From the NCBI GenBank assembly GCA_037481815.1, contig JBBFKX010000002.1, positions 367,647 through 431,646 on the forward strand: a DNA stretch of 64,000 bases, written 5' to 3'. Source of the stretch: a candidate division WOR-3 bacterium. GTDB lineage: Bacteria; Hydrothermota; 32-111. The position numbers were made by a program, and so were the translations under genes. Shown one piece after another: positions 1 through 64,000 of this stretch (the stretch's first letter is position 1; each line of letters starts with the position of its first letter). The notes beneath the pieces were generated by a model, which ran no database searches, had not been told where the DNA came from, and worked only from the letters and a program-made list of their open reading frames with translations.

Positions 1-2
1 TA

Positions 3-320
3 CTTTCCAATGATTACATCTATAAAATTTTTAGTGTTCCCTTAAACTCATTCACTGGGATATTTTTACTCTCCATTTTAACTTCAGAGTTAATCCTGTA
101 TTTTTTCAATCCTCTTTTAAATTCTATTTCAAGAAGGTTTGAATTTGAGGCAGACAATTTCTCAAAAAATTTAATGAAAGATAAAACGCCGATAATAAAA
201 GCATTGAAAAAACTTGCTTTTGAAGAGTTATCCAGTATAAATGTTGATCCTGTCTATGAATTTTTCTATTATTCACATCCAACTCTTGAAAAGAGAATAT
301 TGAATTTACAAAAAGATTAA
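3..320 (+). CDS. M48 (Ste24/HtpX-like) zinc metallopeptidase, C-terminal part (5' end outside window)
   Basis: Hand translation from position 3: ...NSISRRFEFEADNF...IIKALKKLAFEE...YYSHPTLEKRILNLQKD*. The SRxxExEAD and HPxxxxRI motifs are typical of M48. Not in the ORF track. Confidence 0.85.
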   Translation, partial: LSNDYIYKIFSVPLNSFTGIFLLSILTSELILYFFNPLLNSISRRFEFEADNFSKNLMKDKTPIIKALKKLAFEELSSINVDPVYEFFYYSHPTLEKRILNLQKD

Positions 321-795
321 GGACCAACATGTATCATTGGAACATCATTACTGTAATCTTCAAATTTTAAACTATTCTCCCTTTCAAGTTGAAGAATCGA
401 ATAATGTATCATCTCCATGGATGAAAAGAATTTTAGCATTTTGGATGTTTTTTGATCGTCAGCAAAAACTCTTGAAAGTTCCTGATAAAAATTGTGTGCA
501 GCAAGTTCACTTTCCATCGCTTCATAAAGTATATCACTCAAAGGTTTGTTTGGAGAGGATATATCAACTTTAGGAAGTGGAACTATATCATCAACAGGGA
601 GTACTATCTCTTTCAGATAAGTTTTTTTATAAAATTCTTCAAAATATTTTTTATGTTTTTCTTCTTCATTCGCAAGGAATTTTAATCTTTCTTTCAAAAA
701 AGCGTTTTTTATCCTTTGAGCGAGTTGATTGTATATGTTCATTGAATCTATTTCATTCTTTAATGCAAAAAGGATTAGATCCTCTCTCTTTATTT
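175..795. repeat. 621-bp direct repeat, copy 1 (copy 2 at 2529-3149)
   Basis: Direct alignment at offset 2354; three substitutions seen by eye. Confidence 0.95.
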
Positions 796-808
796 AAATG
801 ATATTCAT
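317..808 (-). pseudogene. Duplicated ferritin-like (rubrerythrin-type) domain of the gene at 2671-3534
   Basis: Protein identical to the C-terminal 141 aa of the intact gene. The equivalent domain-start ATG (808) is followed by an in-frame TAA at 794-796; it could restart at ATG 742. Confidence 0.75.
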
Positions 809-925
809 CTTTTTTTATAAAAAATGTTTATTACAATGCACTCTTATTGATAGATCCAACAACATATATTTTTAATTAATCAAGTAAAAGAAATGATAAT
901 GTTAAACTCTATTAGTTTTTTATAG

Positions 926-1447
926 TTATTTTACTTTTTGATTTTTTACTTTTATCCAATAAAATAGATAATTTGAAAATAGTAAGAGAATAACCAAAAA
1001 CAAATAAATCCAAATTGATTTTTGTGTGAATTCATAAAAATATTTACCGGGATAATATATAGTCAAAATTATTATGCTTAAAAATGTTGATAAAAATATA
1101 AGAACAAAGGTTAAAATAAAAAGAATATTATAATTAATCTGTTTTTGAAATTTTCCTTTTATATTTTTAAAATCTATAAAAAAAGGAAAAATCATCGAAA
1201 AAACTAATACAAAAATAATGAATATGGAATAAACTGAAAGAACAAGATTTTTGAAAAATAAAAAATTTTTTGAAAAATCAAGATTAAGTTTTTTTTTAAA
1301 ATTATCCATTTGATCAACATTTGAAATACTAATGTTATATATACTGTTATCAATGCTATATATTTTAAAAATAAGTAAACCAAATAAAATTTGATACCAC
1401 AAAAAAATGACAAAAATTAATATGAAAAGTATTATCATCTTTTTCAT
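926..1447 (-). CDS. Multi-pass membrane protein of unknown function (candidate immunity partner)
   Basis: About 4 hydrophobic segments; GGGAG upstream of ATG 1447; directly follows the Cys-rich lipoprotein gene. Confidence 0.65.
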   Translation of the reverse strand: MKKMIILFILIFVIFLWYQILFGLLIFKIYSIDNSIYNISISNVDQMDNFKKKLNLDFSKNFLFFKNLVLSVYSIFIIFVLVFSMIFPFFIDFKNIKGKFQKQINYNILFILTFVLIFLSTFLSIIILTIYYPGKYFYEFTQKSIWIYLFLVILLLFSNYLFYWIKVKNQKVK

Positions 1448-1452
1448 AATTA

Positions 1453-2268
1453 TCACTCCCACCATTCACTTAAAAAACATTTTGTTTTACACACAGTATA
1501 ACAAAAAGAAAGACATTCTCCTGTTTCGTCCTCATCACTATGATAACAAGTCGCTGCACAAGGATCATAGCAATTTGCAAAGCAAATTAGAAATTTATTT
1601 ATTGCCGTAGAATTTGGTATAATATATACATCGCTTATAGGTAAAGTTCCAAGTGAAAAATAAAATTGATTTGATGTGGTTGTAAAAATTGAATAATCTG
1701 GATATAAAATATTAGTGTTTATAGGTGATGTCTCGCTCTTATTTACAATAACTGTTGACGAATCCATAATAAAATCTAATTCAGAATTCATTATAGAATA
1801 TGATTCCAATTTTATCCACATTTTTTTATCACTATTTTTTTGAATAAGAATAACTATTTCAGATTTATAATTTCTATCTTTTGAATTAAAAGGAATATTA
1901 ACAGAATAAAAAGTATCATTCCATATAGGACAATATACTTTAATTATTTCCTTTTTTTCAAAACTCTGAACAAATCCACTCTCTTTCATTAATCTTTTAA
2001 TTTGTTCCCATGAATCTGAAGAAACTATGTTAGCAAAAATCATTGTTTCTTCTTTCTTTTCTAAATCCAATATCAAAAAAGTATCACATAAAGCACAACT
2101 ATCTGCATAGACCTCTGTTTTGATAATAACTTTGGGTCCAAAATTATTTTCCATGTTTAGCGAACAATTTGATAAAAGCAATAATAATGTTGATAGAACT
2201 ATTACAATCAACACAAAATTACTAATTTTTTTTATTAGAAATAAAAAACTGCTAATCGTTATTTTCAT
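1453..2268 (-). CDS. Predicted lipoprotein with C-terminal 8-Cys (2x CX3CX3CX3C) domain
   Basis: Strong RBS AGGAGGT; hydrophobic N-terminus ending LSNC (lipobox-like); C-terminus CFANCYDPCAATC...CLSFCYTVCKTKC. Confidence 0.75.
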   Translation of the reverse strand: MKITISSFLFLIKKISNFVLIVIVLSTLLLLLSNCSLNMENNFGPKVIIKTEVYADSCALCDTFLILDLEKKEETMIFANIVSSDSWEQIKRLMKESGFVQSFEKKEIIKVYCPIWNDTFYSVNIPFNSKDRNYKSEIVILIQKNSDKKMWIKLESYSIMNSELDFIMDSSTVIVNKSETSPINTNILYPDYSIFTTTSNQFYFSLGTLPISDVYIIPNSTAINKFLICFANCYDPCAATCYHSDEDETGECLSFCYTVCKTKCFLSEWWE

Positions 2269-2377
2269 ATCACCTCCTATTTATTGTTTCTTGTTTTTTT
2301 AAAACCAGTTCTTTTTTATTCCCCACTTTTTTAAATGTTAATTTAAAATAAAAAAAAATCAATATTTTTTGTTTTTT

Positions 2378-2430
2378 ATACCCGAAAGGATTTGAACTTT
2401 CAACCAGTGGAATTTAAATTTCTCGATATT
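2378..2430 (-). pseudogene. Degenerate tRNA 3'-half remnant
   Basis: Minus strand ...TTCCACTGGTTGAAAGTTCAAATCCTTTCGGGTA: TTCAAAT T-loop in an imperfect stem plus a CGGG acceptor-like strand; no intact D-arm or CCA. Confidence 0.4.
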
Positions 2431-2528
2431 TTAATAATAAGACCATAAAAATATTTTGTAAATATTTTTATTATTACCAGAATTCAAATTAAAGATAGCA
2501 AAATTTTTTCTTTCTTTCTAAATTAATT

Positions 2529-3149
2529 TGAAAGATAAAACACCGATAATAAAAGCATTAAAAAAACTTGCTTTTGAAGAGTTATCCAGTATAAATGTTG
2601 ATCCTGTCTATGAATTTTTCTATTATTCACATCCAACTCTTGAAAAGAGAATATTGAATTTACAAAAAGATTAAGGACCAACATGTATCATTGGAACATC
2701 GTTACTGTAATCTTCAAATTTTAAACTATTCTCCCTTTCAAGTTGAAGAATCGAATAATGTATCATCTCCATGGATGAAAAGAATTTTAGCATTTTGGAT
2801 GTTTTTTGATCGTCAGCAAAAACTCTTGAAAGTTCCTGATAAAAATTGTGTGCAGCAAGTTCACTTTCCATCGCTTCATAAAGTATATCACTCAAAGGTT
2901 TGTTTGGAGAGGATATATCAACTTTAGGAAGTGGAACTATATCATCAACAGGGAGTACTATCTCTTTCAGATAAGTTTTTTTATAAAATTCTTCAAAATA
3001 TTTTTTATGTTTTTCTTCTTCATTCGCAAGGAATTTTAATCTTTCTTTCAAAAAAGCGTTTTTTATCCTTTGAGCGAGTTGATTGTATATGTTCATTGAA
3101 TCTATTTCATTCTTTAATGCAAAAAGGATTAGATCCTCTCTCTTTATTT
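2529..3149. repeat. 621-bp direct repeat, copy 2 (contains an orphan 3' fragment of the M48 gene, 2529-2674, and the 3' part of the dfx fusion)
   Basis: Matches 175-795. Confidence 0.95.
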
Positions 3150-3534
3150 CGTCTATATTCATCCTTCTCCATAGTCCATGTATATTACAATATGCTCTAA
3201 CACTTTTTATTTTAAAACTTTTTGGTAATATATAAACTGGTTTTTCATCGATATTGAAAAATTTTTTTATACTCTCTTTATCTGTATTTATTTCTAACCA
3301 TTCGATATGATGTTCTTTCGTCATCGGATGTTCAACTTCGCCAACAGATATTTCAAAAAAACCATTTTTTTCTTTTATGAATGGTAGATGTTTTTCCATT
3401 CCTTCATCTTTATTTTTCGATTCCTCTTTCAACATAACTTTTCCACAACAAATGATTTCTCCATCTCCTTCCCTTAAAATTTCAACTACATTATTACATA
3501 CAGAACACCTTAAGATATCTTTTTTTATATCCAT
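2671..3534 (-). CDS. dfx: Desulfoferrodoxin (superoxide reductase) fused to a ferritin-like rubrerythrin-type di-iron domain
   Basis: CSVC-x15-CC desulforedoxin site; EKHLP, HPMxxxHHI and CNIHG SOR motifs; then E..EEKH and E..EMIH di-iron pairs; RBS GGAGGAG before ATG 3534. Confidence 0.9.
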   Translation of the reverse strand: MDIKKDILRCSVCNNVVEILREGDGEIICCGKVMLKEESKNKDEGMEKHLPFIKEKNGFFEISVGEVEHPMTKEHHIEWLEINTDKESIKKFFNIDEKPVYILPKSFKIKSVRAYCNIHGLWRRMNIDEIKREDLILFALKNEIDSMNIYNQLAQRIKNAFLKERLKFLANEEEKHKKYFEEFYKKTYLKEIVLPVDDIVPLPKVDISSPNKPLSDILYEAMESELAAHNFYQELSRVFADDQKTSKMLKFFSSMEMIHYSILQLERENSLKFEDYSNDVPMIHVGP

Positions 3535-3547
3535 CTCTCCTCCTCTT

Positions 3548-3562
3548 TTAAAATTATTATAA
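3548..3562. promoter_or_regulatory. Candidate PerR/Fur-type operator
   Basis: TTAAAATTATTATAA has one mismatch to the PerR consensus TTATAATnATTATAA and lies just upstream of the dfx RBS; the AT-rich background lowers confidence. Confidence 0.45.
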
Positions 3563-3648
3563 TTCAAAATGTAATCTATATCAAGGTTAGGGTTGTATTT
3601 TTACAAAAATTAACTATATTAAAATAATATCATTTTAAAGGAGTGAAA

Positions 3649-4440
3649 ATGGAAGAAAAAAAGAAAAATCAGTTCAACAAAATAAAACACAAAATTTTGA
3701 TTTTAAGTGGCAAAGGTGGTGTTGGAAAAAGTACTGTTTCAGTTAACATATCATCTACTCTTAAAAGTTTGGGATATAAGGTCGGACTTCTCGATATCGA
3801 TCTACATGGTCCTTCGATTTCAAAAATGGTTGGTGTTGAAGATAGAAGAATTGAACTGGATGATAACAACCTTATGAAACCTGTACTTACTGAAGGTGGA
3901 ATCAAAACTTTATCTTTATCGATGCTTGTTGAGAAATCTGATTCTCCGATCATCTGGAGAGGACCTTTGAAGATCAAGGCGATTCAGCAATTTTTCGATG
4001 ATGTAAACTGGGGAGAACTCGATTTTTTGATAATAGATTCTCCTCCTGGAACTGGTGATGAACCTTTAACTATTCTACAACAGATCGAAGGTGTAACAGG
4101 AGTTGTAATTGTCACAACACCACAGGAAGTTTCTACATCCGATGTTGCAAGATCTATAAATTTTGTAAAAATGGTTGGTGGAGAAATTCTTGGGTTAATC
4201 GAAAACATGTCATATTTTGTCTGTCCGGTATGTAAAACTCAACATAAAATTTTTGGAGAAGGTGGAGGTGAAAGGTTGGCAAAACGGTACAATATCGATA
4301 ACTTTGTAAAGATCCCTTTAGATAAAGAACTAGTTGAACTTTCTGACTCTGGTAAACCCTATGTTGAAACTTATCCTGACTCAGAGATCTACAAAATTTT
4401 TGAGAATTTCATAAAAAATATGATCACAAAAATCGAATGA
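3649..4440 (+). CDS. apbC: Mrp/ApbC (NBP35) Fe-S cluster carrier ATPase
   Basis: GKGGVGKST deviant Walker A, IIWRGP, DSPPGTGDE, ENMS..CPVC. Confidence 0.92.
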   Translation: MEEKKKNQFNKIKHKILILSGKGGVGKSTVSVNISSTLKSLGYKVGLLDIDLHGPSISKMVGVEDRRIELDDNNLMKPVLTEGGIKTLSLSMLVEKSDSPIIWRGPLKIKAIQQFFDDVNWGELDFLIIDSPPGTGDEPLTILQQIEGVTGVVIVTTPQEVSTSDVARSINFVKMVGGEILGLIENMSYFVCPVCKTQHKIFGEGGGERLAKRYNIDNFVKIPLDKELVELSDSGKPYVETYPDSEIYKIFENFIKNMITKIE

Positions 4441-4494
4441 TTTTTGTTGACTTTCATATTCTTCTTCAATATATTTTTATTTGAAGGAGGAGTT

Positions 4495-6384
4495 ATGGAT
4501 TTTAAAAAATCTTTTTTTATTTTTTTGTTTATTGTAATATCAACCTTTTCAATTTTTTCAGCACCATCGATGCAGTTGAACTCAGGATACATTCATTCTC
4601 TTGATGCTATATTAAAAGAACAGAGGTTGAATCTCGGTTTCCATTTTTACGGGTCATCAAGAGATTTTCAAATACCTTACATATCAACCATTGACGGTGA
4701 TACACATTACAGTTGGGATACTTATGCTTTTGCAACTCTCGCATACGGAATAGGTTATTCCTTTACAAACTGGCTTGAGGTAAACATCTATTCAACAGCA
4801 CATCTTGATGCTATCGATACTCCTGAAGCGGCGGGAAGAGTTGACGAAAACACGAACTATGCAAGTTACGGTTTTGGTGATACTGAGGTTGGTTTGAAAC
4901 TGACAACAGGTGGTATATTTGGTGCTACAAAAAATGCAGATTTCGGTGTATATTGTTTTTATAGATTATCAACAGGTGATACCTATGATACCTTAAAAGA
5001 CAATTCATCATCGTTTTCGATAGATTATATAAAAAATCATGGTGGAATTTTCAGACATTTTACAACGAACAGTCAGGATTTTGGAGTGAAACTTTTGATT
5101 TCCTTTATCACTTCAACACAGGTTCCGTTAGCGATAAATTTGAATGGTGGTTACACAAAGTTCAACGATCTTCCTTCATCGATTTCAAATCCTGTAATGT
5201 TTGATTATTCAGGATCATTCTCGATCAAATTCGGATCATTCATCCCATTTTTTGAAATCTATGGCAACAAATATATGTTCAACAACATAAATGATGGCCG
5301 CCTTGTCCACAATTTAACTGGTGGTGTGAGATTTGATACACCGATAGGTCTTGTAATAGATCTTGGAGCGGATTATAGGATATCAAAATTCGTTCCCGAT
5401 TTAAAACCAACATTAAACGGTATCTCAGATGTTCTATTTTTGAATGATGGATGGGAAGGAACACCAGATTGGAAAGTGTTTTTCGGTTTAACATACTATT
5501 ATGATTTCAAAAAAGAGGAAATCAAAAAAGAGGAACCTAAAACACTTATAACTGGAAAAATAATAGATGGTGAGAGTGGAAAACCTCTGTCGGCGATCAT
5601 AACCTTACCTGGATATTCTGAAACATTACAGATAGTTACAGATTCAACAGGAATTTATTCTATTGAAGTAAAACCGGGCAGTATTAGAATAAAGGTTGAA
5701 AGAGAAGGATACAAATGGCAGGAGAAGGGAATAATCATTGAAAAAGGACAAACAAAGATAGTGGACTTTGCTCTGAACAAAAAGGTTGTTGCACAGGGAA
5801 TATTAACTGGAACTGTTAAAGACAAATCAACAGGAGAAAATATTAAAGCAACATTATCATTCCCTCAGACCGATATCCCCTCATTTACACCTGATCCACA
5901 GACAGGTGTTTACAGGATCAGTTTGAATCCAGGTACTTATACTCTTGCGGCAACACTTGATGGATATGTAACCTATGTACAACCTATCGTCATAGAAGCA
6001 GATAAAACTCTGATCTTAAATATAGAGATGCTCAAAAAAGGTGGAAAGATAACTTTAAGAGGAATAAACTTTGAATCTGGAAAAGCAACTATTCTTCCTG
6101 AGTCATATCCTATACTTGATGAAGCTGTTAAACTTCTCAACGACAATCCGAAGGTTAGAATTGAGGTTCAGGGTCATACAGATTCTGTTGGAAGTGATAG
6201 TGCAAACCTTGTTCTATCACAGGCAAGGGCTGAAGCGGTTCGAAACTATTTGATCATGAAAGGTATAGATCCTGCAAGAATAGTTGCAAAAGGTTTTGGT
6301 GAACTTATGCCTGTCGCTGATAATGCAACAAAAGAAGGTAGGGCAAAAAATAGAAGAATAGAGTTCTTGATACTTGGAGAATAG
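4495..6384 (+). CDS. OmpA-family outer membrane protein (N-terminal barrel-like region, two carboxypeptidase-regulatory-like domains, C-terminal OmpA domain)
   Basis: Signal peptide; INFESGKA...GHTD...N..LS..RA..V...NRRIEF; RBS GGAGGAG before ATG 4495. Confidence 0.9.
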   Translation: MDFKKSFFIFLFIVISTFSIFSAPSMQLNSGYIHSLDAILKEQRLNLGFHFYGSSRDFQIPYISTIDGDTHYSWDTYAFATLAYGIGYSFTNWLEVNIYSTAHLDAIDTPEAAGRVDENTNYASYGFGDTEVGLKLTTGGIFGATKNADFGVYCFYRLSTGDTYDTLKDNSSSFSIDYIKNHGGIFRHFTTNSQDFGVKLLISFITSTQVPLAINLNGGYTKFNDLPSSISNPVMFDYSGSFSIKFGSFIPFFEIYGNKYMFNNINDGRLVHNLTGGVRFDTPIGLVIDLGADYRISKFVPDLKPTLNGISDVLFLNDGWEGTPDWKVFFGLTYYYDFKKEEIKKEEPKTLITGKIIDGESGKPLSAIITLPGYSETLQIVTDSTGIYSIEVKPGSIRIKVEREGYKWQEKGIIIEKGQTKIVDFALNKKVVAQGILTGTVKDKSTGENIKATLSFPQTDIPSFTPDPQTGVYRISLNPGTYTLAATLDGYVTYVQPIVIEADKTLILNIEMLKKGGKITLRGINFESGKATILPESYPILDEAVKLLNDNPKVRIEVQGHTDSVGSDSANLVLSQARAEAVRNYLIMKGIDPARIVAKGFGELMPVADNATKEGRAKNRRIEFLILGE

Positions 6385-6393
6385 AAGGATAAT

Positions 6394-7683
6394 TTAAAAG
6401 TAATCTTTGAAATTTTTGATCATCTTTTTCATGTTCTTGTGCTGAACAAGTAGTTGCTTAACCATAGCAACACTTGTTCCGCTTCCTTTTGCGATCCTTT
6501 TAACTCTGCTTTTATTGTTTAAAAGTTCTGGATTTCTTCTTTCCTCTTTTGTCATCGAATTTATTATCGCTTCCACTTTTTTAATGTTTTCTTCTTCAAT
6601 ACCGGTAAGTTTAATTCTGTTTCCAACACCTGGAATCATTTTTATGATATCTCCAAGAGGTCCCATTTTTTTTAACTGTTTGATCTGGTTTAAGTAATCC
6701 TCAAAATCGAATTTTCCTTCCTTCAATTTTTTTTCGATCTCTTTTGCTTCCTCTTCTTTTATTAAACTTTCAGTTTTTTCAACGAGTGTTACTATATCTC
6801 CCATCCCAAGCAATCTTGAAACAAATCTTTCAGGATAAAATTTTTCTATATTGTCTATATGTTCACCATTACAGATGAATTTTATTGGTTTTTCCACACT
6901 TTTTACTATAGATAACGCAGCACCACCTTTTTGATCACCATCCATCTTTGTCAGAATTATACCTGTTATGTTTATGGTTTCATTAAAGATCTTTGCACTG
7001 TTAACAGCATCCTGTCCCGTCAAAGAATCCCCAACAAAAAGTTTCTCACAAGGTTTAAATTTCTGATCAATAATTTTTAGTTCTTGCATCAGGTCATCAT
7101 CAACATGTAATCTTCCAGCAGTATCAAGGATAAGTGTATCAAAACTATTTCTATGAGCAAATTCTAAAGCATCATTTATCCTTTTTATAAGATCGGTTTC
7201 ATTCGTTTCAAAAAAACTTAAAGAGTTTTTTGCTGATAGTTGTTTGAGTTGATCATAGGCAGCAGGTCTTTTAATATCACATGGAACAAGTAAAGGTTTT
7301 CTACCAATACCCTGAAAAAGTTTTGCAAGTTTTCCCGATGTTGTTGTCTTTCCACTACCCTGAAGTCCAACTAGTGCAACTACCGCTGGGTTACCTTTAA
7401 AGTTGATCTCTCTATCACCAGCAGAAAAAAGTTCAACGAGTTTGTCATTTACACTTTTTATTATTATGTGTTCTGGCTTTAAAGATCTGTATACCTCTTT
7501 TCCAACAAGATCATCTTTCAGAAGGTTTACAAATTCGTTCACGATCTTATAGTTCACATCTGCTTCAAGGAGTAAAAGTTTTATCTCTCTCAAAGTCACA
7601 TTAAGATCATCTTCTGTTACCTTCCCTTTATTTTTGATTTTGGAAAAAATGCTAGTAAACCTTTCAGTTATTTTTTCAAGCAT
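6394..7683 (-). CDS. ffh: Signal recognition particle protein Ffh
   Basis: LLEADV, GLQGSGKTT, DTAGR, TKMDG..GGAALS, M domain RIAKGSG. Confidence 0.97.
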   Translation of the reverse strand: MLEKITERFTSIFSKIKNKGKVTEDDLNVTLREIKLLLLEADVNYKIVNEFVNLLKDDLVGKEVYRSLKPEHIIIKSVNDKLVELFSAGDREINFKGNPAVVALVGLQGSGKTTTSGKLAKLFQGIGRKPLLVPCDIKRPAAYDQLKQLSAKNSLSFFETNETDLIKRINDALEFAHRNSFDTLILDTAGRLHVDDDLMQELKIIDQKFKPCEKLFVGDSLTGQDAVNSAKIFNETINITGIILTKMDGDQKGGAALSIVKSVEKPIKFICNGEHIDNIEKFYPERFVSRLLGMGDIVTLVEKTESLIKEEEAKEIEKKLKEGKFDFEDYLNQIKQLKKMGPLGDIIKMIPGVGNRIKLTGIEEENIKKVEAIINSMTKEERRNPELLNNKSRVKRIAKGSGTSVAMVKQLLVQHKNMKKMIKNFKDYF

Positions 7684-8608
7684 CTTTCAAAACTCCCGCA
7701 CTTTTTAGAATCTCTTCAACCAAATCATCATATTTTATTCCATCATATTCCGCTTCCATAGGAAGATCGGAAAGATCCGTCATTCCCGGTATTGAATTCA
7801 CTTCAAGTTCAAAAATTTTCATATTTCGATCTATGATATAGTCAACCCTTGCAAACGATCTCATGTTTAAACTTTCAAATATTGTTTTTGTCCTTTCCAT
7901 CAACGATTTTATTATTCTATTATCTACTTCAGGAGGTATTAGAAAATCGGTTTTTCCTTTAGTATATTTTGCTTCGTAATCATAAAATTTGTTCTTCGGT
8001 TTCAATTGCAAAGGTGTTAAAACTTTTGTTTTTCCTTTGTATTCTATTACTCCAACTGTGACCTCTATTCCATCTTCAACATATTCTTCGATCAAAAAAT
8101 CGTTAAATTTCAAAAAATTTTCTTTCAGACGATCCTTTACTTTATAACTCTCTTCTATAAATGTTCCAACCGATGATCCTCCAGTGTTGGGTTTTACGAT
8201 GACTTTACTCTTAAAATGCTCTTCAACTATATTTTCATTATCGTTAAAAATTTTTTTATTCACATATATAGATTTCAAAACAGGTATATTGAGTGATTTC
8301 ACCATCTGTTGAGTGAGATATTTGTTTATCGTTAAAGATGAAGGGATAACTCCAGAGCCAGTATACGGTATTTTAAGATATTCAAGGATACCCTGAACCA
8401 AACCATCCTCACCCGGTCTTCCATGCATTACATTGAACACCTTATCAAAACCTTTTAATTTTTCTATAAGATTTTCATCATATTCAACTTTTACAGCGTT
8501 ATAACCCTTTCTTATCAAGGCATCATAAACTCTTTGTCCCGATCTTTTTGACACCTCTCCTTCATTTGAAGGACCTCCAAAAAGAACAGCTATCTTTTCA
8601 TCCATCAA
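7676..8608 (-). CDS. ddl: D-alanine--D-alanine ligase
   Basis: FGGPSNE..VS, HGRPGEDG, GSSVG, YDYEAKY, EVNSIPGMT. Confidence 0.95.
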   Translation of the reverse strand: MMDEKIAVLFGGPSNEGEVSKRSGQRVYDALIRKGYNAVKVEYDENLIEKLKGFDKVFNVMHGRPGEDGLVQGILEYLKIPYTGSGVIPSSLTINKYLTQQMVKSLNIPVLKSIYVNKKIFNDNENIVEEHFKSKVIVKPNTGGSSVGTFIEESYKVKDRLKENFLKFNDFLIEEYVEDGIEVTVGVIEYKGKTKVLTPLQLKPKNKFYDYEAKYTKGKTDFLIPPEVDNRIIKSLMERTKTIFESLNMRSFARVDYIIDRNMKIFELEVNSIPGMTDLSDLPMEAEYDGIKYDDLVEEILKSAGVLKDA

Positions 8609-9623
8609 GAATCTCCTTTAAAATTTTTGTCTTTTTAAAAAATTCAATTTTATAATCTTTTCGATTTTTATCAAGCATTATAAATGTTATATATTTTTTT
8701 AACCTGTCATCTCTTATATCTACCTCTCCTGTAATAACAAAAATCTTTTTTTTCCATTCTATCGCCTTTTTAACTATTTCTCCATTTATTTTTCCTCTTA
8801 ATGATTGAGCATCAAATTTTCCCTCGTTCAGTATCACGATATTGGTTCCTTTCACAATTTTTTCGATCGATATCATTTTTGATAGAAAATCCCAACATCC
8901 AATATTTTTCCCACCAGCAAACCTTGTAAAAAATCCCAATCCCCCTCCACTTCCTAAAAATCTTTCACCAGCAACATTATACTTTTTGGCGACATAATCA
9001 AAAATCGATTTAAAGAATTTTATTTCTTCCTCCTTCACACCTTTCTGTTTTAAATACAAAGATGCACCGATTTTACCATTGAGCGGAGAAACCACATCAC
9101 AAACCGAAACAAGATTATTTAAAGTTATGCTCTTACTTGTCCTTTTAAAATCTATCAAAATTTCAGTTTCTGGAAACTTTAAAACATCATAACCTAAAAT
9201 CTCAAAAGAGCCCGATCCAAGATCAAAAGTCGTTGTTCCACCGATACCCAAAAAAATTTTTTTATATTTTTTATGAACTTTTTTTAAAATATATCCCATT
9301 CCCTTGCTACTTCTTAGTGCTGGTTTTTTAGATATATCCTTTATAGTTTCAAAACCAATAATTTTTGCACTCTCAATGAAGAGATATTGATTATATTCAA
9401 GAGTTTCAACCTTTATTTTTTTTCCTTCAGGGGAAAAGGTTTCAAAAATTTTTATTTTTGATGAAGGATATAAATATTTTATGAAATTTAAAAAACCGTC
9501 TCCACCATCAGAAATTGGAAAAATGAAATCATCCTTTGATTTAAAAAATCTCTTGTACAGATCAACCACATCATCGTTTGACAGTGTTCCTTTCAGAGAG
9601 TTTGCAAAAAAAACTTTTTTCAT
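8598..9623 (-). CDS. Glycerate kinase (class I, divergent)
   Basis: SLKGTLS, PISDGGDG, GIGGTTTFDLG, GSGGGLG, EGKFDAQSLRGK. Confidence 0.8.
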   Translation of the reverse strand: MKKVFFANSLKGTLSNDDVVDLYKRFFKSKDDFIFPISDGGDGFLNFIKYLYPSSKIKIFETFSPEGKKIKVETLEYNQYLFIESAKIIGFETIKDISKKPALRSSKGMGYILKKVHKKYKKIFLGIGGTTTFDLGSGSFEILGYDVLKFPETEILIDFKRTSKSITLNNLVSVCDVVSPLNGKIGASLYLKQKGVKEEEIKFFKSIFDYVAKKYNVAGERFLGSGGGLGFFTRFAGGKNIGCWDFLSKMISIEKIVKGTNIVILNEGKFDAQSLRGKINGEIVKKAIEWKKKIFVITGEVDIRDDRLKKYITFIMLDKNRKDYKIEFFKKTKILKEILDG

Positions 9624-11563
9624 TTTAGAAGTTTTTTAAGAAAGGTAACATTTCCAAACTGATCATAAACTTTAACCAATATTGAAAGTGTCCCATTTCC
9701 GTTAAAAGGTATATCTATTAAAAATTTTTCCTCTCTGTTATCATAAATCTGATCTACAGGTAATGCTTCTTTAAATTCACTTCCATTTGTTGAAACTTCC
9801 ACTTTATCTATAAAACTTGATTCATCGTAAACTGAAAATTTTAAAATGTTGTTCTGAAATATATCATCTTTTATCTGTGGTGGAGTGTTGTCGATTAAAA
9901 ATTCTTTCGATACTTTTTGATCATTTAAGAATTCTGTGTTATCTATCGAATCTGATACAACCAATTTTATCTTGTAGTATCCGGTTGTAAAATTATCATA
10001 ATTGAACACAAAATAATTATCCTCTATCTGTGAAACCAAGGGATATTCGTACTTATCGTCCTGAAGAAATAAAGAATATGTCAATCTATCACTGTCTGGA
10101 TCAAAACCTTCCCATTTTACAAAGATCTTTTTTTCAAAAATTTTAAAGATATTCTGTTCTTTTAAATCCTGATAAATTTTCTTTTTAAAACTCTTATCCA
10201 TTTTTACATTCTGCGGCATCGCATAATCAGGCAAAATTCTTGGAGGGAAAACATCTATATTTTTAATTTTTGGGATTTTATTCTCACCTTTATAGAAAAT
10301 CTCTATTTTTTTAAAATTGTCTTGTTCATCGTTCAAAACAACTTTATACTGGAAACATTTTGATTTCGGAAGTTCGTTATTATAACCACTGACCACCGGA
10401 TAAAAACCTGTCCATGTATTATCAACCTCATAAGAATCCCCAAACCTGAAAAAAACTTTTGCTTTTCCTGAAATCTCAGGATACACGGATGTTATCGATT
10501 TTTGAGAGTTGAAGTTAAAAACTTTTGAAAAAAATTCTCCTTTCCCATCATTTTCTTTTAACTTTACAATGGAAGGTTGTCCATCGTTTCCAATATATAT
10601 ATTCTCATCATCGATGTAAAGTGCAGTTGGAAATTCAAAATCAAAATTCCCGGCAAAAAATACATGGTTAAAATCAAAATAAAAGAAATTCGCTGGTTTA
10701 GAAAGAAAAATTAAAACACCATTTTTAAAACCTGACACCTGTGAAATATGTGTATCAAAAGTGTAAATGGTATCGACCATATTTTTATCAATCGAAATTA
10801 TATATGATTTATACTCCTGAAATATGGGATCTTCATTTTTCGAATTTTTTGAGTTAACAAAAACAAAGACCTTGTCATCCTTGAAATAAAAATCTCTCAC
10901 CTCACTATCACTTGAAACAAAAATGTAGTCAGTTTTTCCATTCTCATAACTTAAGAGTTTTCCATCACCTTCTGTCGAAAAGAAAAGACGGTTCTTATAT
11001 TTCTTCATCTGTAAACAGTTTTTATCGTTTACCTGAAAAAATTTTTCAAATTTATCCTTTTTTAATTCAAAGATATTTTCACCTACAAGAGCATATATTT
11101 TGCCATCAATGTATACTATTCTGTTTATACTCTTATTTCCATCTTTAAAAAGTGTATCACATTTTTTCTTATCATCGATTCTAACAATTATTCCAGATGG
11201 TTCAATTGAAGCTAAAAAATTTTTTTTGTCTATAACAAATATATTTCTAACGATTTCACCTTCTCTAAATTTCATAAATGTATCTCTACTCGATAAACTG
11301 TATATATATGAATTGCCTCCGGTTCCAACTATGATATCTTTGTCGAATCTTGAGATTGAGAAAATTGGGTCAAAAACCCTGACTTCCAATTTTTCGAGTA
11401 AAAATCCTTTTTTCACGAAATTTTCAGATACCATAACACCATCTTGAACTTTTAAAGATTTTATATTCTCAAGTGGAGTATCAACTATTCTTCCTGTTTC
11501 AAGACCACTTAGTGTTAAAATAGATATAACAAAAATGTATAGAATACCAAAAAATTTTTTCAT
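9620..11563 (-). CDS. Secreted hypothetical protein (beta-propeller-like N-terminus, Fn3/Ig-like C-terminus)
   Basis: Signal peptide; beta-rich repeats; W..FDPDSD.L.Y and IDNTPP motifs; adjacent to the S55 peptidase. Confidence 0.55.
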   Translation of the reverse strand: MKKFFGILYIFVISILTLSGLETGRIVDTPLENIKSLKVQDGVMVSENFVKKGFLLEKLEVRVFDPIFSISRFDKDIIVGTGGNSYIYSLSSRDTFMKFREGEIVRNIFVIDKKNFLASIEPSGIIVRIDDKKKCDTLFKDGNKSINRIVYIDGKIYALVGENIFELKKDKFEKFFQVNDKNCLQMKKYKNRLFFSTEGDGKLLSYENGKTDYIFVSSDSEVRDFYFKDDKVFVFVNSKNSKNEDPIFQEYKSYIISIDKNMVDTIYTFDTHISQVSGFKNGVLIFLSKPANFFYFDFNHVFFAGNFDFEFPTALYIDDENIYIGNDGQPSIVKLKENDGKGEFFSKVFNFNSQKSITSVYPEISGKAKVFFRFGDSYEVDNTWTGFYPVVSGYNNELPKSKCFQYKVVLNDEQDNFKKIEIFYKGENKIPKIKNIDVFPPRILPDYAMPQNVKMDKSFKKKIYQDLKEQNIFKIFEKKIFVKWEGFDPDSDRLTYSLFLQDDKYEYPLVSQIEDNYFVFNYDNFTTGYYKIKLVVSDSIDNTEFLNDQKVSKEFLIDNTPPQIKDDIFQNNILKFSVYDESSFIDKVEVSTNGSEFKEALPVDQIYDNREEKFLIDIPFNGNGTLSILVKVYDQFGNVTFLKKLLK

Positions 11564-11564
11564 T

Positions 11565-13208
11565 CTACCTCCACAATTTTAAAACTATACTTTTCGTACC
11601 TTTTATTACAAAATCTGTTGAGAATTTTTTCACTACCAGATTGTTACCGTTAACCATCTTCTTCCCCATCATGAGTTGCTCTTTTACAAAAGATGTTGGA
11701 TAGTTGAAAAATTCAAGGTTATTATCTATAAATCCTTTTTCAAAGGAAACCAATCTTACTATTAAACTGTTCGATGGATTTATCTGATCTATTATGTTTT
11801 CCAGAGTTTCAATATCCTTAAAATCAAATTTTCCAGAACTTCTCGAACTTTCAAAATAGAGGTCATCTCCACCACCATTAACGGTAATCATTATTGAATC
11901 ATCTTTTATGTTATCAGGTATTCTGATTTCTAACTCTTTTGTCAACATCTCTCTATCATAACCTTTCAGTTTAATCAAAAGTCGCAAATTTTCTCCATTT
12001 CTATAATACTTTTTGTCAGTTATTATATCATCTATCATAAACACAAGATTCTGTTCAACAACATCAGATTCAATTTTTACAGAATCCATTCTGATCGTTC
12101 TATAAACATTGTTTGTATATGCTGTAAAAAGACCGGAGATATCAAAAAACATCTGTAAAAGTATATTGTCTCCTGAAAACATATTTTTATATTCAAAACT
12201 TTTTTTATTTGAACCAAACACCTCTATTTTATATTTAACAGAGAGGTTCCCACCAGATTTAAAATTTTTCGAGACAGTTGATAGAAAGGTCAACGGAAGA
12301 TAATTTGAAATTATATCTTTATCGTTTACTATTGAAAAATTGTACATTTTCTGGTTAACTTTCATCCTGACTTTTACCATCTCAGATTTTTCACCACTAA
12401 CCGCAAGAACTCCAAAGGTTCTATCCTGTTTCGCTTTTCCGACATTATCTTTCAGAGAAAATCCCATTTTAAACGAAATATCATTTTTAGGTAATATCGT
12501 ATATATGTACGCTTCAGAAACAGGAAAATCAACCTCTCCTTTTAAAGTGAAAGGATGACCTAACGAATAAATATTTTTTTGATCAACATAAGTAACGGTT
12601 CCTATGGCGGATGCTTCGAAATCTCCCTCGATAAGTTTTATCGCTATTGCTTTTCCAGGAACGAGTTCACTTTTTTTAGTACCTTTAATGTTAATATTGT
12701 TTCCACCGGAAATTATGGAATTTTTTGAAAAAATGTTTAACTTTTCTGCAAGATCTATAACTTCGTTTGAAAATCCATAAAAAACTATTGGAACAGATAT
12801 TTCTTTGAAATCAAAATCTTTTTTCTTGTCCTGATTTTCATAATTTTTTATCTCTACAATCCTTCTTATCGGGATAACACCACCTACAGGTTCTTTTAAA
12901 TTATCCCAGGTATAACTCAAACTACCGGCAAGTTTTCCTTGAAAATAAACCGGGCTACCACTCATACCAGCTGCAACTCCCGTTTTTTCTATATTTTCTC
13001 CCGAACATTTTACAAGAATCATTTCCATATTCGAATCTCTCATAATATCGATTATCTCAACCTCAAACGTGTCTATTTCTGTTCCATGAAAAACTGTTAA
13101 ACAGTAACCCTTCATCCCAATTTTGAGATCGTTAAGATCGATAAATTCTTCTGCACAGATAAAAACAAAAAATAATAGAGTCAGCACAAAAAAATATTTT
13201 TTCATCAT
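11565..13208 (-). CDS. SpoIVB-type S55 serine peptidase domain protein
   Basis: GMKGYCLTVFHG, GVAAGMSGSPVY, GTVTY...GHPF. Confidence 0.88.
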   Translation of the reverse strand: MMKKYFFVLTLLFFVFICAEEFIDLNDLKIGMKGYCLTVFHGTEIDTFEVEIIDIMRDSNMEMILVKCSGENIEKTGVAAGMSGSPVYFQGKLAGSLSYTWDNLKEPVGGVIPIRRIVEIKNYENQDKKKDFDFKEISVPIVFYGFSNEVIDLAEKLNIFSKNSIISGGNNINIKGTKKSELVPGKAIAIKLIEGDFEASAIGTVTYVDQKNIYSLGHPFTLKGEVDFPVSEAYIYTILPKNDISFKMGFSLKDNVGKAKQDRTFGVLAVSGEKSEMVKVRMKVNQKMYNFSIVNDKDIISNYLPLTFLSTVSKNFKSGGNLSVKYKIEVFGSNKKSFEYKNMFSGDNILLQMFFDISGLFTAYTNNVYRTIRMDSVKIESDVVEQNLVFMIDDIITDKKYYRNGENLRLLIKLKGYDREMLTKELEIRIPDNIKDDSIMITVNGGGDDLYFESSRSSGKFDFKDIETLENIIDQINPSNSLIVRLVSFEKGFIDNNLEFFNYPTSFVKEQLMMGKKMVNGNNLVVKKFSTDFVIKGTKSIVLKLWR

Positions 13209-14509
13209 ACTCCTTTTATATACTTTATCAGTTCTACTTTTTCAATATTTTCATCACTTTCTTCTATCTTAAATGAATTCTTTAAAATCTCAACACTTTC
13301 CTGGTAATCATGGTTCCCAACAAAAACCTCAAAGATTATATCACCTTTTAAAACTCTATCTCTTATTTTTTTATAAACTTTCAATCCAGTTTTATGATCG
13401 ATATTATCCTCTTTTCTAAACCTTCCAGCATTAAGATGGATAAGTGCAATCCCAATTTTATAAGTATCAAAGTAAGAAATATATCCATCTCTGTCTGAAA
13501 CTATTTTAACAGAATTTTGATAGAAAAGATCATCACATTTTAATTTATCAAGTTTACCACCCTGAGCTGAAACTATTTTCAAAAAGGTTTCATAAGCGTA
13601 TCCTTTTTTTATTACATCCTTTATTTTTTCAACTCTATCTTCACAACTTTTCCCAATACCATTCTTTTCCATCAAAAGAACAGCCATAGCTTTAACAAGT
13701 TTATAAACATCATTTTCAAGTTCACCTTTGAGAATTTTTATCGATTCATGAATTTCACATCCGTTTCCAGCGTATTCACCCAAAACCTGTGACATATCGG
13801 TTATAAGGTAAACCATCTTTTTATCAAACATCTCTCCTATTGACAACATATTGTCGGCTAATTTTTTTGCATCATCAAAATTTTTCATAAAAGCACCATT
13901 TCCACATTTAACATCAAGTATCAAAGAATCTATACCTTCTGCAAGTTTTTTGCTCATTATCGATGATGTTATAAGAGGTATCGACTCAACTGTTCCCGTT
14001 ACATCTCTCAGTGAGTAGAGAAGTTTGTCTGCTGGAACAAAATTTTCTGTTTGTCCTCCAAAACCTCCACCGATTTTTTCAACCATATCATACATTTTTT
14101 CTTTACTCAAAAAAACATTCATTCCCTCTATAGATTCAAGTTTATCGAGTGTTCCTCCGGTATGTCCAAGCCCACGTCCTGAAACCATTGGAACTTTAAA
14201 CCCAAGCGAAACAAGAACTGGAAGAAGCGGAATTGAAACTTTATCACCAACTCCACCTGTTGAATGTTTGTCGACTTTTAATCCCTCAACATTTGAAAAA
14301 TCATACTTATATCCTGAATCCATCATTATTTCGGTTAAAATTTTCGTTTCAAGATCAGAAAAACCTTTTAAAAAACCTGCCATTAAAAATGCAGCAACCT
14401 GATAATCAGCAATTTTACCTTCAATGTAACCTTTTATAAAAAAGTTCAATTCATCTTTTGTCAGTTCGTGTCCATCTCTTTTCTTTTTAATAATCTCCAC
14501 AGGATTCAT
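13205..14509 (-). CDS. pdp: Pyrimidine-nucleoside (thymidine) phosphorylase
   Basis: II.KKRDG, DKHSTGGVGDK, SGRGLGHTGGTLDKLE, SIMSKKLAEG. Confidence 0.96.
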   Translation of the reverse strand: MNPVEIIKKKRDGHELTKDELNFFIKGYIEGKIADYQVAAFLMAGFLKGFSDLETKILTEIMMDSGYKYDFSNVEGLKVDKHSTGGVGDKVSIPLLPVLVSLGFKVPMVSGRGLGHTGGTLDKLESIEGMNVFLSKEKMYDMVEKIGGGFGGQTENFVPADKLLYSLRDVTGTVESIPLITSSIMSKKLAEGIDSLILDVKCGNGAFMKNFDDAKKLADNMLSIGEMFDKKMVYLITDMSQVLGEYAGNGCEIHESIKILKGELENDVYKLVKAMAVLLMEKNGIGKSCEDRVEKIKDVIKKGYAYETFLKIVSAQGGKLDKLKCDDLFYQNSVKIVSDRDGYISYFDTYKIGIALIHLNAGRFRKEDNIDHKTGLKVYKKIRDRVLKGDIIFEVFVGNHDYQESVEILKNSFKIEESDENIEKVELIKYIKGV

Positions 14510-15155
14510 AGACCTCTCCCATTATTTTTACAGAGTTTGAACTTCCTATCCTTGAAGCACCACTTCTTATCATTTCAACCGCTGTTTTAAGATCCCTGAT
14601 CCCACCACTTGCTTTTATCTTTATTCTATCACCGCCAAGATTTTTAAAAAGTTTTATATCTTCAATTTTTGCTCCACCTGTTGAAAATCCTGTTGAAGTT
14701 TTTATATAATCCGCTTTACTTTCGATAAGAATCTCTAAAATCTTTTTCTTTTCTTCCTGATCAAGCAAACAGGTCTCAACAATAACTTTTAATATCCTAT
14801 CACCACATACACTCTTTATTTTTTTTACTTCATCAAATATGTGATCATATCTTTTCGACTTCATATAACCTATATTCATAACCATATCGATTTCATCTGC
14901 ACCAAGATCAATGGATCTTTTTGTTTCATGAAGTTTTGTTTCTATGTCGGTTGCACCGAGTGGAAATCCAACAACAGTACAAACTTTTACATCACTATCT
15001 TTTAAAATATTCTTAGAATATTCAATATAACTCTGATTCACACATACTGAAAAAAACTTAAAATTTTTTGCCTCTTCACATAAACGTCTAATATCCTCAA
15101 AAGTTGCATCAGGTTTCAAAAGCGTATGGTCAATGTACCTGTTTAAATCTTTCAT
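14487..15155 (-). CDS. deoC: Deoxyribose-phosphate aldolase
   Basis: IDHTLLKP, VGFPLGA, GADEIDMV, KTSTGF, KASGGIR. Confidence 0.97.
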   Translation of the reverse strand: MKDLNRYIDHTLLKPDATFEDIRRLCEEAKNFKFFSVCVNQSYIEYSKNILKDSDVKVCTVVGFPLGATDIETKLHETKRSIDLGADEIDMVMNIGYMKSKRYDHIFDEVKKIKSVCGDRILKVIVETCLLDQEEKKKILEILIESKADYIKTSTGFSTGGAKIEDIKLFKNLGGDRIKIKASGGIRDLKTAVEMIRSGASRIGSSNSVKIMGEVYESCGDY

Positions 15156-16054
15156 CTATCAACTCCTTCAACTTTCACTATGTTACCGTTTAAAAAATAC
15201 CAGATGTTATAATATTCTTGGTTTTTCAGTATCTCGATAACTATCATCCCATCATATTTTTGATTATATTTTAGATTTCCACTTACAAAATAAACAGGAT
15301 CTTTTTTATCGTCAACGGGGTTGATCAAAACTTTACCATATCTGAAAAAACTTTCCTTATCCCCGGGATAGAATCTGTTATAATCATAAAATTCCTGTAA
15401 AATTTTTTTTGCCTTTTTTGCATTGAATTTTATTTCTTTTTCAACATCTTTTTTGAACTCAAAATTCGCAAATTGAACATAAACTGGAGTATAATAATCT
15501 ATGAATTCACCTTCAAGACCGTCCTCTCTGCTTTTCAAAATAGCGACACCATAACCTTTATCTCCAGCATAACATGAATATAGGTCGATCACCTTCCCAC
15601 GGACAACATCTTTTGTTATACCTTTTTCTTTTACAATACTTTTGTAAGTATAAGTTCCAAATTCATTTTTTTCCTTTTGATATTCTATTTTAATACCGAT
15701 CGGAAGATCGTTACTCAAAAAGAAACTGTCTCCTACCATTTCACCTGAAAATCTCAAATAATCTTTTCCGTTTTTAAAATTAAAATTTTCACCATATTTT
15801 TCGAAAAAGATATTTTTTATGTCTTTTAGTTCTTTATAATCTCCTTCCTGTTTTGATAATCTCAAAAATAGTGAGATCTTTTTTGTTTCAAGGGAGAAAA
15901 CCTTAAGTTCTGCGAAAGCATCACCGATCTGATCTATCGCCTCATAAAAAAAAGCGAAGTATTTACCATCATCAGAAAATCCAATAATCTCTGGTTCTGA
16001 ACAGAAAATTGTAACAGCAAAAACTATTGTTAAAACAACATAAAAAATTTTCAT
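15152..16054 (-). CDS. Secreted hypothetical protein
   Basis: Signal peptide; GFSDDGKYFAF N-terminal motif; ATGA-type overlaps with neighbours. Confidence 0.6.
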   Translation of the reverse strand: MKIFYVVLTIVFAVTIFCSEPEIIGFSDDGKYFAFFYEAIDQIGDAFAELKVFSLETKKISLFLRLSKQEGDYKELKDIKNIFFEKYGENFNFKNGKDYLRFSGEMVGDSFFLSNDLPIGIKIEYQKEKNEFGTYTYKSIVKEKGITKDVVRGKVIDLYSCYAGDKGYGVAILKSREDGLEGEFIDYYTPVYVQFANFEFKKDVEKEIKFNAKKAKKILQEFYDYNRFYPGDKESFFRYGKVLINPVDDKKDPVYFVSGNLKYNQKYDGMIVIEILKNQEYYNIWYFLNGNIVKVEGVDR

Positions 16055-17355
16055 TTTATTCTCCTTATTACAATTTTACCCGAAATATTTTTTAATAAAA
16101 CCTCCTGTGGTGGAAAACCAGAAGAAATTTCAATATGTGATGGATCCACTTCAAATTGCTTGAATGTTGGATCAACAGTATAAATAGTACCTCTGTAAAA
16201 AACGTTGTTCCATGCATGGTATAAAAATTCTCCCTCTGAAAAAACAACTCCCGAAACAACATTGACCCTAACATTTTTTGCGATAAGTATTGAAGCAAAA
16301 AGTTGAGCATGTTCAGTGCAATCACCATAAGAGTTTTTCAAAATCTGTGATGGAGTCAAAAGGCCGGAAAATATTTGTTTTTTTAATTTTTTGTTCACAA
16401 ACTCCATACTCTTTTTTATGAAAACAAGAGTGTCGTTTTTGCTCTTTTTAAAAATTTCGTTTGCAACAAGTGCTACAGAACTATCTGGTAAAAGGTAAAA
16501 AGAATCCTTAATATCTTCAAAACCTTTATTTGTTATTGATCTCCTAAAAACTTCAAGTGTGTCTTTTTTATGTATCTGTCTATAATTTGAAAGATTTTTA
16601 TCTTTTATTCCATCAATAAGATATTTGGCATAATTATCCTTCCTGATATTTCGAAAATTACCTCTGGCTTCAATTTTAAAATAATCCAGAATGTTAAAAT
16701 CTTCCTGTGGTTCCTCAACTTTTTTAGCCAACATCATCTCTATGCCCTGGTCATTGAAAGATTTTACACATCTGTTATTTTTATCAAACCAGAGATAAAA
16801 TGTTGAACTTTCAGTTTTTAAAAGATATTTCGATGTAACGATTTTGTCATCGAATATTTCAAGAGATTCATTACCTAAATACCTGATATCAACCTTTTCA
16901 AGTTTCATATTCAAAGGATTAAATGTGAAAAGATTTTCTTTAAAAAATTTTTTATCAACGGTTTCAATGTTGAACACGATTTTTTTGTTTCTTATATCGA
17001 TAGTATCAGTTTTATCTTTACCTGAAAGATCTGTTTTTATAATCAACTTTTCTCCTTCTACAAAACCGTTTACATAAAAGGAAATATCTTTGCTGTTTAT
17101 TCCGGTGAAGAATTTTTTAACATTCCAGTCTTCATCAAAAAATGATACAGAATTTGAAAATATTTCAATATCGTTACCATATATTTTGAACTTCATTTTA
17201 CTTTTTTCTTCTAATTTTATCATACTATCAATAATTGTTTTATCTTCCTTAAAATATCCGATCTTTTTCCCTCCAAGAAAAATATCCATAACCCTTTGTT
17301 CAGCAAAAAGTCCAGTAAAAAAGGTCAATACAAATATAAAAAGATATTCTCTCAT
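16051..17355 (-). CDS. Secreted transglutaminase-like domain protein
   Basis: GDCTEHA / YHAW / VDPT Cys-His-Asp triad; signal peptide. Confidence 0.85.
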   Translation of the reverse strand: MREYLFIFVLTFFTGLFAEQRVMDIFLGGKKIGYFKEDKTIIDSMIKLEEKSKMKFKIYGNDIEIFSNSVSFFDEDWNVKKFFTGINSKDISFYVNGFVEGEKLIIKTDLSGKDKTDTIDIRNKKIVFNIETVDKKFFKENLFTFNPLNMKLEKVDIRYLGNESLEIFDDKIVTSKYLLKTESSTFYLWFDKNNRCVKSFNDQGIEMMLAKKVEEPQEDFNILDYFKIEARGNFRNIRKDNYAKYLIDGIKDKNLSNYRQIHKKDTLEVFRRSITNKGFEDIKDSFYLLPDSSVALVANEIFKKSKNDTLVFIKKSMEFVNKKLKKQIFSGLLTPSQILKNSYGDCTEHAQLFASILIAKNVRVNVVSGVVFSEGEFLYHAWNNVFYRGTIYTVDPTFKQFEVDPSHIEISSGFPPQEVLLKNISGKIVIRRIK

Positions 17356-20300
17356 TTTTTTACTACCTTTACATTTTTTAAGTATCTCTTTCCTTCCGAA
17401 AATTCACTAATATCTATATTCAAAAGATAAACTCCAGGAAGTAATTTTCTTTTGTTTTTTAAATCAATAAGTATACTGTTAAAACCCGAGTTAAAATTTT
17501 TTCTTCCCTCTTCCAGCATTTCTCCCTTATCGTTGAATATTTTGTATAATATAAAACCTGAGGAGTTCGAGTTGAATGTTAAGTAAAAGTTATCATTAAA
17601 AGGATTCGGATAAACCAGAATATTTTTCGTTAAATTTGTCTGTGGATGTTTTATGAACACAGTTTTTTCATATTTTTTCAGATCATTGTCAAAAACAACA
17701 ACCCTTAAAGTATCGATCATAGAATAAGCACTATCTATAAAAATTTCCGTCTTAAAAGTATCCTCTGAAACTATAAAATTGTTAACAACCATCTTTTTAT
17801 CCTGGTTGATATAGACTGTTGGTTTAAAACCTGTTATATTTGCAAGATATACTCCTCTGTTTGAAACAAACTCTATTCCAAGTTTATATTTTTTTGAAGC
17901 AAGAACAGTATCAATGACTTCTGTCCCATTTACCTTTACAATAAGTTTAGCCATTGAAACGGATGTATCTTTTTCAATTTTATAAAAGACCTTTTTGACT
18001 TTTGAATGTATAAAACTATCATCTTCAAAAACTGAAACAAGGTTCAACCTTGAAAGATATCTTTTATTTTCAAAGGTATCTGGTAATACGATCTGAAATA
18101 TACTTTCATTTTTATTGTCTGAAATCCTTCTCATCACTCCATCATCCTTGACATAATATACATAAGCGTATGGGTATGTATGAAGATAATCGTGTGAATC
18201 GACATAAAAAGGTTGATATATATCGAAAAAAACCTCTTCGTCATTTTTATTGTGATAGGAATATCCTACATTACATTCTGTTCCAAGTGTTATGGTATCA
18301 TCTGAAACCACATCGATATCGTATTTATATCTTTTCACAACCATCGATGGATCACCAAAAAGTTGATGTGATGTATAGGTATAGTTGTTTTTGTTGATCA
18401 TAGCAAGATAGTACTCTCCAACAGTTCTATAACCTCCATAAAGAAAAAGATCGTAGACAAAAGACAGATAAAGAATGTTTCTATTCTCATCAGCACCTGT
18501 TGCACGTGTTGCAGCGATTGTCGCAGAGAACCCTGAATATGGAAGGATTTGAAAATCACCGGCGATACAACCATAATCGTTATCAAATTGGCCTGCCTGA
18601 CATGTTCCAAAAAGAAATATTGGATATTTATAAATGTTATCAAAAAGATCAAGATCTGTCGGATACTCCAGAAAATGTTCGTGTGTTAAAGAATAATATG
18701 ACCCGTGTCCATAAAAGAATCCAAAATTCACTCCTCTCGAAAGTATATCCTTTAGCACAAATCTGACATCCCTTTTGAATCCGGGATTATAGGGCCAGTG
18801 ATCGGTTTTTTCAAGATCTCCTTTGTAATCTGTAAGATATAACTTTTCTATCGAAAAAATATTTTCCAGAAGATTTGAAAGTTCCTCACTCGCATTTATA
18901 AAACTTATATCGTTAAAATCATTCGTTATTCTCGAACTGTATTCGTCATCAGATATCACAACACTTCTACTTTTCATATATGTTGGAGTTTTTGTCTCAT
19001 AGTCGATAATCTTATTTAAAGCATAATACGCCTGGTCCTTTGTATAGACGGTCATTCTACCAGGTATAATATCGATATAGTTATCTCCATCAAGAAGTGT
19101 ATACCATCTATCAACACACTCTGATCTGTAGGAAGTAAGAAGTGCAAGTTTGTAAACACCATAACCTGTCTCATAAACTGGAACTACATTTCTATTTTCA
19201 TAAGTGTTCAAACGGTTTTTATAATCGAAAGAACCTGCTCCAAGAAGAAGTAGATAGTGGGGAAATTTAACCCATTTTTTTTGAGCATAGTAAAGAAAAG
19301 ATTTTATCGAAGTAGGTGTCTTCATACCAAAAGAAAAAGCATTGTCTATCTGTTCGAATTCAAAAACTTTTACACTTAAACCATCTTTCTTTCGATACTG
19401 CACATAAGAGTTAACAATGTTTTTGTATCCTTTTCCAGTAATGACAAGTATATCACATCCTTCATCAAAATCAAAAATTGCAGAGCAATCAACATATTCA
19501 ATCTTATCAATCTTTTTCAGGTCCTTTGAAAAGTAGATTTCATCTGAGTTAAAAGTTTTTATATTCACATGTCTATTTTTTTCTAATTTTCCAAAATATG
19601 AATTTTGAACGGATGAAAGAAAGCAAAAAAGATTCTCTTCAGGTTTCACAGTTAAAATTTCTTTTTGATTGTGTTCAATTTTCAAATCCTCATCACCACC
19701 AAGATATGCTCTGTATTCCGGCTCTATAGAACATAGGTAAAACACTTTATTTTTATTATCTGTATTAACAGGTATTATCCTTATAGAATTTTCTTCCTGA
19801 AAATTGGTGATATCAAATGAAAAACTTTTTGGAACCGTTGTATATGCACCCCGTGCAGAAGCTCTTCCAACAATTTTTCCATTCAGTTCAATGTCAATGT
19901 CAAAAGTGTCATTAAGATCTGTCTGAAAGAAAAATGAAATATAAAGTTTTCCAGAAGAATCTGCTAAGTTGTTTAACTTGAAATTCCAGAGATAATCTTG
20001 TTGTTCTGTTGAATCTTTATTTACAGAGAACTCCCGCCACGCCCATCCATATCCAGCCATTAAAGGATTTATTGAATCATATCTGAAAGTTATCAAAACA
20101 TTTGCAAAAGAATCACCTTTTACACTATCGTATTCAAGATCATTGGTTTCCCAAAAATTTGAATCGTTAAAAATTAGAATATACTGGTTGTAATCTGTGA
20201 AAGGATTGTTATAAAGATCATACGAAAGATAAAAATTTTTTCCTTTTCCTTTTATCGAATTACCATAAAAAACAAAGTATTCCCCCTTTTCAAAAGAATT

Positions 20301-21032
20301 GTCATCATCACCAAAAAATTTTATAGGAACTTTTATCGGATCCCTATGATAGAACATGTTCGATGTATCAGCTGGAAGTACAAGATTTTTTCTTCTGTAT
20401 AGACCTAAATGTTTAGGAGAAACAAATTCAGGCGTCAATCCAGCATTTTTCAGATCTGTATAATCAAGGCGGTATATTCCATCATCCTTTATCTCGAGTT
20501 TTAGATACGATTTTATTTCTGTTCCATCAGATTTTGAAAAGAAATATAATTTGGATGGAGATACATAATTGCTGTTTACACTAGTAGAGAGTAATGGATT
20601 ATAAGAGCGACTTTTAAAAAGTTGATTTTTAAACTTTACCTCTATCGATATTTTTTTGTATAATTGAAGTATCTCTTTATCGAAATTATAAACCGGAAAA
20701 ATTTTTAACTGCAAAATTCTCTGTTTTGAAGCGTAAACAAACTTCTTTTCATACAACTTTGTGGTTTTATTCAAACCCGTAAAAAAATTTTTCCCATCTT
20801 TTATACCTTCACTTTTAACATATACTTCAATATCACCTTCCGGTACATTTATATATAAATTTTTTACAAGATAACCATTTTCATATTCAAGATCATAAAA
20901 TGGTATTCCTTCATCAAAAGGATAATATTCAACTTTTACACTTTTTTCATCAAAATTGCTAAGAATCTTCGAAAAATTTGTCAGAAAGAATAATAAAATA
21001 AAAACCAATATAAAAGTTTTATTTTTCATCAA
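17352..21032 (-). CDS. C25 (gingipain/PorU-like) cysteine peptidase with T9SS-type C-terminal sorting domain
   Basis: YLLLLG...D, GRM....Q, YGHGS and GTC catalytic motifs, LFGDPS, C-terminal VYPNPF...PGVYLL...KVVK. Confidence 0.85.
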   Translation of the reverse strand: MMKNKTFILVFILLFFLTNFSKILSNFDEKSVKVEYYPFDEGIPFYDLEYENGYLVKNLYINVPEGDIEVYVKSEGIKDGKNFFTGLNKTTKLYEKKFVYASKQRILQLKIFPVYNFDKEILQLYKKISIEVKFKNQLFKSRSYNPLLSTSVNSNYVSPSKLYFFSKSDGTEIKSYLKLEIKDDGIYRLDYTDLKNAGLTPEFVSPKHLGLYRRKNLVLPADTSNMFYHRDPIKVPIKFFGDDDNSFEKGEYFVFYGNSIKGKGKNFYLSYDLYNNPFTDYNQYILIFNDSNFWETNDLEYDSVKGDSFANVLITFRYDSINPLMAGYGWAWREFSVNKDSTEQQDYLWNFKLNNLADSSGKLYISFFFQTDLNDTFDIDIELNGKIVGRASARGAYTTVPKSFSFDITNFQEENSIRIIPVNTDNKNKVFYLCSIEPEYRAYLGGDEDLKIEHNQKEILTVKPEENLFCFLSSVQNSYFGKLEKNRHVNIKTFNSDEIYFSKDLKKIDKIEYVDCSAIFDFDEGCDILVITGKGYKNIVNSYVQYRKKDGLSVKVFEFEQIDNAFSFGMKTPTSIKSFLYYAQKKWVKFPHYLLLLGAGSFDYKNRLNTYENRNVVPVYETGYGVYKLALLTSYRSECVDRWYTLLDGDNYIDIIPGRMTVYTKDQAYYALNKIIDYETKTPTYMKSRSVVISDDEYSSRITNDFNDISFINASEELSNLLENIFSIEKLYLTDYKGDLEKTDHWPYNPGFKRDVRFVLKDILSRGVNFGFFYGHGSYYSLTHEHFLEYPTDLDLFDNIYKYPIFLFGTCQAGQFDNDYGCIAGDFQILPYSGFSATIAATRATGADENRNILYLSFVYDLFLYGGYRTVGEYYLAMINKNNYTYTSHQLFGDPSMVVKRYKYDIDVVSDDTITLGTECNVGYSYHNKNDEEVFFDIYQPFYVDSHDYLHTYPYAYVYYVKDDGVMRRISDNKNESIFQIVLPDTFENKRYLSRLNLVSVFEDDSFIHSKVKKVFYKIEKDTSVSMAKLIVKVNGTEVIDTVLASKKYKLGIEFVSNRGVYLANITGFKPTVYINQDKKMVVNNFIVSEDTFKTEIFIDSAYSMIDTLRVVVFDNDLKKYEKTVFIKHPQTNLTKNILVYPNPFNDNFYLTFNSNSSGFILYKIFNDKGEMLEEGRKNFNSGFNSILIDLKNKRKLLPGVYLLNIDISEFSEGKRYLKNVKVVKK

Positions 21033-21192
21033 GTTTTTTTGCCTTTTCTATCAACATTACAGGAATATTGTTTTTTATTTCATAATATATACCATCTTTT
21101 TTACATATAAGAATATCCCTTTCCTCATCGTAGATGAGTTCTCCTTTACATTTCGGGCATATCAGAATATCAAGTAATCTTTTGTCTATCAT
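21019..21192 (-). CDS. Trm112-family (UPF0434/YcaR-like) small protein
   Basis: Hand translation MIDKRLLDILICPKCKGEL...LICKKDGIYYEIKNNIPVMLIEKA (57 aa); below the ORF-track cutoff. Confidence 0.9.
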   Translation of the reverse strand: MIDKRLLDILICPKCKGELIYDEERDILICKKDGIYYEIKNNIPVMLIEKAKKLDEK

Positions 21193-22289
21193 TATTCCTC
21201 CTTAATATAAATATCTTTAAAATCAAATGGAAATTTATTGATAACAATAATCGCTGCCAGAACCTTTTCGTTTAAATCTTTTATCATCAAAATTTTGTTT
21301 ATTTTTGTATACTTTGAATGAAATGAAAACTTTCCCAATTTACAAACCATTTCATAATCTTCATCAAGATCAACATCTTTAAAATTAACATTGTACAGAT
21401 CACCTTTTTTTTCAACAAAAAATTCTTTCCCATATATTGTCAACATCTTTTCCTCTTTTAAAACTGTGTTTCTCAAATCAAAATTCATGTAAAGGATATC
21501 GTTCCCTTCATTATCAGGCGATACATACTTGAATCTGTAGAATGAAAGAGAATCCTCTAAAAGTATGTTTACATCAAAATTAAATTTTTTGATATCAAAG
21601 TTCAAATAAACTCTGTTGTTCTGGATTTTTCCAAGATCAGATTGAACAAATCTTTCGTTCAGAATTTCAATATCTTTTCTGTTTCCAAACACATTTATAC
21701 TCGTTTCAAAATATTTATCTTTAAATTTAATGTTTCCTATATCTTTGAATTGTATATTAACCTGAAAATTCTTTTTCTCAACCAAAGTTACAAAAATTTT
21801 TTTCTTCTGAGGGTAATAGTAAAGAAAACCTTTCTGGAGATAGTTGGTAGGATCCATTAACGCTGTATTGACTTTGACATCAAAAATGTATGCTCCATTT
21901 TCAAAAGATTTCAATTCCATATTTTCTTTATCTATGATATTTTCTATAAAAAGTGGTATATCAATGATATCATCGGTTTCTTTTTTAAGATCTCTTCTTC
22001 TGATCCATTCTTCTCCCGTAAATATATGATCGTAGAAATTTTTCTGATCCAATATATTAAAATAACCTTTTAAAGTGAACCTGTTTAAAGGATCTTTTTC
22101 ACCTTTGAAGGAAACATCTAAAAATTCATGCTTTATCATGATATTGTATTCATAAGTTGATAGAAGTATATTTTTTATTTCGTTTTTGAGTAAATTTTCA
22201 CTTTTCTGTGAAGTTATTTGAGTTGTATCATACTTTTTTACACATGATAAAAAAATTAACAACAAAAAGATTGGCAAGAATTTTTTCAT
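21192..22289 (-). CDS. Hypothetical lipoprotein
   Basis: MKK-hydrophobic-LSC lipobox; overlaps neighbours. Confidence 0.65.
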   Translation of the reverse strand: MKKFLPIFLLLIFLSCVKKYDTTQITSQKSENLLKNEIKNILLSTYEYNIMIKHEFLDVSFKGEKDPLNRFTLKGYFNILDQKNFYDHIFTGEEWIRRRDLKKETDDIIDIPLFIENIIDKENMELKSFENGAYIFDVKVNTALMDPTNYLQKGFLYYYPQKKKIFVTLVEKKNFQVNIQFKDIGNIKFKDKYFETSINVFGNRKDIEILNERFVQSDLGKIQNNRVYLNFDIKKFNFDVNILLEDSLSFYRFKYVSPDNEGNDILYMNFDLRNTVLKEEKMLTIYGKEFFVEKKGDLYNVNFKDVDLDEDYEMVCKLGKFSFHSKYTKINKILMIKDLNEKVLAAIIVINKFPFDFKDIYIKEE

Positions 22290-22666
22290 AGTTTGAATCT
22301 TTTTGGAAAGAGTTCGGAAAATTTGTATTCTTTTTTTTCAGTATTCGAAAAAAGCACAATTTCAAAATCATCTTCAACAAACTCAGACATAACCTGCAAA
22401 CATGCACCACATGGTATTGGAAGAATATCAGAGTCAGCATACACATAAATTTTTTTAAATCTTCTTTGACCATCCGTTATTGCGTTAAAAAGAGCATTTC
22501 TTTCAGCACAAATGGTCAGCGAATATGAACCGTTTTCTACATTAACCCCATAATATTCTTTCCCTTTTTCCGATATCAAGATCGAGGAAACTGAAAATTT
22601 TGAATATTTGGAATAACTATTTTTGGAAAGTTCTTTTAACTTTGAAAATATCTTTTTTTCATCCAT
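22286..22666 (-). CDS. cdd: Cytidine deaminase (homotetrameric type)
   Basis: G.NVEN.SY, CAERNA, PCGAC. Confidence 0.95.
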   Translation of the reverse strand: MDEKKIFSKLKELSKNSYSKYSKFSVSSILISEKGKEYYGVNVENGSYSLTICAERNALFNAITDGQRRFKKIYVYADSDILPIPCGACLQVMSEFVEDDFEIVLFSNTEKKEYKFSELFPKRFKL

Positions 22667-22720
22667 TATTTTATTTTATATTGGATTTTAAGATAATTCA
22701 ATAAGGAACTAAAAAAACTA

Positions 22721-22749
22721 TTGACAAAATTATCTGTTGGATTTAATCT
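22721..22749 (+). promoter_or_regulatory. Sigma70-type promoter for the candidate sRNA
   Basis: TTGACA-17nt-TAATCT. Confidence 0.6.
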
Positions 22750-22755
22750 TTTATT

Positions 22756-22826
22756 GGAAGCAGGTCTAAAATTGTCGTAAACACTACACACTCAAAAAAC
22801 GACAATCCTGCTTCCTCTTTTTTTTT
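22756..22826 (+). ncRNA. Candidate ~70-nt hairpin small RNA of unknown family
   Basis: GGAAGCAGG/CCTGCTTCC outer stem, ATTGTCGT/ACGACAAT inner stem, CA-rich loop, T-tract, with its own promoter at the right spacing. Confidence 0.55.
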
Positions 22827-24081
22827 ACTCAAGCAAAATAAATTTAAAATCTTTCAAATATTTCAGAAGTGTTTTTGTAACTTTATCACTCTTCAAATTA
22901 TCGAGTTCCTTTATGAATTTCATATCGTAATCATAATCACCAAATATCAAATAATTGTAACCGAGTGCGAAACTTCTATTTGAAGTCCTTTCGTTATCGA
23001 GAAAAAATGATGTTTGATAGATATTCTTCATATCATCTATCTCTTCCTGTTTGATTCCTTCCTTTCTTACTTTTTCTATTTCATCTCTATAAAGTTTTAT
23101 AGCGGAATCAGGATAGAGTGTACTAACATAGAACACTCCATAGTTGACCAGTTTATTTGAAGCACCAACATACGCAGCATAAGTTAATCCATGCTTGGTT
23201 CTCAATGTCTCATAAACTCTTTTCGAAAGTATCGAAAGTCCCACTCTAACAGGGAGATATTCTTTATCTTTAACTGATGGAATTTTAAATTTGCAACCAA
23301 GATATTTTGTTTGTAAACCACCTTTTTCATATTTTAAAATAGTGTCTCCTTTACAGAGATCAAACTCTTTAACACCTTTTATTTTCTCAAATTTCCCATT
23401 TATAAACCCAAACTCTCTTTTAAAAAATTCTTCACTATCTTTGAAAGGAACTCCTGAAACAACACTTATCACAACTCGTCTGTTTGAGAGGATTTTTTTC
23501 AGGTGGTTATAAAGATCCTGTTCTTTCAGATTTTGCACCGTTTCAACATAACCTTCTGGATTTGAGATATATGGATGGTTTTTAAAAAAGTACTCGTTAA
23601 GTTTTAAATAGAGAAGTTCATCCGGATCCTCTTCTTTCGATTTGATCTCATCGATCATTCTATTCCTTTCCTTTTCCAAAACGGTTTCAGAAAAATCTGG
23701 TTCTTTGAGATTATCAGCGAAAATTTTTGTAACATCAAAAAGGTATTTGTTCAGAGTTGAAAAAGTAAAGGACGAGTAGTCGTATGAATTATCATAGGAT
23801 ACATTCACAAAATACTTATCCATCAATTCATTCATTTCCGTTTCCGAATAGTTTTTACCACATTTTTCTATCATCCTAAAAATTATATTTTCTATGCCTG
23901 ATTTTTCATAACCATAGTTAGCACTTCCTCCTTCAATAAATATTGATACAGAGGAAATATCATTTTCAGGAACATACTTGTATAAGAGTTCGAGATTTTT
24001 TGAAATCCTTTCTCTATAAACTTCTGAAAATGAAAAAATGAAAATCATTATTATGAAAAAAACAAAAAATATCTTTTTCAT
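22825..24081 (-). CDS. M16 peptidase family, non-catalytic subunit
   Basis: M16 features (LR.KHGLTY) but no HxxEH; paired with an active subunit. Confidence 0.85.
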   Translation of the reverse strand: MKKIFFVFFIIMIFIFSFSEVYRERISKNLELLYKYVPENDISSVSIFIEGGSANYGYEKSGIENIIFRMIEKCGKNYSETEMNELMDKYFVNVSYDNSYDYSSFTFSTLNKYLFDVTKIFADNLKEPDFSETVLEKERNRMIDEIKSKEEDPDELLYLKLNEYFFKNHPYISNPEGYVETVQNLKEQDLYNHLKKILSNRRVVISVVSGVPFKDSEEFFKREFGFINGKFEKIKGVKEFDLCKGDTILKYEKGGLQTKYLGCKFKIPSVKDKEYLPVRVGLSILSKRVYETLRTKHGLTYAAYVGASNKLVNYGVFYVSTLYPDSAIKLYRDEIEKVRKEGIKQEEIDDMKNIYQTSFFLDNERTSNRSFALGYNYLIFGDYDYDMKFIKELDNLKSDKVTKTLLKYLKDFKFILLE

Positions 24082-24082
24082 T

Positions 24083-25429
24083 TTATTCTCCCTTTAAAAA
24101 TGATAATTTTTCCTTATAGGTTGTTGAATCTGTTAAAAATCCTTCCATATAATAACCATTCGAAATATATTTTGATACAGCAGATATTATGTCTTCTTTT
24201 GAAATGTTTTTTATTCTTTCGTTGTAGTTCTTAAAATTCTCAACACCTCCAACACACCACCAGTAACCAAGTGTCAAAGCAAAAGATAAAGATGATTCAA
24301 GTCGTCTAAAAGTGTTTACTTCTCCATATTCTTTTGAGTGTTGTAGAAGGTTGCTATCATAATAATCCGGCGTATTCAATTTCTTTATGTGCTCAAAAAG
24401 AATCTTTTTGACAGTGTCGATATTTTCACCTCTGAGATCAAGATAGAATGAAAACTCTGAACCGTCTTTTAAACCAGAATATCCAACATAATAGTTGTAG
24501 ACGAGTCCACTCTCAACAAGATCCTTATAAAGTTTTGATGATGTTAAAGAAAGATAATCTGAAAGCAGATCCAAGGCATAAGGTTCATTCGAATTCCCAT
24601 CAAAATTTGGCGCTCTGAAGGATAGGAGATATTTTGTTGTAGCCACCTTATCAACTATGATAAACTTCTTGTTTTTTTCAAGAAGTGGATGTGATGGAAA
24701 ATCGAATTGAACATCCTTTCCCTTTTCCCATCTTTCAAAATATTTTTTTACACTTTTTTCTGTTTTATCAAAATCTATATCACCAACGATCACCAGAGCA
24801 CAGTTGTTGGGTATATAGTACTTGTTTTTTATCTCATACATCTGCTCTCGGGTCGCATTCGCTATCACATTTTTAAAACCTATAGTATTCTTTCTGTAAA
24901 AATATTTCTCATACATAACAGAGTCAGCCGTCTGGTAAAACTTATAAAATGGGACCGAAAAATCTCGATCGAACTCATTCAAAACAACATTTCTTTCCTT
25001 TTCAAGTTCCACAGAATCAAACAAAGGATCCATTATAGCGTACGACATGAATTCAAGTCCTTCATCGATATTCTTAGAAGGCAGGGTAAAATAGTATCTA
25101 ACCGATTCGTTCGATGTCATTCCGTTATAGATTATGCCCAGTTCTCTGATCCTTTTGTTGTACTCTTCTTGACTCTTCCACTTCACATTACCTTTAAAGA
25201 ACATGTGTTCATAGAGATGGGAAAGTCCACAGTTTTCAGGTGTTTGTGTATACGATCCATTTTTGACTGCGATCTCGATTGTTACAATCGGTTGAGTTCT
25301 TGTTTTCACCATCAACACTTCAAGTCCATTATCAAGTTTAATGCTTTTGTAATCCCTTTTATAGAGTGTTTCAGAAAAAATTAAAAATGATAGAAAAATT
25401 GTAATAACAAGATAAAAAGATTTTTTCAT
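24083..25429 (-). CDS. M16 (pitrilysin-like) zinc peptidase, catalytic subunit
   Basis: GLSHLYEHMFFKG (HxxEH), NG.TS, ERNVVLNE. Confidence 0.92.
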   Translation of the reverse strand: MKKSFYLVITIFLSFLIFSETLYKRDYKSIKLDNGLEVLMVKTRTQPIVTIEIAVKNGSYTQTPENCGLSHLYEHMFFKGNVKWKSQEEYNKRIRELGIIYNGMTSNESVRYYFTLPSKNIDEGLEFMSYAIMDPLFDSVELEKERNVVLNEFDRDFSVPFYKFYQTADSVMYEKYFYRKNTIGFKNVIANATREQMYEIKNKYYIPNNCALVIVGDIDFDKTEKSVKKYFERWEKGKDVQFDFPSHPLLEKNKKFIIVDKVATTKYLLSFRAPNFDGNSNEPYALDLLSDYLSLTSSKLYKDLVESGLVYNYYVGYSGLKDGSEFSFYLDLRGENIDTVKKILFEHIKKLNTPDYYDSNLLQHSKEYGEVNTFRRLESSLSFALTLGYWWCVGGVENFKNYNERIKNISKEDIISAVSKYISNGYYMEGFLTDSTTYKEKLSFLKGE

Positions 25430-26376
25430 CTATTCTCCTTTTTTGTATTCTGCTTATCAAAAACGAAAATTAGACCTCCAAACAAACTGTAAATCACAGA
25501 AACTATGAAAAATGTCAAAGAAAGTGATAAAATTTCTTCCTTTGTTGTCAACTTAAAAAAGTTTATGTAAGCCCATTCTCTTAGGCCAAGGCCATTGATC
25601 GTTATCGGTATCATCGAGATTATCGATATGAATGGAACATATATTATTTCATCAACCAACCGGACGGACAATCCCTGTGAAAGAACTATAAGATGGTTTG
25701 TAAAAACAAAAACAACTTGAATCATTATCGATAACAGAAGATTATAGAAAAGATCCTGTTTTCTATCTTTCACTATCCTTAATGAATATAGAAGGGAATT
25801 TATCCTATCACCAATTTTAAAAAAAGTAATTTTAGAAAAAAAAGATACAAAAAATGTGAAAATTTTATCAGAAATTAGAACCGTTAGAAACATAACAGAA
25901 GCTGATATTCCCGCTATAGATACATAAAGAAAATATTTCGTTATTCCATACTTGAAAAATAAAAGCGGTGTAATCGAAATGTAAACTATTATTCCCAAAA
26001 GTCCTATCCATCTTTCGATGATTATAGAAGAGATAACATCCGCAATCCTTTTCTGATCAGATACTATATACGCTCCTCTTATAAAATCCATTCCGACAGT
26101 TGATGGAAGAAAGTTGTTAAAAAAGAATGCAATGTTATATATCCTGAAAACTTTTGATAAAGAAACTTCAAAGTTATAAAGTTTCAACACAAGTTGCCAC
26201 CTGAGAGCAACAATAAAACAAACAAGGCCAACTGTTAAAACAGCAAGAAAAAGAAAGAACATGTTTGAATTTTTCAGGATGCTAAAAAGTTGTGAAGTGT
26301 TGACACTTTTCAATATAAAAAAGAGTATCAGAATTGTTATCAGTAATCTCAGTATTTGAAAAAAACTTTTTTTCAT
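25426..26376 (-). CDS. Lysylphosphatidylglycerol-synthase TM / UPF0104 flippase-like membrane protein
   Basis: RW..L, FFNNFLPS..G.D..R, ER, PITINGLGLRE. Confidence 0.85.
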   Translation of the reverse strand: MKKSFFQILRLLITILILFFILKSVNTSQLFSILKNSNMFFLFLAVLTVGLVCFIVALRWQLVLKLYNFEVSLSKVFRIYNIAFFFNNFLPSTVGMDFIRGAYIVSDQKRIADVISSIIIERWIGLLGIIVYISITPLLFFKYGITKYFLYVSIAGISASVMFLTVLISDKIFTFFVSFFSKITFFKIGDRINSLLYSLRIVKDRKQDLFYNLLLSIMIQVVFVFTNHLIVLSQGLSVRLVDEIIYVPFISIISMIPITINGLGLREWAYINFFKLTTKEEILSLSLTFFIVSVIYSLFGGLIFVFDKQNTKKENR

Positions 26377-26418
26377 TCATTAAAATATACTTCACTTTAA
26401 CTTTTTGTCAAGGTAACT

Positions 26419-27984
26419 TCAAAACAGGGAATAGTTTAAAAGCAAATAAAAACCATAAATATCCCTATTATTTTTAACAAGACCAACATTTGTTTTTACC
26501 ACTCTTTTGATAGACAAATTTAAACCGTAAACTATTCCTTCTCCACTTCTATATATTTTCAGAGGATAATAATTGGTAAACGAGTATTCGTATATAGAAA
26601 TATAGTCGGTTTCAAGGATTTTATAGGTATATATGTAGGTTGACAATTCAAAATCTTTATTCTTTACAAAAAGATCCATCTTTTGATAATTTGAATTTTT
26701 TTGGTTTAAAAAGAAAGTTAATTTTAACGATAATAAGTCATTATAACTTTTAAAAAATTCAAACTTCAAAGAACTTCTGTTTTTGTCGAGTAAATCGTAA
26801 GAAAATGTTGGCTTTACAAAATCAACAAATCTTATGGTTAAAGAATTTTTAAACTCCTCATAGTCACCCTTAACAAAATCTATTCTGTTTTCAAACCGTA
26901 ATCCTTTCCTTTTTGAAATATCAAAGAAAAATCCAAAAAAATCTTTTTCTTCTATATCGTTTGAGTGAAGGTTAAAAAATCTTTTATTCAAAATAAAACC
27001 AGAAGAAGTCATAAAATCTTTATTCTCATTTTTAAGACATAAGGACAAGGAATATCCTCGGTTTGGATAAGAAAATCCAAAATCGTAGGAAAAAAGTGAA
27101 AATTGACCAAAAGAAGAAAATACAATATTTTTATCTGAATCGATCATATTAATTGTTTTGGAATAATCAGCAAAATATGTTGCAAAATTCAAACATTCTT
27201 TCTTATGATTGAATAAAAAACCGAAAGAACTCTCCCTTAAATTGTTATCCCTTGACATCGAAAGGGAATCATCATGAATGTTGTAGGTCAAAATTTTTTT
27301 AACGTTATTCAAACTATCAAGTATACAATCATAATAAACATTACTCAGAAATGGAATGATAATATAATTTTTTAATAAAAATCGTTTAGCCAAACCGAAA
27401 AATGATGGATATTCACTGTAAGAATCATCCAATTCTATTCTGTTAGAATAAAAAACTCTATTCAGAATGTTTTCATAATTTGTGCTGGTAGAGAAAAGTC
27501 CTCTTCCTGTTTTCAGAACATAGTTACCAGCGATAAGATCTTTATATGTTGCACCAAATTTAATATTGTCATAGAATCTCTTTTCTCCAACATCTTTTTC
27601 AGTAAGAAGAAAAAAATCAAAATTTTTGTATCTTCCAAACATCTTAAAAAAGTTCTTGTTATTAAGCGAAAAAAGTGAATCAAGATTTACCCCAAGATCC
27701 ATTTTAAAAAACTTTTGTTCTTTGCTAAGATTTTTTTCGATAATTTTAGAAACGATCTGATTTCCTGTTATTTCAAATAGTTTTCGATAGGTTATATTTT
27801 CTTTTGAATAGTAAAAACTTTTAATTTCATCTATTTCGCTTTCGGTTAAAAAACCTTTCAGATCTTGAATTATGAAATCAAAGGAATCCACAAAAATTGA
27901 AACTTCATAAAACTCTTCTTCCTGTGATACCAAAATATTCAAAAGAATGGTTAGTAAAAATATCAAACTAAAATATTTTTTCAT
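26419..27984 (-). CDS. Secreted, probably outer-membrane beta-barrel hypothetical protein
   Basis: Signal peptide from ATG 27984; EKDVGE and GNY.L..G.GL motifs; aromatic C-terminus. Confidence 0.55.
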   Translation of the reverse strand: MKKYFSLIFLLTILLNILVSQEEEFYEVSIFVDSFDFIIQDLKGFLTESEIDEIKSFYYSKENITYRKLFEITGNQIVSKIIEKNLSKEQKFFKMDLGVNLDSLFSLNNKNFFKMFGRYKNFDFFLLTEKDVGEKRFYDNIKFGATYKDLIAGNYVLKTGRGLFSTSTNYENILNRVFYSNRIELDDSYSEYPSFFGLAKRFLLKNYIIIPFLSNVYYDCILDSLNNVKKILTYNIHDDSLSMSRDNNLRESSFGFLFNHKKECLNFATYFADYSKTINMIDSDKNIVFSSFGQFSLFSYDFGFSYPNRGYSLSLCLKNENKDFMTSSGFILNKRFFNLHSNDIEEKDFFGFFFDISKRKGLRFENRIDFVKGDYEEFKNSLTIRFVDFVKPTFSYDLLDKNRSSLKFEFFKSYNDLLSLKLTFFLNQKNSNYQKMDLFVKNKDFELSTYIYTYKILETDYISIYEYSFTNYYPLKIYRSGEGIVYGLNLSIKRVVKTNVGLVKNNRDIYGFYLLLNYSLF

Positions 27985-28510
27985 CCTTTTCAAAAAATTC
28001 CCATAAGAGCAGAGCCGCAAGTGTTTTTCCATCGATTATACTTTCTTTCAGAATGAATTTTTTTATATCTGCTCTTTTTATTTTCAGCACCTGAATGTTC
28101 TCATCAAAATCTTTTTCCTTTTCCTTTTCAACAAGATCCCTTGCAAGAAAAATGTGCAGAACCTCATTTAAAAAACCTGGGGACGATGCAATACTTTTTA
28201 ATTTCTGGATATTGTTTGAAACAAAGCCTATCTCCTCTGATAATTCCCTATTGGCTGCTTCAACTGGATCTTCATCATCTTCAAGTGTGCCTGCGGGAAG
28301 TTCTATCATATCTTTTTTGAAAGGGTATCTGTACTGTTTAACGAAAAATACTGAATCAGTTTTTTCATCAAAAGGGATAACAGCGACAGAACCTCTGTGT
28401 AAAACAACCTCTCTGACACTTTCCCTTCCAGAAGGGAGTATAACTGTATCCTTTTTCAAACTCAATATTCTTCCAGAATAGATCAGTTCTGAATTTTTAG
28501 TTTTTTCCAT
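27968..28510 (-). CDS. nudF: NUDIX hydrolase, ADP-ribose pyrophosphatase type
   Basis: KQYRYP, ELPAG.LE..EDP..AANREL.EEIG, SPGF. Confidence 0.9.
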   Translation of the reverse strand: MEKTKNSELIYSGRILSLKKDTVILPSGRESVREVVLHRGSVAVIPFDEKTDSVFFVKQYRYPFKKDMIELPAGTLEDDEDPVEAANRELSEEIGFVSNNIQKLKSIASSPGFLNEVLHIFLARDLVEKEKEKDFDENIQVLKIKRADIKKFILKESIIDGKTLAALLLWEFFEKDEKIF

Positions 28511-29534
28511 TTTGATCTCCAATAATGGTTTGTTCTTTTAACTTTTCTATACTTTTTTTACCAATTCCTGGCAATTTTTCGAGTTCATCATACGAATTTA
28601 TTCTACCATTTATCAATCGATAAATATATATTCTTCTTAAAACAGTTTTACCCAGTCCTTCAAGAGACAGAATCTCCTCATAAAAAGCTCTATTTAAATC
28701 GATTTTCTCGTTTTGAACAAAACCTTTTATCCTTTTTATTTTAAGAGGTATATCGAAAGAAACTTTATTGGTTTTGATTTCAGGTAAATCATAATATCTG
28801 TTTGCTTCATAAAGAGAAAATCTGATATCATTGGAATTTGAAAAATATGGATGAACAAAAGTCGAATAATTTATAAAATAAGGAAATCTTGTAAACTCTA
28901 AACCAAAAAAGATTCTTTTTTCACTATCAAAAGATAGATTCACTGAAATATTATCAAATAACCTATATACAACTCTTCCTGTAAAAACGTAACCATTCCA
29001 ATAACAGGTTTGAAATTGTATATCAAGTTCATTTTTTAAGTATCCAGTTAAAAAGATTGAGTGATTCTGATCTTTTTTCAGAATATAAGAGGAGATTGTA
29101 TAAAAACCCCCATGCCTGATCATACCCGAAATGATCATACCATATTTTACTTCGTTAACACTATCACAAAAATCTATAAAATTTATATATGGTGAAAATC
29201 CAATTTTTAGATTCATCCTGCTGTAAGCAATTTTAAAAGAAAAACCATAACCTTTGTACACACTGTTAAAATCAGATATAAAAAGATGCCCAAATGAAAT
29301 GTTTTTAAAGTTGTAATTTGAAAGGGAATAGCAATTGTTTAAATCTTTTATAAAAAATCTATTAGAGCATCCAAAAGTCAAATAGTTGTATGAGACATTT
29401 TTGTTCAGAGGTAAAAGATCTTCAGAATCGTTACAGAAATTAAAATCTGATGAAAAAAATGTTGTTGAAAATGTTTTGAGTTGAAAAAGTAGAATTAAAA
29501 AAATTAAACTTTCTTTTAATGCCACCCTTCCCAT
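28497..29534 (-). CDS. Secreted protein with C-terminal ComEA-like helix-hairpin-helix domain
   Basis: IDLNRA...L.GLGK...I..YR..NG...S..EL..LPGIGKK. Confidence 0.75.
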   Translation of the reverse strand: MGRVALKESLIFLILLFQLKTFSTTFFSSDFNFCNDSEDLLPLNKNVSYNYLTFGCSNRFFIKDLNNCYSLSNYNFKNISFGHLFISDFNSVYKGYGFSFKIAYSRMNLKIGFSPYINFIDFCDSVNEVKYGMIISGMIRHGGFYTISSYILKKDQNHSIFLTGYLKNELDIQFQTCYWNGYVFTGRVVYRLFDNISVNLSFDSEKRIFFGLEFTRFPYFINYSTFVHPYFSNSNDIRFSLYEANRYYDLPEIKTNKVSFDIPLKIKRIKGFVQNEKIDLNRAFYEEILSLEGLGKTVLRRIYIYRLINGRINSYDELEKLPGIGKKSIEKLKEQTIIGDQNGKN

Positions 29535-29572
29535 AAAATTATTTTAAAAAATAATAAAAAATTGTAAAGATC

Positions 29573-30310
29573 TTATTTTATTTCTTCGATTATTGAGTCA
29601 TGGATTTTTTTATCCTGAAAGTTATCAAAATCGGTTGTCTTAACTATTTCATTTATCAAACTATCATATAGTTCAAAATTTTTTTTCGCTTTATATGTTT
29701 CTGCAAGAAAAAATTTTCCGGTTATTGAGTTTTTATTTTTTTCTAAATATTTTTTCAAATAGATTTCTGATTCATCCAATGATTGCCAGTTTGTATAATA
29801 TGGTACTTTTGGTGTGATATAGTACAATCTTCCCAAAATTAGATAAGCTCCATAATCGTCTATATCCGGTTTTTTATCTATAACCTTTTCAGCATATTTT
29901 TTTATCCTGTTTGGTATATTCATTTTTATCGCATCCCAGATATTAGATGTCTCAGCATACCTTCCGTACAGAATTGATAAACAATAGTAAATCTCTGGAG
30001 AATTATCTTTTTTCAATAAAAGTTCAAGATCATCTAAGATTTTTTTGTATTCTCTTTTTTTAGTATCATTACACTTTTCGAAAAATTTATAATAAAGATC
30101 AAATAAAAGTATATACTCTACCAAATTATCCTGTTCTTTTAACAAACTTAAATCTTTTTCTCTTAAATTTTTCACATCTTCTATCAATTTTTCTTTGAAA
30201 AGTTTTTCATCATACAAAAGATTCTTATTTTTTTTGCAAAATTCAAAACCACCTGTAACATTATTCAAAACAGAAAGAATCAAAATGAAAAAGAAAAACT
30301 TTTTCATCAA
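29573..30310 (-). CDS. Secreted TPR-like helical protein
   Basis: Signal peptide; GAY.ILGRLY..TP; last gene of the TetR-MMPL operon. Confidence 0.55.
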   Translation of the reverse strand: MMKKFFFFILILSVLNNVTGGFEFCKKNKNLLYDEKLFKEKLIEDVKNLREKDLSLLKEQDNLVEYILLFDLYYKFFEKCNDTKKREYKKILDDLELLLKKDNSPEIYYCLSILYGRYAETSNIWDAIKMNIPNRIKKYAEKVIDKKPDIDDYGAYLILGRLYYITPKVPYYTNWQSLDESEIYLKKYLEKNKNSITGKFFLAETYKAKKNFELYDSLINEIVKTTDFDNFQDKKIHDSIIEEIK

Positions 30311-31611
30311 AAGAACACTTTTGTTGTTAGTTCAAAACAACTCAGTTTTTCAATTTTTTTAAAATAAGATCCACTCGTTCCCTTTATGTAAAAGAAGGAA
30401 AACCCAATCGAAAAATCATCCATCAAATTTAGTGTAATTTTTGGATTAAATAGAATACCACCTTGACTTTTAATTTCTTTCCAATCAACTATTTCATAGG
30501 CAAAGTTAAACGGTTCAACAAAAATCTTTTCGTTAAGAAAACTGATCCTTGAATTGAAAAAAAGATAATCGTTTAAATTTTCCTCACCATAAGTCCCTCT
30601 TATCCCATGGACATATTGAGTCATAAAATAATATTTACCTGAAATGTTGAAATCAAAACCCAGAAGAAAATTAAAAAAGATTTTTTCCTTTGCAAAAAAT
30701 GTATCAACCACTCCTCTACCAATTTCTGTTAGATCTATTTTGAATCTATTTTCATTTAGAAAATTACCGACAAAATCACTCCATAACGAAAAATCTCCAA
30801 ACGCTCCACTGAAACCTAAACCAAAACTACTTATTCTTGGGAAATTGAATTTCACATCACCAAAACCGGAAAAAGGTGTAACCATTTCTAACTTTATATT
30901 TGAAGGTAATGGTGTTTTTGTTCTTGAATATCCATAAAAAAAAGATGTTTGAAAATTGTTGATATCTTTTAGGAACTCTACAAAAAAGTCGCTATTTTGA
31001 AAAATATTCTCGGGAAGAATAATACTATCCTTTATGTTGAGATTTCCCATATAATCCTTAAAGTCAATATAACCATCTGGAAGAATCGAAGGAGTAAAAA
31101 AGGGAGTATAAATTATATTCAGATCGAAAAATTTAAAATATGATTCAAGTAAAACCATAAAATTTGTTACCTTTTTATCCATTCTTAAAGGATCTGAAAG
31201 ATCATCTGAATTAACTATGTCAGATGGTGATACAACAAACCCTTTTCCCAAATTGTAGAATGTTTTTCCCAATGTAAGATCGACAAAATCAAAAGGAAAC
31301 TTTTTTAAGAAAATTTTTGCTTCATATATTTTAAAAAGATTTTTATAAAAATTTTCTTTTTCTGTCATATCTTCAATATTTTTGATAAAAAAAGGATAAT
31401 CGCTTTCAATCTGCAGACAAAGATTGAAATCAAATTTTTCGTTAAAATTTTTTTTGTATTCCATATCTACATAGAATTTATCCATAAATATATTTTTCTC
31501 AAAAACGAACAATCTGAAATCATTTTCGATTTTACCACTGATATCACTTGCAAAAATTGTTAAAACCCCTAATAGAATTATCAGAATCAAGAAAAATTTT
31601 TTCATCATCAC
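30307..31611 (-). CDS. Predicted outer-membrane beta-barrel protein
   Basis: Signal peptide; DLTLGK....G....SPSD.VN; amphipathic strands ending in F. Confidence 0.6.
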   Translation of the reverse strand: MMMKKFFLILIILLGVLTIFASDISGKIENDFRLFVFEKNIFMDKFYVDMEYKKNFNEKFDFNLCLQIESDYPFFIKNIEDMTEKENFYKNLFKIYEAKIFLKKFPFDFVDLTLGKTFYNLGKGFVVSPSDIVNSDDLSDPLRMDKKVTNFMVLLESYFKFFDLNIIYTPFFTPSILPDGYIDFKDYMGNLNIKDSIILPENIFQNSDFFVEFLKDINNFQTSFFYGYSRTKTPLPSNIKLEMVTPFSGFGDVKFNFPRISSFGLGFSGAFGDFSLWSDFVGNFLNENRFKIDLTEIGRGVVDTFFAKEKIFFNFLLGFDFNISGKYYFMTQYVHGIRGTYGEENLNDYLFFNSRISFLNEKIFVEPFNFAYEIVDWKEIKSQGGILFNPKITLNLMDDFSIGFSFFYIKGTSGSYFKKIEKLSCFELTTKVFF

Positions 31612-32339
31612 TCCTTTAAAAATCTGTCTGTAAAAATATCATCTGAAAGGTTTGTATCAAAAAATATACTATCGTATTGCATTATCGTCTGATGTTTGTT
31701 TTCAATGTTTTTCATAACCATCTCTTTAGCAACATAATAATCTTTTATCTTTTCTATTTTCCTTCTTTCAAGGATTTTTGTACATTTCCCCTTTTCAAAA
31801 AATTCGATTTTTATAGGGATATAGAATCTTTTATCAACTGTTAACTGAAGTTTTTCATAAAAACTGTTTTTTTCTTTTTTTGGATAAATCTCAATTAAAA
31901 ATAAGGAATCGTTTTCATTCAATATTTTACCTGTGTAGTCCTTTGAAAAACTTGACATTTCCATATCCTCATAGGTAAAGTCGGTTCCGGAAAACGAACC
32001 ATTTTTCGACTGTGTTGTTATATTTTTGATCTTTTTGTATGCTGGAAGATATATGTGCATAACGTTCCCTGGTAACGATAAAAAACCAAGTCCTTTTTGT
32101 TCGTTTGGATAGGTAAATTTCCCAGCCCTTTTATCCCATCCTTTTTGATACATTGTAATTTTTCTAATCGATTGTACATTGTTTTTGTCTATAAGGGTTA
32201 TTGTTATAAACATTTTTTGATCTTTTGGCGCGTTAGTGATACTATCCATTCTTTCCAATATTTTTTCAAACTTCAGTTCATTACTTTTTACTGAGAGAAG
32301 GTTTAATACCACAAAAATCGTAAATAAAAATTTTTTCAT
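31608..32339 (-). CDS. Outer membrane lipoprotein-sorting (LolA-like) protein
   Basis: F..P...KG.GFL, IYLPAYKK, F.GTDFTYEDM. Confidence 0.85.
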   Translation of the reverse strand: MKKFLFTIFVVLNLLSVKSNELKFEKILERMDSITNAPKDQKMFITITLIDKNNVQSIRKITMYQKGWDKRAGKFTYPNEQKGLGFLSLPGNVMHIYLPAYKKIKNITTQSKNGSFSGTDFTYEDMEMSSFSKDYTGKILNENDSLFLIEIYPKKEKNSFYEKLQLTVDKRFYIPIKIEFFEKGKCTKILERRKIEKIKDYYVAKEMVMKNIENKHQTIMQYDSIFFDTNLSDDIFTDRFLKE

Positions 32340-32341
32340 TT

Positions 32342-34567
32342 TTACTCCTTTTCTTTTAGTGAATTAGAAAGAATAATGATCGTTGAAAACCCTGCGGTAA
32401 GCATCGTTAACATGATTAAAAGTCCAAAATTAGATAAGGGTTTTAAACTTGAAAATATAAGTACGGCAAACCCAGAAGCAACGGTTAAAACATTTATTAA
32501 AACAGCTTTTCCTGTTGTTAATAGTGTGATCTTTCTCGCGTCTTTAAAACTTTTTTTCATTTTCATTTCCTGCTTCATTCTTATCATATAATGAATAGAA
32601 TAATCTATACCTATCCCTATTGAGATTGACCCGATTAGATTTGTCGCGATGTCAAGTGGAATTTTTAACAGCGACATCAGACCATAAACACATACTATTG
32701 TAACAAAAATTGGAAGAACACCCTTAACACCGTTTCTTAACGATCTAAAAACTGTCGAAAGCAAAATCAATGTTATAGCAAGAGATAATGTTGTCGAAAA
32801 AATCGTAGATTTGAGTATGGTCTGGTCGAGTTCTACATATATCGAGGGCATTCCGGTCACTTCAAAAGTTACATTTCCTTTATCGTTTTCTATTCTCTTT
32901 TTAAGAATCGAAAGAAGTTCTTTTACTTTGTCTATAGATAATCCATTTTGAAATGATACCTCTATTATCGTTTCACTTTTATCCTCTTTTATCAATCTGT
33001 TCAAACTTTTTTCTCCTTCCAATAAAAAGTAAAGATTTGAAAGTTTTTCATTACTATCAGGTATTTTTTCTTCGTTTTCAACAACATTGTTCATCCTTTT
33101 GATAATTTGTATAATCGAGTTTACATTTTTAAGGTTTAGAGAATCTTTTATAAAGTTTTCAAAAGTTTCAACTTCCTTTAGATTTGAAACGACATTCATA
33201 TCTCCTTTCGCTAAAATCAAAAATCTTGATGAACCACCAAAATCGTTTTCAATTATATCGTTTGAGTTTCTGAATTCGGTACCTTTTTTAAAGTAGTTTA
33301 TAATATCAGCACTTCTTGAAATTTCAGGTAAAACAAAAATTGAAACTATGAGAGCCAAAAAAAGTAATACAGTCAAAGGTTTATGAAATTTAAGAATAGC
33401 GTCTGCTATGGTTAAAAATCTATCTTTTTTGTTTTTGTCATTAGAAATTTTCTTCCTGTTTTTAGTAAACAGCATTAGAGATGGAGTAAATGTTATCGCA
33501 AGTATAAATGAAACCACAACTCCAATCGCAGAAAATATACCAAACTCCTTTATCAGTCCAAGATAAGATCCTCCTACAAACGATATGAAACCAATAAAAG
33601 TAGTCAAAGCTGCAAGTAGAACAGGTAAAAAAATTTCTTTTATAGAGATCTTAACAGATTCTTCTCTGCCTTGGTTCTTTTTCTCCTCTTCATAAACTTT
33701 GCTTATAAAATGTATTGAATACGCACTTCCAACAGCGATAAGAATTATCGGAATTATGTTTGATATTATTGTAACTTTGACTTTAAAGATCGACATGAGT
33801 CCAAAAACCACAACGATTGAGATAAAAGAGTTTAATAGAGGAATAAAAATTCCTTCAAAACTTTTGAAACTAAACGCAAGTATAAAAACCATCAGAAGGA
33901 TACATGGTATTATCAATCTCAAAATATCATTAACGATAAGATTACCAACCTCTTCAAGAAGAAATGGCAGCCCACCATAATAAACCTTACCCTTTAAATT
34001 GAGTTCTTTCAATTCCTTTTTTATTTTTTTACAAACTTTTTGCTGATCTATGTTGTCATTAAAAAATATAACTATTAAGCTTTTTTTTCGATCTTTTGAA
34101 AGAAATTTTCTTTTATAAAACTCATCCTCTAAAAAGATTTTCTCTTTTTTAAGAAGATAATTTTCATCGTTTAACGAATCAAATGACAGAACTTTTTTTA
34201 TTTGAATGTCATCCTTTTCACTTGTTATATCAACTATGTTTGTTAACGAATTGATTAAATTGACCCCTTCAATTTTTTCTAATTTTTTTGTTATAATCTC
34301 TATTTCTTCAAGTGAATGTTTTGAAAAAATTCTTTCATTCTCATAAACTACAAAACCTGTTAAACTTCCACCATAATCTGTACCGATTTTTTTGAAATTT
34401 TTAACTATTTGATTTTGCTCAGGAAGATAATCTATAACATTGGGATTTACTTTGATTTTTACAGCAAAAAAACCCATCAAAAAAGTAACGATCAGAGTTG
34501 TAACAAGAATATGTTTACTGTTTTTTAATAGAAATTTTTCCACTCTTAACTCCTTTTGATATTCCAT
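32342..34567 (-). CDS. MMPL/RND family transporter
   Basis: Two repeats of a periplasmic loop plus TM bundle; AALTT.IGF.S, GIGIDYSIH. Confidence 0.9.
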   Translation of the reverse strand: MEYQKELRVEKFLLKNSKHILVTTLIVTFLMGFFAVKIKVNPNVIDYLPEQNQIVKNFKKIGTDYGGSLTGFVVYENERIFSKHSLEEIEIITKKLEKIEGVNLINSLTNIVDITSEKDDIQIKKVLSFDSLNDENYLLKKEKIFLEDEFYKRKFLSKDRKKSLIVIFFNDNIDQQKVCKKIKKELKELNLKGKVYYGGLPFLLEEVGNLIVNDILRLIIPCILLMVFILAFSFKSFEGIFIPLLNSFISIVVVFGLMSIFKVKVTIISNIIPIILIAVGSAYSIHFISKVYEEEKKNQGREESVKISIKEIFLPVLLAALTTFIGFISFVGGSYLGLIKEFGIFSAIGVVVSFILAITFTPSLMLFTKNRKKISNDKNKKDRFLTIADAILKFHKPLTVLLFLALIVSIFVLPEISRSADIINYFKKGTEFRNSNDIIENDFGGSSRFLILAKGDMNVVSNLKEVETFENFIKDSLNLKNVNSIIQIIKRMNNVVENEEKIPDSNEKLSNLYFLLEGEKSLNRLIKEDKSETIIEVSFQNGLSIDKVKELLSILKKRIENDKGNVTFEVTGMPSIYVELDQTILKSTIFSTTLSLAITLILLSTVFRSLRNGVKGVLPIFVTIVCVYGLMSLLKIPLDIATNLIGSISIGIGIDYSIHYMIRMKQEMKMKKSFKDARKITLLTTGKAVLINVLTVASGFAVLIFSSLKPLSNFGLLIMLTMLTAGFSTIIILSNSLKEKE

Positions 34568-35129
34568 AGAAGAAAATTTCCAACATTGACTGTATCACTT
34601 TTTCTACATAGTTGAAATCTATCTCAGATGTCCATCTATATTCAAAACCTTTCATTGCCACAACAAACGATTCGGCTGTTAATGAGACATCGATATCTTT
34701 GAGTTCACCTTTTTTCACACCATCCTTTAAAATGTCCTCTATAAATTTTTCCTCTTCTATGTCAAATTTCTTTCTGAGTTTTTGCACAAATTCAAATTGT
34801 CTATAGTAATCCTCCTTAAATGTTTGATAGAAATTTGCCACTTCATTTAAAATTTTGTATCTATTCAACACATATGTTTGCAATTTTTCTTTTGTTGTTT
34901 TTTTATCAACAATCGATTGAAAAAGTTTTTCTTTAAGGTAGATTATTTCCCTTTCGATAACCTCCACAAAAACATCTTCTTTTGTTCTAAAATAGTAATA
35001 TAGAGCACCTTTTTTCTTTCCCACTGCCTTTGCAATATCATCCATCGTCGTCTTTTCATATCCATACTTTGCAAATATCTGATTAGCTTTTTTCAAAATT
35101 TCTTCTTTTACATTTTTTTCCTTTTTCAT
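34515..35129 (-). CDS. TetR/AcrR family transcriptional regulator
   Basis: F..YGYEKTTMDDIA..VG..KGALYYYF.TKE. Confidence 0.93.
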   Translation of the reverse strand: MKKEKNVKEEILKKANQIFAKYGYEKTTMDDIAKAVGKKKGALYYYFRTKEDVFVEVIEREIIYLKEKLFQSIVDKKTTKEKLQTYVLNRYKILNEVANFYQTFKEDYYRQFEFVQKLRKKFDIEEEKFIEDILKDGVKKGELKDIDVSLTAESFVVAMKGFEYRWTSEIDFNYVEKVIQSMLEIFFYGISKGVKSGKISIKKQ

Positions 35130-35138
35130 AAACTCTCC

Positions 35139-35181
35139 TTTGACTTTTTGACTTTTTTAGTATTATAGTCAAAAAGTCAAA
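35139..35181. promoter_or_regulatory. Inverted repeat, probable TetR autoregulatory operator
   Basis: TTTGACTTTTTGACT-13nt-AGTCAAAAAGTCAAA, perfect 15-bp arms immediately upstream of the tetR RBS. Confidence 0.75.
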
Positions 35182-35222
35182 AAAATCAAGTACTGCTTAA
35201 AATTATTTTCTGTTAAGGAATT

Positions 35223-36170
35223 CTATTTTCTTTTGGAGAAATATATATCCGCTTCTATCATTGTGTCGTTTCTAAAAAAATGGTGGACGAAATAAAGATT
35301 CCCATCTTCATCAAGAGTTGGTTCACCTGCAAACTGAGAAACCATCAACTCTGGTTCACCCCAGTTATTGTTAATTTTTTTTGATCTAAAAATTGCTGGT
35401 GTTCCCATATATGTTCTTGAAAACCAGAATTCATTTCCATCTTTTGAAATGAATGGAAATCCATCATCACCTTGAGTGTTAAGAATACTAAAATTGATCG
35501 GTTCACTCCACCCATCATCTTTTTTTACTGTATACCAGATATCAAGCCCACCTTTTCCATCATCTCTTGTTGAATGAAAATATAAAGTATCTTTATGAAG
35601 ATGAACTTCCCCTATCTTATAATCTTTCATCAATAAATCTCCACAGTATTGACAGTTTATCCATTTTTCACCATCAAATTCTGCGGTAAACATATTCACC
35701 CCTTCGTAACCTTCCCTTACGGAAGCAAACCACATTAATGTATCCTCAACACAAACGGCTCCATCCAAAGATATTTTCCCTGGCTCTATCAACCAAACTC
35801 TTTTTGCTTCTTCCCAGATTCCATTTTCGAATTCAGAAACCCAAACTCCGGTTACGCTATCAAGTATCTGTTTTTCTACAGGACCTCTGACATCTGGTGT
35901 AAAGAAAAAGTACAGCGTTTTTCCATCTGGAAGAATAAAAGGTGAATCCTCAGCCCCTTTCGTGTTCACTCCTCCCTGAACGGGAACAGGTTGTTCAAAT
36001 TCGTTTGAATGGAGTAGTGGAGGGTGTTGATCTAAATCGGGGGTCACTTTTGTTATATCAGCAGGTAGTTTATTATTTCTATCAACAAGTGGATATTCTT
36101 CATGCTTTAGAAGAAAACATCCATTACTAAAAATTATTATCAATGAAATGATAAAAATTGGAACTCTCAT
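35223..36170 (-). CDS. Lipoprotein with WD40-like/PD40 (TolB-type) beta-propeller repeats
   Basis: NGC lipobox; repeats such as INFSILNT..DD.FPFIS.DG..FWFS and LYFHSTR..G.GGLDIW. Confidence 0.75.
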   Translation of the reverse strand: MRVPIFIISLIIIFSNGCFLLKHEEYPLVDRNNKLPADITKVTPDLDQHPPLLHSNEFEQPVPVQGGVNTKGAEDSPFILPDGKTLYFFFTPDVRGPVEKQILDSVTGVWVSEFENGIWEEAKRVWLIEPGKISLDGAVCVEDTLMWFASVREGYEGVNMFTAEFDGEKWINCQYCGDLLMKDYKIGEVHLHKDTLYFHSTRDDGKGGLDIWYTVKKDDGWSEPINFSILNTQGDDGFPFISKDGNEFWFSRTYMGTPAIFRSKKINNNWGEPELMVSQFAGEPTLDEDGNLYFVHHFFRNDTMIEADIYFSKRK

Positions 36171-36316
36171 TTTGTCTCCTTAAGATTTTTTATCCTTAGA
36201 ACAAGTTTATCATCTTTTTTTTGTTTGGCAAGCAATATTATAAATTTATTAACTAAATTAAAAAGTATAAAAATGTTCTCCTTGACTAAATACTTTTATT
36301 AAATTAAAATTGTAAT

Positions 36317-37180
36317 GTGAAAAAAAGTAGTAATACTATTTTGAAATTTTTATTGTTGTCTTTAATTTTCTTATCCTGTGTTAAAAATAAAAACTTTTAC
36401 AAAATTGAAAATGTTAAAATAGTTGAAACTTCAACTTCAAAGGAAATCGATTTCTATGATTTTTCACAGAAAATTTTGGTCTACGATATAATCCTTTTCG
36501 GTGAAAAGCATGATGATGAATTCACGCATAAATTAGAATCGATCACATTTGAATCCATGTTTAAAAACAACAAAAAAATAGCATTATCACTTGAAATGTT
36601 TGAAAAGGATGTTCAAAACATTCTTGACTCCTATTTAAAAAATGAAATTACAGAGAGTGAGTTTTTGCAGAGTTCAAGACCATGGCCTAACTATCAAACA
36701 GATTATAAACCATTAATCGAATTTGCAAAAGAGAACAAAATACCTGTGATCGCATCAAATATCCCGAGAAAATTTGCATCGATAATATCAAAATCTGGAA
36801 AAGATTCACTTTACAAAACTGAAAACATTAAAGACCTTTTCTTTGAACCAGTTGTTGATCTACAATCCTATAAAGAAAGGTTTTTCGAATTTATGTCTTC
36901 AATCATGCCAACCTCACCGATGGGAAATCTTAATAAAGAAAACACTTATATGTCTCAACTTTTTAAAGATGCAACCATGGCTGGATCTATAAAAAATTTT
37001 TTAAATGCAAACAAAGATTATAAAATTTTACATATATGCGGAGAATTCCATTCAAACTATCATCTTGGAATCTACTCTCAACTTGAAAAAATGTTACCTG
37101 ATAGAAAGATCGTAACGATTGCAATTGTAGATTCAACAGATTTCGATCCACAACTCGCCGATTTTATCTTTGTAAAATGA
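36317..37180 (+). CDS. ChaN-family lipoprotein (EreA/ChaN fold)
   Basis: LSC lipobox; FGEKHD, LSLEMF, Y.PLIEFAK...IPVIASN.PR, Q...DATMA, G.FH. Confidence 0.85.
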   Translation: MKKSSNTILKFLLLSLIFLSCVKNKNFYKIENVKIVETSTSKEIDFYDFSQKILVYDIILFGEKHDDEFTHKLESITFESMFKNNKKIALSLEMFEKDVQNILDSYLKNEITESEFLQSSRPWPNYQTDYKPLIEFAKENKIPVIASNIPRKFASIISKSGKDSLYKTENIKDLFFEPVVDLQSYKERFFEFMSSIMPTSPMGNLNKENTYMSQLFKDATMAGSIKNFLNANKDYKILHICGEFHSNYHLGIYSQLEKMLPDRKIVTIAIVDSTDFDPQLADFIFVK

Positions 37181-38418
37181 AAGAGAACCCTAAAATCAAA
37201 ATTGAAAAAATAGTGTCCGATGGAAGGGGTATCGGAAGATATGAGGGAAAAGTTTTTTTTGTTAACGATGTTATTCCCGATGAGATTATCGAAGTTGAAT
37301 CTATAAATGAAAAGAAAAATTTCACAGAGGCAAAAGCAGTTTCAATCCTGAAAAAATCCCCTTACAGAATAAATCCACCTTGTAAATATTATAAAGATTG
37401 TGGTGGCTGTTCATTTCAACATATCGACTATAAATACCATAAAGTTATAAAAACACAAATATTGAAAGAACTTCTAAAAATGAATTCAAAAATCAATTAT
37501 GAGGATGGAATCGAATTTGTTGAATCGATTCCATTTTTCTACAGGAATAAAATTACTTTGAGAGTCAACGAAAAAGGTGTTTCACTTTTAAAAGAAAAAT
37601 CAAACGAGTTTGTCAACATTGAGTCCTGTCAAATTGTAAACGAAAAGATCAACGAAGTCATTGGTGTTTTAAATCGGATGAATCTTTACGGAAACAATGT
37701 GAACAAGGTTAGTATAAGGTTATCAAAAGCAGGAAAAATTCTGCTGACATTTTATACCGAACTTATCGATTTATCCCATTCTTCATTGTTTCTTGAGTCA
37801 TTAAATGCTGACAATCTGATTCTTTTTTTAAAAAATAAAAAACCAGTATATTTAAAAGGAAGAGGTGAACTTGTAAATCTGATTGACGAAAATATTTTTC
37901 ATTTCTCACATTCAAACTTTTTTCAGGTAAACGATTTTATAGCAGAAAAACTTTATTCATACCTACAGAGTGTTATAAAAGAAGGGGAAAATCTACTCGA
38001 TCTTTTCTCCGGTATAGGGATCTACTCGATAATTTTTAACCGATTATTCAAGAAAATATATTCAGTTGAAGGTAACCAATCTTCAGTTCATTTTCAGAGA
38101 AAAAATATTAAGGAAAACAAAATAAATAACGTTTCCGTCATCAACAGATTTATTGATTCAACTTTTGAACTCGAAAAAAACATTCTTTTTGATACTGTGA
38201 TAATAGATCCACCACGAGAGGGGGTTGATAGAATATTTTTAAAATCGCTTCTTCCAAAAATCAAAAATCAACTTATCTATATTTCATGTGATCCAGCAAC
38301 CCTGACAAGGGATATAAACATCATCAAGGACGAATTTTTCATAAGGGAGATAAAAATTTTCGATATGTTTCCCCAAACAAGACACTTTGAAACCGTTGTT
38401 ATTTTTGAGAGGATTTAA
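37177..38418 (+). CDS. rlmD: 23S rRNA m5U methyltransferase (RlmD/TrmA family)
   Basis: TRAM domain, C..Y..CGGC, FFQVN, DLFSGIG, DPPR, YISC, DMFPQT.H.E. Confidence 0.9.
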   Translation: MKENPKIKIEKIVSDGRGIGRYEGKVFFVNDVIPDEIIEVESINEKKNFTEAKAVSILKKSPYRINPPCKYYKDCGGCSFQHIDYKYHKVIKTQILKELLKMNSKINYEDGIEFVESIPFFYRNKITLRVNEKGVSLLKEKSNEFVNIESCQIVNEKINEVIGVLNRMNLYGNNVNKVSIRLSKAGKILLTFYTELIDLSHSSLFLESLNADNLILFLKNKKPVYLKGRGELVNLIDENIFHFSHSNFFQVNDFIAEKLYSYLQSVIKEGENLLDLFSGIGIYSIIFNRLFKKIYSVEGNQSSVHFQRKNIKENKINNVSVINRFIDSTFELEKNILFDTVIIDPPREGVDRIFLKSLLPKIKNQLIYISCDPATLTRDINIIKDEFFIREIKIFDMFPQTRHFETVVIFERI

Positions 38419-39337
38419 ATCTTAATAAAACTCTGACAGATTCTTCAGTTGATTTTGAATCAATCCAATCAATTCGATTACATAAATTATATGCAGGTCC
38501 ATGATCTGGAGATACTCTCAAGAAATCAAGACCCAAAGTTATATTCACTCCGCTATTAAAAGATAACATTTTAAAAGGTATTAAAACCTGATCATGGTAT
38601 GTTCCAACAAATAGATCGTAATTCAGTAGATTGTTTTTATTAAATGCAGAATCAGCAGAAACAGGTCCTTCAATGTCAAACTCTTTTTTTATTAAAGTGA
38701 TTATTTTTTTCAACCTATCATCAGACAACCCCAGAAGTTTTCCATCTGAGCAATGTGGATTAACACATAAAAATAACATCTTCGGTTCTTTCTTCAAAAA
38801 CCTTTTATAGAATTCCTGTGCATTTTTTAATTGTTTTCTGATATCAGATTTAAAAAGTTCATTTTCAACTTTTTCAAGTTTAATATGTCTTGTTAAAGGG
38901 AGAACAGAAATCTTTTTTGAAAAAAGAAGCATACTTAATTTCTTGTTAAACTTTTCCTCTAAATATTCAGTATGTCCACAAAAACCGATTTTAAATTTTT
39001 CTATCTGTTCTTTATTTACAGGCATGGTTAAAAGACCATAATAACTATCCTTTTCATTTTTCATCCTCTCTATTGAAAAATCGAGAGATTTTATTGACAA
39101 CAATGTCGACTCTTTTGATGGTTCGCCTATTTTTATCTTTTGGATTTTTGTTTGTGGAAAATCAAAACAGATATTTTTTAACTTTTTTTTGATTTCGAAA
39201 CTTTTTAGAGCATCATAAAAAATTTTTTCCGTACAAGAAACTTCAAATGTGGTATTCTTATATTTTTGTGCTGTAACATAAATAAGATATGAGTTGATAC
39301 CTCCAATATCACCAATTGAAACAAGTATTTTTTTCAT
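38399..39337 (-). CDS. pdxA: 4-hydroxythreonine-4-phosphate dehydrogenase (divergent)
   Basis: T.PVNK, GHTEYL, NPH, YHDQ.LIP.K, VN.TLGL..LRVSPDHG. Confidence 0.88.
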   Translation of the reverse strand: MKKILVSIGDIGGINSYLIYVTAQKYKNTTFEVSCTEKIFYDALKSFEIKKKLKNICFDFPQTKIQKIKIGEPSKESTLLSIKSLDFSIERMKNEKDSYYGLLTMPVNKEQIEKFKIGFCGHTEYLEEKFNKKLSMLLFSKKISVLPLTRHIKLEKVENELFKSDIRKQLKNAQEFYKRFLKKEPKMLFLCVNPHCSDGKLLGLSDDRLKKIITLIKKEFDIEGPVSADSAFNKNNLLNYDLFVGTYHDQVLIPFKMLSFNSGVNITLGLDFLRVSPDHGPAYNLCNRIDWIDSKSTEESVRVLLRFKSSQK

Positions 39338-40599
39338 TCGGAATAAACTTTTATAAAAGATTTTTCTTTTTCCCTATCGATCAGTTTCTGGATCTCTTCT
39401 TCAACTTTTCTACTCTCAAGTACCGATGCGATGATGTCTCTTACTTCTTCATAGGAACTGATCTTACCACCAGAAATGTTTTTAATCATAAAAAGTTCAT
39501 AACCAAAATCACCTTTTACAATTTCAGACACCTCATTTTCCTGTAAACTTTTCAAAACATTTCTAACATTTTCAGATACCATTTCAAACATGACTCTTCC
39601 AACGAATCCACCTTTATCTTTTGTCCACTGATCGTTTGAATATTTTTTCGCTGCATCTTCAAAAGTTATCTTTTTATTAACGATCTCCTTTCTTATATTG
39701 CTTATTTTATTGTATGCTAAAACCGAGTCATCTTTTGTTACTGGAAATTTTAAGAGTATCTGCTTATAGTTAATAGAGTCATCTTTTGCATCAATTATTT
39801 TTATTATATGCATTCCCTCTCTTGACTGTGTAAAAATAAGAGTATCTGCTTTTCTGTTCTGATAAAGAAAATTCGCAAGTTCAACTGGTAAATCACCATA
39901 CTTTTTATAACCAACAACTCCACCTTTTTTTGCATACTTATCTTCAGAATAGATCTTAGAAAGTTGTGTAAAGTCCTTTCCATTTTTCAAATCTAATACG
40001 ATAGATTCAAACTTCTGTAAAAGATCAAACATCCTTAAACTGTCTGGCTGTATTATTATAGAAATATGGTAAAGATCCGCAGCAGGTTGAACATAGAAAG
40101 AATCTTTATTCTGTTCATAAAAATCTTTTATTTCATTTTCATTCACAGATGTTTTTATCATCCTTTTGTTCAAAATCTGTCTTTTAAGGTATAAACCTGT
40201 TGCCTGTTGGAAGTAGTTTTTTCTTAAATCATCTATTTTTATACCATTTTTTGACAGATAATCATAAAATTCCGTGGTATCGTTAAAATTCTTTTTTAAA
40301 TCTTCTATCCTTCTATCAACCTCTTTTAATAACATTAAACTATCAACAGATATTGAATCTTTATCAGCGATTATCTGTAAAATTTTAGAATCGATGAGAA
40401 TCTGGACCAGATTTCTTTTTAAAGAGTCAACTGCCTCTTTGTTGAAAATTGAAGAGTTTTCTATCAAAAAAAGTTTTTCTTTATACTCAGATTCAAGTAT
40501 TATCGAATCGTTTACCTGAATAAAAATCCTATCCGCTTTTAGATTTAAAGCGGATAGGGAAAATATAAAGAAGAATAGATTGAAAATTTTATTTTTCAA
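39334..40599 (-). CDS. surA: SurA-like chaperone with two parvulin domains
   Basis: DRI...VN..II..SE N-domain; two F..LA/AA..YS.D...GG.VG motifs; upstream of pdxA. Confidence 0.8.
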   Translation of the reverse strand: MKNKIFNLFFFIFSLSALNLKADRIFIQVNDSIILESEYKEKLFLIENSSIFNKEAVDSLKRNLVQILIDSKILQIIADKDSISVDSLMLLKEVDRRIEDLKKNFNDTTEFYDYLSKNGIKIDDLRKNYFQQATGLYLKRQILNKRMIKTSVNENEIKDFYEQNKDSFYVQPAADLYHISIIIQPDSLRMFDLLQKFESIVLDLKNGKDFTQLSKIYSEDKYAKKGGVVGYKKYGDLPVELANFLYQNRKADTLIFTQSREGMHIIKIIDAKDDSINYKQILLKFPVTKDDSVLAYNKISNIRKEIVNKKITFEDAAKKYSNDQWTKDKGGFVGRVMFEMVSENVRNVLKSLQENEVSEIVKGDFGYELFMIKNISGGKISSYEEVRDIIASVLESRKVEEEIQKLIDREKEKSFIKVYSE

Positions 40600-41455
40600 A
40601 TTTGTACTCTATTTTTGCTTTTTCTCTTAACTGCTGTGTATACGCCTGTATGTATGATTTTGATTTTTCAGAATATAAAAGGTTTGTAAGCATTCCTTTT
40701 ATAGTATTTTCATCAAGATTTGATGGTTTAAAATCAACGAGTTTTACGATATTGTATGTTCCATTTATTTCAGCAAAAGGTGTCGATATTTCTCCTTTAT
40801 TTTTTAATGAGAAGGCAACAGAATCTATGTTGGCAAATCCTATGCTTGTTAATTGTTTGAATGTAAACCATGTATCTATAGCACCACCTTTTTGTCCTGT
40901 CTGTTTGTCAAGGGAGACCTCTTTTGCAACAGATTCAAAACTCTTTTTACCTGATTTTATCAAATTGTATATTGAATCAGCATATCCTTTGTCCGCTGGA
41001 AGAACTATGATTGATATTTTTATGTTTTTATCAAAATTGGGCTTATTCAACTGAAAATACGCTGTTATCTCATCCTGCGTTGGTGCAGGCATCTCTTTAA
41101 TTTTCTTTTCCATATATTTGCTTGCAAGAGTAATTATTTCCTGTAATTTTAGTTGATTCATCAAATTTGTGTCATTTTCGATTCCATTTTTCAACGCCTC
41201 ATGGTATATTAGAATATTGTCGATCAATTCATCCACTACCAATTTTTTGTTTTCTTCTGGAACCGGCTGACCCTGTGTTACGATGTTGACCAGCCCTTCT
41301 GAAATGTTCATTCCATTAACTGTTGCAAGAACTTTTCCTGAAGTTTTTAAACTAATTTTTTCTTCCTGTGTGTTTTTCAAAACTATGTATCCAAGAAGGA
41401 TAACAACGATTAAGGAAAGCACAAGGATTACGATAACTTTTGTGTCTTTTTTCAT
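40589..41455 (-). CDS. PrsA/PpiC-type foldase
   Basis: N-terminal TM, VLATVNG, FESVAKEVS.D...GG. Confidence 0.8.
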   Translation of the reverse strand: MKKDTKVIVILVLSLIVVILLGYIVLKNTQEEKISLKTSGKVLATVNGMNISEGLVNIVTQGQPVPEENKKLVVDELIDNILIYHEALKNGIENDTNLMNQLKLQEIITLASKYMEKKIKEMPAPTQDEITAYFQLNKPNFDKNIKISIIVLPADKGYADSIYNLIKSGKKSFESVAKEVSLDKQTGQKGGAIDTWFTFKQLTSIGFANIDSVAFSLKNKGEISTPFAEINGTYNIVKLVDFKPSNLDENTIKGMLTNLLYSEKSKSYIQAYTQQLREKAKIEYKFEK

Positions 41456-41459
41456 TTTT

Positions 41460-43136
41460 TTACTCCTTATTTTCACTGATTGTTTGGTTTACGATTTTAT
41501 CGAAAAGGTTTCTGTTAACGAATATCTTCACATTTTTCTTTTCTTTTTCTATCTGATCATTGTATATACTATCAGTATAAAATTTCAGATATTCATTTTT
41601 TAACTGTCTTGATTTGAATTCATCTGTCAACTCTTTTGGTTTTGGAGGGATCACATCAACCACATAAATTATGTTGTATCCCTTTGAGTTCTGGAAAATA
41701 TCTGATATTTTACCTTTACCTGTTTCAACTGCTTTTTGATAGTATCCTGTTGTATCGGTTTCATCGAAAATAAAATAATCGGGTTTTGAAAACTCCTTAG
41801 GTTTTATTGTTGAATACAATCTTGCAAAACGCTGAAAATCCTTTTTTCTAATCTTTAAAGAATCTTTAACCATATTTACTTTCTGCAGATCAGTGTTTGA
41901 AACTATATAAACATGCACCTTCCCCTTTTCCATGAATCTATCGATCTTGTCTTTATAAAATTTGACCAGAAGTGAATCATCTGTTGGTATTGAATTCATT
42001 ATATCTTTACGAACTTTCTGATCACAAATTATTGCCATCTTGACATCGGTTTCCTTTGCAAATTCTTTTGAAAGGTTTCCTCCCATCCTTCTTCCTTTTT
42101 CATAAACTGTCATAAAGAAGAGCATCCTATCTATGAAGTTTCTCATAACATCCGGTTGAGAGAACGGGACTTTTCCAAAACCACCTTTCTGTGCTTCTCT
42201 GATAACATCATCTATAGTCCACGCACCGAATATTGATGTTGCAAGAACAAGTTTTCTTTCATCTTTCAATGAATCGAGTATCACATTTCCAACAGAATCA
42301 TATTTGAACGCCTGGAAAAGTTTGTTTATGTTTTCTAAATTAACATTTATTTTACCCATCTTTCTCAATTTTTCTTCCGACTTTACGGCGATCTCGTTAA
42401 TTTTCTTTCTTTTTAATGTGTTCTCAATCCCCTTTATTTCACTCTGATATTTTGATGTATCCTTTTTTTCTCTTTTCAAAACTCTGATTATATGGTATCC
42501 AAAAGGAGATTTGACAGGTTTTCCAATCACATTTATCGGTTGTTTAAAACAGGCATCCTCAAATGGTTTAACCATAACTCCACCAGAAAATTCTCTAAGC
42601 ATTCCTTCGTTGTTTTTGTTGTTTGTATCAAGTGAATATAATGCCGCAAGTTCTCCAAACCTTTCTGGTTGTTTTTTTAATATTTCATATAAAGAATCAG
42701 CAAGTTTTTTATCTTCAACAAGTATATGTTGAGCCCATATCGTTGTTTTACTCCTGATATATGTATCCCATAGTTCCTTTTCACTTATCTTAACCTTTTT
42801 TGTCACTTCGTTATCATAAACCAGTCCTATCAACCTGCTGTTTTCTGATTGAACCTTTTGTGTTAATAGATCTTCTGTAAGAAGATTGTTTTTTTCCATA
42901 TAGTTATAAACTATCATCTGGTTTATCAGGTTGTTCAAGGCATCCTCTGCCCTTTTCAAATTTTCCTCTTTCGAAAGATTTGGCATTGGGGTATACATCT
43001 TTTTAAAAGTACTTTCGAACAAAACTTTATTATCAACTTTTGCAATCACATTATCTCTTTTTGAACAACCATAAAAATTGAAGAGAATAAAAAATAGTGC
43101 TGTAAAAACTATAACATTTTTTGAAACTTTCATCAA
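41460..43136 (-). CDS. Parvulin-type PPIase lipoprotein
   Basis: YGC lipobox; AQHILV, F.ELA..YS.D, MVKPFEDA, KSPFGYHII. Confidence 0.85.
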   Translation of the reverse strand: MMKVSKNVIVFTALFFILFNFYGCSKRDNVIAKVDNKVLFESTFKKMYTPMPNLSKEENLKRAEDALNNLINQMIVYNYMEKNNLLTEDLLTQKVQSENSRLIGLVYDNEVTKKVKISEKELWDTYIRSKTTIWAQHILVEDKKLADSLYEILKKQPERFGELAALYSLDTNNKNNEGMLREFSGGVMVKPFEDACFKQPINVIGKPVKSPFGYHIIRVLKREKKDTSKYQSEIKGIENTLKRKKINEIAVKSEEKLRKMGKINVNLENINKLFQAFKYDSVGNVILDSLKDERKLVLATSIFGAWTIDDVIREAQKGGFGKVPFSQPDVMRNFIDRMLFFMTVYEKGRRMGGNLSKEFAKETDVKMAIICDQKVRKDIMNSIPTDDSLLVKFYKDKIDRFMEKGKVHVYIVSNTDLQKVNMVKDSLKIRKKDFQRFARLYSTIKPKEFSKPDYFIFDETDTTGYYQKAVETGKGKISDIFQNSKGYNIIYVVDVIPPKPKELTDEFKSRQLKNEYLKFYTDSIYNDQIEKEKKNVKIFVNRNLFDKIVNQTISENKE

Positions 43137-43166
43137 ACCTCCTTACAAGATAATTTTTAATTATAA

Positions 43167-46154
43167 CTATAATAATATTTTTTTCAAGTATGCATAAACC
43201 GAATCAAAAATCTTTTCACCAGTTTTCAATTTAATAACAATGGTAAAAGAGGGATCATACAAAATTTCAAAGTTTTCCTCTATTTTTTTTATAATTCTCT
43301 TTAAAAAATTATCCAAATTGTTATCCATTCCCGTATAAAATTCTATGATGAGTTTTGAATTTGTATATTCGATTCTTGAAATTCTATTATTTTTACAGAG
43401 TATTTTCAATTCCTGAAACTTAAACAGATTTTCAACATCATAGTATATTTTTCCGTATATATCTTTGACCTCTTTTTTTCTTTTCTCAAGAGTTTCAAAA
43501 CTATCGATAGAGTTTATCGATCTATAAAGTTTTATCTTCGAACTTTTCGTCATATTGTAATTTTCTGAAACATACGAATCAAAAGGTATATTTATTGTCG
43601 GTTCTACGATGTTTGATTTTTTTGTTCCTTTTATCTCCTCAATCGCTTCGTTTAATAGTTTAAAATATAACGAGTAACCAACATTACCTATATATCCATG
43701 TTGTTCTGTTCCGAGTATTTTCCCCGCTCCCCTGATCTCTATATCTTTCATCGCAAGAGAAAGACCTGCTCCAAGAGAAGGATATGAGGAGAACACCGAG
43801 ATTCTTTTTTTTGCGTTATCACTTAAAAGTTCTTTTGAAGGAATTATAAGATAGCAGTATGCTTCCCTTTCAGATCTACCAACCCTTCCTCTCAACTGAT
43901 GAAGTTCAGCAAGACCAAACCTGTCAGCATTGTTTATAAAAATTGTATTCACATTCGGATTGTCTATTCCCGATTCAATTATCGAGGTAGACAAGAGAAG
44001 ATCAAACTCTTTTCTTTTAAAACGATGCATCATAAGGTCTATATGTTTTGAACTCATCTTTGCATGTAAGGTTACAATCCTGACATTGGGTAAAATTTTT
44101 AAAAGATGTTGTTCAAGAGATTTTATATTTTCGATTTTATTGTTTACAAAGTAAATCTGCCCTTCCCTTTCGATCTCTTTCAGTACAGCATACTTTATGA
44201 TGTTGTCATCCCATTTTATTATTGAAGTTTTTATATTTTTTCGTCCCGGTGGTGGAGTGTTTATACTGCTTATATCCCTAACACTCATAAGCGACATTTC
44301 CAGTGTTCTCGGAATTGGAGTCGCTGATAATGATAGAACATCAACATTCTTTTTCAATATCTTTAACTTTTCTTTCTGTTTTACTCCAAAACGGTGTTCC
44401 TCATCGATTATCAAAAGTCCCAAATCTTTAAACTCAATTCCTTTTGATAATAGAGAATGTGTTCCGATGATTATATCAATTTTTCCATTTTTCAAATCCT
44501 CTTTGATTTTTCTTTTTTGATACTCATTTTTGAATCTGCTTATCACTTCCACTACAACACCGAAATCTTTTAACCTTGATATGAAAGTTTCGAAATGTTG
44601 TTGTGCAAGGATTGTTGTTGGAACCAGAAAAGCCACCTGTTTATCTGAAAGAACCGCTTTAAAAGCAGCACGCAAAGCAACTTCGGTTTTACCATAACCC
44701 ACTTCACCAACAACCAATCTATCCATCGGTTTTTCTTTTTCCATGTCTTTTTTGACCTCTTCTATCACCCTCAACTGATCTTCCGTTTCTTCATATTCAA
44801 AACTCTCTTCAAGTTCAAGTTGTAAAAGATCATCCTTTTTGAAAGAATAACCTTTAACAAGATTTCGTTCCGCATACAATCTTAAAAGTTCACCTGCGAT
44901 AGTTTTTATCGAATTTTTTATCTTCTCTTTTTCTTTTATAAACGAATTTGATCTAAGAGAAGATAGTTTAAGATTTTCACCTTTATCTCCAACATATTTG
45001 TCCACAAGGTATATCTGTTCAACTGGCACAAAAAGTTTATCGTTATCAGCGTATATTATTTTTAAACAATCTGTTGTTCTATTGTTATATTCTATCTTCT
45101 CTATACCAGCATAGATTCCTATCCCATATGTTTGATGCACTACGAGATCACCATTCTCAATCTCGTCAAGTTGTTCAAGATATATTGGACTTAGTTTTAA
45201 ATGTGAATATTTTATACTTCTTGATCTGTTAAAAAGTTCAAAATCGTTTATATATATCTCTTTAGAATAGTGTGATACAAACCCTTTAAAAATGTTGAAT
45301 TCAAAATATTCAAACTCATTCTTTGTGAGTTTTTCAATTTTTTCCCTTTCATATCTGGATGAACAAAAGATTTTCACTCTGTATTCAGAAAAATTTTTTT
45401 TATGATACTCCAAAAAATTTGTAAAACCTGAATCCTTCAAGGATAATGGTTCAAAAAGTTTAAAATCTGGTTCAAGTTTTAAAATTTCATCTGAAAAATT
45501 GAATACCCGATAATCGAAAAAGAAGGAATCGAATCCAACTGTTTTGGAAACATTTGGATCAAAATCGGGGGGAATAAAGATTTCATCAACTTCTTCCTTA
45601 CTCAATTGAGTATCCAGAGAAAATTTTCTTATAGATTCTATTTCTTTTTCGTCGAGTTCGATTCTATAAGGGTCATCTCCATATGGAAAAATATCTATTA
45701 TGAAACCTCTGACAGCAAATTCTCCTTTTTCGAAAACATTGTCAACCCTTTCAAAATTCAAATTCTCAAGGTTCTGAATGAATGTTTCAATGTTCAGTTC
45801 ATCACCTTTTTTTAAAATTATTCCTTTTTCCTGAACATAATTTTTTTGTGGATATTTAAACTCTTTTAACCTTTTTTGAGATACTATATTTTTATGAAAT
45901 CTTTTCAGTAAAAAAAGTTTTTTATAAAATTCATCTTCACTTCCACTATCAAGAAATGAGATTTTTTCTTCAAGGAAATTTTTCAGATGTTCAAAAAGAT
46001 ATAAAGATTCATCAAAAGAATCAGTTAAAATCAAATATTTTTTATCAGATTTAAAAATTTTTTTGGTAAGAATAAAAGGTAAAACTTCGGGAATAACCTT
46101 TTTTTCATCCAGTTTATTGAATTTTTCCAATAATTTTAATAATTCTGTTGACAT
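43167..46154 (-). CDS. mfd: Transcription-repair coupling factor (compact N-terminus)
   Basis: GEFAVRG.IIDIF, RID LVVH..YGIG, GEVGYGKTEVA, DEEH, SATPIPRTL, QLRGRVGR, TRG D.EIRGAG. Confidence 0.95.
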   Translation of the reverse strand: MSTELLKLLEKFNKLDEKKVIPEVLPFILTKKIFKSDKKYLILTDSFDESLYLFEHLKNFLEEKISFLDSGSEDEFYKKLFLLKRFHKNIVSQKRLKEFKYPQKNYVQEKGIILKKGDELNIETFIQNLENLNFERVDNVFEKGEFAVRGFIIDIFPYGDDPYRIELDEKEIESIRKFSLDTQLSKEEVDEIFIPPDFDPNVSKTVGFDSFFFDYRVFNFSDEILKLEPDFKLFEPLSLKDSGFTNFLEYHKKNFSEYRVKIFCSSRYEREKIEKLTKNEFEYFEFNIFKGFVSHYSKEIYINDFELFNRSRSIKYSHLKLSPIYLEQLDEIENGDLVVHQTYGIGIYAGIEKIEYNNRTTDCLKIIYADNDKLFVPVEQIYLVDKYVGDKGENLKLSSLRSNSFIKEKEKIKNSIKTIAGELLRLYAERNLVKGYSFKKDDLLQLELEESFEYEETEDQLRVIEEVKKDMEKEKPMDRLVVGEVGYGKTEVALRAAFKAVLSDKQVAFLVPTTILAQQHFETFISRLKDFGVVVEVISRFKNEYQKRKIKEDLKNGKIDIIIGTHSLLSKGIEFKDLGLLIIDEEHRFGVKQKEKLKILKKNVDVLSLSATPIPRTLEMSLMSVRDISSINTPPPGRKNIKTSIIKWDDNIIKYAVLKEIEREGQIYFVNNKIENIKSLEQHLLKILPNVRIVTLHAKMSSKHIDLMMHRFKRKEFDLLLSTSIIESGIDNPNVNTIFINNADRFGLAELHQLRGRVGRSEREAYCYLIIPSKELLSDNAKKRISVFSSYPSLGAGLSLAMKDIEIRGAGKILGTEQHGYIGNVGYSLYFKLLNEAIEEIKGTKKSNIVEPTINIPFDSYVSENYNMTKSSKIKLYRSINSIDSFETLEKRKKEVKDIYGKIYYDVENLFKFQELKILCKNNRISRIEYTNSKLIIEFYTGMDNNLDNFLKRIIKKIEENFEILYDPSFTIVIKLKTGEKIFDSVYAYLKKILL

Positions 46155-46183
46155 AAAACTTCTTTTCAGTTAAGTTATTATAT

Positions 46184-46639
46184 ATGTATAAAATTTTTCT
46201 TTCAATACTCGTTCTCTTTCTTCTAAGTTGTTCCATGGATTATTCTCTTGAAAAAGCAACGGTAACATATATAGGTTTTGATTTTTCCAGCAAAGGAGCA
46301 AACTCTGATCCATCTCAGAACGATATCGTCGCTATACTCGATTACAATCCTTCATCTTCAACGATCACAAGAGAAGGTTATATCTATTTTCTTATAAACG
46401 AAAAATCAAAAAAACAGGATATAGTCGACTTAGGTGAAGCACCTTTTAATTCAATTGACAGAGTTTCATACTCAATGTTCACTGATTCAGTGTGTCCTCC
46501 AGTAATGGCAGGACATCTTTATATAATCAAATGTAAGGACGGATACGCCAAAGTTTATGTTGTATCGTTTAGAGGAGAATCGCTTCTTAGATTGCAGGTG
46601 AATATTATGTACGAATTTTCCTCAGATTCTGTATTCTAA
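46184..46639 (+). CDS. Small lipoprotein of unknown function
   Basis: LLSC lipobox; 151 aa. Confidence 0.65.
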   Translation: MYKIFLSILVLFLLSCSMDYSLEKATVTYIGFDFSSKGANSDPSQNDIVAILDYNPSSSTITREGYIYFLINEKSKKQDIVDLGEAPFNSIDRVSYSMFTDSVCPPVMAGHLYIIKCKDGYAKVYVVSFRGESLLRLQVNIMYEFSSDSVF

Positions 46640-47193
46640 CTTCCGCAAATATCAGGATACTTGCTCTTTGCTCTTTCAAAACCAATCTGAACCGCTTTTA
46701 TATTCATATCGAGAAAATTTTTCGGGACATTTTTTTCAACCGATTTTAGAACACTCTCTTCAGAAAAATATTTTCCAACAACCGTTATTATACCTACTGA
46801 AATCATATTTGAAAAAAGTTCAGAGTTGGCAAGTTCTTTTGACATCTCTGATATCGGAAAGGAAAGAATCCTTCTATCAAGTTGATCATAGTTTTTAACA
46901 TAGAAAGAATCTATTATCAATTTACCATCTTCTTTAAGTTCTTTCGAATAACGGTCATACGCTTCCTGTGAAAGGCAAAGTAAAATATCAGCAGCAGCGA
47001 TTTCAAGTGTATATATATCTCCATCATCTATAATCACATCGGCTTTTGAGAGTTCGCCTCTTGCTGCAGCACCATATATCTGCGACTGGACAACATTCAG
47101 ATCTGAGAAAATACCCGCTGCTTCCGCAATCACTTTTGCAGCAAGTATAATACCCTGTCCTCCGCTACCTGCCAATCTTATTTCTGCTCTCAT
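46636..47193 (-). CDS. korC: 2-oxoacid:ferredoxin oxidoreductase gamma subunit
   Basis: G.GGQGIIL, YG..ARG. Confidence 0.85.
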   Translation of the reverse strand: MRAEIRLAGSGGQGIILAAKVIAEAAGIFSDLNVVQSQIYGAAARGELSKADVIIDDGDIYTLEIAAADILLCLSQEAYDRYSKELKEDGKLIIDSFYVKNYDQLDRRILSFPISEMSKELANSELFSNMISVGIITVVGKYFSEESVLKSVEKNVPKNFLDMNIKAVQIGFERAKSKYPDICGS

Positions 47194-48017
47194 CTCTCAC
47201 CCCTTTTTGCTTTTTCGATAACATTTTTTTCATAAGATTCAACATATTCTTCTCTCTGTTCGTCTACAAAAACACCTATCGGAAATTTTCCCTTTTTCTC
47301 TTCTTCACTCATCTCCTGCCATTTTTTCAAAGAAACAGCCCTTTCAGCAACAAAATCAAGCATCTGATATGGTTCTTTCAATTTATTTCTTCTACCAAAC
47401 TGTGTAGGACAGGTCGCCATAACTTCAACAACCGAAAATCCTTTGTGTGAGAGAGCTTTTTCAATCACATTATCAAGAAGTGCTATATGGAAAGCATCCG
47501 CTCTTGCAACAAAGGAAGCACCCGCTCCAATTGCAAGTTTCACTATATCAAAAGGTGGTTCAACATTACCATACGGCGCTGTTGAAGCATAATAATCTTT
47601 GGGGGTAGTGGGAGAGTACTGCCCTCCTGTCATCCCATAAATATTATTGTTAAAGATTATCGCTTTAATATCAATATTCCTTCTACACGCATGGATAAAA
47701 TGGTTACCACCTATTGCAACAGCATCTCCATCACCCATCACATCTATAACAGTCAATTCAGGTTTTGCCATCTTAATTCCAGTTGCAAAAGTCAAAGATC
47801 TTCCGTGAGTAGTATGTAAAGTGTTCATATCAAGATAACCAGGTGTTCTTCCAGAGCATCCAATTCCAGAGAGAACAGCAACCTTGTTTTTATCAAGCTT
47901 CAACTTCTCAATTGAACGAAGGAGTGCCCCTACGATTATTCCGTGAGCACACCCAGGACACCAGATATGTGGTAGTTTATCTGTTCTAAGATAATCAAAA
48001 ATATGTTCATTATACAT
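47190..48017 (-). CDS. korB: 2-oxoacid:ferredoxin oxidoreductase beta subunit
   Basis: WCPGC, SGIGCS, HGR, GDGD..AIGGNH, YGMTGGQ.SPT. Confidence 0.92.
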   Translation of the reverse strand: MYNEHIFDYLRTDKLPHIWCPGCAHGIIVGALLRSIEKLKLDKNKVAVLSGIGCSGRTPGYLDMNTLHTTHGRSLTFATGIKMAKPELTVIDVMGDGDAVAIGGNHFIHACRRNIDIKAIIFNNNIYGMTGGQYSPTTPKDYYASTAPYGNVEPPFDIVKLAIGAGASFVARADAFHIALLDNVIEKALSHKGFSVVEVMATCPTQFGRRNKLKEPYQMLDFVAERAVSLKKWQEMSEEEKKGKFPIGVFVDEQREEYVESYEKNVIEKAKRGER

Positions 48018-49152
48018 TCATTACCTCCCGAATCTTTGATAAAATCTCAGTTGGAGTTATAAATTCACCATTCGCTTTTCCAAGAAACTCCACTTTCATC
48101 TTCGACCCACAAGCTCCCCTTTCGACTTCACCAACGATCTGTCCAAGGTTCATTTCAACAACAAGGAATTTTTTACAATGTTTTGAAAGTTTTTTAATCT
48201 TATCGTAATTGAAAGGCCAGAGTGTTATAGGTCTGAAAAGTCCCGCCTTAATATTTTCTCTTCTTGCATCCTTTATAGCCCTCATAGCGCTTCTTGCAAC
48301 AGATCCATAAGCAACAACTATTATTTCAGCATCTTCTGTCATTCTTTCTTCATACCAATCAAAATTTTTCCTATTTTTTAAAATTTTATCTCTTAATCTT
48401 TCCTGAAGTTTTTCAACGATATTTGGATTCGATGTAGGGAATCCTGTTTCATCATGTGTTAAACCTGTTATGTGGAATCTATAACCTTCACCGTATGGAG
48501 CAAGTGGTGGAACAAGTCCATATTTGTTATCAAAAGGTTTATATTGTTCACTCTGAACCGAAGGTTTTACTCTATCGATTATTTTATAATTTTTTGCTTC
48601 ATCGAGTATAACTTTTTCTCTCATATGAGCGATTATTTCATCTGTAAGAAGTATTACAGGTGTTCGGTACATTTCAGAGAGATTGAACGCTTCAAAAGTC
48701 AGTTTAAAAGTTTCCTGTACTGAACAGGGTGTTAGAGCAATGATCTGATGGTCTCCATGAGTTCCCCATCTTGCCTGCATCACATCACCCTGTGAAGGAT
48801 ATGTCGGCATTCCGGTTGAAGGTCCACCTCTCATCACATTCACGATCACAACAGGAATCTCTCCCATTATAGCATAGCCGATATGTTCCTGTTTTAAAGA
48901 AAACCCGGGTCCACTGGTTGCTGTCATCGATTTTACGCCTGTTAAAGAAGCTCCTATTGCAGCACCAATTCCTGCGATTTCATCCTCCATCTGGATAAAC
49001 TTGCCTCCAACTTTTGGCAATTCTTTTGACATACCTTCAGCGATTTCAGAAGAAGGAGTTATCGGATACCCTGCATAAAATTTGCATCCACACATTACTG
49101 CAGCTTTTACAACCGCTTCATTTCCGGACATCAGTTCTATATTTGACATCAT
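48010..49152 (-). CDS. korA: 2-oxoacid:ferredoxin oxidoreductase alpha subunit
   Basis: GYPITPSSE, QMEDE, TATSGPGFSL, RGGPSTG.PT. Confidence 0.92.
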   Translation of the reverse strand: MMSNIELMSGNEAVVKAAVMCGCKFYAGYPITPSSEIAEGMSKELPKVGGKFIQMEDEIAGIGAAIGASLTGVKSMTATSGPGFSLKQEHIGYAIMGEIPVVIVNVMRGGPSTGMPTYPSQGDVMQARWGTHGDHQIIALTPCSVQETFKLTFEAFNLSEMYRTPVILLTDEIIAHMREKVILDEAKNYKIIDRVKPSVQSEQYKPFDNKYGLVPPLAPYGEGYRFHITGLTHDETGFPTSNPNIVEKLQERLRDKILKNRKNFDWYEERMTEDAEIIVVAYGSVARSAMRAIKDARRENIKAGLFRPITLWPFNYDKIKKLSKHCKKFLVVEMNLGQIVGEVERGACGSKMKVEFLGKANGEFITPTEILSKIREVMNV

Positions 49153-49652
49153 TTCTCCTGTTTTATCATTGTTTTTCCATTTTTATCGATAAAAACTATC
49201 AATGGAAATCCATCTATTTTTGCTTTAAAAAGGGCTTCACTTTTAAATTCTTTGAAAAGAACAGGTTCAATATTTTTTACTCTGCTACCATACAAACTTC
49301 CAAGCCCACCAAATGCTAAAAAATATATTTTACCATATTTTTTATGTATATCAATATTTCTTTCTCCTTTACCTATCGTTGCAAGTACACCATTTTCAAA
49401 AAGAAATTGCAAAAATCTATCCATCCTTTTCGAAGTCGTTGGACCAAATGAGAAAAACCCTTTTTCATTCTTTTCAGTTGGACCCGCATGATAAATGATA
49501 CTATCTTTCAAAAAATCTGGAAAAATATTTTTTTCTTCCATAACTTTCAAAACTCTATCCCTTGCAACATAGATTTCTCCAGATAACAATACACATTCTC
49601 CACTTTTAAGATTTTTCAATTTTTCGATTTCAAAACTTTTCAGTTTTTTCAT
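49149..49652 (-). CDS. Fe-S fumarate/tartrate hydro-lyase beta subunit
   Basis: L.G.IYVARD, YHAGP, GPTTS.RM, IGKG. Confidence 0.88.
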   Translation of the reverse strand: MKKLKSFEIEKLKNLKSGECVLLSGEIYVARDRVLKVMEEKNIFPDFLKDSIIYHAGPTEKNEKGFFSFGPTTSKRMDRFLQFLFENGVLATIGKGERNIDIHKKYGKIYFLAFGGLGSLYGSRVKNIEPVLFKEFKSEALFKAKIDGFPLIVFIDKNGKTMIKQEK

Positions 49653-50476
49653 ATATATAAAACTCCAACCCTTTCCTGATAACAGTTAAACTGAATCGAT
49701 AACGGGAATGTTGCAATATGTCTTTCACCAAAAATAACCCTGCAATCCAAAACCGTTTTTCCAAAACCCAACCCTGCAAATCCTGTTTTTATTTCAAGTG
49801 ATTTTTTTAACACTTTTTCGCTTATCCTTTCTTCAACATCTTTTCTGTTGTGAATAAATTTTCCAGTCAAAGCCAATTTTGAAAGCATTACCGCTTCCAA
49901 ACTACTTTTTCCTGAACCAATTCCAAGAATGTAAGGTGGACAACCTCGATCTTTTGCCTCCTTAACACTCTCTATTATCTTTTGAACAATCTCTTCTTCA
50001 GACGTTGAAGGATTCAACATAAAAAGTTTTGAAAGATTTTCACTTCCTCCACCTTTTGCCATCAAAACTATTTTTACATTTTTTCTTTTTCTTTGAAAAA
50101 TGTAGACAGATGGAGAGTTTGAATATTTACCATCATTATCAACTATCGAGTATCTAAAACCTAAATGTTTTGTCTCTTTGTTCAAACTCTTTCTCAATTC
50201 ACTTTCAATATCAAATTCAAAACAGAAATTTTCTGGAATTTCAATAAAAACCGAAAGATGCCCTGTATCCTGACATAAAGGTGTTTTATTTTTTATTGAC
50301 AATAGATTATTTTCTTTATATGAATCGATGAAAAATTTTTCAATTTTATTTGAAGTTTTTTGATTCTCAATTTCCTTTTTTACAAAGGGAGAAGGTTTCA
50401 GGTTGATATCTTGATACAACTGAACAATTTTTCCAACAACACTTTTATCTATCTTTTTCAAGAGAGACCCACTCAA
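49649..50476 (-). CDS. Fe-S fumarate/tartrate hydro-lyase alpha subunit
   Basis: PLCQDTG, KGGGSEN, GCPPY..GIG, HIA..P....C. Confidence 0.88.
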   Translation of the reverse strand: MSGSLLKKIDKSVVGKIVQLYQDINLKPSPFVKKEIENQKTSNKIEKFFIDSYKENNLLSIKNKTPLCQDTGHLSVFIEIPENFCFEFDIESELRKSLNKETKHLGFRYSIVDNDGKYSNSPSVYIFQRKRKNVKIVLMAKGGGSENLSKLFMLNPSTSEEEIVQKIIESVKEAKDRGCPPYILGIGSGKSSLEAVMLSKLALTGKFIHNRKDVEERISEKVLKKSLEIKTGFAGLGFGKTVLDCRVIFGERHIATFPLSIQFNCYQERVGVLYI

Positions 50477-50478
50477 AA

Positions 50479-50700
50479 CTATTTAACTTCTTCTTTCTGC
50501 TCTTCACATGTATGAACCTGAATCGCAAAATCTGGACATCTGAGTTCACACATATGACAACCGATGCAATCATCAGGTCTTGCAGCGACGACTTTTCTAT
50601 CCTCTCCAATCTCAAGAACTTTCTTTGGACAGTAGTGAACACACAGAGAGCATCCTTTACAAAGATTTTTAAAAATTTTATGTGTATATCTTTTTTTCAT
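50479..50700 (-). CDS. korD: 2[4Fe-4S] ferredoxin (oxidoreductase delta subunit)
   Basis: CKGCSLCVHYCP and CIGCHMCELRCPDFAI. Confidence 0.88.
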   Translation of the reverse strand: MKKRYTHKIFKNLCKGCSLCVHYCPKKVLEIGEDRKVVAARPDDCIGCHMCELRCPDFAIQVHTCEEQKEEVK

Positions 50701-50758
50701 AACACCTCATTTTTGTTAGTTTTATGATTTTATAAAACCATAGATTAAAGTCAATAGT

Positions 50759-53050
50759 TTAGTTGTCTTTATCCCTAAAAGTGGCAGGTAAAATGAAAAG
50801 AAAGAGTGAAAATAATGAAAGTTTTATATAAGATTCTGGAAGCATCGGAATACCTCTTGTGAACGCTAAAAACCATAAAAATATAAGAAGATTTAGCCAT
50901 GCTACTAATAGAAAAATGCTTTTCACAAAAGATGGAAGAAAAATGATATTTTTTAAAATTGAGACAACAACACCGAAAATTATTAAAAATACAAGAGATT
51001 GAATTATGTTAAACCTTAAAAAGTATAGAGGATTCTGTATTTTTTCATATTTCAGAATCAAAAAATTCAACCTATCAAAAAAATCTCCTTTTTCATTGAT
51101 TATCATATTATAAGTTAAATTATCAAAACTTTCTTTTCTACCTGTTATAAAATAATAACCATATTTTATTTTTTCACTTTTCATACTACTTAATAATTTT
51201 ATCTCCTTCTCTTTTTCCTGTTTCATATTCAATCTATCATAAATACCTGCAAAAGTTGTTGTACCCCAGAAATTGATTCTAAAGTTTGAATCTTTAACAC
51301 TTTTTTGATAAAGCAGTATTGAACCAGAAATTATTATAAAAAGATAGAAAAGCCCTGGAATTATTCTGAAAAAGTTTAAATTTCTTCTATTTCTTTTTTG
51401 TTTTGAAATAATCTGTCCTATTCTTTTGGGATCATCCCACAAGTTTTCAACCTCATCGCCAATTTTCAGATTTACTGTCTGTTCAAAACCTAAAATCCTC
51501 TTTAAAATTTTAACAGATTTCAAGTCGATTTCATTCTTTTCAAGTATTGATATTATTTTTCTGTTTTCGATACTACTGAGTTGATCCTTTTCTGAATATC
51601 TTTCAAGAAGAATTCTCAAACATGTAATTTTATCCCTTTCCGATAGACCTGAACTATAAACAAAAATAGTTATATTTCTTATCACTTTTACTTCATTATT
51701 CGAACTCTTTGTTAAATCTGTATACTCATCAATAAAACTGATAAATTCTCCATTCAATATTAAACTGATTATTTTATTTTCGGCAGCAGTTGATTTTTGC
51801 GATAGATATTTAAAAAGAAAACTTTTTAGATTGTTAACATTTATTTTTTTCCCAAAAATAACGAAAGGCAAACTTTTATTGTATTGATAAATCAACCTCA
51901 TTATTTTTAAATCCTCATTTATACCCGAATCTTTTAAACTTTGAATGAATTTCAAATCTTTTTTCTGTTTATTGAAATCACAAACAGATGAAAATTCTCC
52001 TCGACCAAGATTTTTAATCGCTGTATTCCAGTTCTCTTCACTCTCTGCAATTCCATAAGAAAGATCCTTTAAAGAGTGATAAAATTTACCATTCAACTCA
52101 AAAGGTTTCGTTATACTTTCTTTTTCTTCTTCCTCAAAAACTTTTTCAATCTTTCCGTTTATCCAATTTTCAACCTGCTGAAAACCCCATCTTTTCTCAT
52201 AATCTCTAAGAAGTAATCCTTTTATCAGGACTTTTAAATTTTGATCTATTTTTTCGGGGATCTCAATATTTTTTGTTGTAATATTTACAAAAATCACCTG
52301 GTGATTGGCACCTTTAAAAGGTAACTCACCAAAAACCAGTTCATAAAGAGTCATTCCTAATGTCCAGTAATCTGATTCCTTTCTCATTGCACCCGATAAC
52401 ATTTCTGGAGACATATAACTTGTTGTTCCTCTGACCTGTGTGAACCTCATTGTTTGTTCTCCATCAAGAAGGTTTGAAATACCAAAATCAGAAAAAATTA
52501 TAGATTTAATGTTATCATTTCTTAACAAAAGATTTGATGGTTTTAAATCAAGATAGATTATTCCCTCATCATGTAAAATTTTTAAACCTTTGTTAACCTT
52601 TTTAACAAATTCTTTAATTTCATTTATCGACAATTTTCTTTTGTTAACATAATCTTTTAAAGTTCCCGCTTGAGCGTATTCCATTACTTCATAATATCTT
52701 TCATTAACCTCATCATATTCGAATTCATAAATCTGAACAAAAAAATCTTTATTATTTTTGCTTAGTTTCATAATCCTTTTTATAACATCAGTTTTTGGAA
52801 CTATTCCCTTTCGATAATACTTCAAAAAATATTTTTCATTGTTCTTTGAGACAAGAAAGGTATCCGCTTCACCACCCTGAGCAGGGTATTCCTTTTCGAT
52901 GATGTAATCTTTAATTTTTACAGGTCTGACAGAATTTTCCTGAACATTTTCTTTTGATGGTGTTGAAAAATTTTTTACTATTGTTTTTTCATCTTGTAAT
53001 CCTTCGTTGTTTTCAAAACTTTTCCTTATAGTTTTGTCATTATCAAACAT
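50759..53050 (-). CDS. Hanks-type Ser/Thr protein kinase with C-terminal multi-pass membrane region
   Basis: GGEAD loop, LK, YLDLKPSN, DFG, GT..YMSPE, SDYW.LG; several C-terminal hydrophobic helices. Confidence 0.92.
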   Translation of the reverse strand: MFDNDKTIRKSFENNEGLQDEKTIVKNFSTPSKENVQENSVRPVKIKDYIIEKEYPAQGGEADTFLVSKNNEKYFLKYYRKGIVPKTDVIKRIMKLSKNNKDFFVQIYEFEYDEVNERYYEVMEYAQAGTLKDYVNKRKLSINEIKEFVKKVNKGLKILHDEGIIYLDLKPSNLLLRNDNIKSIIFSDFGISNLLDGEQTMRFTQVRGTTSYMSPEMLSGAMRKESDYWTLGMTLYELVFGELPFKGANHQVIFVNITTKNIEIPEKIDQNLKVLIKGLLLRDYEKRWGFQQVENWINGKIEKVFEEEEKESITKPFELNGKFYHSLKDLSYGIAESEENWNTAIKNLGRGEFSSVCDFNKQKKDLKFIQSLKDSGINEDLKIMRLIYQYNKSLPFVIFGKKINVNNLKSFLFKYLSQKSTAAENKIISLILNGEFISFIDEYTDLTKSSNNEVKVIRNITIFVYSSGLSERDKITCLRILLERYSEKDQLSSIENRKIISILEKNEIDLKSVKILKRILGFEQTVNLKIGDEVENLWDDPKRIGQIISKQKRNRRNLNFFRIIPGLFYLFIIISGSILLYQKSVKDSNFRINFWGTTTFAGIYDRLNMKQEKEKEIKLLSSMKSEKIKYGYYFITGRKESFDNLTYNMIINEKGDFFDRLNFLILKYEKIQNPLYFLRFNIIQSLVFLIIFGVVVSILKNIIFLPSFVKSIFLLVAWLNLLIFLWFLAFTRGIPMLPESYIKLSLFSLFLFILPATFRDKDN

Positions 53051-53494
53051 CTAATATCCCCCTTTTTCCACATCTATTAAAAGGTCTCCTGCAAGTGATA
53101 TTCTATCTCCACCTTTTATTCTATACTGTTTATATTCTTCACATTTTTTATCATTTAGAAATGTTCCGTTTAAACTTCCAAGATCCTCGATGAACCATTC
53201 ATTACCTTTTCTCTCAACTCTTATATGTTCTCTTGATACAGTTTTAATATTCGAACAATCGATTTTTACACCTTTTCGACCAATAATATCTCCACTTTCA
53301 ATTTCAAATTTTTTGTTCATACAACTAAAAACAATCGTTTCAGCATCTTCTTTTTCAACTTTAACTCTCAGATTATTGAGATCGTTTTCATCAACAGGTG
53401 AAATGTCTGCAATGTTGTTGTTACATTTTGAGCAATTCATTTGAGTTATTTCATTCTTTTCATTACAAACTGGACAGATTTTTATCAATCCCAT
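53051..53494 (-). CDS. Zinc-ribbon + FHA domain protein
   Basis: CPVC-x10-CSKC; IIGR, VSREH, DLGSLNGTFLN. Confidence 0.92.
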   Translation of the reverse strand: MGLIKICPVCNEKNEITQMNCSKCNNNIADISPVDENDLNNLRVKVEKEDAETIVFSCMNKKFEIESGDIIGRKGVKIDCSNIKTVSREHIRVERKGNEWFIEDLGSLNGTFLNDKKCEEYKQYRIKGGDRISLAGDLLIDVEKGGY

Positions 53495-53502
53495 AAAAAC
53501 CT

Positions 53503-54057
53503 CTATTTCGGTATTCCTGAAATTATAAATTCGTTTTCAAACTTGAATCTTTGGAAAATATTGTTTTTCCTTTTTCTTCTATATTTTTCATATTTTTCTC
53601 TTATCACATTTTTTTTGCTCAAAATTATCATTTTTTGATTGTTCGATCCTCTCCAGATAAGATTTGATTTTTTATCTTTTATGTATTTCCCATCGATTAA
53701 AACTGAAATATACCTTAAACAACTTTTAAATTCATTTTTTATATTCTCAAATCTATAGCCAGTGTAAACCAGAATATCATCATATTCTCGTTTTATTTCT
53801 TTTAATAGGATCAAAAGAGATCCATACTGTAAAAAAGGTTCTCCACCCGATATTGTTATTCCTTCACAACCTGATTTTTTAGATACAATCATTTTTTTTA
53901 TCAGTTCTTCAACTGACACTTCAATACCCCCCATCTTATCCCATGTATGTTGAGATATACATCCTTCACATCTTATATCACACCCCTGTGTCCAGAGAAC
54001 AAATCTTTTACTAGGTCCAAGGTTATAAATTGGAAAATAAAAAGCACTTATTCTCAT
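53503..54057 (-). CDS. NrdG-like radical SAM / 4Fe-4S activase
   Basis: LGP..R..LW.QGCDIRCEGC (CX3CX2C), GITISGGEPF, YTGY, DG.Y, WRGS.NQ; ATG 54057 overlaps the ATPase stop (ATGA). Confidence 0.88.
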   Translation of the reverse strand: MRISAFYFPIYNLGPSKRFVLWTQGCDIRCEGCISQHTWDKMGGIEVSVEELIKKMIVSKKSGCEGITISGGEPFLQYGSLLILLKEIKREYDDILVYTGYRFENIKNEFKSCLRYISVLIDGKYIKDKKSNLIWRGSNNQKMIILSKKNVIREKYEKYRRKRKNNIFQRFKFENEFIISGIPK

Positions 54058-55877
54058 CTTTTTATCAACATTTTCCATCTGTTATCTTCCTTGATTATTT
54101 TTTCTATTGTTAAAATTTCTCCTTCCTTTGCCTCAATTTCAAAAAGAGTTCTTGAAAGTGTATTTATGAAAACATCTTCTATAACATTTCCTATTCCTCT
54201 TCCTCCCATCGATAAATCTTTTGTTGCTTCAGAATATACAGTTCCGAGTGCTTCAGGTGTTAGATTTAGTATTATCTTTTTTGTATCGAGAAGTTTATCT
54301 TTAACTCTGTTGATCATCTTGTTAACGATATTCAAAGCAACATCCTTCCTTATAAAATCAAAAACAACAATATTTTCACCGATTCTGTTTAAAATTTCTG
54401 CTCTATTGATTTTATACTTAAAAAAATCATCAATTGCATCTTTAATTCTTTTTTCAATTTCGGAATATTCCATCTCTGGATTTATTCTCTGGATTCTTGT
54501 TCCATTCTCTGTTCTTTCATAAACACCAAGGTTGCTTGTAAAAATTATTAAAGATTCCGAGAAGTAAGCGAGTTCTCCTCTTCCAGAAGTTAATCGACCA
54601 TCATCAAGTATTTGCAAAAAAATATCGAGTATTTTGCTGTGTGCCTTTTCTATCTCATCAAAGAGTATCACGGAAAACGGTTTCGCTTTTATTGCGTTTA
54701 TGAGTTCTCCACCTGTTTCATAACCAACATAACCTGGAGGAGCACCAATCAACCTCTGGTCTGAATGTTCTTTTGAAAATTCACTCATATCAAACCTTAT
54801 ATAACTCGTTTCGTTCCCAAAAATCAATTTGGTAATCGATTTTGCAAGTTCTGTCTTTCCAACACCTGTGGGCCCTGCAAAAAACAAAACACCTTTTGGC
54901 CTCTGTGAAATTGTGGAATATTGGGAACCTGATAGATTGAAAACCGATCTTTTGATTATATCTGCTGCTTTGATCACGGCCTTTTCCTGTCCAAAAACAT
55001 CTTTCTTCAAAACATCTTCACTTTTTTTGATTACTTCAAGATTTAATTTTGACCAGGGGTTTTCTTCAATACCAAGTTTATATCTTCTGATCGCCTCACC
55101 TATTTCAAGAAAAGAAAGGTTTTCCTTTCTTGCGATCGATACAATCGATGCTATTTCCTGTCCCTGTAATTCCGTTGTTTGACCTATAAAAATTTCCTTC
55201 ATCTCATTTACTTTTTGATTGTTTTCCTCAAACCCAGTTATATTTTTCGATAGTAATTCAACTATGATTTTTCTTGTTTCATAATCTGGTTTTGGAATAT
55301 TCAGGGACTTTATCCTGTAGTTACCAATGTTAAACCAGGCAGGTAGATCATTATCTTTTTCAAGAATCCATAATACAAGGTTATATTGAGCCAAATTTTT
55401 CTCTTTGATAAACATTGGCTGACACACAAGCGATAATCTAAAAAGTTTATAGTAAAATTCATCTATCTCATTTCTTGAAAGTTCACTATATCGTGATGAA
55501 AAATTCAGTTGCACTACTGACAGAAATTTTTTATTGTTTACTATCTTTTCTATAATCGTTGACGAATCCTTTAACCCACAATCAAGATAGTTCTCTTTAT
55601 TAATACTGTACCCTGTTATCTCTTTAGCATCATCCTCTTTTCCTGAAACCAATTTAAAACCATATTTTGGTTCATATGAAAATACTAGATCATATCCTTC
55701 CTCTTTTAAAACATAGTTCAAATAATCTTTTAGACCAAGAGTTGTTGGAATCAGAGTGTTTTGATTACCCATATAATATGGATAAATATCATAGATGTTG
55801 CCACATATTAAAAATTGAGATTTTATTGAACAGAACCTTTTCAACTCTTTTGCCCACTTTGGATAGTATGATGACAT
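54054..55877 (-). CDS. AAA+ ATPase: N-terminal half without a recognisable Walker A, plus a ClpA/B D2-like ATPase domain
   Basis: GPTGVGKTELAK, DMSEF, LIGAPPGYVGY, FDEIEKAH, DDGRLT, GGRGI. Confidence 0.9.
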   Translation of the reverse strand: MSSYYPKWAKELKRFCSIKSQFLICGNIYDIYPYYMGNQNTLIPTTLGLKDYLNYVLKEEGYDLVFSYEPKYGFKLVSGKEDDAKEITGYSINKENYLDCGLKDSSTIIEKIVNNKKFLSVVQLNFSSRYSELSRNEIDEFYYKLFRLSLVCQPMFIKEKNLAQYNLVLWILEKDNDLPAWFNIGNYRIKSLNIPKPDYETRKIIVELLSKNITGFEENNQKVNEMKEIFIGQTTELQGQEIASIVSIARKENLSFLEIGEAIRRYKLGIEENPWSKLNLEVIKKSEDVLKKDVFGQEKAVIKAADIIKRSVFNLSGSQYSTISQRPKGVLFFAGPTGVGKTELAKSITKLIFGNETSYIRFDMSEFSKEHSDQRLIGAPPGYVGYETGGELINAIKAKPFSVILFDEIEKAHSKILDIFLQILDDGRLTSGRGELAYFSESLIIFTSNLGVYERTENGTRIQRINPEMEYSEIEKRIKDAIDDFFKYKINRAEILNRIGENIVVFDFIRKDVALNIVNKMINRVKDKLLDTKKIILNLTPEALGTVYSEATKDLSMGGRGIGNVIEDVFINTLSRTLFEIEAKEGEILTIEKIIKEDNRWKMLIKR

Positions 55878-55938
55878 TCTTTCCCTCCATTTACAATTTC
55901 ATTTAGATTAAACTTAAATTTTTCATAAAAACAAAATT

Positions 55939-57306
55939 TTACTCTGTATAAGATTCTCTGTTGTTGTATCTTTCCTGTTTTCTTTCTCTTTGATCTTTTT
56001 CAGTTACAATTTCATATTCTATGTTATTGAATTCTGGTTCAACTATTTTGATATCTTCAAATATCATTTCTTCTAAACTCATTTCTTCTAATATTTTCTT
56101 GTATAAAGTGCACCACTTTTTAGCGTTATTTTCATCTTCTTTTTTTTCAACATCACTTACAGAATCTTTTCGCTTTGTACTTCTTTTTACATACTTTGTC
56201 ACTATCCTTCCATCACTATAAGACACTTTCACAACATATTCTCCTTTTTTTATCTCAACACTTTCGCCTTCAATAAGTTTTTCAAAAATTTTTTCATCAA
56301 GTATAATCCATCCTTCATCTTTTACCTTCTTTTCAAATACAGGCAGTTTTTCTTTTAACTTGTTTCTTCTTTCCTCTTCATACAAGAATTGCTCAATTTC
56401 TTCTTCCAACTTTTCATATTGATTGGGATCAATTAAATCCTCTCGAATCAAATTTCCTATATTTTTCATCAAAATCTGATATTTGCGATTTTTGTTTTCA
56501 ACATTTACCATTTTACTTCGATATTCCGATAATTTCTCCTTCAAAACTTCGTTCATCACACTCATTTTTTTTATGTTTTCAAAATTGTAAACAAGTTGTG
56601 TATATAATGTATCAACTCTTGTCTTGTTGTCCGACTTTAAAATTTCTTCGAAAATTTCTTGATTTTCATTTTTACCGAATCCAGTAAAATTTTTTATTTT
56701 TTCATATATTAACCTTGCTTTTTCCTTTTTTTGTTGTAATTGAACCTTTTCCTGTTTGACAGAAGAATTGTTTGAAACAATTTTTTCTTCTTTCAAATTA
56801 GAACTTTTCATTGCCAGATAGTTCTGATACTTATTCACTATTTCATCACTTTTGATTTTCAGGTTTTCAAGTTTTTCTCTCTGCATGTATATGTCTTTTT
56901 CGTTTTTGACTTCATTGAGTTCTTTTTTTATTAAATTTACATCATCAGCAAAAATATTTCCAATTTCACCAAAATTCAAATCATTTTCAATTTTTGTAAT
57001 GTTTGTGTTATTGGTTAAAACAATTTCATTTTCCTCATTTTCAATTTTTTTTATTTCGGCAAACAACTTCCGAAAATTTCTCCTCATATTTTTTTCAACC
57101 TGCTCAATAACGATTGAACTTCTTTCATATCTAATTTCATTGTTTATTTCTTTAGCAAGATCGTTTATCTTAACTTGAATTTCATCTTTTCTTTTATCAG
57201 AAATCTTTGATATCTTTCTCTCACATTTCATTAAGTTATTATTTAAAATGTTCATGATCCTTTTCTTCTCATTCAAATAAATTCTTGTTTCTACATAACT
57301 ACTCAT
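55939..57306 (-). CDS. Coiled-coil-rich hypothetical protein
   Basis: K/E/N-rich helical sequence with a C-terminal alpha/beta segment (E.NAKKWC); overlaps the PP2C stop. Confidence 0.75.
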   Translation of the reverse strand: MSSYVETRIYLNEKKRIMNILNNNLMKCERKISKISDKRKDEIQVKINDLAKEINNEIRYERSSIVIEQVEKNMRRNFRKLFAEIKKIENEENEIVLTNNTNITKIENDLNFGEIGNIFADDVNLIKKELNEVKNEKDIYMQREKLENLKIKSDEIVNKYQNYLAMKSSNLKEEKIVSNNSSVKQEKVQLQQKKEKARLIYEKIKNFTGFGKNENQEIFEEILKSDNKTRVDTLYTQLVYNFENIKKMSVMNEVLKEKLSEYRSKMVNVENKNRKYQILMKNIGNLIREDLIDPNQYEKLEEEIEQFLYEEERRNKLKEKLPVFEKKVKDEGWIILDEKIFEKLIEGESVEIKKGEYVVKVSYSDGRIVTKYVKRSTKRKDSVSDVEKKEDENNAKKWCTLYKKILEEMSLEEMIFEDIKIVEPEFNNIEYEIVTEKDQRERKQERYNNRESYTE

Positions 57307-58063
57307 CCAAACACCTCACTATTATGAAGGTTATATTATCTTTTCCTCCATTCTTGAGCGCTTTTTCAAGTAAAAATTTTCCTGTTTCTTCAAGATTTTC
57401 TTTTTGAAACCCCTCTTCGAGCACATCTATTTCTATACTATCCCAGAGACCATCTGAACAAACTAAAAATGTATCTCCCTTTTCAAAACCTTTTTCAATT
57501 ACATATATCTGTGGTATATTTTCTATTCCATCTCCTGAAATCGAAGAAGTTATAACATTATGTGGAACATTTTCTATCTTGTCAGTTACTCCATTATCTT
57601 TCAACATCTCAAGAACTGAGTGATCTTTTGATAATCTTTCAAGATATTTACCTGACAGTTTATAAACCCGTGAATCACCAACATTAAAAACGACGATCTT
57701 TTCTTTATCAAATGCGATACCTGCAACAGTTGTTCCAAGTCCTGATAATCTTTCGTTATTTTGAGAAATATTTTCAAGTTCGATTTTTGATGATTTTATA
57801 AGATCTTCAATTTTTTTATCATTTTTTTCTATGATATAACCTCTTAAATGTTCAAGAACGATTCTACTTGCTATTTCTCCTCCTTGGTTTCCCCCAATCC
57901 CATCGGCAACAGAAAAAATAGTTTTGTTTTTCTCAAAACGATGTGAGCACACAACCTCCATATTCGTTCGATTAAAAATCATATCATCAACTAATAAAGA
58001 ATCTTCATTGTTTTCTCTTTTTAATCCAATATTGGTAGCAAAAACCGCTTTAAATTTTGTCAT
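57299..58063 (-). CDS. PP2C/PPM-family Ser/Thr phosphatase
   Basis: G.KRENNEDS, VADGIGG, NVGDSR, DHS, CSDGL, GGKDNIT. Confidence 0.93.
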   Translation of the reverse strand: MTKFKAVFATNIGLKRENNEDSLLVDDMIFNRTNMEVVCSHRFEKNKTIFSVADGIGGNQGGEIASRIVLEHLRGYIIEKNDKKIEDLIKSSKIELENISQNNERLSGLGTTVAGIAFDKEKIVVFNVGDSRVYKLSGKYLERLSKDHSVLEMLKDNGVTDKIENVPHNVITSSISGDGIENIPQIYVIEKGFEKGDTFLVCSDGLWDSIEIDVLEEGFQKENLEETGKFLLEKALKNGGKDNITFIIVRCLDE

Positions 58064-59039
58064 ATTCCTTCTCCCTAAATCTTTTGATATTCTCTTTTAC
58101 CTTTTCTTCAGAAAAATTTGCATAACAATAAACACAAAGATGCATACATGTATTGTATTCTCCAATATCTTTGCTCATGATGCAGCCACAATCAGCTCTT
58201 TGTCCTTTATCTTTCAACTTTTTATTTTCAACATAGTCAGAAAAAAGATTTTCATCATATCCCAGAAATTCCATCAACTTTTTGTCATCCTTGAATAATC
58301 TGACCATAAGTTCATCATCAACACATTTGTTTTTCTTTATACCATAAACTGAAAGATCAATATTTTCAGCACATGTTGTAACTTCAAGATTAAACTTTTT
58401 ACCAATTTCAGAAATTTTTTTTGCTATTTCAATTTTTTTCTCATCATCAAATTCAATATATTTTATGTTTTTTTTGCTTAAATTATTTTTTACCTTTGAA
58501 TAAATCTGAATATCAGCATAACTGAAAACCAATTTTTCTGTGTATCCCTTAAGTTCTTTAGCAATGTTTTCAATTTTTCCAGTCAGTTTATTAATATCAA
58601 GTTGGTCATTTAGAATCAATGGATCGAATCTCCATATAACTTTTTCTTTTCCAATTTTTTCTGACAATTTTTTAAATATCTTAATTCTTTCTTCAAGTTT
58701 TATCACATTCGGTTCAAATCCTTCTTTTTCATAATCGTTCAAAGTGAACTGAAAATAGTATCCAATGTTTCTTTCATCAAGCACTTTTAAGTATGGGATT
58801 ATCGGTTCTGGATTCTTTGTCCAGAAAACAATCACTCTTGTTTCATCAAAAAAGACATACGACTCTTTGTTGTTGAAAGGGTTAACCCATTTTATATAGC
58901 CATTCTCAAGACATCTGAAAAACCAATCAGAATGAAACGCAGGTATATCGGTCGCCCTACTCGCTGAAATTATAACAGGGCAAACACCTTCCTTTTTTTG
59001 TCCATCAATAATCTTTTCAATTTTATTCCATTTATACAT
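58050..59039 (-). CDS. DUF1848 family protein (radical-SAM-related, C-terminal CX3CX2C)
   Basis: IISASRATDIPAF..WF, VFWTKNP, WRFDP, C.C..SKDIG.YNTC.H.CVYCYAN. Confidence 0.88.
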   Translation of the reverse strand: MYKWNKIEKIIDGQKKEGVCPVIISASRATDIPAFHSDWFFRCLENGYIKWVNPFNNKESYVFFDETRVIVFWTKNPEPIIPYLKVLDERNIGYYFQFTLNDYEKEGFEPNVIKLEERIKIFKKLSEKIGKEKVIWRFDPLILNDQLDINKLTGKIENIAKELKGYTEKLVFSYADIQIYSKVKNNLSKKNIKYIEFDDEKKIEIAKKISEIGKKFNLEVTTCAENIDLSVYGIKKNKCVDDELMVRLFKDDKKLMEFLGYDENLFSDYVENKKLKDKGQRADCGCIMSKDIGEYNTCMHLCVYCYANFSEEKVKENIKRFREKEYDKI

Positions 59040-60075
59040 ATAAACCCCAGAAATATCCTTCTTTTGTATTTTTTGTTAATTCAATACATTTTTCAATCTT
59101 TCCATTTTCACAAATATTAAAACCTGTCGATGTTTCAGCAACGATGTATTTTGAATTATCAACGACCTTTTTATTTACTAACTTTGAAGCAGTTCCCTTT
59201 TCAAGAATGATCTTATAATTTGTTTTAAAATTATCATACACCATAGATCCAAATCCAAAATCTCTGATTATTTTAAAATTTATCTGTGTGAAGCAATCTC
59301 CATTATTGTTGACACAATCGTTGTGATTTAAATTACATTGCACAGGTAATAAAGTCGTATAATTTTTGTTGTTTCTGTAAAATTTCTTCAATTCATTATT
59401 CATAATTATCGGGAAAAACCTCCCATCGTTATTTTTATCGCAAACATCAGTCAAAAATATTATACCATCTTTGTTTAGGTATTTTACCATTTCTTCTACA
59501 AAAATTCTATAATTTTCTTCCTTGTTTTCTGTTCTGTAAAATTCATTTATCATATTGAAATTCAAAATGATATCAAATTTTTCTTTTAGTGATTCCATCA
59601 AATTTTTCAATCCGTTAGAGAATTTTTCTTCTGATGTAAAATCATAAAGCAAATATGTTGAATTTGTGCATGTATTATTTTTCACATCAAAATAATATTT
59701 ATACTTAAAAAAGTATTTTTTCATTATAGGATTTGAGTCAACAAGATAAAACTTAAAACTCTCATGATTGAATTTTTTATTCATAAATGCCTTAATCATT
59801 CCAAAAATTTCGGGTGCTGCACCACATCCAATATCGAGTATTTTTATTTCTTTTTTATTTTTAATCGTTTCAATATAGTTTGTATTTTCTATTAGATTTT
59901 TAAACACAAGATATGACACAATTTTGCTTCTTAAAAAGTATGTTCCGAGATATTCTAAAACCGTTGCCTCATCAGCATTTTTAAAAGTGATTATCCCACC
60001 ACCCCTTTGTTTGTATTTTGCTCCAATTGTCTCAAGAAACCTAAAAACTTCATTACTTATTTTTATATTTATCAT
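59032..60075 (-). CDS. Class I SAM-dependent methyltransferase-like protein
   Basis: YLGTYFLRS, ILDIGCGA motif I, acidic residue after strand 2 (LVD), FDII, L..DGII..TD; Cys cluster QC-x6-C-x6-C. Confidence 0.75.
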   Translation of the reverse strand: MINIKISNEVFRFLETIGAKYKQRGGGIITFKNADEATVLEYLGTYFLRSKIVSYLVFKNLIENTNYIETIKNKKEIKILDIGCGAAPEIFGMIKAFMNKKFNHESFKFYLVDSNPIMKKYFFKYKYYFDVKNNTCTNSTYLLYDFTSEEKFSNGLKNLMESLKEKFDIILNFNMINEFYRTENKEENYRIFVEEMVKYLNKDGIIFLTDVCDKNNDGRFFPIIMNNELKKFYRNNKNYTTLLPVQCNLNHNDCVNNNGDCFTQINFKIIRDFGFGSMVYDNFKTNYKIILEKGTASKLVNKKVVDNSKYIVAETSTGFNICENGKIEKCIELTKNTKEGYFWGLYV

Positions 60076-60093
60076 ACCCCTCCCTTTAAATTT

Positions 60094-60282
60094 TTATTTT
60101 ATCTTCTTAAACACTTTCCTCCAAAAAAGTCCTGTTCCCGGAATTCCAACACTTATCGATTTTTCTTTACCTGATGTAAATTTTAAACCTCTAACTCCCG
60201 ACGAAACACTAACCCCACCTTTATTGATATTCAACCACAAGCCGGGCAAAATTTTTATAACTTTTCTAAATCTTATTCCCAA
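60094..60282 (-). CDS. DUF4236 domain small protein
   Basis: FRK.IKI.PG..LNI.K.G.S.S.G..G....GIPGTGL; RBS AGGAGGT before TTG. Confidence 0.85.
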   Translation of the reverse strand: MGIRFRKVIKILPGLWLNINKGGVSVSSGVRGLKFTSGKEKSISVGIPGTGLFWRKVFKKIK

Positions 60283-60294
60283 CTTTACCTCCTT

Positions 60295-60468
60295 TTATGG
60301 GTTAAAAATTTTATATACTATACCAAGAAAAATAAAACCAACTATTATTCCAAATATTCCAAATGACGGATCGAAAACAAAGAGCAAAAATCTAACAATA
60401 ATTATCATCAAAAAAAGTAACCCAATCATCGTCAGAATAAATTTAAAAAAGATTTTTAAATTTTCCAT
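60295..60468 (-). CDS. 57-aa two-TM membrane peptide
   Basis: Hand translation MENLKIFFKFILTMIGLLFLMIIIVRFLLFVFDPSFGIFGIIVGFIFLGIVYKIFNP; RBS GGGAGGG. Confidence 0.7.
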   Translation of the reverse strand: MENLKIFFKFILTMIGLLFLMIIIVRFLLFVFDPSFGIFGIIVGFIFLGIVYKIFNP

Positions 60469-60522
60469 ATCCCTCCCTTTATGTTAATAAAACTGAAAAA
60501 TTTTTCAAAAAACAAAAATATT

Positions 60523-61077
60523 TTAGTAAGGTAAATCTTCTTCATCAACATCATAGAATTCATCAAAATCATAAATAAAGTAATTCTTTATTCTTTCTCC
60601 AATATCTTTTTTTATTTCATTTTCAAGTGTCTTCAAATTTGTTGAAATATCATTTAGTAGATTTTCAATTTCAATTCTAAATATAGGAAAGTATCTAATT
60701 TCATAAAGTTCCCCTATCATTATATTTTTCTTTTTCATTTCAACTTCAAAAATATCAGCTAATATTGGAAAGAAAGTTTTGTTGCATATTACAGTATAAA
60801 TAAAATCCGATTTAATAATTGCTGGAGCGTTTGCAATTTCTTTATTATATAAGATAACCGAAGCAATATCTCTTGGCTCAGGTAAAAAATTTGTTAAAAT
60901 AAATTTTAATATATCTTTGTTTTTATCATTGCAATAAAGATATTCAAACAGTTGATCAAGATTCATAATGTTTTTTGTATCATAATTTTTACCAAAAAGA
61001 TAAAATGTGAAATCAGCATATTTCAAAAGGTAATTGCAGATTGTTTCAACAGTGATCTGTTTTCTTCCGTTTAACAT
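60523..61077 (-). CDS. Hypothetical protein (paralog of 61208-61771)
   Basis: RBS AAGGAG; patterned similarity to the upstream ORF. Confidence 0.65.
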   Translation of the reverse strand: MLNGRKQITVETICNYLLKYADFTFYLFGKNYDTKNIMNLDQLFEYLYCNDKNKDILKFILTNFLPEPRDIASVILYNKEIANAPAIIKSDFIYTVICNKTFFPILADIFEVEMKKKNIMIGELYEIRYFPIFRIEIENLLNDISTNLKTLENEIKKDIGERIKNYFIYDFDEFYDVDEEDLPY

Positions 61078-61078
61078 A

Positions 61079-61177
61079 TTACTCCTTTTTTAAATTTTTT
61101 AATATGATAAATCTGACAATAATCATTTTAGAAACAAGAAAAATTACACACAAAAATACTGTAGGAAATTTTACCAT
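61079..61177 (-). CDS. 32-aa hydrophobic peptide (related to 60295-60468; may be decayed)
   Basis: MVKFPTVFLCVIFLVSKMIIVRFIILKNLKKE; RBS GGGAGGG; shares MII(I)VRF. Confidence 0.4.
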   Translation of the reverse strand: MVKFPTVFLCVIFLVSKMIIVRFIILKNLKKE

Positions 61178-61207
61178 TATCTCTTCCCTCCCTTTTTATT
61201 TAATTTT

Positions 61208-61771
61208 CTAAACAAAACAAAATGGATCTATAAAATCATCGTAAATGAAAGATTTATAAGTGCCTTTAACAAAAAAAGATCTATTTTTTAATTCCTCTAT
61301 AAATATTGTTGTATAAATGTTATATATATCTTTAAAATTTCTCTCTATATCTTTTACAGCATTTTTAAAATCCGGTGTTGTATTACCAGTTTTTATTATA
61401 TCTACTAAAATAGATTCTGTTATGTTATAACGATTAAGAATTCTACCAAGTTCAAAAGAACAATGGACCATTTCATTTATCGGCCTTATAAAATAAAGAA
61501 ACTTTGCAACCTGTTTTAAATTTTCAGTATCTATTTTACTAAAAAAATAGTATGGAATACCCGTACGAACAATATGAATATGAAAATCTATTAAAAATTT
61601 ATATACTTCTCTATTTTCTTCATTGCTAAAAATACTTTTAAGTATTTCATCTGCACTCCTTTCATCATCTGAAAATTTATGATTATATAATTTACAATAG
61701 AATTCCATATACTCAACAAGAAACTTTACTATCCCATCCATTGTTACTTGATTATTTTTTTTCTTTTCCAT
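61208..61771 (-). CDS. Hypothetical protein (paralog of 60523-61077)
   Basis: RBS GGAGGG; 187 aa. Confidence 0.65.
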   Translation of the reverse strand: MEKKKNNQVTMDGIVKFLVEYMEFYCKLYNHKFSDDERSADEILKSIFSNEENREVYKFLIDFHIHIVRTGIPYYFFSKIDTENLKQVAKFLYFIRPINEMVHCSFELGRILNRYNITESILVDIIKTGNTTPDFKNAVKDIERNFKDIYNIYTTIFIEELKNRSFFVKGTYKSFIYDDFIDPFCFV

Positions 61772-62371
61772 TTACCCTCCTTTTTTGTTATTTTTTCAAA
61801 AAAACATAACCTTATGGCTTCCAGTTAAATCGTTCTGATGAATTTGAATTTTGAGGGCTTTTAATACAAATAAACTTAAATTTTTTTGAAAAACAAAAAA
61901 TTTTTAAAAATTTTTTATCTTCAGTTTGTTTTTATAACATTAAGAACAGGACAATTTTTTCTGTATTATCCCATAATTCAAAAGTAATCATTTTTTAAAA
62001 TCTGTTAAATGTAAATTGAAAGCAAAAGGTCTAAAAAGGATACAGGATACCAATAAAACTACAATCATCTTTACTATTTAATTTTTCCAAATCAATATTT
62101 TTATATAAAATAATGGTTATATTTTTATAAATAAATCATTAACCATTTTCCTCTCCCTTTTTAATGTAAAACTATTCATAATCTTTAGGTTAAAATTTCA
62201 TCTAAGTACCCATAAAAACTCTTTTTTTTTCGGAAATAAAAAATTTACAAAATTAGGAAATGTTTTAAATAATTTGGATTTTTGATACTAAAAATTTTTT
62301 AATATTTTTATTTTCGAACACCCCGTTAACTTATTTTTTTAAATATACTTATAAAAAAATGTCAAAAAGTC

Positions 62372-62407
62372 AAGCACCGTCCCCAAGTTAAGCACCGTCC
62401 CCAAGTT
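62372..62407. repeat. Tandem 18-bp direct repeat AAGCACCGTCCCCAAGTT x2
   Basis: Exact copies at 62372-62389 and 62390-62407, GC-rich in an AT-rich spacer. Confidence 0.9.
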
Positions 62408-62428
62408 AACCAAATTATAATAATAAAA

Positions 62429-63553
62429 TTATTCATTTCCATATTCTCTATTTAGATAATCTGCTGCCCAATTTAAATTGACACTATTATTATCAGATAT
62501 TTCGATTCCAAATTTTCCTCCAAAATCATCTCTTTTATATGTTCCAATTAATATTTTCTTACCAGTATCAACTTTGAAATAATTTCCTTTTATTGCTCCT
62601 TGTCCATGATAGGGCATTGAATAGCAGGTTTTGATCCATCTATTATTCCTCCAAACTTCATAGACAAAATCTTGAAAACCTTCTGGATAATGATGCTCAC
62701 TAAATGTTGGTTCTTTTCTTTCATCATCATTCAAATTAGTTAAATTTGGAGCTTTAGGATACCTAATTCTAAAAGATTCAAGATATATAGTTCCAAGAGT
62801 ATTTAATGAATACAAAAATCCTTCTTTTGTATCTATTATATCAATAAATACTTTCAATTTTTCATCCAATTCAATTTCATTAGTATTATCAATAGTATCT
62901 TCTCTTTCTAAAAGAGACAATAGATCAGCATTTTTTCCTAAAATATCATAGTCCAATGAAATAGGTAATGGGGGAAAATCTATAATTTCATTAAATTTTT
63001 CATGTTTATAAAACACAGGAACATTTAGCGCTTGACCAAAAATAACAGCAACTGCTATTTGTGCCTTATATCCCCCAGTTGCATCTATTGCAACATTATT
63101 TAATCCATATTTTTTAATCATTTTACCAAGTTTTTTAACAAGATTTCTTAATCCTTCTTTTTTAAATTTTTTAGGATCTTTATCTTGAAGCAACTCAACT
63201 ATTTCAACTTCGATATTATTAAGATTTAAATCTTCTCTATTTTCATAATATAGTTGAAGAAATTTACCTGTATTCTTGCCATCTTCAGTATCAGAGACAA
63301 AAAATATAATATTTTCTAATGTTAACCAGCTTTTCTTTCTTATTTCTTCAATTGTATTAATCTCTGCGCCACAAAATCTTTCTGAAGGATTTATAGATTG
63401 AAATAGTTTAGATAATTTGTCCCATTGCTTATTTTCAAAAGAATCTTTAATTTCTTTCCAATTTTCTGGTTTTTTTTCAAAATTTTCATTTAATTTTTTT
63501 AAATTCCCTTCAAATAAACTAGTTCCAACAGTACACAATAAAGTCGTTTTCAT
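62429..63553 (-). CDS. CRISPR-associated CARF protein, APE2256 family, with C-terminal extension
   Basis: L.TVGTSL, AEINT, SDT.DG, GL.NL, ATGGYKA, Y.HE.F.EII..PPLP; adjacent to a CRISPR array. Confidence 0.85.
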   Translation of the reverse strand: MKTTLLCTVGTSLFEGNLKKLNENFEKKPENWKEIKDSFENKQWDKLSKLFQSINPSERFCGAEINTIEEIRKKSWLTLENIIFFVSDTEDGKNTGKFLQLYYENREDLNLNNIEVEIVELLQDKDPKKFKKEGLRNLVKKLGKMIKKYGLNNVAIDATGGYKAQIAVAVIFGQALNVPVFYKHEKFNEIIDFPPLPISLDYDILGKNADLLSLLEREDTIDNTNEIELDEKLKVFIDIIDTKEGFLYSLNTLGTIYLESFRIRYPKAPNLTNLNDDERKEPTFSEHHYPEGFQDFVYEVWRNNRWIKTCYSMPYHGQGAIKGNYFKVDTGKKILIGTYKRDDFGGKFGIEISDNNSVNLNWAADYLNREYGNE

Positions 63554-63652
63554 ATTTTTATCCTCTTTTAAGTTTTTTAATATTAAATTCTGTCAATTTT
63601 TAAAAATATCATCTAAGTTTTGGATTATCAAGCTTCAAAAATATTAAATAAA

Positions 63653-64000
63653 CGCCAATAACCAAAAATAGAGCAATAAAGAGTGTGATACTGACAGCAT
63701 TTTTTACTGATGCTCCTGGTAAGTTTCCATACCATAAATGGTGCGATTAAGAGAAAACCAGGAACTGACGTTATAATAAATATATTTGCAATGTTTCCAT
63801 ACCATAAATGGTGCGATTAAGAGAGATATGGACAATTATATATACCTAAGGTTTCTGATATGTTTCCATACCATAAATGGTGCGATTAAGAGGGAAAAGA
63901 AAAACCACCTGTTATCAGTGATAGTTTAAGTTTGTTTCCATACCAGAAATGGTGCGATTAAGAGAGGGGTGGATCTTATGCTGATGTTGATTTAAAGATT
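63653..64000 (-). CRISPR. CRISPR array (trailer end; runs off the window). Repeat 5'-CTCTTAATCGCACCATTTATGGTATGGAAAC-3' (31 bp)
   Basis: Repeats at 63723-63753, 63793-63823, 63862-63892 and 63934-63964 (last has one substitution), plus a degenerate repeat at 63653-63683; spacers 39, 39, 38 and 41 bp and one partial. Confidence 0.95.

Follow-up and report, generated by a model that had tools for sequence, protein, structure and literature searches.

A Clp-like unfolding motor encoded with a radical-generating enzyme: an accessory gene cassette with a probable role in defense against invaders

We identified in a 64,000-nucleotide stretch of DNA from a candidate division WOR-3 bacterium (the window) a six-gene cassette in which genes for a Clp-like unfolding motor and an enzyme that generates radicals stand beside those for a kinase, a phosphatase and a phospho-reader. 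Judging from sequence comparisons, the cassette represents one subtype (type B, phospho-regulated) of a widespread family. Four genes make up the family core; they encode an Hsp100-like ATPase with a dead D1 tier, an activase-like radical SAM (rSAM) enzyme, a protein that is either a kinase or a pseudokinase, and a helical protein whose end is KA1-like. We could not find a description of this family in PADLOC, NCBIfam or literature searches, and the system is probably one of defense against invaders. An earlier note on this DNA had also proposed a distinct, undescribed system, and this view is retained here; its readings of an orphan protein, of a system centered on phosphorylation and of a D2-only ATPase were revised with hhalign, a kinase alignment and an ATPase model.

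The cassette spans positions 50759-58063 on the minus strand, where tightly packed genes encode, 5' to 3', a PP2C phosphatase, the helical protein, the AAA+ ATPase, the rSAM enzyme, a Zn-ribbon-FHA protein and the kinase. Their junctions are, in this order, an 8-nt overlap, a 61-nt gap, a 25-nt overlap, an 8-nt gap and a 0-nt gap. The rSAM protein probably starts at its eighth codon (M8, position 54057), in which case the AAA+/rSAM junction becomes an ATGA overlap with the ATPase stop. Coordinates of the open reading frames agree with the six co-oriented genes, overlapping or abutting and no more than 61 nt apart, of the earlier note, and the catalytic motifs it described as intact are all present in the ATPase, rSAM, kinase, FHA and PP2C proteins. 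The PP2C start overlaps by 14 nt the 3' end of a DUF1848 gene; this gene and a methyltransferase gene, which abut the block, are resident in the genus based on congener synteny and lie outside the cassette. At the other end, the right insertion boundary is an intergenic segment upstream of the ferredoxin gene (50701-50758), located by synteny and by aligning the junctions with congeners G003 and G004. Positions 50701 to ~50750 are homologous to the fdx-DUF1848 spacer of the congeners, and the 3' end of the kinase gene starts there. Downstream are ferredoxin, fumarase and kor genes. A CARF gene (62429-63553) and a CRISPR array (four repeats with 69-72-nt spacing, starting near 63722) are both within 6 kb of the cassette; the surroundings are also as first described.

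Compared to three congeners, the cassette is a precise ~7.3-kb indel between fdx and DUF1848. The N-domain of the ATPase is present in 4 of 272 genomes of the phylum (this genome counted), and full-length orthologs in 3 of 40 relatives. One member of another genus (G009) carries all six genes in identical order in a different neighborhood, between a type I restriction R gene and genes for the AbiEi and MqsA antitoxins. Records under the names Pseudomonas, Bradyrhizobium, Lachnospiraceae, WOR-3, Magnetoovum and Campylobacterales also contain relatives. The gene set is beyond chance, as these six families turn up jointly elsewhere, both in genomes and in metagenomes. The genes constitute one accessory, horizontally acquired operon. 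The gene-neighborhood check suggested earlier was positive for co-occurrence (G009, metagenome loci) and for patchy distribution, and the conserved, mobile and precisely inserted gene set agrees with the proposal of a distinct system.

The marker protein of the family is the ATPase (607 aa; 54054-55877, minus strand; Pfam AAA_2, E 2.6e-45, and ClpB_D2-small). Its D2 domain contains a Walker A motif (GPTGVGKT), Walker B, a GYVG pore loop, a sensor-2 Arg and the D2-small domain. Walker A and B, the pore-loop Y383 and R560 are invariant across 38 sequences, as are Y266, K267, G269, N273 and W275 (linker RRYKLGxxENPW), and the Walker motifs were intact in 30/30 sequences. The N-terminal tier (residues 1-275) is without a Walker A motif, based on a check of residues 1-280. 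An AF2 model (pLDDT 88.9) aligned over ~640 columns to ClpC1, ClpC, ClpA and ClpB chains (E ~1e-30, TMq 0.57-0.64). The model predicts a two-tier Hsp100-like machine with a dead upper tier (D1) and an active, ClpB-D2-like lower tier; the earlier ClpB-D2-like description fits the active tier but omits the dead one. Two stacked AAA+ tiers and a ClpB-type D2 with D2-small are features of Hsp100/Clp proteins (ClpA, ClpB, ClpC, ClpV). In contrast to these, the upper tier of the cassette ATPase lacks Walker A, Pfam detects neither a Clp_N nor a middle domain, and the co-encoded protein is an rSAM enzyme instead of ClpP or an adaptor. NCBIfam scores are far below the equivalog cut-offs (ClpB, 249.1 vs. 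1232 bits; ClpA, 216.8 vs. 993; ClpV, 200.1 vs. 885). We found 59 relatives of the ATPase, and a profile search recovered 744 representatives at E<=1e-10. One homolog lies at the terminus of an IMG/VR contig that also carries T7-like genes.

The rSAM protein (191 aa; 53503-54078, minus strand; Pfam Fer4_12, E 8.7e-34) carries the motifs CX3CX2C, GGEP and WRGSNNQ. Residues C33/C37/C40, GGEP, N147-Q148 and G188 are invariant in 22 sequences, the catalytic residues are intact in 31/31, and a family-specific C-terminal extension ends in an invariant GIP. The nearest solved structure is PFL-AE (3c8f, E 3.9e-11), compared with 8e-4 for viperin and 2e-3 for QueE. The core of the enzyme is of the PFL-AE/NrdG type, in the activase branch for glycyl radical enzymes, with which it shares CX3CX2C, the GGEP SAM motif, RGSxNQ and small size. 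It differs from these activases in the added GIP extension, in scoring below the cut-off of its best NCBIfam model (NrdG TIGR02491, 114.2 vs. 126.1 bits; PFLA, 72 bits) and in adjoining no glycyl radical enzyme gene. An RVxG[FWY]-type loop was not found in its partners. The invariant glycines that we examined in the helical protein (G332) and the ATPase (G269) are both at helix ends in the models, and alignments of the Zn-ribbon proteins encoded beside the rSAM enzyme revealed no conserved Gly-aromatic loop. Of the metagenome loci, 52 extend for 800 nt or more downstream of the ATPase gene; 49 of these encode the rSAM enzyme, in 43 cases directly adjacent. This linkage and the NrdG score argue against a spare NrdG, as does the presence of NrdD on another contig of the genome, where a separate Fer4_12-family open frame adjoins it. 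We also rejected a prokaryotic viperin (pVip), given the scores for NF038283 (28.1 bits vs. a cut-off of 180) and PADLOC pVip (E 1e-6) and the far closer match to PFL-AE.

Another core component is the helical ("coiled-coil") protein (455 aa; 55939-57306, minus strand), in which the MS N-terminus is conserved and an alpha/beta domain occupies the C-terminal part (approximately residues 306-455). No Pfam, PADLOC or NCBIfam model matched it. Though previously regarded as an orphan, the type B protein aligned in hhalign with the fourth gene of type A loci (99.6%, E 9.3e-25, 428 columns), and this homology makes it a member of the four-gene core. G332 and D391 are invariant in 28 sequences. When the C-terminal 150 aa were modeled with AF2 (pLDDT 79), the best fold matches were KA1 domains, with Z scores of 5.2-7.1 that fall in the middling range (Z<8): 9m86_C (7.1), 4cfe_A (6.6), 5wi2_B (6.1) and 1ul7 (6.0). 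Foldseek retrieved nothing for this domain at E below 0.6. The likeness to the KA1 domains of eukaryotic kinases (MARK, Chk1, AMPK alpha, SAD) extends to the kinase-fold protein encoded alongside, but it is one of fold without sequence similarity, and the domain is on a separate protein.

The remaining genes provide the phospho-regulatory layer. The Ser/Thr kinase (763 aa; 50759-53050, minus strand; Pfam Pkinase, E 8.4e-41) has a catalytically complete kinase domain (~45-300), followed by a conserved region and, toward the C-terminus, a hydrophobic part with putative membrane segments at ~560-581 and 675-732 (hydropathy). The catalytic residues K77, D168 (in YLDLKPSN) and DFG are present in all six type B kinases aligned, and the protein is 47% identical over its full length to the G009 ortholog. 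Its kinase domain matches the PADLOC models mad6 (159 bits), PD-T4-6, Stk2 and MkoA (79 bits) and, weakly, the lanthionine synthetase kinase domains of NCBIfam (LanL, 54.6 bits; LanKC, 24.5 bits). The FHA protein (147 aa; 53051-53494, minus strand; Pfam FHA, E 5.2e-16), a predicted phospho-threonine reader, has an N-terminal CxxC...CxxC Zn-ribbon; C7, C10, C21, C24, G72, H90, N109 and T111 are invariant in seven type B proteins, and in 6 of 7 type B loci the gene adjoins that of the rSAM enzyme. The PP2C-type Ser/Thr phosphatase (254 aa; 57299-58063, minus strand; Pfam PP2C_2, E 1.2e-12) has the acidic motifs, scores below the Stp1/IreP cut-off of NCBIfam (159.5 vs. 230 bits) and has a 50% identical ortholog at the equivalent position in G009. 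PP2C genes are also present in the type B loci L119, L136, L166 and L026.

The window cassette has all the marks of the wider family (an ATPase with the N-domain and linker, a GIP rSAM enzyme, a kinase-fold protein and the homologous helical protein). A kinase is encoded in 41 of the 43 metagenome loci with at least 4.5 kb downstream of the ATPase gene, and type B loci L119, L136, L161 and L166 contain the same families in shuffled order. Type A, the commoner form (Pseudomonas, Bradyrhizobium), has neither FHA nor PP2C and was detected in 12 of 301 species genomes of the genus of L022 (centre genome counted). Genes for the ATPase, rSAM and helical proteins always accompany that of its kinase-fold protein, which has a double Zn-ribbon at the N-terminus and a fused module of DUF4011, SF1 helicase and MTES_1575 nuclease, as in Prometheus and Hhe proteins. 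This protein is a pseudokinase, as the beta3 Lys is absent in 6/6 aligned sequences and the DFG Asp is present in 1/6. Active kinases co-occur with PP2C and FHA, and pseudokinases with neither. Phosphorylation, which the earlier note had treated as central, is a feature added in one subtype. The C-terminal module of the kinase-fold protein varies from the membrane domain of the window cassette to Sel1/TPR repeats in some relatives and the helicase-nuclease in type A. A distant relative, L027, carries a vWA domain.

Most likely, this is a conflict system directed against phages or mobile elements. In 11 of the 22 type A loci scanned, we found restriction, toxin-antitoxin, Shedu, HEPN, integrase or anti-restriction genes within ~6 kb, a raw count with no matched control; the other 11 flanks contained housekeeping or ambiguous genes only. 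The defense linkage proposed earlier is supported by defense-type relatives and neighbors but not by half of these flanks. In the available text of a study of Pseudomonas aeruginosa, homologs are flank markers of the defense hotspot cDHS1, and the right-flank DUF4011 gene, beside a radical SAM protein, is in every isolate and treated as core (PMC10250203). The AAA ortholog cluster of this species has 2522 member sequences. Presence in every isolate, as that text has it, is unusual for a defense system, and the core flank status means that defense-rich neighborhoods may reflect the nearby hotspot rather than a role of the cassette itself.

From the gene content, conservation, mobility, motifs and folds described above, we infer a defense role, an order of events and a protein substrate; the gating mechanism of the earlier note is likewise a proposal. 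The kinase-fold and helical proteins would form a resting sensor complex, and the variable C-terminal module would read the trigger or deliver the output. The ATPase, as a hexameric unfoldase, would spend ATP to thread or remodel a protein partner. PFL-AE and NrdG abstract hydrogen from a protein substrate by radical chemistry, and the rSAM enzyme could, by analogy, do the same. In type B, the active kinase would add phospho-threonine marks for the Zn-ribbon-FHA protein to read and the PP2C to erase, making the core reversibly switchable. No nuclease, protease or NADase effector was recognizable in type B, a point against a defense role; the membrane part of the kinase is a putative effector, though this is only a guess.

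Part of this evidence also fits an accessory stress-response, proteostasis or signaling module, in which the kinase/FHA/PP2C switch would control the client or activity of the Hsp100-type remodeler and the rSAM enzyme would be a redox or oxygen sensor or a protein-modifying helper. The locus is core in the P. aeruginosa text cited above (PMC10250203), half of the type A flanks scanned are not defense-like, the ATPase is structurally of the ClpA/B/C type, and kinase, FHA and PP2C are a common bacterial signaling triad (with NCBIfam Stk1/Stp1-type matches). We nonetheless consider this reading unlikely, given the very patchy distribution (4/272 and 12/301), insertion of the cassette as a unit, the type A fusion to a Prometheus/Hhe-like helicase-nuclease, and C-terminal modules that differ between members. 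Variable C-terminal modules are a pattern of conflict systems. An improbable alternative is a selfish module for addiction, exclusion or inter-bacterial conflict, which mobile elements would carry and which would serve them instead of shielding the host from phages. Integrases, an ArdC-type anti-restriction gene, toxin-antitoxin genes and an Rhs toxin cluster beside some loci are consistent with it, as is the homolog on the IMG/VR contig end; yet the window cassette has no integrase or transposase inside it or at its ends, no toxin/immunity pair is recognizable, and the locus is chromosomal and stable in P. aeruginosa, as far as the same text describes it (PMC10250203). Very unlikely, too, is maturation of a RiPP-like peptide or protein, with the rSAM enzyme and kinase modifying a precursor and the ATPase unfolding or exporting it. 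RiPP clusters often contain radical SAM enzymes, and the LanL/LanKC matches point weakly in this direction. For the cassette, however, the open reading frame list and Pfam showed no small ORF resembling a precursor and no SPASM domain, cyclase, protease or transporter, the rSAM enzyme is in the small activase branch rather than with the SPASM/twitch maturases, and type A carries a helicase-nuclease.

Set against the anti-invader system that we favor, it is scarcely credible that the cassette is one already known (TerY-P, T6SS control with ClpV, Mokosh, Dodola or a spare NrdG). There are partial matches (DolB, 69 bits; MkoA, 79; mad6, 159; ClpV, 200; NrdG, 114), but all are below the curated cut-off or limited to generic domains; the cassette has no vWA, DolA, PLD or helicase, and the location of NrdD and the rSAM-ATPase linkage speak against NrdG. 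The PADLOC search proposed earlier returned no full system, and NCBIfam no family for the cassette. Over their specific parts, the four core proteins have no counterpart among the validated defense proteins in PADLOC, which weighs against the defense reading. An operon with an active Hanks-type kinase, PP2C as eraser and FHA as reader recalls TerY-P, Stk2, PD-T4-6, MAD6 of MADS (NCBIfam, 94.8 vs. a cut-off of 460) and PpkA-PppA-Fha of T6SS; here, however, the triad is a layer that the ATPase/rSAM core can lack, since the core also occurs with a pseudokinase and no PP2C or FHA. TerY-P reportedly combines the vWA protein TerY with a PP2C and a kinase, and Pfam detected no vWA in the six proteins or their neighbors. 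The T6SS threonine-phosphorylation pathway (PpkA/PppA/Fha/ClpV) was rejected because the 95%-complete genome has no VipB/TssC (PF05943), and the ClpV and TagH models of NCBIfam score far below cut-off. Both absences agree with the earlier note. Dodola consists of DolA (DUF6414) next to the ClpB-like DolB; the DolB match covers the generic AAA core only, and PADLOC found DolA in 0 of 11 proteins scanned. Unlike Mokosh, Prometheus and Hhe, the window cassette has no SF1 helicase or nuclease (Pfam), and the MkoA model matches its kinase domain only. The likeness to the single-protein helicase-nuclease defenses Prometheus (ProA) and Hhe concerns only type A relatives, through DUF4011, the SF1 helicase and the MTES_1575 nuclease; for Prometheus, the comparison draws on the available text of a secondary paper (PMC13700489). 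This part scores 493 bits with PDC-S37 and 217 with Hhe in PADLOC, and 501.5 with anti-phage ProA and 312.6 with Hhe in NCBIfam (below the cut-offs of 1500 and 2000), and type A adds the double Zn-ribbon and the pseudokinase. An AAA+ ATPase and an rSAM enzyme proposed to modify a protein or peptide also occur together in predicted FtsH-type vWA-MoxR ternary conflict systems, according to the available text (Kaur et al., 2020; PMC7159879). As described there, those systems use vWA and FtsH partners, whereas the cassette combines an Hsp100-type rather than a MoxR ATPase with an activase-type rSAM enzyme and no vWA.

The window cassette comprises six minus-strand genes (50759–58063), which encode in order a PP2C phosphatase (57299–58063), a 455-aa helical protein (55939–57306), a 607-aa AAA+ ATPase (54054–55877), a radical SAM enzyme (rSAM; 53503–54078), a Zn-ribbon-FHA protein (53051–53494) and a 763-aa kinase (50759–53050). 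ORF calling showed that the first two genes overlap by 8 nt and the third and fourth by 25 nt, that 61 nt separate the second from the third and 8 nt the fourth from the fifth, and that the last two abut directly; the family alignment suggests that the rSAM starts at its eighth codon, so that its ATG overlaps the ATPase stop as ATGA. Searches of Pfam and NCBIfam identified PP2C in the phosphatase, AAA_2 and ClpB_D2-small at residues 326–590 of the ATPase, Fer4_12/Radical_SAM in the rSAM (top model NrdG, 114.2 bits against a cut-off of 126.1), a CxxC...CxxC ribbon followed by FHA, and Pkinase at residues 69–293 of the kinase; the helical protein matched no family in either collection. Hydropathy placed hydrophobic segments in the kinase tail at approximately 560–581 and 675–732, and inspection of sequences and alignments found the catalytic and binding motifs intact. 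Genes for a ferredoxin, a class I fumarase, KorABG and Mfd lie downstream. Upstream are DUF1848 and methyltransferase genes, two family-less ORFs, a CARF7-family gene (62429–63553; PADLOC CARF7--CARF_DUF2103, E 1e-102) at 4.4 kb, and a CRISPR array (63722–64000; repeats of about 31 nt spaced at 69–72 nt) that begins 5.7 kb from the cassette and runs past the window end. The earlier note had described the six-gene block in the same way, and its description was correct. A scan for regulatory signals was uninformative: it gave 48 promoter-like sites where 53 were expected, and the kinase gene is not followed by a terminator.

Comparison with related genomes indicates that the cassette is a discrete mobile unit. 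The congeners G003, G004 and G005 lack the ATPase and carry DUF1848 about 100 nt from the ferredoxin-fumarase-kor-mfd block (G001, which gave no fumarase match, was left out of the comparison). The window aligns with the congener spacer up to the kinase stop and again from the 3' end of DUF1848; because homology stops at both cassette ends, the six genes constitute an indel of about 7.3 kb. The same alignment identifies DUF1848 and the methyltransferase as resident genes: the former adjoins the ferredoxin gene in all three congeners and the latter is there in two (G003 and G004). In G002, of the same genus, the entire neighbourhood is present at 80–100% identity. Another genus (G009) has only the six genes, in unchanged order and at 34–69% identity, flanked on one side by genes for a type I restriction R subunit, DUF6978 and DUF1828/1829 and on the other by genes for a methyltransferase, AbiEi and MqsA. 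Full-length orthologues of the ATPase occur in 3 of 40 relatives. Of 272 genomes in the phylum, 4 carry its N-terminal 275 residues (N-domain), the window genome among them, all in one family. The recurrence of the genes elsewhere, in unchanged order in G009, and their patchy distribution are what the earlier note expected of such a system. No integrase and no long direct or inverted repeats were found at the window cassette ends. The insertion junctions (approximately 50740–50752 and 58020–58032) share a weak 12–13-nt resemblance in AT-rich DNA, which may be due to chance or be the remnant of a target duplication.

The resident genes upstream have features of their own. DUF1848 (329 aa, with a C-terminal Cys cluster; 151 bits on the PADLOC model 'RTasDUF1848') and the 347-aa SAM-methyltransferase overlap by 8 nt and abut the cassette on the minus strand (58050–60075); the pair may form a separate DNA- or RNA-modification module. 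Between the methyltransferase and the CARF gene are two further minus-strand ORFs of 184 aa (60523–61077) and 187 aa (61208–61771), both 96% conserved in G002 and matching no family in Pfam, PADLOC or NCBIfam.

The ATPase family is not rare and spans several phyla. A word-based search with the N-domain returned 59 clusters, and a profile search of 1.84 billion representatives returned 1158 representative clusters at E≤1e-3, with 744 at E≤1e-10 and 279 at E≤1e-30. The full-length ATPase alignment, used as a locus query, recovered mostly ClpB-type matches and the N-domain in just 6 of 80 loci. A DNA pattern for the invariant linker motif recovered at least 120 metagenome stretches, 80 of which were taken with their flanks; tblastn matched the ATPase in 119 of the 120 listed, the last one holding only 45 nt of the gene. 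Linkage was counted in the 74 loci with an ATPase N-terminus, among the matches listed. On this basis, the rSAM gene is present in 49 of the 52 loci with at least 800 nt downstream (directly adjacent and on the same strand in 43), and a kinase-fold gene in 41 of the 43 with at least 4.5 kb downstream. The exceptions are L130, L132 and L173, without rSAM, and L173 and L180, without kinase. The apparently decayed L180 (9158–11601) has, after the ATPase, a 182-aa protein that joins the first half only of an rSAM domain to a biotin-protein-ligase C-terminal domain.

Two organizations of the locus emerged. Type A (32 loci among the matches listed, including records named Pseudomonas and Bradyrhizobium) has the order ATPase, rSAM, a protein of about 2100 aa that combines a double Zn-ribbon, a kinase fold, DUF4011, an SF1 helicase and an MTES_1575 nuclease, and a protein of about 450 aa that begins MSGPK. 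Its N-domain is patchily distributed, in 12 of 301 genomes across species of one genus, that of locus L022. Type B (the window, G002, G009, L119, L136, L161, L166 and a partial L026) comprises the ATPase, rSAM, Zn-ribbon-FHA protein, PP2C, a helical protein of 455–520 aa and a kinase with a variable C-terminus, in an order that is shuffled from locus to locus. The type B helical protein and the fourth gene product of type A are homologous (hhalign 99.6%, E 9.3e-25, 428 columns), which makes the helical protein a core component and not the orphan coiled-coil protein of the earlier note. The window cassette is a member of a widespread and apparently undescribed system with a four-gene core, in a phospho-regulated form.

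By its predicted fold, the ATPase is an Hsp100 that lacks Clp_N and has a dead D1. Its AF2 model (pLDDT 88.9) aligned with the two-ring chains of ClpC1, ClpC, ClpA and ClpB over about 640 columns (E about 1e-30, TMq 0.57–0.64), yet, in contrast to ClpA, ClpB and ClpC, Walker A is absent from the upper tier of every member checked and Clp_N is missing. In the lower tier, Walker A/B is retained by all 30 type A proteins checked and GYVG by 25 of them, and the pore-loop Tyr and sensor-2 Arg are conserved in the alignment. Against solved structures, the N-domain sequence gave weak matches to FtsH and VAT only (E 0.04–0.8). A predicted complex of ATPase residues 1–300 with the rSAM scored 0.00 ('no answer'), a result that speaks neither for nor against binding.

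In the helical protein, the C-terminal 150 residues were modeled as helix, strands and helix (AF2, pLDDT 79). Foldseek returned nothing for this domain at E < 0.6; an exhaustive structural aligner placed KA1 kinase-associated domains at the top, with Z scores of 7.1 to 5.2 that fall in the tool's own 'middling' range, so the predicted KA1 likeness is a lead rather than an assignment. The opposite end of the protein is unusually conserved: across 22 type A proteins M1 and S2 do not vary and G3-P4-K5 reach at least 90%, and MS is invariant in 7 type B proteins. This pattern suggests a tail that may be processed, modified or engaged by a pore.

The kinase fold differs between the two types. In the alignment, none of the 6 type B kinases has lost the beta3 Lys, the catalytic Asp or DFG. 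Six aligned type A proteins retain the HRD Asp (5/6), with the DFG Asp in 1/6 and the beta3 Lys in none (0/6), and the type A fold is therefore a probable pseudokinase; this is also the type that lacks PP2C and FHA. The type B C-terminus is a membrane domain in the window; in its place L119 and L161 have Sel1 repeats, and L166 has TPR repeats. The kinase C-terminal part gave no usable feature match, and its structural matches (TM ≤0.36 by query) included several other bacterial kinases. Taken across both types, the loci show a putative kinase-fold scaffold with interchangeable C-terminal modules and a conserved helical partner. The TPR and Sel1 repeats suggest that these modules act as sensors, and the nuclease suggests a role as effectors.

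Among solved structures, the rSAM is nearest to the PFL-activating enzyme (window protein, E 3.9e-11; type A, E 2.3e-8), and its matches to viperin and QueE are weaker by some seven to eight orders of magnitude. Both CX3CX2C and GGEP occur in every type A protein checked (31 of 31). Unlike the PFL-activating enzyme, this ATPase-linked family has its own C-terminal extension with an invariant GIP. Activation of a class III reductase was rejected as the function of the cassette enzyme because a canonical NrdD is encoded at another site in the genome, where an open frame of the Fer4_12 family adjoins it. A Zn-ribbon module adjoins the rSAM gene in both types: in type B it is the FHA protein (6 of 7 loci), and in type A the pseudokinase N-terminus. 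An NrdD-like Zn-ribbon/glycine site is unsupported in either, as no conserved Gly-aromatic motif follows the ribbons. The invariant G332 of the helical protein (followed by W/Y) and G269 of the ATPase linker both end helices in the models rather than lying in a hairpin, and a glycyl-radical site at either position is unsupported. Alignments and models of the helical and Zn-ribbon proteins and the ATPase linker revealed no convincing glycyl-radical-type loop.

The best reading of the cassette is a role in defence or conflict, which we favor with some reserve. Among the evidence for it, we counted the CARF gene and CRISPR array near the window cassette and the restriction and toxin-antitoxin neighborhood in G009. 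The type A helicase-nuclease part scored 493 bits on the PADLOC candidate PDC-S37 and 217 bits on Hhe, and 501.5 bits on the NCBIfam 'anti-phage protein ProA' and 312.6 bits on Hhe; every score is under the full-length cut-off, which marks the module as a relative and not a member. Clear defence, toxin-antitoxin or mobile-element genes lie within about 6 kb in 11 of 22 type A loci, a count that has no matched control and comes from 96 of 134 flank ORFs (L127, L023 and most short ORFs were left out). They include Mrr, RES/Xre, an AbiEii-like ATPase with SRA, Shedu, HEPN-Toprim, PLD/RadC, integrases, ArdC and an Rhs toxin cluster. On the other side of the balance, type B has no recognizable enzymatic effector, and a study of Pseudomonas aeruginosa reports that every isolate has the flank markers, and treats them as core flank genes and not as an immune system (Johnson et al., PMC10250203). 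The cluster of the P. aeruginosa ATPase orthologue (80% identity, 2522 member sequences) fits that account. Homologues appear to be carried by essentially every genome of P. aeruginosa, next to a well-studied defence hotspot, which makes the hypothesis directly testable in a standard laboratory organism.

The cassette family shows a conserved operon with a predicted competent threading ATPase and a predicted competent activase-type rSAM. In the mechanism that we propose, the kinase-fold and helical proteins would sense a trigger, the ATPase would thread or remodel a partner and the rSAM would abstract hydrogen from a protein substrate; type B has an active kinase, an FHA reader and PP2C, which could make the process reversible and switchable. 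A bolder and rather unlikely extension is radical protein chemistry as an immune mechanism. Once the kinase-fold protein senses a trigger, the Hsp100-like motor would thread a polypeptide into the activase-like enzyme or present it there; this polypeptide might come from an invader or be one of the system's own partners, helical or Zn-ribbon. A backbone radical would then be installed by the enzyme, with activation of an effector, cross-linking or oxygen-dependent target cleavage as the possible outcomes, and the type B kinase/FHA/PP2C layer would serve as a reversible safety catch. If true, a glycyl-radical-type activase would operate outside metabolism, coupled to an unfoldase.

No PADLOC model matched the N-domain, the rSAM or the helical protein, and the cassette had no full match, in line with the novelty proposed earlier. 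NCBIfam (June 2026) likewise had no specific model for these three components, and full-text literature searches found no description of the gene combination. The nearest text concerns FtsH-vWA-MoxR systems with an rSAM effector, which share an rSAM with the cassette but differ in every partner (Kaur et al. 2020, PMC7159879). A defence or conflict role would bring to light a component type absent from the catalogues searched, a glycyl-radical-activase-like enzyme with an Hsp100-type unfoldase. Furthermore, the active-kinase subtype with FHA and PP2C and the pseudokinase subtype with the helicase-nuclease offer a natural experiment on the layering of phospho-switching onto an immune core.

Three further loci or neighbors merit mention. 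Four type A loci have a gene for a protein of about 1135 aa nearby. It is divergent and immediately upstream in L023 (397–3807), L106 (5654–9061) and L127 (10966–14376), whereas in L170 (13139–16540) it has the same orientation and lies some 2.3 kb upstream. The three scanned (L023, L106 and L170) carry an RNase_H_2 domain and an SF1 helicase, and that of L023 also matched a TM0106-family RecB-like nuclease model and PADLOC MkoA/MkoC-like models; it may be a linked component or a neighboring defence gene. At the extreme end of a 50-kb IMG/VR contig, L222 (1–1887, opposite strand) encodes an ATPase homologue (36% identity, with the linker motif) among T7-like neighbors (RNA polymerase, gp0.7-like kinase, gp2.5 SSB, RusA and Ant); it may be carried by a phage, mark a prophage junction or result from chimeric assembly. 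Finally, L027 (4816–13558) holds a distant form of the family (ATPase at 29% identity) with vWA and PP2C and no rSAM gene, together with HEAT-repeat proteins, a kinase fused to a beta-helix domain and a 435-aa protein without an assigned family, and bridges the Hsp100-like ATPase/rSAM family and TerY-P-like triads.
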